From assembly GCA_038208905.1 (NCBI GenBank), contig JBBQYG010000076.1, positions 1 through 17,561 of the forward strand: DNA of 17,561 bases, given 5' to 3'. The notes under the pieces are model-generated. The model had not been told where the DNA came from. It made no database searches and saw only the letters and a program-made list of their open reading frames with translations. Below, piece by piece: positions 1 through 17,561 of the stretch (its first letter is position 1; every line of letters starts with the position of its first letter). The position numbers and the translations under genes were made by a program. This DNA is from Candidatus Sumerlaeia bacterium. GTDB lineage: Bacteria > Sumerlaeota > Sumerlaeia > SLMS01.

Positions 1-61
1 GTATTGTGGGGGTGTTGTTGGGGGGGGGGGGGGGGGGTTTTTTTGGGGGGGGGGGGGGGGG
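1..61. repeat. Low-complexity G/T tract (G18-T7-G17), probably a contig-end or sequencing artefact
   Basis: G run at 20-37, T run at 38-44 and G run at 45-61, at the very start of the window. The ORFs spanning it encode poly-Gly noise. Confidence 0.7.
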
Positions 62-83
62 AATGTTCGGAGATCAAGATATC

Positions 84-1193
84 TCAATCATTCGCAAGCG
101 CGCCGTCCACTTCGTCGCGCCAAGAGTCCTCCATGAGCATCTTGAACCGGAGCTTCACGTCATCGACGCCAAGCTCCAACTCGCCCGCGCGCACCGTTCC
201 TGCGGAGTGCGCCGTCAGTAGTTCGAAGAGCTTCCGCTTCTTCGCCTCATCGGTGTGTCCCGCGAACTCGTGCGGCCACCAAGTACTGGGAACAGTCTTC
301 CCGCCCCGATTGAGGGCGTGGCGGTATCGCTTAAAGCTCGGAACCTTAGCTTCGCCGTCCTTTCCCCACCATATCAAACCATCCGAGATAGGCCTCCTTT
401 GTTCATCGGGGGAATAAGCCCAGACGCGAGTCCGCTTCGGCCATACCTCCTCACCCGATTTTGGATGGATGATCGGGTAGTAGAGGTTCGGGCGCTCCTC
501 TGCCGTCTTGTTGCAGGTATAATCGGAGAGCCGGAAGACCCCGTCTTTATCCTCCAGCCGGTAATTCGAGTCGTTCTCATCGGTCCGTTCAAGCAGACCG
601 CGCGAGAACTCGTCGCTCTTCCGATACACGATCACATGGTCGAACATCGGGGAGAAGCCCAGCGCGTCGTTGGCTGTGGCGTACTTCTTCTGCCATGCAA
701 TCTGCGCGTAGAAGGAACCCTCCTTGCAGAAAATCTCGTCCATCATGCAGCGCATTCGGTGCTGCTCGTTGTCGTCGAGCGTTACGAAAATCACCCCGTC
801 TTCCGCCAGCAACTCCCGCATCAACTTCAGCCTCGGCCACATCATGCAGAGCCATTTGTCGTGGCGTTCGAGGTCTTCCTTGTCCACAGGGCTGGCCTGC
901 TTCAGCCGCTCCTTCATCAACGGGCTGTTCACGGCGTCGTTGTAGCACCACTTCTCGTTCCCCGTGTTGTAGGGCGGGTCGATGAAGATGCAGTCGATCT
1001 TGCCCGCGTGGGTGGGGAGGAGCGCCTTGAGGGCGTGCAGGTTGTCCCCGTGGATGACCAGGTTGTCGTCGAGCGAGGGTTTGCCCCCCTTGGCCGGAAG
1101 CGACTTCGCGGCGTCCACTTCCAGCTACCGGAACGGCACCGTCAGGTGGTGGGCGTAGACGAACTGCTTCCCCTTGAAATCGAGCGTAGGCAC
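84..1193 (-). pseudogene. mod: Type III R-M DNA methyltransferase (Mod) pseudogene, 3'-truncated and fused to a Res-like tail
   Basis: The likely true start is GTG at 1193, preceded by AGAGGGGG. It reads MPTLDFKGKQFVYAHHLTVPFR*LEVDAAK, with an in-frame TAG at 1125-1127. Mod motifs present: IHGDNLHAL, IFIDPPYNTG (motif IV), HDKWLCMMWPRL, LAEDGVIFVTLDDNE. The expected C-terminal PKP and DxFxGSGTT (SAM-binding motif I) region is absent after GHTDEAKK. Confidence 0.85.
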
Positions 1194-1367
1194 CGCAGAA
1201 TCCCCCTCTAAGCCTTGAATTGCCATTCATGTTGGCCGATCTGTACCCCGACCGCAAGCGGATGAGCCGCGGGGCGGAAAAAACTGTCCGCACCATCCCC
1301 CCTTGCCCCCCCAACCGCCCCGGTTTCCCCTCCTCGCGACACCGCCTCCCGGAAGCCCCGCCCTCCC

Positions 1368-2147
1368 ATGATCGACGGAAAGAAGGTCATCGTTGTGTTT
1401 CCCGCGTACAACGCGGAGAAGACTCTGGCGCGGACGCATCGGGAGATCGATTTTGGGGTGGTGGACGAGGTGATCCTGGTGGACGACGCGTCGCGGGACA
1501 ATACGGCGGCGTTGGCGCGGAAGCTGGGCATCCGGACGATCGTGCATCGCAAGAACAAGGGCTATGGCGGGAACCAGAAGACGTGCTATCACGAGGCGCT
1601 GACCCGCGGGGCCGATATCGTGGTGATGGTACATCCCGACTATCAGTATTCCCCGCGCCTGATCCCCGCGATGGCGGCGATGATCGCGAGTGGGCACTAT
1701 GACGCGATCCTGGGGTCGAGGATCCTGGGGCGGACGGCGCTCCGGGGTGGCATGCCCGTCTATAAGTATATCTTCAATCGTTTCCTGACGCTCGCCCAGA
1801 ACCTGCTGATGGGCCAGAAGCTCTCCGAGTACCACACGGGCTATCGGGCGTTCAGCCGGGAGCTGCTGGAGGCGCTGGATTTCGACCAGTTCGACGACGA
1901 TTTCATCTTCGACAACCAGATGCTGGCGCAGCTCCTCTATTTCCAGTGGCGCATTGGCGAGCTGAGTTGCCCGACGCGGTACTTCGCGGAGGCGTCGAGC
2001 ATCAACTTCCGGAGGAGCTGCACCTACGGCATCGGCGTGATCGCGACATCGTGGGACTGCGCGCTGGCGAGGCTAGGGTTCCGGTTCAGCAAGCTGTTCC
2101 CCGCGCGCATCCCCGGGCGGAGTCGCGGTCCGGGGACGACCGAGTGA
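1368..2147 (+). CDS. Glycosyltransferase family 2 (DPM1-like / polyprenol-phosphate glycosyltransferase-like)
   Basis: Motifs [38 protein letters not shown] (DxD-equivalent position), GSR and [13 protein letters not shown]. Confidence 0.92.
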
Positions 2148-3094
2148 GCCGGAAAACCGTTGATCGCGCGTGCTGGTGCGGGGCCGGCGAGGCGCGGGTG
2201 GTGGCGGCGATCCAGTGCGAGGGGGACGACCGGTTCCGGCTGGCGCGGTGCGCGGGGTGCGGCGTCTATACACTGGTCCCGATGCCGACACCCGGGCAGC
2301 TATCGCGCTATTACGCGGAGGAGTACTATGGGGCCACGCGGCGAAAGTTCGTGGGTCCGCTCGCGGATCTTGTGGAGTGGTTCCAGCAGGGCCGCGCGCG
2401 CATGGTCTCGGCGCGCCTGGCGCCCGACGCGCGGGTGCTGGACGTGGGATGTGGGAACGGCGGCTTCCTCCTGGGGATGAAGGCCCGCGGCTTTCGCGCG
2501 GAGGGGACTGAGTGGACCCCCGAGAGTGCCCGCCGCATTCCCGCCGAGGCGGGTATCCCGGTGCATGTTGGCGACTTGCTGGAGATCGACCTGGCGGAAG
2601 GCTCCTTCGACGCGATCACGCTCTGGCATGTGTTCGAGCATCTGGCGCAGCCCGCCGAGACGCTGGAGAAGATCCATCGTCTGCTAAAGCCGGAGGGGTT
2701 GCTTTTCCTCTCGATGCCCAACCACGAGAGCTGGCAGGCGGAGCGCCACGGTCGCCACTGGTTCCACCTGGATCCGCCGCGTCACCTGCACGGGTTTGGG
2801 GTGCGGTCGCTGGAGGGCCTGCTGTCGTCGCGCGAGTTTTCAGTGCTCCATCGGCACACCTGGTCGCTGGAGCAGAATCCCTACGGCTGGCTCCAGAGCT
2901 TCCTGAACGCGAGCGGCTTCCCGCGCGACCGCGCCTACGCGGCGCTAAAGGGAACGGCGCACAATTCGGGAACGCGGCTGCTGGACCTGGCGCTGGTTTT
3001 TCTGCTGGCGGGGCCGTCTGTGGTGCTTTCGGTGATCGAGTCACTGGCGGGGCGCGGCGGAACCATGACCTTTGTCGCGCGGCGGCGGGGATAA
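2144..3094 (+). CDS. Class I SAM-dependent methyltransferase with an N-terminal Cys cluster (putative Zn site)
   Basis: Motifs [30 protein letters not shown] and PPRHLHGF, with CWC...CAGC at the N-terminus. Start reassigned to GTG 2144, which overlaps the GT2 stop (GTGA), giving 316 aa. Confidence 0.88.
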
Positions 3095-3206
3095 AAATCG
3101 CGGGAGGGCCCAACCTTCCCTCCCCCTCGATCACTCTGATGGTTGGCTGGTCCGAAACTGGCCTCAATTTTTTCGCAGAAACCGCATACGCAAGGTCTCC
3201 AAGCTC

Positions 3207-3944
3207 ATGAGCGCACCCCCCGACCGCCGCACGTTCGCCGTATCGGATGACCGCCGGGCGGTGTTGCGCCCCATCGTGGAGCGCTTCGGCCTCGATCCCG
3301 ACCGTGTCAATTGGGAGCGCCTCAACCGTGCATTCCTGCATCGCAGCCATCGCACCGAGGCGAATCTGGACGAGGACAACGAGCGGCTGGAGTTCCTGGG
3401 CGATAGCGTGATTGGCCTCGCGTGCACGGAGTACCTCCTGCGCGAGAATCCCGCCAGCGACGAGGGCGGTCTCAGCAAGGTACGCGCGGCACTCGTCAGC
3501 CGCGCCATCCTGGGCCGCGTGGGTGAGGACCTTGGCCTCGGGGGATTGCTCCTCCTCGGCACCGGCGAGGATCGCAGCGGCGGGCGACAGCGCGCCTCGA
3601 CACTCGGCTCAACGCTCGAGGCCGTGTGCGGCGCCTTCCATCTCGATTTTCCGTGGGAGGAACTGCGCCAGGTCATCTGGCGCGTGGTGATCGTCCCCGC
3701 GCTGGCCCACAACGAAGGCGCCGTCCTGGTCGATCACAAGTCGGCCTTGCAGGAGCACGTTCAGGCGGAGCTCCAACGCGCCCCCGAATACCGCGTCGTC
3801 GGCGAGACTGGTCCCGACCACGCCAAGATCTTCCACGTCGAGGTCGCCATCGACGGCCGCGTTCTCGGACGCGGCGAAGGCCCCCGCAAGCAGGTCGCAG
3901 AAAACGAGGCGGCCCGGGACGCGCTCAAAAAACTGAAGGGATGA
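3207..3944 (+). CDS. rnc: Ribonuclease III
   Basis: AFLHRS, signature NERLEFLGDSVI, EGGLSKVRAALVS, and a C-terminal dsRBD (DHKSALQE...GPDHAKIF...GEGPRKQVAENEAA). Start taken as ATG 3207 (245 aa). Confidence 0.95.
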   Translation: MSAPPDRRTFAVSDDRRAVLRPIVERFGLDPDRVNWERLNRAFLHRSHRTEANLDEDNERLEFLGDSVIGLACTEYLLRENPASDEGGLSKVRAALVSRAILGRVGEDLGLGGLLLLGTGEDRSGGRQRASTLGSTLEAVCGAFHLDFPWEELRQVIWRVVIVPALAHNEGAVLVDHKSALQEHVQAELQRAPEYRVVGETGPDHAKIFHVEVAIDGRVLGRGEGPRKQVAENEAARDALKKLKG

Positions 3945-4027
3945 GGGCTGAGGTAGGAGGATTGAACTGCAACGCCGAAGGCATCACCGGTAGTTGCCGT
4001 TCATCCCTCATCCCTCCTGCCTCATCA
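3939..4027. repeat. Inverted pair of four-unit heptamer arrays (GGATGAG-like) between convergent rnc and add; long imperfect hairpin
   Basis: GGATGAG GGCTGAG GTAGGAG GATTGAA (3939-3966) faces TTCATCC CTCATCC CTCCTGC CTCATCA (4000-4027). There is an inner GCAAC/GTTGC pair (3969-3973 / 3993-3997). Confidence 0.7.
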
Positions 4028-4034
4028 TTGCCGT

Positions 4035-5156
4035 TCACACTCCCACGCGCGAGCCGGTGAACTGCTCCGTGGGGATGTCGGCCACGGCGGCGCCGGTGGT
4101 GGGCTTTTCTGGGTCGAGGGTGAATTCCTTCAGGCGCTTGAGGGTTGAGTGGATCATCTCCACCTTCTCCCGGTGATGCTGGAACGACGACTTCAGGCTG
4201 AACACGATCAGGTCCTTGATCTCGTTCAGGGTGAAGCCCAACTCCGTGTGGGCCTTCAGCAGTTCGTCCGTCACCGTTGTGCCGCTCATAAGGCGGTTGT
4301 CGGTGCAGATGCAGCACCGCAGCCCAAAGTCATAGTACATGCGCAGCGGATGAAAGCTGATGTCGCGGACAGCGCCGGTCTGGACGTTGCTTGTGAGGTT
4401 GATCTCCAGGGGAATCCGGTGATCGCAGCAGTAGTTGAGCAGATCGCCATCCTCCTTCAGCCGGACGGCGTGGCCCAGGCGGTGGGCGCCGCAATCGTGG
4501 AGGGCCTGGCTGATGGACTCGGGTCCGTATGCCTCGCCCGCGTGGATCGTGATGTTGACGTTGTTCTTCAGGATCAGCTCGAAGGCGTCCTTATGCCGGC
4601 TGGCGGGATAGCTCGCCTCTGCGCCGGCCAGGTCGAAGCCGACGACGCCGCGGTGCTTGTACATCACGCAAAGCTCCGCCATCTGAAGCGTGAACTTTGG
4701 GTCGGCGTTCCTCATGCCACAGATGATCAGGCCCCACTTCACGCCAAACTCGCGCTCGCCGGCTGCCATGCCATCCAGCACCGCGTCCACGATCTCCGTC
4801 AGGCGCATTCCAAGGCGCTGGTGGAGGATCGGCGCATAGCGCACTTCGATGTAGATGATGTTCTCCGCCGCGGCGTCCTCGATCAACTCATAGGCGATGC
4901 GCTTCAGCGCGTCGGAGTCCTGCATCACGCTCAGCGTGATGTCGAACGCCTTGAGGTAGTTCACCAGATTGGCGGCGTTGTCCTGAACCAGCAGCTTGCG
5001 CAGCTCCGCGGGATCATCCACGGGAAGGCGCACCTTGCGGTCTCGCGCCAATTCGATGATGGTCTCGATCCGCAGCGAGCCGTCGAGATGGCAGTGGAGT
5101 TCCGCCTTGGGTAGCTGGAGGAGGAGGTCCCTGTCTATGCGTGCTTGTCGGGTCAT
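4035..5156 (-). CDS. add: Adenosine deaminase (amidohydrolase superfamily)
   Basis: Motifs LPKAELHCHLDGS, YIEVRYAP, VVGFDLAGAE, TIHAGE, HRLGH and TDNRLMS. Start ATG 5156 with AAAGG upstream (373 aa). Substrate specificity cannot be determined from the sequence. Confidence 0.9.
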   Translation of the reverse strand: MTRQARIDRDLLLQLPKAELHCHLDGSLRIETIIELARDRKVRLPVDDPAELRKLLVQDNAANLVNYLKAFDITLSVMQDSDALKRIAYELIEDAAAENIIYIEVRYAPILHQRLGMRLTEIVDAVLDGMAAGEREFGVKWGLIICGMRNADPKFTLQMAELCVMYKHRGVVGFDLAGAEASYPASRHKDAFELILKNNVNITIHAGEAYGPESISQALHDCGAHRLGHAVRLKEDGDLLNYCCDHRIPLEINLTSNVQTGAVRDISFHPLRMYYDFGLRCCICTDNRLMSGTTVTDELLKAHTELGFTLNEIKDLIVFSLKSSFQHHREKVEMIHSTLKRLKEFTLDPEKPTTGAAVADIPTEQFTGSRVGV

Positions 5157-5256
5157 GTTCGATTTCGCCTTTCTGAACTTGGAGAGCAAACCCCGGGGCC
5201 GGGCGCCATGTCCAGCGGGAAAAGACATCGAATCGGCGGGATCGGCGCCGAGCGCC

Positions 5257-6006
5257 TTAGTCGGAAGCCTCTGGCGGCTGCTTCAGAAAGAGGAAGAACT
5301 CGATGTTTCCATCGCCCCCCGCTATAGGTGACTCGCAGCGGCCCAGCACCGCCAGCCCAGCATCGAGCGCGGCGTTGGAGAGCGATTCCACGACCTGCTC
5401 GCGCATGGCTGGGTCCTCCACCACGCCGCCGCGGGGCAAGTTCTCGCGCCCCACTTCGAACTGTGGCTTCACCAGTGTGATCGCGCGGCCTCCAGGCCTG
5501 AGCAGACGGCGAATCACCGGATACGCGCGGCGAAGGGAGATGAAACTGAGGTCCGCGACCATCAGGTCGATTGGCTCTGGGAAATCGGCGGGTGAGAGGT
5601 CGTCCAGATGCGTGCGCTCTCGGGAGACGACGCGGGGATCGAGGAGCAGTTTCTGGTGAAGCTGCCCCCTTCCCACGTCGATGGAATAGACGCGCACCGC
5701 CCCGCGCTGGATGAGGCAGTCGGTGAAGCCCCCCGTGCTCGCGCCCAGGTCGATGGCGGTCGCCCCTGCGGGATCATGAGCGAAGTGGTCCAGCGCCCCC
5801 GCCAGCTTGAGCCCGCCGCGAGAGACGTAGGGACAATCGGCCCCGCGAACGGTGATGGTGGTTTCCTCGTCGATTGCGCGGCCGGGCTTGTCGAGGCATT
5901 CCGAATCCGTATAGACAAGGCCCGCGCGGATAAGGCGCTGGGCCCGTTCGCGGGACTCGGCGAGGCCGCGCTCCACCAGGAGGACGTCGATGCGCTTCTT
6001 CGTCAC
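5257..6006 (-). CDS. tlyA: TlyA-family rRNA (cytidine-2'-O)-methyltransferase (S4 + FtsJ domains)
   Basis: Motifs KRIDVLLVERGL, YVSRGGLKL, DLGASTGGFTDCL, DVGRGQL, DLSFISL, LVKPQFE and SPIAGGDGNIEF. Confidence 0.95.
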   Translation of the reverse strand: MTKKRIDVLLVERGLAESRERAQRLIRAGLVYTDSECLDKPGRAIDEETTITVRGADCPYVSRGGLKLAGALDHFAHDPAGATAIDLGASTGGFTDCLIQRGAVRVYSIDVGRGQLHQKLLLDPRVVSRERTHLDDLSPADFPEPIDLMVADLSFISLRRAYPVIRRLLRPGGRAITLVKPQFEVGRENLPRGGVVEDPAMREQVVESLSNAALDAGLAVLGRCESPIAGGDGNIEFFLFLKQPPEASD

Positions 6007-7319
6007 GATTCGTCCTCGCCGGCGATGGGGAGCTCCACCGTGACCACCGCGCCGCCATCGGGGTGCCCCGCGATGCGGATCGAGCCGCTGTGGGCCTCCA
6101 CGATGCGCCGCGTAATCGCGAGGCCAAGACCAGTTCCCTTGCTTCGCCGCGTATAGAAAGGTTCGAAGGCGCGGTCCGCATCCTGCGGCGACAGACCCGG
6201 TCCGTTGTCGCGAATCTCCAAGCGCACGGGCGGGCGCGGCCCAGCCCCGCGGGCAACGCGAATGACGACGCGCCGCTCGCCGCCACCGTGTTCCTCCAGC
6301 ACCTGCTTCGCGTTCATCAGGATATTGATAAGCGCCTGCTTGAGCTGTACCGCGTCGCCCATCGCCGGCGGGGGAGCGGATGGCACCAGAACCTCTGCGA
6401 CGATGGCGCCCTCCGCGTGATCGTGAAACACGAAGGAGGCAGTCTCCCGCGCCAGCGCCGCCATGTCGATGCGCTCGAATTGCTTCACCTGTGGATTCGT
6501 CAGGTCCAACATGCGGCGGACGATTTCCTGGCAGCGGTCGGCCTCGCGGCGTATGATCTCGAAATCCTCCCGCATCGGATCGTCGGGCTTGGTGGCGCGC
6601 TCAAGGTACTCCGCATAGGCCTTGATGATGCCGATGGGGTTGTTGATCTCGTGGGCCACGCCAGCAGAAATCTCACCGAGCGACGCCAGCGACTCGCCCT
6701 TCAGCAACCGCTCGCGCGCGCGGAGCGATTCCTCCTTCTGCGCGTTCACCAGGCCCACGAAGCCCTGCGTCAGCAGCATCAGCCCCCACATCAGCGCCAG
6801 CCGCTGGGCCATCGCGGGGACTTGCAGGACCGGCGCGGTGGCGATCTCCTGCCAGGCCGCGCCCACGAACAGAAGCGACGCTACAAGGAATCCGAACAGG
6901 TTCTCCTCCCGCGTCCGAAAGAGGGCGAATCCGCGGAGGATCAAGAGGACATAGAGAAGGAAGTACTCGCTGATTCCCGGCAGCGCCGGCTCTATCGCGC
7001 GATCCATGTTGTCGATGATGATCAGGATCGTCACAAACAGCGCATCGACAATGAACGACCCGAGGACAAACGGGCGCACCTGGCGCGGCGTGATTCGGTC
7101 GCGGGCAAAGAAGTAGTGCTCCGCTGCCAGCGAGCCCAGGAAGAAAATCGCCAGGCCGAAAACTTCGGGGCCCGGCGGCGTCCACCCGCGCAGCCAGACC
7201 CAGTGAACCCCACACAGGGCAAACGCCACCCACTTCAGGGGAAGGATGGCGCGCCGCTCCACGTCGCCCAGCCAGGCGACCTGATCGCGTTCGACTCCAC
7301 CTAGAGGCTTTTGGTTCAC
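6003..7319 (-). CDS. Membrane-integral sensor histidine kinase (HisKA + HATPase), no partner regulator in the window
   Basis: H-box GVAHEINNP, N-box QALINILMNA, DNGPG, FEPFYT and GTGLGL, with several hydrophobic segments in the N-terminal half. The start is uncertain (GTG 7319 preferred over 7448). The stop overlaps the tlyA start (GTGA). Confidence 0.9.
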   Translation of the reverse strand: MNQKPLGGVERDQVAWLGDVERRAILPLKWVAFALCGVHWVWLRGWTPPGPEVFGLAIFFLGSLAAEHYFFARDRITPRQVRPFVLGSFIVDALFVTILIIIDNMDRAIEPALPGISEYFLLYVLLILRGFALFRTREENLFGFLVASLLFVGAAWQEIATAPVLQVPAMAQRLALMWGLMLLTQGFVGLVNAQKEESLRARERLLKGESLASLGEISAGVAHEINNPIGIIKAYAEYLERATKPDDPMREDFEIIRREADRCQEIVRRMLDLTNPQVKQFERIDMAALARETASFVFHDHAEGAIVAEVLVPSAPPPAMGDAVQLKQALINILMNAKQVLEEHGGGERRVVIRVARGAGPRPPVRLEIRDNGPGLSPQDADRAFEPFYTRRSKGTGLGLAITRRIVEAHSGSIRIAGHPDGGAVVTVELPIAGEDES

Positions 7320-7452
7320 AGGCGCATTTCCCGGGCAGCGCGAGCTGAGCCGCCCGCGCTGAATGCGAGAGAAGGCAACGGGAATCGCCACCGGCGCAAG
7401 GAGCGCGACGGCCAATCCCGAATCCTGTTGACGATGGCGCCCTCGCAAGTGC

Positions 7453-7484
7453 TTGCATCCGAAAGATGCACAACGAGCTACAAT
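7453..7484 (+). promoter_or_regulatory. Candidate promoter for the vWA block, with a dyad in an over-long spacer
   Basis: TTGCAT (7453-7458), 20 bp, then TACAAT (7479-7484). Perfect dyad TGCATC-N5-GATGCA at 7454-7470. Confidence 0.3.
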
Positions 7485-7546
7485 CGACTAGGTTGGCGAG
7501 TGCCGAGCCACTCGGCCGTTGCTCCGCCGCAAGGAGGGTTCCACCC

Positions 7547-8698
7547 ATGCAGCGTTTTTTTCTGGCGCCGATGCACCGTCTGGCCACGGCACTGGCTCTT
7601 TTCGCAAGTTTGCTTATCCCGGTCGTCGCGCCCGCCCAGTTCGAGGGTTTTGGCTTCCGAATCTATAAGGTCGAGTCCGGCCTGTACCCATTCGTGCAGG
7701 TTTACTTCCGCACCTTCGACCAGAACTTGCGCCCGCTGGTGAATCTCAACGAGCTTAATGTCGGCGTCATGGTGCGCGGGCGAGCCTATGATCCCACCAA
7801 GTTCCAGTACATGGTCCAGAGCATCCAGAACCGGCAGGAAGCCGTCCGGTCTGTCCTCGTCATCGACTGTAGCAAGACCATGGAGGGCGAGCCCTTCGCC
7901 GAGGCGCTGCGCGCCGCCGCGCGCTACGTCGACAGCAAGCGCCCCCAGGACCAGATCGCCATCCTCGCCATCGTGGACAACGAACGCGGCTACGAGAGGG
8001 TGTCGCCTTTCGAGCGCGATCCCGCCGCCCTCGCACGGCGCCTCGCCGATATGAAGGCCGACGGCCTCAAGAGCCGCATTTATGATTCCGTCGCGGCGGC
8101 CATGCAGATGTGCGCCACGACCTCCCAGGGCGGCGCCACCACAGCCGAGGCGGAGTACATTATTTCCAACAGCATCGTGCTTATTTCCGACGGCAACGAC
8201 GAGGGCAGCTCTCTTTCCCGCGAGGAGCTCAACAACCGCATTACCAACCTTCGCGTCCCCGTTCCCGTCTTCTCGCTCGGCTATACCCAGGTGAATCCCG
8301 TTCACCTCTCGAATCTCGAATCGCTGAGCCTGAACTCCTTCGGCCAGTACTTTCCGGTCGGCGCCGACACGAAGGAATTGCAGCGGGTTGTCGAGGACAT
8401 CCAGCGCAACATCCTGATGAACGACTACGTGCTGACCTTTCGGTCCTACATCCCGGTGGACGGGCAGGAGCACCGCCTCAAGCTCGCCATCGAGTATCCC
8501 AAGGGGAGCGGCAAGATTACTTATCAGGGGGCCGAGTTCGAGGCCCTCATGCCGCCGCCGCTCAAGCCGGTGGTGGACGCGATGACGGCACTGGACGGGA
8601 AGCTGAAGCAACTCCCCAACGCGGACCCATCGCTTCCCCCGGGGCCCCTCGTCAAGTTCCTCCCCAAGGACTCCAGTGCCCGCGAGGACAAGAAATAG
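7547..8698 (+). CDS. Secreted von Willebrand factor A (vWA) domain protein, paralogue 1
   Basis: SD AAGGAGG at 7531-7537 before ATG 7547. Signal-peptide-like N-terminus ending VAPA. MIDAS-like VLVIDCSKTM...SRIYDSV...VLISDG. 383 aa. Confidence 0.85.
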   Translation: MQRFFLAPMHRLATALALFASLLIPVVAPAQFEGFGFRIYKVESGLYPFVQVYFRTFDQNLRPLVNLNELNVGVMVRGRAYDPTKFQYMVQSIQNRQEAVRSVLVIDCSKTMEGEPFAEALRAAARYVDSKRPQDQIAILAIVDNERGYERVSPFERDPAALARRLADMKADGLKSRIYDSVAAAMQMCATTSQGGATTAEAEYIISNSIVLISDGNDEGSSLSREELNNRITNLRVPVPVFSLGYTQVNPVHLSNLESLSLNSFGQYFPVGADTKELQRVVEDIQRNILMNDYVLTFRSYIPVDGQEHRLKLAIEYPKGSGKITYQGAEFEALMPPPLKPVVDAMTALDGKLKQLPNADPSLPPGPLVKFLPKDSSAREDKK

Positions 8699-8839
8699 CA
8701 CCCGATGCAAACTCCCGCTCGCGCCGCGCAGTCTGTAATGTCCGAATGGAAGCATCACCCCACGTATCGCACCCCCCCCGGCCCCGGCTCCCCCTCACGC
8801 GGGGAACAGCCCCGGGCAAGTCCGAAAGGAAATCTCAAG

Positions 8840-10039
8840 ATGGCTCAACGACTATCGATCTTTGTCTGGGTACTCGCTCTGGCGCTCCTCGTATCGCTGG
8901 CGCCCTCCGCGGCGCGGGCCCAGAATCAGGGCGTCACCGGATACGGCTTCAAGATTTACCGTGTTGATTCGTCGCTATATCCCTTCACTCAGGTCTATTT
9001 CCGCACCTTCGACCAGAATATGGATCCCCTGATCAACCTGACCGAGCTCAACTTCGGGCTCATGGTGGCGGGGCGCTCCTATGATCCGCTCAAACTCCAG
9101 TACACGATCCAGACACTTCAGAACCGGCAGGAGGCGTTCCGCTCCGTCCTCGTCATCGATTGTAGCAAGACGATGGAGGGCGAGCCGTTTGGCTATGCCC
9201 TGCGCGCCGCCGCCCGCTACGTGGACAGCAAGCGCCCTCAGGACGAGGTCGCGATCCTTGCCATCAAGGACACGGCCACTGGCTGGGAAGTTGTTTCCGA
9301 GTTCGAAAAGGACGGCGGCGCCCTTGCGCGCCGCATTGCCGACATGCGCCCGGACGGATTGAGCACGCGTCTCTATGATTCCGTCGCCGCCGCCATCGCC
9401 ATGTGCGGCACGTCGTCCCAGGGCGGTGCCACAAGCCTGCACGCCAACCTGATCGTCTCCAACTCCATCGTCGTCATCTCCGACGGATTCGACGAGGGGA
9501 GCGCGCTCAGCCGCGAAGAACTCAACAACCGCATCACCAACCTTGCGATCCCCATCCCGATCTATTCCTTCGGCTATACACAGATTAATCCGTCCCACCT
9601 CGTGAATCTGGAATCGCTCAGCAAGAATTCGCTGGGCCGCTACTACGATGTACGCACCGACGGCACGGCCCTCCAGAGGAAGGTCGAGGACATCCAGCGC
9701 AACATCCTCCAGGGCGACTATGTCATCACCTTCCGCGCGTACATTCCGGTGGACGGCGCCAAGCACGACTTCATGGTCGGCGTCGAGTATCCGCGCGGCA
9801 GCGGCAAGATCACCTATCAGTCCGCCCAGTTCTCCGCCATCCAGCCGCCGCCGCTTCCGCCGATCCGCGATGCGATGGTCAAGCTCAACGGCAAGCTGAA
9901 GCCCATCCCCGACGGCAACCCCTACCTGGATTCCGGCGATCTGGAGCAGTTCATGCCCAAGGCGGGCGGCGGCAAGGCTTCCTCCTCAAGCACTGACGAG
10001 TTCATGCCCAAGGCGCCCGCTCCGGCCGCGCCGCAGTAG
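8840..10039 (+). CDS. Secreted vWA domain protein, paralogue 2
   Basis: SD AAAGGA at 8825-8830 before ATG 8840. Signal peptide ending AARA. VLVIDCSKTM...TRLYDSV...VVISDG. Collinear with paralogue 1. 399 aa. Confidence 0.87.
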   Translation: MAQRLSIFVWVLALALLVSLAPSAARAQNQGVTGYGFKIYRVDSSLYPFTQVYFRTFDQNMDPLINLTELNFGLMVAGRSYDPLKLQYTIQTLQNRQEAFRSVLVIDCSKTMEGEPFGYALRAAARYVDSKRPQDEVAILAIKDTATGWEVVSEFEKDGGALARRIADMRPDGLSTRLYDSVAAAIAMCGTSSQGGATSLHANLIVSNSIVVISDGFDEGSALSREELNNRITNLAIPIPIYSFGYTQINPSHLVNLESLSKNSLGRYYDVRTDGTALQRKVEDIQRNILQGDYVITFRAYIPVDGAKHDFMVGVEYPRGSGKITYQSAQFSAIQPPPLPPIRDAMVKLNGKLKPIPDGNPYLDSGDLEQFMPKAGGGKASSSSTDEFMPKAPAPAAPQ

Positions 10040-10047
10040 AGGAAAGT

Positions 10048-10085
10048 CGAGAGCGCCCCCCACACCGGGGGGCGCTCTCGCTTTC
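10048..10085 (+). terminator. Strong intra-operon hairpin (weak terminator, attenuator or mRNA stabiliser)
   Basis: Perfect 14-bp stem CGAGAGCGCCCCCC (10048-10061) / GGGGGGCGCTCTCG (10067-10080) with a 5-nt loop, followed only by CTTTCT. Confidence 0.65.
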
Positions 10086-10100
10086 TGGCAACCCGCCCCC

Positions 10101-12695
10101 ATGCCCTTCCTTGTATCCCTGAATCCCGCGCTCATGCACCGGGAGTTCGACCTCTCCGATGGAGAGGTCGTTGTCGGTCGGGACGCATCGAGTTGCGAAG
10201 TCATCGTCACCGGACATACGATCTCCCGCCGCCACTGCCGCATCGTTCCCGGGCCCGGAGGCGCGTGGGCGATCGAGGACCTCCAGTCCACCAACGGCAC
10301 CTTTGTCAACGGCCGGCGCGTGCCCCAGGCGGTGCTGTCCCATCGCGACGTGATATCCCTCGGCGACGCCAACAATTTCGCCCTGCGATTTCAGGCCCAG
10401 CGGTCCGGCGACGGCGCAGAATCCTTCCTCCTCCCCGCGCAGGATCGCTGGATGATCGGACGCGCGGCGGCATCCGACATCTCGCTCCCCTTCGAGGCGA
10501 TGGTGTCCTTCCACCATGCGGAATTGCGCCGCAGCGGCGATTGCGTGGAGGTGCGCGACCTCGGCAGCCTCAACGGAACGTTCGTTTCCGGCGTGCGCGT
10601 CCGCCATGCCGTCGTGGAACCCGGGGACGTCGTGACGGTCGGTTCCACGGCGTTACGCGTGGAGCCCGCGGAAGGTGGCGCGCTACGCGTCGTATCGAGG
10701 GAGATCGGCAAGGACATCTCCCTTGAATGCGTGGGCCTCGTGCGCGAGGTGGCCAACCACCGCCGCCTTCTCGACGAGATAGCTCTCTCCATCCGCCCCG
10801 GCGAATTCGTGGGGCTGCTCGGCCCCAGCGGCGCGGGGAAGTCCACGCTCCTCAAGGCGCTCAACGGCTACGCGCCCCCAACATCGGGTTGCGTTCTCGT
10901 GAACGAGACGCCGCTGCATCGTTCCATCGAGATGTTCCGCAGCGCCATCGGCTACGTCCCACAGGACGATATCGTCCACACCGATCTAACCGTGCGGCAA
11001 TCGCTCGATTTCGTTGCCCGTTTGCGGCTCCCCGCCGACGTCACGAGGCGCGACCGCCTCGATCTTGTGGATACTACCATCGAGACGCTGGGCCTCAGCC
11101 ACGTCGCCGCCAGCCGCATCCACCAACTCAGCGGTGGCCAGCGCAAGCGCGTCTCCATCGGCTGCGAACTCATCACGCGCCCCGGCATCCTCTTTCTCGA
11201 CGAGCCCACCTCGGGACTGGACCCAAGCACCGAGGAGCGCCTGATGCGCCACTTCCGCGAGATGACGCGCCTGGGCTCCACGATCCTGATCACCACGCAC
11301 ATCCTGTACAGCCTGGACCTGCTCGACCGCGTGGTGATTCTTTCTCGCGGAAAGCTGGTCTTCTTCGGCACGCCCGCCGAGGCGCTCGTGTTCTTCGGCG
11401 ATGCACAGCCGCTGGAGCGCGCGACGCAGATTTTCGACCTCTTGGAGGGCATCCAGCCAGGGCAGGAAACCGCGCCGTCGCCGCAGCTTGCCGACGAGCG
11501 CGCCGCGGAATACCAGCGACGGTTTCTCGAGTCGCCGCTCTATCGCCGCCACGTCCGCGAGACCTGCTCCCCGATGGCTGCGCACCTGCACGAGGTGATG
11601 GAGCAGGGTGGCCCCGCCGCCGACGTGGACGGTACCCACGCAATCGCCGGGCGAAAGGGCCGCTCCTACTACGAGTCACTGCTCCGGCGCCCACGCGAGC
11701 GGCGGCGGCGCTTCGCCTGGGGGGCGATCCTTTCGCCGAGGTTGATTCTCACCCAGGCGCTGCGTCATATCGCCGTCAAGCTCGCCTCGCCGCGCCGAGC
11801 GCTTCTCTATCTCGCCATTCCCATCATCCTTGCGCTCGTGACGCTGACGCTGCGGGTACCGGGATCGTTGTCGAACGAGGAAGCAGATAGGCAACGTGCG
11901 GAAATCGCGGAGTCCATCGATCCTCGCGTGGGTCCCGGCCTCAAGTCCGTGCTGTCGCCCAATCCAGAGACCGACGAGCGTGACGCGGCGCAGATCGTCT
12001 ATGCAATCCGCTACGAGGGACCGTCACGCCTCCCTGTTTCCCTCAGCGTCCTCGTCATGTTCGTCATGACGGCGGTCTTCACGGGGACGCTGATGTCGTG
12101 TCTCGACATTTCCACGGAGCGGTCGATCTACCTGCGAGAGAGGCTCGCCGGACTTCGCATCGCTGACTATCTCACCTCCAAACTGCCGTTCCTCTTCGCC
12201 GTGCTCGCGCTGCAGAGTGGGATCTTCCTTGGGCTCTGCCTCCTTAAACCGGGGCTGCACGATGTCGATGTCCTGGGTGTGTTTCTCGCGCTGCTTGCAA
12301 TGTCCTGTACCGCGGGGGCGATGGGCCTGTTCCTTAGTGCCCTCGATCCCACTCCGGGCCAGTTCTCCGTCGTGCTCGCGCTCGTCGCGGTGCTTCCCCA
12401 ACTCGTACTCTCCGGCGGGCTGGCTCCCGATTTCTATGGTGGCATGGCCGCGCCGCTGCGCTGGCTCGCCGATGCGTTCCCCGCGCGGTGGGGGCTGGAG
12501 ATGCTGATGACGGCGTGTTACGACCAGCCCCATCGCGAATCGCTCGCCTGGACGGGCGCCTTCGTCACCGATATGGCGGGATTCCGTTTTGGAACCGGGG
12601 TCTATACACGGAGCCTCGTCGCCCTTGCCTTGCAGACTGCCTGCTGGCTGCTCTTGACGGGCGCGGTCCTGCGGCGCCTTGATCACCGTCGATAA
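10101..12695 (+). CDS. FHA-FHA-ABC ATPase-ABC2 membrane fusion transporter (Rv1747-like architecture)
   Basis: FHA1 (VGR...SRRH...STNGTFVNG) and FHA2 (IGR...SFHH...SLNGTFVSG). Walker A GPSGAGKST, Q-loop YVPQDD, signature LSGGQ, Walker B LFLDEPT, H-loop ITTH. C-terminal multi-TM domain. Confidence 0.93.
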   Translation: MPFLVSLNPALMHREFDLSDGEVVVGRDASSCEVIVTGHTISRRHCRIVPGPGGAWAIEDLQSTNGTFVNGRRVPQAVLSHRDVISLGDANNFALRFQAQRSGDGAESFLLPAQDRWMIGRAAASDISLPFEAMVSFHHAELRRSGDCVEVRDLGSLNGTFVSGVRVRHAVVEPGDVVTVGSTALRVEPAEGGALRVVSREIGKDISLECVGLVREVANHRRLLDEIALSIRPGEFVGLLGPSGAGKSTLLKALNGYAPPTSGCVLVNETPLHRSIEMFRSAIGYVPQDDIVHTDLTVRQSLDFVARLRLPADVTRRDRLDLVDTTIETLGLSHVAASRIHQLSGGQRKRVSIGCELITRPGILFLDEPTSGLDPSTEERLMRHFREMTRLGSTILITTHILYSLDLLDRVVILSRGKLVFFGTPAEALVFFGDAQPLERATQIFDLLEGIQPGQETAPSPQLADERAAEYQRRFLESPLYRRHVRETCSPMAAHLHEVMEQGGPAADVDGTHAIAGRKGRSYYESLLRRPRERRRRFAWGAILSPRLILTQALRHIAVKLASPRRALLYLAIPIILALVTLTLRVPGSLSNEEADRQRAEIAESIDPRVGPGLKSVLSPNPETDERDAAQIVYAIRYEGPSRLPVSLSVLVMFVMTAVFTGTLMSCLDISTERSIYLRERLAGLRIADYLTSKLPFLFAVLALQSGIFLGLCLLKPGLHDVDVLGVFLALLAMSCTAGAMGLFLSALDPTPGQFSVVLALVAVLPQLVLSGGLAPDFYGGMAAPLRWLADAFPARWGLEMLMTACYDQPHRESLAWTGAFVTDMAGFRFGTGVYTRSLVALALQTACWLLLTGAVLRRLDHRR

Positions 12696-12722
12696 TCAAG
12701 CTAGGCTACGCCCTCCCACTTC

Positions 12723-14396
12723 ATGCTCCCGCCACGCTACCAGAACGTCCGCCCACTCGGATCAGGCAACATGGGCGACGTGCTCTATGCGGAGGATACC
12801 ACCCTCAAGCGCCCCGTTGCGATCAAGCGCGTGAAGGCCGGTCTGCTCGAGAACGACGAGATCCGCCAGCGCGTCGAGCGCGAGACGCTCCTTCAGGCGC
12901 GCATTGGCGCGCATCCGCACATCGCCACGCTCTACGAACGCATCGACCTCGCGGGCGGCGAACTTCTTATCGTGATGGAGTACATCGACGGAGAGACGCT
13001 CAAGTCGCTCCTCGAGCGCGCCGCCGCCGAGGGGCGCGCGCTCACCATTGGTGAAATCATCAACATCGCCGATCAGGTGCTTCAGGCGCTCTCCCACATC
13101 CACTCCCACGGCATCATCCACCGCGATATCAAGCCGGGAAACATCATGGTGCGGCGCGACGCGGAGGGGAAACTCGTCGCCAAGCTCCTCGACTTCGGCA
13201 TCGCCCGCCATCAGGCCGACACGGCGCTTCCGGTACTCACGCGGGAAGGAGGCAGTACGCCGGGCACGCCGCTCTATATGGCACCCGAGCAGATCGATCC
13301 CGCCCAGTTCGGCGAGGCCACGCCCGCCACCGACATCTACGCCCTCGGCGTGATCCTCTATCAGATGGTGGCAGGGCATCCGCCGTTTGCCGGCACACTG
13401 ACCGAGGTGATGAACGCCCACCTCGTCAAGATGCCCCCGCCGATTTCCATTCCCAAGGAAGCCGCGGAGGCGATGCCGATCGGCGGCATCATCCTCAAGG
13501 CGCTTTCAAAGCTTCCCGCCGAGCGCTACCACTCGGCACGCGCGATGCGCGACGCGCTCAACAGTCTCCTTACGCACCTCACCGCCAGCCGCATTCAGAT
13601 TCTCGAAGCCAAGCGGCCCAGCAGCACCATGATCGACACCACGGAGGCTATGGCGGCGGCGGATGGCGCGCGCACCGTGGTCTCCGCGGGTGCTCAGACG
13701 GTCATTGCAGGCGCGGTGCCTTCTTCCAACGTGGAGGCTACCCGGCTGGCCGATGGCTCCGCGCCAAACGTGAGCACGCGCGCGGGCCTGCGAAACCCGG
13801 TGCTGGTTCTGCTCTCTGTGGGGGCTATCCTGCTTTTTGGAGCCATGGCTGTACTCGCCGTCATCATTCGCGGCGCGTTGATGAGCGGAGCGGAGGAAGG
13901 AAAGCCTCCAGTGATTGTCTTCGGCGAACGCCCCCAGCCCACTCCCACACCCGCGCCCACGGAAGCAATCGTCACCGATCTCGTCAGGCTACCGCCCGAG
14001 TCCGACCTCGAACCTTCCCATGCGGAACGGGAGGCCACGCCCGCGCCCACCGCGTCGCCACTTCCCAGCGAAGCCCCTTCCACCGATGAGCGCAGTGCTC
14101 TCGATACCTTTGACGAGGAGTACAAGAAACGACAAGCCGAGCGTGCAAAGTCCGGTGCCGGCGCCCCTACCGTCGCGCCGCCTACCGCTGCGCCTGCCGC
14201 CCCGACAATCGCGCCGGCGCAACCGACCCAGGGACCGCCCCCAACAGCCGTGCCCCCCTCCCCGCAGCCCCCCTCCCCGCAGCCCCCCACGCCTCAGCCA
14301 CCAACCGAGGCGCCACCCCAGCCCACTCAAAAGCCTCCATCGAGCGGACCCGTTCCAAACGCCCCCGGACGCCTTCCCGGAAGATGGGTGGACTGA
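12723..14396 (+). CDS. Hanks-type Ser/Thr protein kinase, single TM helix, Pro/Ala/Thr-rich C-terminal tail
   Basis: Motifs GSGNMG, VAIK, HRDIKPGN, DFG, GTPLYMAPE and DIYALG. Hydrophobic helix VLVLLSVGAILLFGAMAVLAVII, then a low-complexity Pro-rich tail. Confidence 0.95.
   Translation: MLPPRYQNVRPLGSGNMGDVLYAEDTTLKRPVAIKRVKAGLLENDEIRQRVERETLLQARIGAHPHIATLYERIDLAGGELLIVMEYIDGETLKSLLERAAAEGRALTIGEIINIADQVLQALSHIHSHGIIHRDIKPGNIMVRRDAEGKLVAKLLDFGIARHQADTALPVLTREGGSTPGTPLYMAPEQIDPAQFGEATPATDIYALGVILYQMVAGHPPFAGTLTEVMNAHLVKMPPPISIPKEAAEAMPIGGIILKALSKLPAERYHSARAMRDALNSLLTHLTASRIQILEAKRPSSTMIDTTEAMAAADGARTVVSAGAQTVIAGAVPSSNVEATRLADGSAPNVSTRAGLRNPVLVLLSVGAILLFGAMAVLAVIIRGALMSGAEEGKPPVIVFGERPQPTPTPAPTEAIVTDLVRLPPESDLEPSHAEREATPAPTASPLPSEAPSTDERSALDTFDEEYKKRQAERAKSGAGAPTVAPPTAAPAAPTIAPAQPTQGPPPTAVPPSPQPPSPQPPTPQPPTEAPPQPTQKPPSSGPVPNAPGRLPGRWVD
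14253..14297 (+). repeat. 15-bp coding tandem repeat (PPSPQ, PPSPQ, PPTPQ) in the kinase tail
   Basis: CCCCCCTCCCCGCAG at 14253-14267 and 14268-14282, with a degenerate third copy CCCCCCACGCCTCAG at 14283-14297. Confidence 0.85.
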
Positions 14397-14404
14397 ACCG
14401 GCAG

Positions 14405-14426
14405 GGATGAGGTTTGAGGGATGAAC
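14405..14426 (+). repeat. Heptamer array (GGATGAG GTTTGAG GGATGAA C) between the convergent kinase and mtnB
   Basis: Same unit as the arrays at 3939-4027. Shares the terminal GAGGGATGAAC with the minus-strand array at 3999-4027. Confidence 0.6.
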
Positions 14427-14473
14427 ATGCGGTGAGGGCTGTTGTTTCCTGCAATTCACCGTCCTATCCCCGG

Positions 14474-15097
14474 CTAAAGCCTTCCCCTCATCGCCATGTA
14501 ACGGAAAATGTACTCGATTAGCTCGATGTAATTGCGCGCGGCCGTGGGGTTCCTCGCCCAAACGGTGACTCCGTGGTTCTCGATCACGAGGACAGGGATG
14601 CGGGGAGGGCCGACTGTGAAGAGATTGCGAATCTCCTCCGCGATTCGCGGGACTTCCAGATGATTGCGGAGGACGGGGATCGGGACCAGGGGGTCCTGCT
14701 CCCAGATATCGAAACCCTTGATCATCTCAAGCGGCGGGAGGACGAGCGACCCCCCCTCGGCCCAACCGGAGACCAGGTTCCCCTCCACCGAATGCACATG
14801 ATAGATAGCGCGAGTTTCCGGCACGATGGAGTAGAGAGCGCGGTGGATCACCGTTTCCGCCGAAGGCTTGTCGGATGGCGCAAATCGATGCAGAACACCG
14901 CCGTCCAGACCCACCTCCAAGAAATCGGATTCCGCCAACTCGCCCTTGGACCGACCGCTTGCCGTGATCCAGAAGGAGGAATCTCCCTGGCGTGCGGAGA
15001 CGTTCCCCGACGTGCCCACCATCCAGTCATTGAGGTAGAACGATCTCGCGTGCGCCGCGAGGGTGCGCCGCAATTCCGCGTCGGCGTCCGAGTGCAT
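14474..15097 (-). CDS. mtnB: Methylthioribulose-1-phosphate dehydratase (class II aldolase family)
   Basis: Motifs WMVGTSGNVS, ITASGRSKG, KPSAETVIH, YHVHS, LEMIKG and NHGVTVWA. Confidence 0.88.
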   Translation of the reverse strand: MHSDADAELRRTLAAHARSFYLNDWMVGTSGNVSARQGDSSFWITASGRSKGELAESDFLEVGLDGGVLHRFAPSDKPSAETVIHRALYSIVPETRAIYHVHSVEGNLVSGWAEGGSLVLPPLEMIKGFDIWEQDPLVPIPVLRNHLEVPRIAEEIRNLFTVGPPRIPVLVIENHGVTVWARNPTAARNYIELIEYIFRYMAMRGRL

Positions 15098-15181
15098 AAA
15101 GAGGAGGGCTCCTGAGTCCGCAGTCCTGCCGGGAAAAACACTCTTTGCGTGGTGAAGACTTGGGCAACGGCAAAAGCGGGT

Positions 15182-15637
15182 CTAGACGCGGCTCGCGTCG
15201 GGACGCCAATGCCGGATGGCCTTCTTTATCTCAGTTGGCGCCAGATTCTCCTCGGCCGCCCGATGCGCCAAGTAGCGCAATTCTTCGTTGCCGGCAAACC
15301 GGAGGGCAACGATCTGGGGGCGGGAAAGCCTTGCCGCGATGGGGGCGAAAGCTTGTCCCGTGGTCTCCGCATAGCGCAACGCGACCTCTGTCTGTATCAC
15401 CCGATCCTGAAGCATCAGCGCATAGATGCGAACACGAATCGTGATGATCACCAGGCCCGTGGCTACCAGTAAGATGGCAAAGGCGCCCACCACCTCCCTC
15501 CCGGGCGCGCCACCCGTCACCGACAGGACAAAGTTGACCGCAGCCGCAATACCGCCAAGAAGGACAAATGGCGAGGCCACCAAGTGGTAGATGGGGTCGA
15601 TACGCTTGTGATTTGCGAAATTCTGGGGCTCTTTCAT
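15182..15637 (-). CDS. DUF6526-like membrane protein
   Basis: Recalled family pattern QNFANH..., YALMLQDRVI...E..LRY, QIVALRFA..EL, EIKKAI..WRPD..RV. Two hydrophobic segments. Confidence 0.75.
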   Translation of the reverse strand: MKEPQNFANHKRIDPIYHLVASPFVLLGGIAAAVNFVLSVTGGAPGREVVGAFAILLVATGLVIITIRVRIYALMLQDRVIQTEVALRYAETTGQAFAPIAARLSRPQIVALRFAGNEELRYLAHRAAEENLAPTEIKKAIRHWRPDASRV

Positions 15638-15913
15638 GACTTGCTCCGGCGGAGGTGTTTAGAAATGTCGATTTACCGGGGGCAAGGAACGAGCCCATTC
15701 GGCCCAATCGTCAGGCAACCGATCTTCGTTCCGGCGGGTGCCGAATCCTGCTCGCCCATGCCTTCCGGATTGCAGAATGCACAGTTGCCGAGGCAATCTT
15801 CCTGAGAAATGCCCGAACAAGGCCGCGTCGAGCGGAGAATGAAAACCTCATTTTTTGCCCGAAATATGCGCTAAGGCGGCTCCTGTCGCAGCATCGCGGG
15901 GCCTGATACGGAC

Positions 15914-15928
15914 TGGCACGGAAATGGT
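15914..15928 (+). promoter_or_regulatory. Candidate sigma54 (-24/-12) promoter for the small-protein trio
   Basis: TGGCACG-GAAA-TGGT. The -24 box is perfect; the -12 box deviates from TTGC. It lies about 60 bp upstream of ATG 15991. Confidence 0.35.
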
Positions 15929-15990
15929 TCCTGTTGAAGCATGAATGAGAAGGTAATCCCCAACTCAACATTGCCAAAGGAGTCACACTT

Positions 15991-16263
15991 ATGGGAAACA
16001 CTGTCAAGGCCGCACATGAAGTGGAAGAAACCGTCGAGCACATGAAGGAAACCGTCCGCGAGGGCTATGAAACCGCCAAGGCCAAGGTTGCCGAGGTCGG
16101 CGAGAAGGCGCATGAAGTCTGGGACAAGGCGGCGGACACCTCACTGAACGACGTCCATGATTCCGTGAAGGCCTATGTCGGCAAGAACCCCGGCACCACG
16201 CTCCTAGCTGCCGCGGGCGTCGGACTGCTCGTGGGCCTCCTGATCCGCGGACATCGCCACTAG
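15991..16263 (+). CDS. DUF883 / ElaB-YqjD-like tail-anchored protein
   Basis: SD AAAGGAG. Charged helical N-terminus, then YVGKNPGTTLLAAAGVGLLVGLLIRG, matching the yv..nP....aa.vG.l.G.l C-terminal anchor. Confidence 0.85.
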   Translation: MGNTVKAAHEVEETVEHMKETVREGYETAKAKVAEVGEKAHEVWDKAADTSLNDVHDSVKAYVGKNPGTTLLAAAGVGLLVGLLIRGHRH

Positions 16264-16266
16264 GCC

Positions 16267-16680
16267 ATGTCAGCGCCCCGAACTGATCAAACAGCGGGCG
16301 GCGAGCCCAAGCTTAACGGCTCGTCGCCCAAGGGGGGGCGGGAGCCACAGGCTCTCGACGATCTGAATCGCCTGATTCAGAGTGTTCAGGCCGCCGGCTC
16401 GAGAGTCTTCGCCGAAGTAGCGGACCTAATCCGCGCCCAGTGGAGACTCACCTCCTATGTCTTTGCTGGCTCCGTGCGAATTCTGGCGCTGCGTTTTGGC
16501 GCCCTCGCCATCGTGGGCCTGCTCGCGCTCGCAACATGGATTTTCGTCAATGTGACGGTGTGGCAGGCGATCGGATCGCTCACCGGGCTGTCATTCGCAC
16601 CGCCTCTCGCCCTCGTTCTACTTAACTCAATAGCTGCCTGGTCGATCTACCACTGGCAGACAACACTGAGGCTGAAATGA
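16267..16680 (+). CDS. Small two-TM membrane protein, YqjE / holin-superfamily-like by architecture and position
   Basis: Amphipathic N-terminal half and two hydrophobic helices. Starts 3 bp after the DUF883-like gene. Confidence 0.6.
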   Translation: MSAPRTDQTAGGEPKLNGSSPKGGREPQALDDLNRLIQSVQAAGSRVFAEVADLIRAQWRLTSYVFAGSVRILALRFGALAIVGLLALATWIFVNVTVWQAIGSLTGLSFAPPLALVLLNSIAAWSIYHWQTTLRLK

Positions 16681-16985
16681 CAACACCGAAACATAACCTC
16701 GCCCAGTTGCGAATTCAGCGCGATCAGGCTCTGAACCGAACGGCCGCATCTGCGGATTCGGCGCAAGGGCTCATCCCACAAATCAAGTCGTTTGCAGCTC
16801 AGCATCCCTGCACTGCCATCGGCACTGCGGCGGCGGTGGGAATCGCCGCGGGCATGCTAGTGGGCCCCTCGCTAACCCGCCGACTGGTCCGCACCGCGGG
16901 ACTGCTCTTAGTCAGGCCACTGGTTGTTGACTTGGCTCAGGATCTGATGCGCACTGCCAACGGCGATTCATTCGACGAGAGCTGA
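16677..16985 (+). CDS. Small membrane-associated protein, YqjK/DUF883-like
   Basis: ATGA overlap with the previous gene. FAAQHPCTAIGTAAAVGIAAGML resembles the DUF883-type anchor motif. Confidence 0.6.
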   Translation: MTTPKHNLAQLRIQRDQALNRTAASADSAQGLIPQIKSFAAQHPCTAIGTAAAVGIAAGMLVGPSLTRRLVRTAGLLLVRPLVVDLAQDLMRTANGDSFDES

Positions 16986-17053
16986 TCCTCCGCCTTGCGG
17001 CCCTTTCGTACTCCCTCCACCGACTCACCCCTGCCGCCCGATCAACCGCCATT

Positions 17054-17086
17054 TTCCCACACATCGGGAGAGTGGGAGCCTTTTTT
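17054..17086 (+). terminator. Possible intrinsic terminator of the small-protein operon
   Basis: Stem TTCCCAC (17054-17060) / GTGGGAG (17072-17078) with an 11-nt loop, then CC and T6 (17081-17086). Confidence 0.4.
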
Positions 17087-17149
17087 GGTTTACACGGCCA
17101 ACAAATTAACAGGGACTCTTCCTAACATCGAGATGGAAGGAGGCCCTCC

Positions 17150-17561
17150 ATGCCTATTTTAGTGCGCAGCACTATTGTCCCCAAGTCCATTCGCTCACTG
17201 GTCCTTCTCCTCATCCTTCACTTGGCGGCGGCTACAGGGTCTGCAGAGCTCGTGGTCACGCCGATGCAGTTCGATCTGGATGTGGAAGTGGGGACCAACC
17301 CCCCGCCGGTTTTCGTGAATATCGAGAACATCGGCCCGAACACCACAGTCGCGAATTTCGGGTCAAGTGACAATGGGATCGCGATTGCCACGGTGAATGA
17401 GCTATCCATCGCGGCGGGGGAGAGCGCCCTGCTTCAGGTCAATATCCTGACTTCATTCAATCCGAGGGGACGCTACCGCGACTCGATCCCCGTCTGGGAG
17501 CAAGATCCCACGAAGCAGGCCGCGCCGACCTACAACGTCGAATTCAACTTCAACTTGTTTC
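17150..17561 (+). CDS. 5' part of a secreted protein with an Ig-like beta-sandwich domain (runs off the window)
   Basis: SD AAGGAGG at 17137-17143 and ATG 17150, open to the end of the window. Translation: MPILVRSTIVPKSIRSLVLLLILHLAAATGSA|ELVVTPMQFDLDVEVG...VNIENIG...LSIAAGESALLQVNI... Not in the supplied ORF track. Confidence 0.8.
   Translation, partial: MPILVRSTIVPKSIRSLVLLLILHLAAATGSAELVVTPMQFDLDVEVGTNPPPVFVNIENIGPNTTVANFGSSDNGIAIATVNELSIAAGESALLQVNILTSFNPRGRYRDSIPVWEQDPTKQAAPTYNVEFNFNLF

Follow-up and report, generated by a model that had tools for sequence, protein, structure and literature searches.

A secreted vWA protein, a membrane Ser/Thr kinase and a putative phospho-regulated exporter form a recurrent gene set that includes a Sumerlaeota locus

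The question raised by this locus is whether four co-oriented genes make up one trans-envelope system and, if so, on which side of its exporter the secreted vWA proteins act. In the window (the whole stretch of 17,561 nucleotides analysed here, from a Candidatus Sumerlaeia bacterium), two vWA genes are followed by genes for an FHA-FHA-ABC exporter and a Ser/Thr kinase (Table 1). The open reading frames and Pfam matches bear out the preliminary description of strands, domains and gaps of 141, 61 and 27 bp.

Table 1. Features of the four-gene locus and its flanks (nucleotide positions refer to the window, residues to the named protein)
Feature	Position	Strand	Details
Histidine kinase gene	6003-7448	-	Left flank, divergent from the four genes
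vWA1 gene	7547-8698	+	383 aa; start is the second ATG of ORF 7466-8698
vWA1 putative signal peptide	residues ~1-30		
vWA1 N-terminal beta-sandwich	residues ~31-98		
vWA1 vWA domain with predicted MIDAS site	residues 99-292		D107-x-S109-x-T111, S176, D215
vWA1 C-terminal beta-sandwich	residues 293-335		Followed by a helix and tail
vWA2 gene	8840-10039	+	399 aa; start is an internal ATG of ORF 8705-10039
Inverted repeat	10048-10080	.	Perfect, 15 bp, GC-rich; between vWA2 stop and exporter start
FHA-FHA-ABC exporter gene	10101-12695	+	864 aa; Pfam
FHA1	10167-10364	+	Ends at about residue 88
FHA2	10449-10643	+	Starts at about residue 117
Exporter nucleotide-binding motifs	residues 241, 343, 363		Walker A, ABC signature and Walker B, in that order; all kept
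Exporter membrane helices	between residues 562 and 857		Six predicted
Exporter periplasmic loop	residues 585-643 (11853-12029)	+	After the first membrane helix
Ser/Thr kinase gene	12723-14396	+	557 aa; single-pass, Hanks-type; Pfam
Kinase domain	residues ~6-290		K35, HRD 133-135 and DFG 157-159, all kept
Kinase conserved threonines	R317-T318-V; A339-T340-R-L		Before the membrane helix
Kinase membrane helix	residues ~360-382		Hydropathy 360-378; end taken at ~382
Kinase periplasmic tail	residues 383-557		175 residues, 26% proline; ends GRWVD
mtnB	14474-15097	-	Right flank, convergent to the four genes

The vWA family is encoded in 92 non-redundant loci, 26 of which are fully covered (at least 4.5 kb upstream and 6 kb downstream). 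Synteny in these 26 is obligate: a Ser/Thr kinase gene lies no more than 6.5 kb from the vWA gene in every one, and an FHA-FHA-ABC gene lies within 6 kb in 24 and within 7 kb in the other two. The expected co-occurrence of the three gene types across phyla thus held throughout the fully covered loci. Part of the transporter or kinase is visible in 42 of the 66 shorter loci, and the sequences of the remaining 24 are too short on the relevant side. Record titles place the loci in at least five bacterial phyla, with members from Hydrogenedentota, Nitrospirota, Gammaproteobacteria (Methylococcales), Thermodesulfobacteriota/'delta' and Planctomycetota. This uncharacterised gene set of several phyla always couples a secreted vWA protein, of adhesion type and predicted to bind metal, to a membrane kinase and a putatively phospho-regulated exporter. 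It occurs in two gene orders, which argues for selection on the gene set rather than for an inherited order. The vWA protein is its most conserved part: in the best tblastn segments, its identity to family members from the other gene order is 51–62%, compared with about 33–39% for the transporter and 27–32% for the kinase domain.

Both vWA proteins of the window pass the curated Pfam cut-offs for VWA_2 and VWA. Each begins with a basic stretch and a hydrophobic segment (residues 12–30, then APA/QF, in vWA1; residues 7–25, then ARA/QN, in vWA2), and both N-termini look like Sec signal peptides with AxA sites. A lipobox, or a C-terminal membrane anchor with basic residues after it (a cytoplasmic stub), is found in other members of the family, and the earlier placement of these proteins outside the cytoplasm therefore stands. 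The AlphaFold2 model of vWA1 has a mean pLDDT of 88.9; ArnB structures (8s05, 5a8j) are among its best fold matches, and ITIH1 and 4fx5 are also matched. vWA2 has the same architecture and is 66% identical to vWA1 (N-terminal beta-sandwich 66%, vWA domain 71%, C-terminal beta-sandwich 63%, tail 44%), and it keeps the C-terminal IPDGNPY motif of the family, which has diverged in vWA1. The MIDAS motif is intact in both proteins and predicts a metal site. In an alignment of 30 family sequences, D107 and S109 are at least 90% conserved and D215 is invariant. Most members have T or S at position 111, where the window has T; at position 176, vWA1 has S and vWA2 has T. Assignment to TIGR03436 (acidobact_VWFA) was rejected, with scores of 30.9 and 27.1 bits against a curated cut-off of 81.25 bits.

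From their predicted extracytoplasmic location it follows that the vWA proteins would be neither phosphorylated by the kinase domain nor bound by the cytoplasmic FHA domains. Cytoplasmic operons of vWA, FHA, kinase and PP2C proteins are known from Sulfolobus (ArnA/ArnB) and Deinococcus (DRA0331-DRA0334); they share with the window a cluster of genes for vWA, FHA and Ser/Thr kinase proteins (bioRxiv 10.64898/2026.01.23.701218). Unlike these, the window has extracytoplasmic vWA proteins, FHA domains carried on a transporter and no adjacent PP2C gene; the only PP2C_2 match in the genome lies outside the window, on contig C71. That the window encodes no phosphatase was counted against the module reading given below. 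Membership in this operon type was rejected on the putative signal peptides of the window proteins and the lipobox or C-terminal anchor of their relatives.

The exporter carries, in one chain and in this order, two FHA domains (Pfam E 1.7e-37), ABC_tran and ABC2_membrane, and GR, SxxH and NG motifs, which we take to be FHA signatures, are kept in both FHA domains. Its nucleotide-binding domain is closest to those of ABCA and ABCG exporters, a possible sign that the substrate is a lipid or some other hydrophobic component of the envelope. The same single-chain arrangement, with two FHA domains at the N-terminus ahead of a nucleotide-binding domain and an ABC-2 membrane domain, is seen in mycobacterial Rv1747 (865 aa), and the two solved FHA chains of Rv1747 are among the best matches of known structure to the FHA domains of the window (6cah, 1.8e-11; 6ccd, 5.9e-6). 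As in the Rv1747/PknF pair, the gene of a single-pass Hanks kinase is adjacent and co-oriented. Unlike that pair, the exporter and kinase of the module come with an obligate vWA partner that is secreted and, in most loci, with a glycine-zipper lipoprotein; we know of neither for Rv1747 and PknF. Rv1747 and pknF form one operon in which the kinase regulates the transporter positively, according to PMC3138270 and PMC3908365, so this pairing remains a sound literature anchor. A further difference concerns the phospho-acceptors of Rv1747, T152 and T210, which PMC8339232 places in a non-structured linker. The window exporter lacks a long disordered, threonine-bearing linker of this kind: the FHA1-FHA2 segment is about 28 residues long and contains no threonine. 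The Rv1747 arrangement is therefore inapplicable here, which was counted against the mechanism proposed below, and docking on the kinase itself is an inference.

Pkinase (E 7.5e-46) is the sole Pfam match of the kinase. The label 'sensor-less' given to it earlier is fair, as it has one membrane helix and a proline-rich tail in which no Pfam domain was found. A possible docking site, [RK]-T-[VLMI] no more than 75 residues before the membrane helix, is present in 39 of 54 module kinases, including that of the window; its absence from the other 15 was counted against FHA docking. A fused kinase–vWA form of the family was not found among longer proteins, which is weak evidence against the module reading.

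We place at about 0.5 the probability of the following reading: a conserved envelope module reached this genome by horizontal transfer and is present here as a derived copy, and in it a kinase switches an FHA exporter, as in the Rv1747/PknF type, with a periplasmic vWA protein as the input arm. The common module consists of an Rv1747-like exporter with two cytoplasmic phosphothreonine-binding FHA domains, a single-pass Ser/Thr kinase whose periplasmic tail is long, disordered and rich in proline, a secreted protein of beta-sandwich/vWA/beta-sandwich build that keeps its MIDAS site, and a glycine-zipper lipoprotein. The kinase would autophosphorylate the conserved threonines just inside the membrane, and the two FHA domains of the exporter would dock on these phosphothreonines, switching or clustering the exporter as PknF does for Rv1747. 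The periplasmic vWA protein would serve as the extracytoplasmic input arm, its metal site binding a ligand or partner and so controlling kinase activity. Regulation of the exporter by the kinase through the FHA domains is the likely part of this scheme; the position of the vWA protein on the input rather than the output side is offered more tentatively. The module would probably tune export to the state of the cell envelope, and the host envelope appears to be of Gram-negative type, judged by the lipoprotein and periplasmic partners in relatives.

The contrary placement, in which the kinase still controls the exporter and the vWA protein, rather than sensing, accepts, scaffolds or anchors the exported product in the periplasm, much like the periplasmic partners of other envelope exporters, strikes us as unlikely. 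It would account for the constant company that the vWA gene keeps with the exporter, and the far greater conservation of the vWA protein than of the kinase is expected of a protein that handles a fixed substrate. The anchoring or lipidation of some members, the kinship of the nucleotide-binding domain to ABCA/ABCG lipid exporters and the independent recurrence of vWA duplication (in the window, in L087 and in L123/L089) also fit this placement. However, no conserved exporter surface obviously receives the vWA protein. The loop of about 60 residues that was proposed earlier as a docking site does exist after the first membrane helix; it occurs only in the gene order of the window and is absent from the other order, which makes up half of the family. 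As the vWA proteins are just as conserved where the loop is missing, it is unlikely to be a general docking site.

The only precedent that combines a vWA domain with a Ser/Thr kinase, PpkA of the P. aeruginosa H1-T6SS, also speaks against an output role, having its vWA domain at the input according to PMC3224232 and PMC13713981. These papers describe a kinase, a disordered linker and an extracellular (periplasmic) vWA domain in one chain that works with TagQ, TagR, TagS and TagT, among them periplasmic and lipoprotein activators; this precedent, on which the preliminary description drew, holds and was counted in favour of a periplasmic vWA input arm. With the TagQRST-PpkA-PppA-Fha1 pathway as set out there (PMC13713981, PMC3224232), the module has in common a trans-envelope set of components, a Hanks kinase, a disordered region, a periplasmic vWA domain, a periplasmic protein, an ABC-type ATPase complex, an FHA target and, in relatives of the window, a lipoprotein. 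The differences are as clear. In the window, the vWA domain is not part of the kinase but is secreted as a protein of its own, an ABC protein of the ABC-2 type carries the FHA domains in the same chain, and a TagR-like FGE domain (by Pfam), an adjacent PP2C gene and type VI genes are all absent. TagST, for its part, is Lol/MacB-like.

Membership in the TagQRST-PpkA pathway was rejected on the lack of a kinase-fused vWA domain and of a linked type VI system, lipoprotein or adjacent PP2C gene. The broader proposal that the locus is a type VI secretion regulator, or an anti-phage defence system based on a Ser/Thr kinase, recalls the same parts list; it also draws on matches of the kinase to the PADLOC models PD-T4-6 (E 2.6e-70) and mad6 and on a VgrG-like gene near the related locus L018. 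We regard it as very improbable indeed. The PADLOC matches are limited to generic kinase and ATPase domains, with none to the vWA proteins, and L018 is alone in having a VgrG-like gene among 13 related loci with Pfam-scanned neighbours. The Pfam scan found no type VI genes in the window, as stated earlier, and the sheath protein VipB (PF05943) had no match in the 93.9%-complete genome, whereas the E. coli control was matched.

A bolder variant makes the module a general sensor of envelope integrity, acting across the envelope to gate a lipid-type exporter; we consider it rather doubtful. The kinase tail, at about 175 proline-rich residues, would act as a tether able to span the periplasm; in the common form its C-terminal tryptophan motif would hook the lipoprotein, and the vWA protein would use its metal site to read a second signal. 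Damage to the envelope or a change in its geometry would alter these contacts and, through the phosphothreonine/FHA switch, turn on the exporter for repair or remodelling. If true, the module would answer envelope stress independently of transcription, in parallel with the type VI 'tit-for-tat' sensor, and would suggest a possible input for pairs of the Rv1747/PknF type; the window would then hold a natural 'one-arm' variant in which the vWA arm alone is left, duplicated.

The window copy departs from the commonest form of the module, which has the glycine-zipper lipoprotein and one vWA gene. The lipoprotein is present in 21 of the 26 complete loci and was found neither in the window nor in the rest of the genome; the kinase stops two residues past the conserved tryptophan, without the usual C-terminal tryptophan motif; and vWA1 and vWA2 group together as sisters in the family tree (SH-aLRT 99). 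Under the preferred reading of a derived copy, this genome would have lost the lipoprotein arm, truncated the kinase motif and duplicated the vWA gene. The preliminary description was thus correct about the synteny, the secreted vWA proteins and the presence of two of them here; its loop docking is unlikely to be general, and the two-vWA layout is a lineage-specific duplication. The module was not found in the 74 other genomes of the phylum that were searched, and the genes that flank it are native; on this sequence evidence it is a laterally acquired island.

Such a copy could be decaying or working differently. A decaying or rewired island, whose genes are no longer one system and whose vWA pair may be expressed and used alone, for example as adhesins, would be in keeping with the restricted distribution in the phylum, the missing lipoprotein, the shortened kinase and a terminator-like hairpin 3' of vWA2. 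We nevertheless think it improbable: all four reading frames are open, with catalytic and binding motifs intact, and the lipoprotein is also absent from five of the 26 complete loci elsewhere. Parts of the stretch recur, with few base changes listed, on contigs of four other metagenome runs, and a single X1 contig spans 7400–10694, crossing the vWA2–transporter junction.

The hairpin at that junction, with the two vWA genes on one side and the genes for transporter and kinase on the other, was counted against a four-gene module. Its stem reaches about 20 bp once the A-rich and T-rich flanks are counted, its RNAfold energy is -44.2 kcal/mol, and a terminator scan finds it terminator-like on both strands; its strength makes co-transcription of all four genes uncertain. 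It may act as an attenuator or as a stabiliser of the mRNA 3' end.

The vWA family represented in the window is compact and occurs beside the same partners in other genomes. Among 1.84 billion representative proteins, 27 match at E ≤ 1e-30, and past those 27 similarity drops to generic vWA levels; a larger collection holds 522 members, typically 55–65% identical. We assembled related loci around family members, 25 from species genomes and 79 from metagenomes (92 once near-identical copies were merged), used tblastn to place pieces of the transporter, the kinase and the vWA protein, and scanned 13 of the loci with Pfam for their gene content. Loci with at least 4.5 kb of upstream and at least 6 kb of downstream sequence were treated as complete (n = 26). 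All 26 have a kinase gene within 6.5 kb. In 24 of them an FHA-ABC gene is no more than 6 kb away; in the other two (L018 and L106) that gene lies at a distance of 6.5–7.0 kb, beyond a second kinase gene. A transporter or kinase portion was seen in 42 of the other 66 loci. Sequences of the 24 with neither end on the side expected to hold them: 23 have less than 1.3 kb upstream, and one of the 24, L087, ends within its second vWA copy. The vWA homologues are therefore syntenic with FHA-ABC and kinase genes elsewhere, as the preliminary description had anticipated, and the module is real and conserved. Its genes occur in two orders. The order vWA–transporter–kinase, that of the window, is found in 10 of the 26 complete loci, and named genome records with it are mostly titled Hydrogenedentota or Nitrospirota. 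The second order, transporter–kinase–vWA, accounts for 14 of the 26 plus the two distant cases, in named genome records whose titles give Methylococcales, ‘delta’ lineages and a Planctomycetaceae bin.

Within the window, ORF listing together with Pfam and NCBIfam domain assignment confirmed four co-oriented genes separated by 141, 61 and 27 bp, with the divergent and convergent neighbours and the domains that had been read from the sequence, so that the earlier observation was correct.

Genes of the module and its immediate neighbours in the window
Feature	Position	Strand	Basis or remark
vWA1	7547–8698	+	ORF listing, translation; Pfam VWA_2 and VWA
vWA2	8840–10039	+	ORF listing, translation; Pfam VWA_2 and VWA
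Transporter, 864 residues	10101–12695	+	Pfam FHA (two), ABC_tran, ABC2_membrane
Kinase, 557 residues	12723–14396	+	Pfam Pkinase only
Histidine kinase, divergent neighbour	6003–7448	−	Flank of the gene set
mtnB, convergent neighbour	14474–15097	−	Flank of the gene set

The spacer that separates vWA2 from the transporter gene contains a GC-rich inverted repeat of 15 perfectly matched base pairs (10048–10080), bordered by A-rich and T-rich sequence. With these flanks it folds at −44.2 kcal/mol (RNAfold), and it is terminator-like on both strands. Strong hairpins occupy the same spacer in some relatives (L009, L053 and L016) and not in all. Among the data sets listed as containing the window, none was RNA. 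A promoter scan returned no sigma-70-like sites, a result that is uninformative for this lineage.

Both vWA proteins begin with a basic stretch and a single hydrophobic segment followed by an AxA site. In an AlphaFold2 model of vWA1 (mean pLDDT 88.9, from a 30-sequence alignment), a beta-sandwich is followed by the vWA domain, then by another, small beta-sandwich and finally by a helix; the model is closest in fold to inter-alpha-inhibitor heavy chain 1, archaeal ArnB and a vWA protein from an actinobacterium. In the family alignment, the putative metal site has nearly invariant D107 and S109 and an invariant D215; position 111, a T in the window, is either T or S in the majority of aligned members, and at position 176 vWA1 has S and vWA2 has T. 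The two proteins group as sisters in the family tree (SH-aLRT support 99), so the duplication occurred within the lineage of the window. Such tandem copies have also formed in L087 and, at an earlier point, in the L123/L089 group. Looking for longer, fused versions of the vWA protein brought up none, which is weak evidence. DNA contigs from four metagenome runs overlap parts of the window, and in two of these runs (X1 and X4) one contig each carries a 2-base deletion at 9401, within vWA2, at 90% likeness; because their depths differ from that of the main strain, these contigs may come from other organisms.

The transporter keeps its Walker A, Walker B and ABC signature motifs, and its nucleotide-binding domain is nearest to ABCA- and ABCG-type exporters. 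Both FHA domains retain the GR, SxxH and NG motifs, and their best solved relatives are the two FHA chains of Rv1747 (6cah, 1.8e-11; 6ccd, 5.9e-6). The preliminary description had proposed that the vWA proteins might dock on the loop that follows the first transporter helix (residues 585–643 in the window). This loop is present in the gene order of the window and missing from transporters of the second order, yet the vWA proteins of that order are 51–62% identical to vWA1. The loop is thus unlikely to be the shared docking site, and we set the proposal aside.

Kinases of both gene orders share a kinase domain, a pre-membrane segment, one membrane helix and a long tail rich in proline, lysine and serine. 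The window kinase keeps K35, HRD and DFG, and its single membrane helix (about residues 360–382) is followed by a 175-residue tail that is 26% proline. A motif [RK]-T-[VLMI] precedes the helix in 39 of 54 module kinases, including that of the window, and 35 of the 54 have a tryptophan 9–13 residues from the C-terminus, in contexts such as GGWKVIxxKDRKVN or WTIIPGGAHKTD. Most relatives continue for about 10 residues beyond this conserved tryptophan. The window kinase lacks most of the motif, since it ends in GRWVD; the TGA that follows precedes six further in-frame sense codons and a second stop (14385–14417). The variants listed include no change at the stop codon, which is covered by a single contig from run X1 at a depth of 2.6. 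Several second-order kinases (L008, L012, L014, L015, L018, L020 and L023) begin with a CPxC...CxxC zinc-ribbon-like segment followed by AHLDxAPNG, a segment that is absent from the window kinase.

The common form of the module also includes a lipoprotein, for which we built a profile (A3) from six downstream genes of related loci. The protein is marked by an L-x-G-C box whose cysteine is invariant, by a glycine zipper and by a beta domain at its C-terminus, and in 21 of the 26 complete loci the profile places its gene directly behind the core. The lipoprotein was found neither in the window with the profile nor in the 93.9%-complete genome in a search with one member. At 15991–16985 are small ORFs whose C-terminal ends are glycine zippers of the DUF883 type (E = 7.7e-4 and 1.3e-6); by the A3 profile they show no kinship to the lipoprotein. 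Across 52 loci, the tryptophan motif and the lipoprotein occur together in 34, the lipoprotein without the motif in 10, neither in 7 and the motif without the lipoprotein in 1. These loci are related to one another, and the vWA tree provides just five independent contrasts, in about 2.6 of which the motif tracks the lipoprotein, the reverse never occurring (p ≈ 0.25; significance is unreachable with five pairs). We therefore rejected the co-variation as a result and kept it as a lead: it suggests that the tryptophan motif may dock the lipoprotein, and that the lineage of the window may have lost the two together. As the window kinase lacks the full terminal motif, the L016 pair was chosen for a complex prediction; its vWA protein (residues 29–381) with Mg and the last 45 residues of its kinase, with alignments as input, scored 0.00 twice in runs without controls, which gives no verdict.

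How the module came to be in this genome is indicated by its distribution among related genomes. The vWA family was found in none of 40 relatives and, at E = 1e-30, in none of 74 other genomes of the phylum; a full-length FHA-ABC relative occurs in 1 of the 40, at 34% identity. The flanking TlyA has counterparts at 47–73% identity in 20 of 20 relatives. Of the four related genomes in which the TlyA region was examined, three have TlyA next to the same histidine kinase and none shows the module, so we rejected the histidine kinase as a module part. Because the vWA family was not found in the relatives searched while this pair (5257–7448) is native and conserved in same-family genomes, the module is an island within a native neighbourhood, starting directly after the pair. 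The nearest named relatives of the window module are titled Hydrogenedentota, with transporters 53–55% identical. In the window the module takes a derived form: the vWA gene is present twice, the lipoprotein is missing and the end of the kinase is shortened.

As far as our literature searches show, the module is undescribed: no published description was found in the literature searched, most subscription journals lying outside its coverage. Matches to defence models were confined to generic kinase and ATPase domains. The transporter–kinase core has the architecture and adjacency of Rv1747/PknF, an FHA-FHA-ABC exporter with an adjacent kinase (PMC3138270, PMC3908365, PMC8339232); unlike Rv1747, the window transporter has no long threonine-bearing linker between its FHA domains. 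The whole set resembles the Pseudomonas TagQRST–PpkA–Fha1 pathway. There, dimerisation of the kinase is proposed to be brought about by a lipoprotein together with a periplasmic protein, and the kinase itself contains a disordered region and a folded domain in the periplasm (PMC13713981), the latter a vWA domain (PMC3224232). In contrast to that pathway, the set in the window has no vWA domain fused to its kinase, no type VI genes, no phosphatase gene next to it and no TagR-type protein. ArnB, matched by the vWA1 model, provides a link to cytoplasmic vWA–FHA–kinase–phosphatase operons, which a preprint describes in Deinococcus (10.64898/2026.01.23.701218); the topology differs, because the vWA proteins of the window are located outside the cytoplasm.

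We strongly infer a step from the kinase to the FHA-bearing exporter. Pairs of this kind have so far had one well-studied case, in which the signal of the kinase is unclear. In Gram-negative-type lineages from several phyla, a highly conserved secreted vWA protein always travels with the pair, as a lipoprotein usually does. These two proteins are specific candidates for the extracytoplasmic input still to be accounted for; for the vWA protein, the candidate roles are sensor or output partner. The motifs that lend themselves to testing are threonines T318 and T340, close to the membrane on its inner side, the metal-binding site of the vWA protein and the C-terminal tryptophan motif of the kinase. 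Some records named Methylobacter by their source carry the module, and genetics would be feasible if cultured module-bearing strains exist.

Several loci have further features. A record titled Bathyarchaeia archaeon (L005) combines flagellar rod genes with a complete bacterial module (3779–4198, 7998–15530), and the contig is probably mis-binned; an ORF at 9150–10301, considered as a divergent second vWA gene, was rejected because it has no similarity to the family and no Pfam family. L018 (10612–15195) carries, 1.5–6 kb downstream of its vWA gene, one VgrG-like gene (Phage_GPD, Gp5_C) together with a gene resembling M91 peptidases; it is the only one of the 13 Pfam-scanned loci in which this pair was seen. 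Genes for DUF4359, M48 peptidase, PP2C and PilZ proteins recur in the flanks of second-order loci (L008, L015, L019, L023 and L014) and may be further accessory parts.
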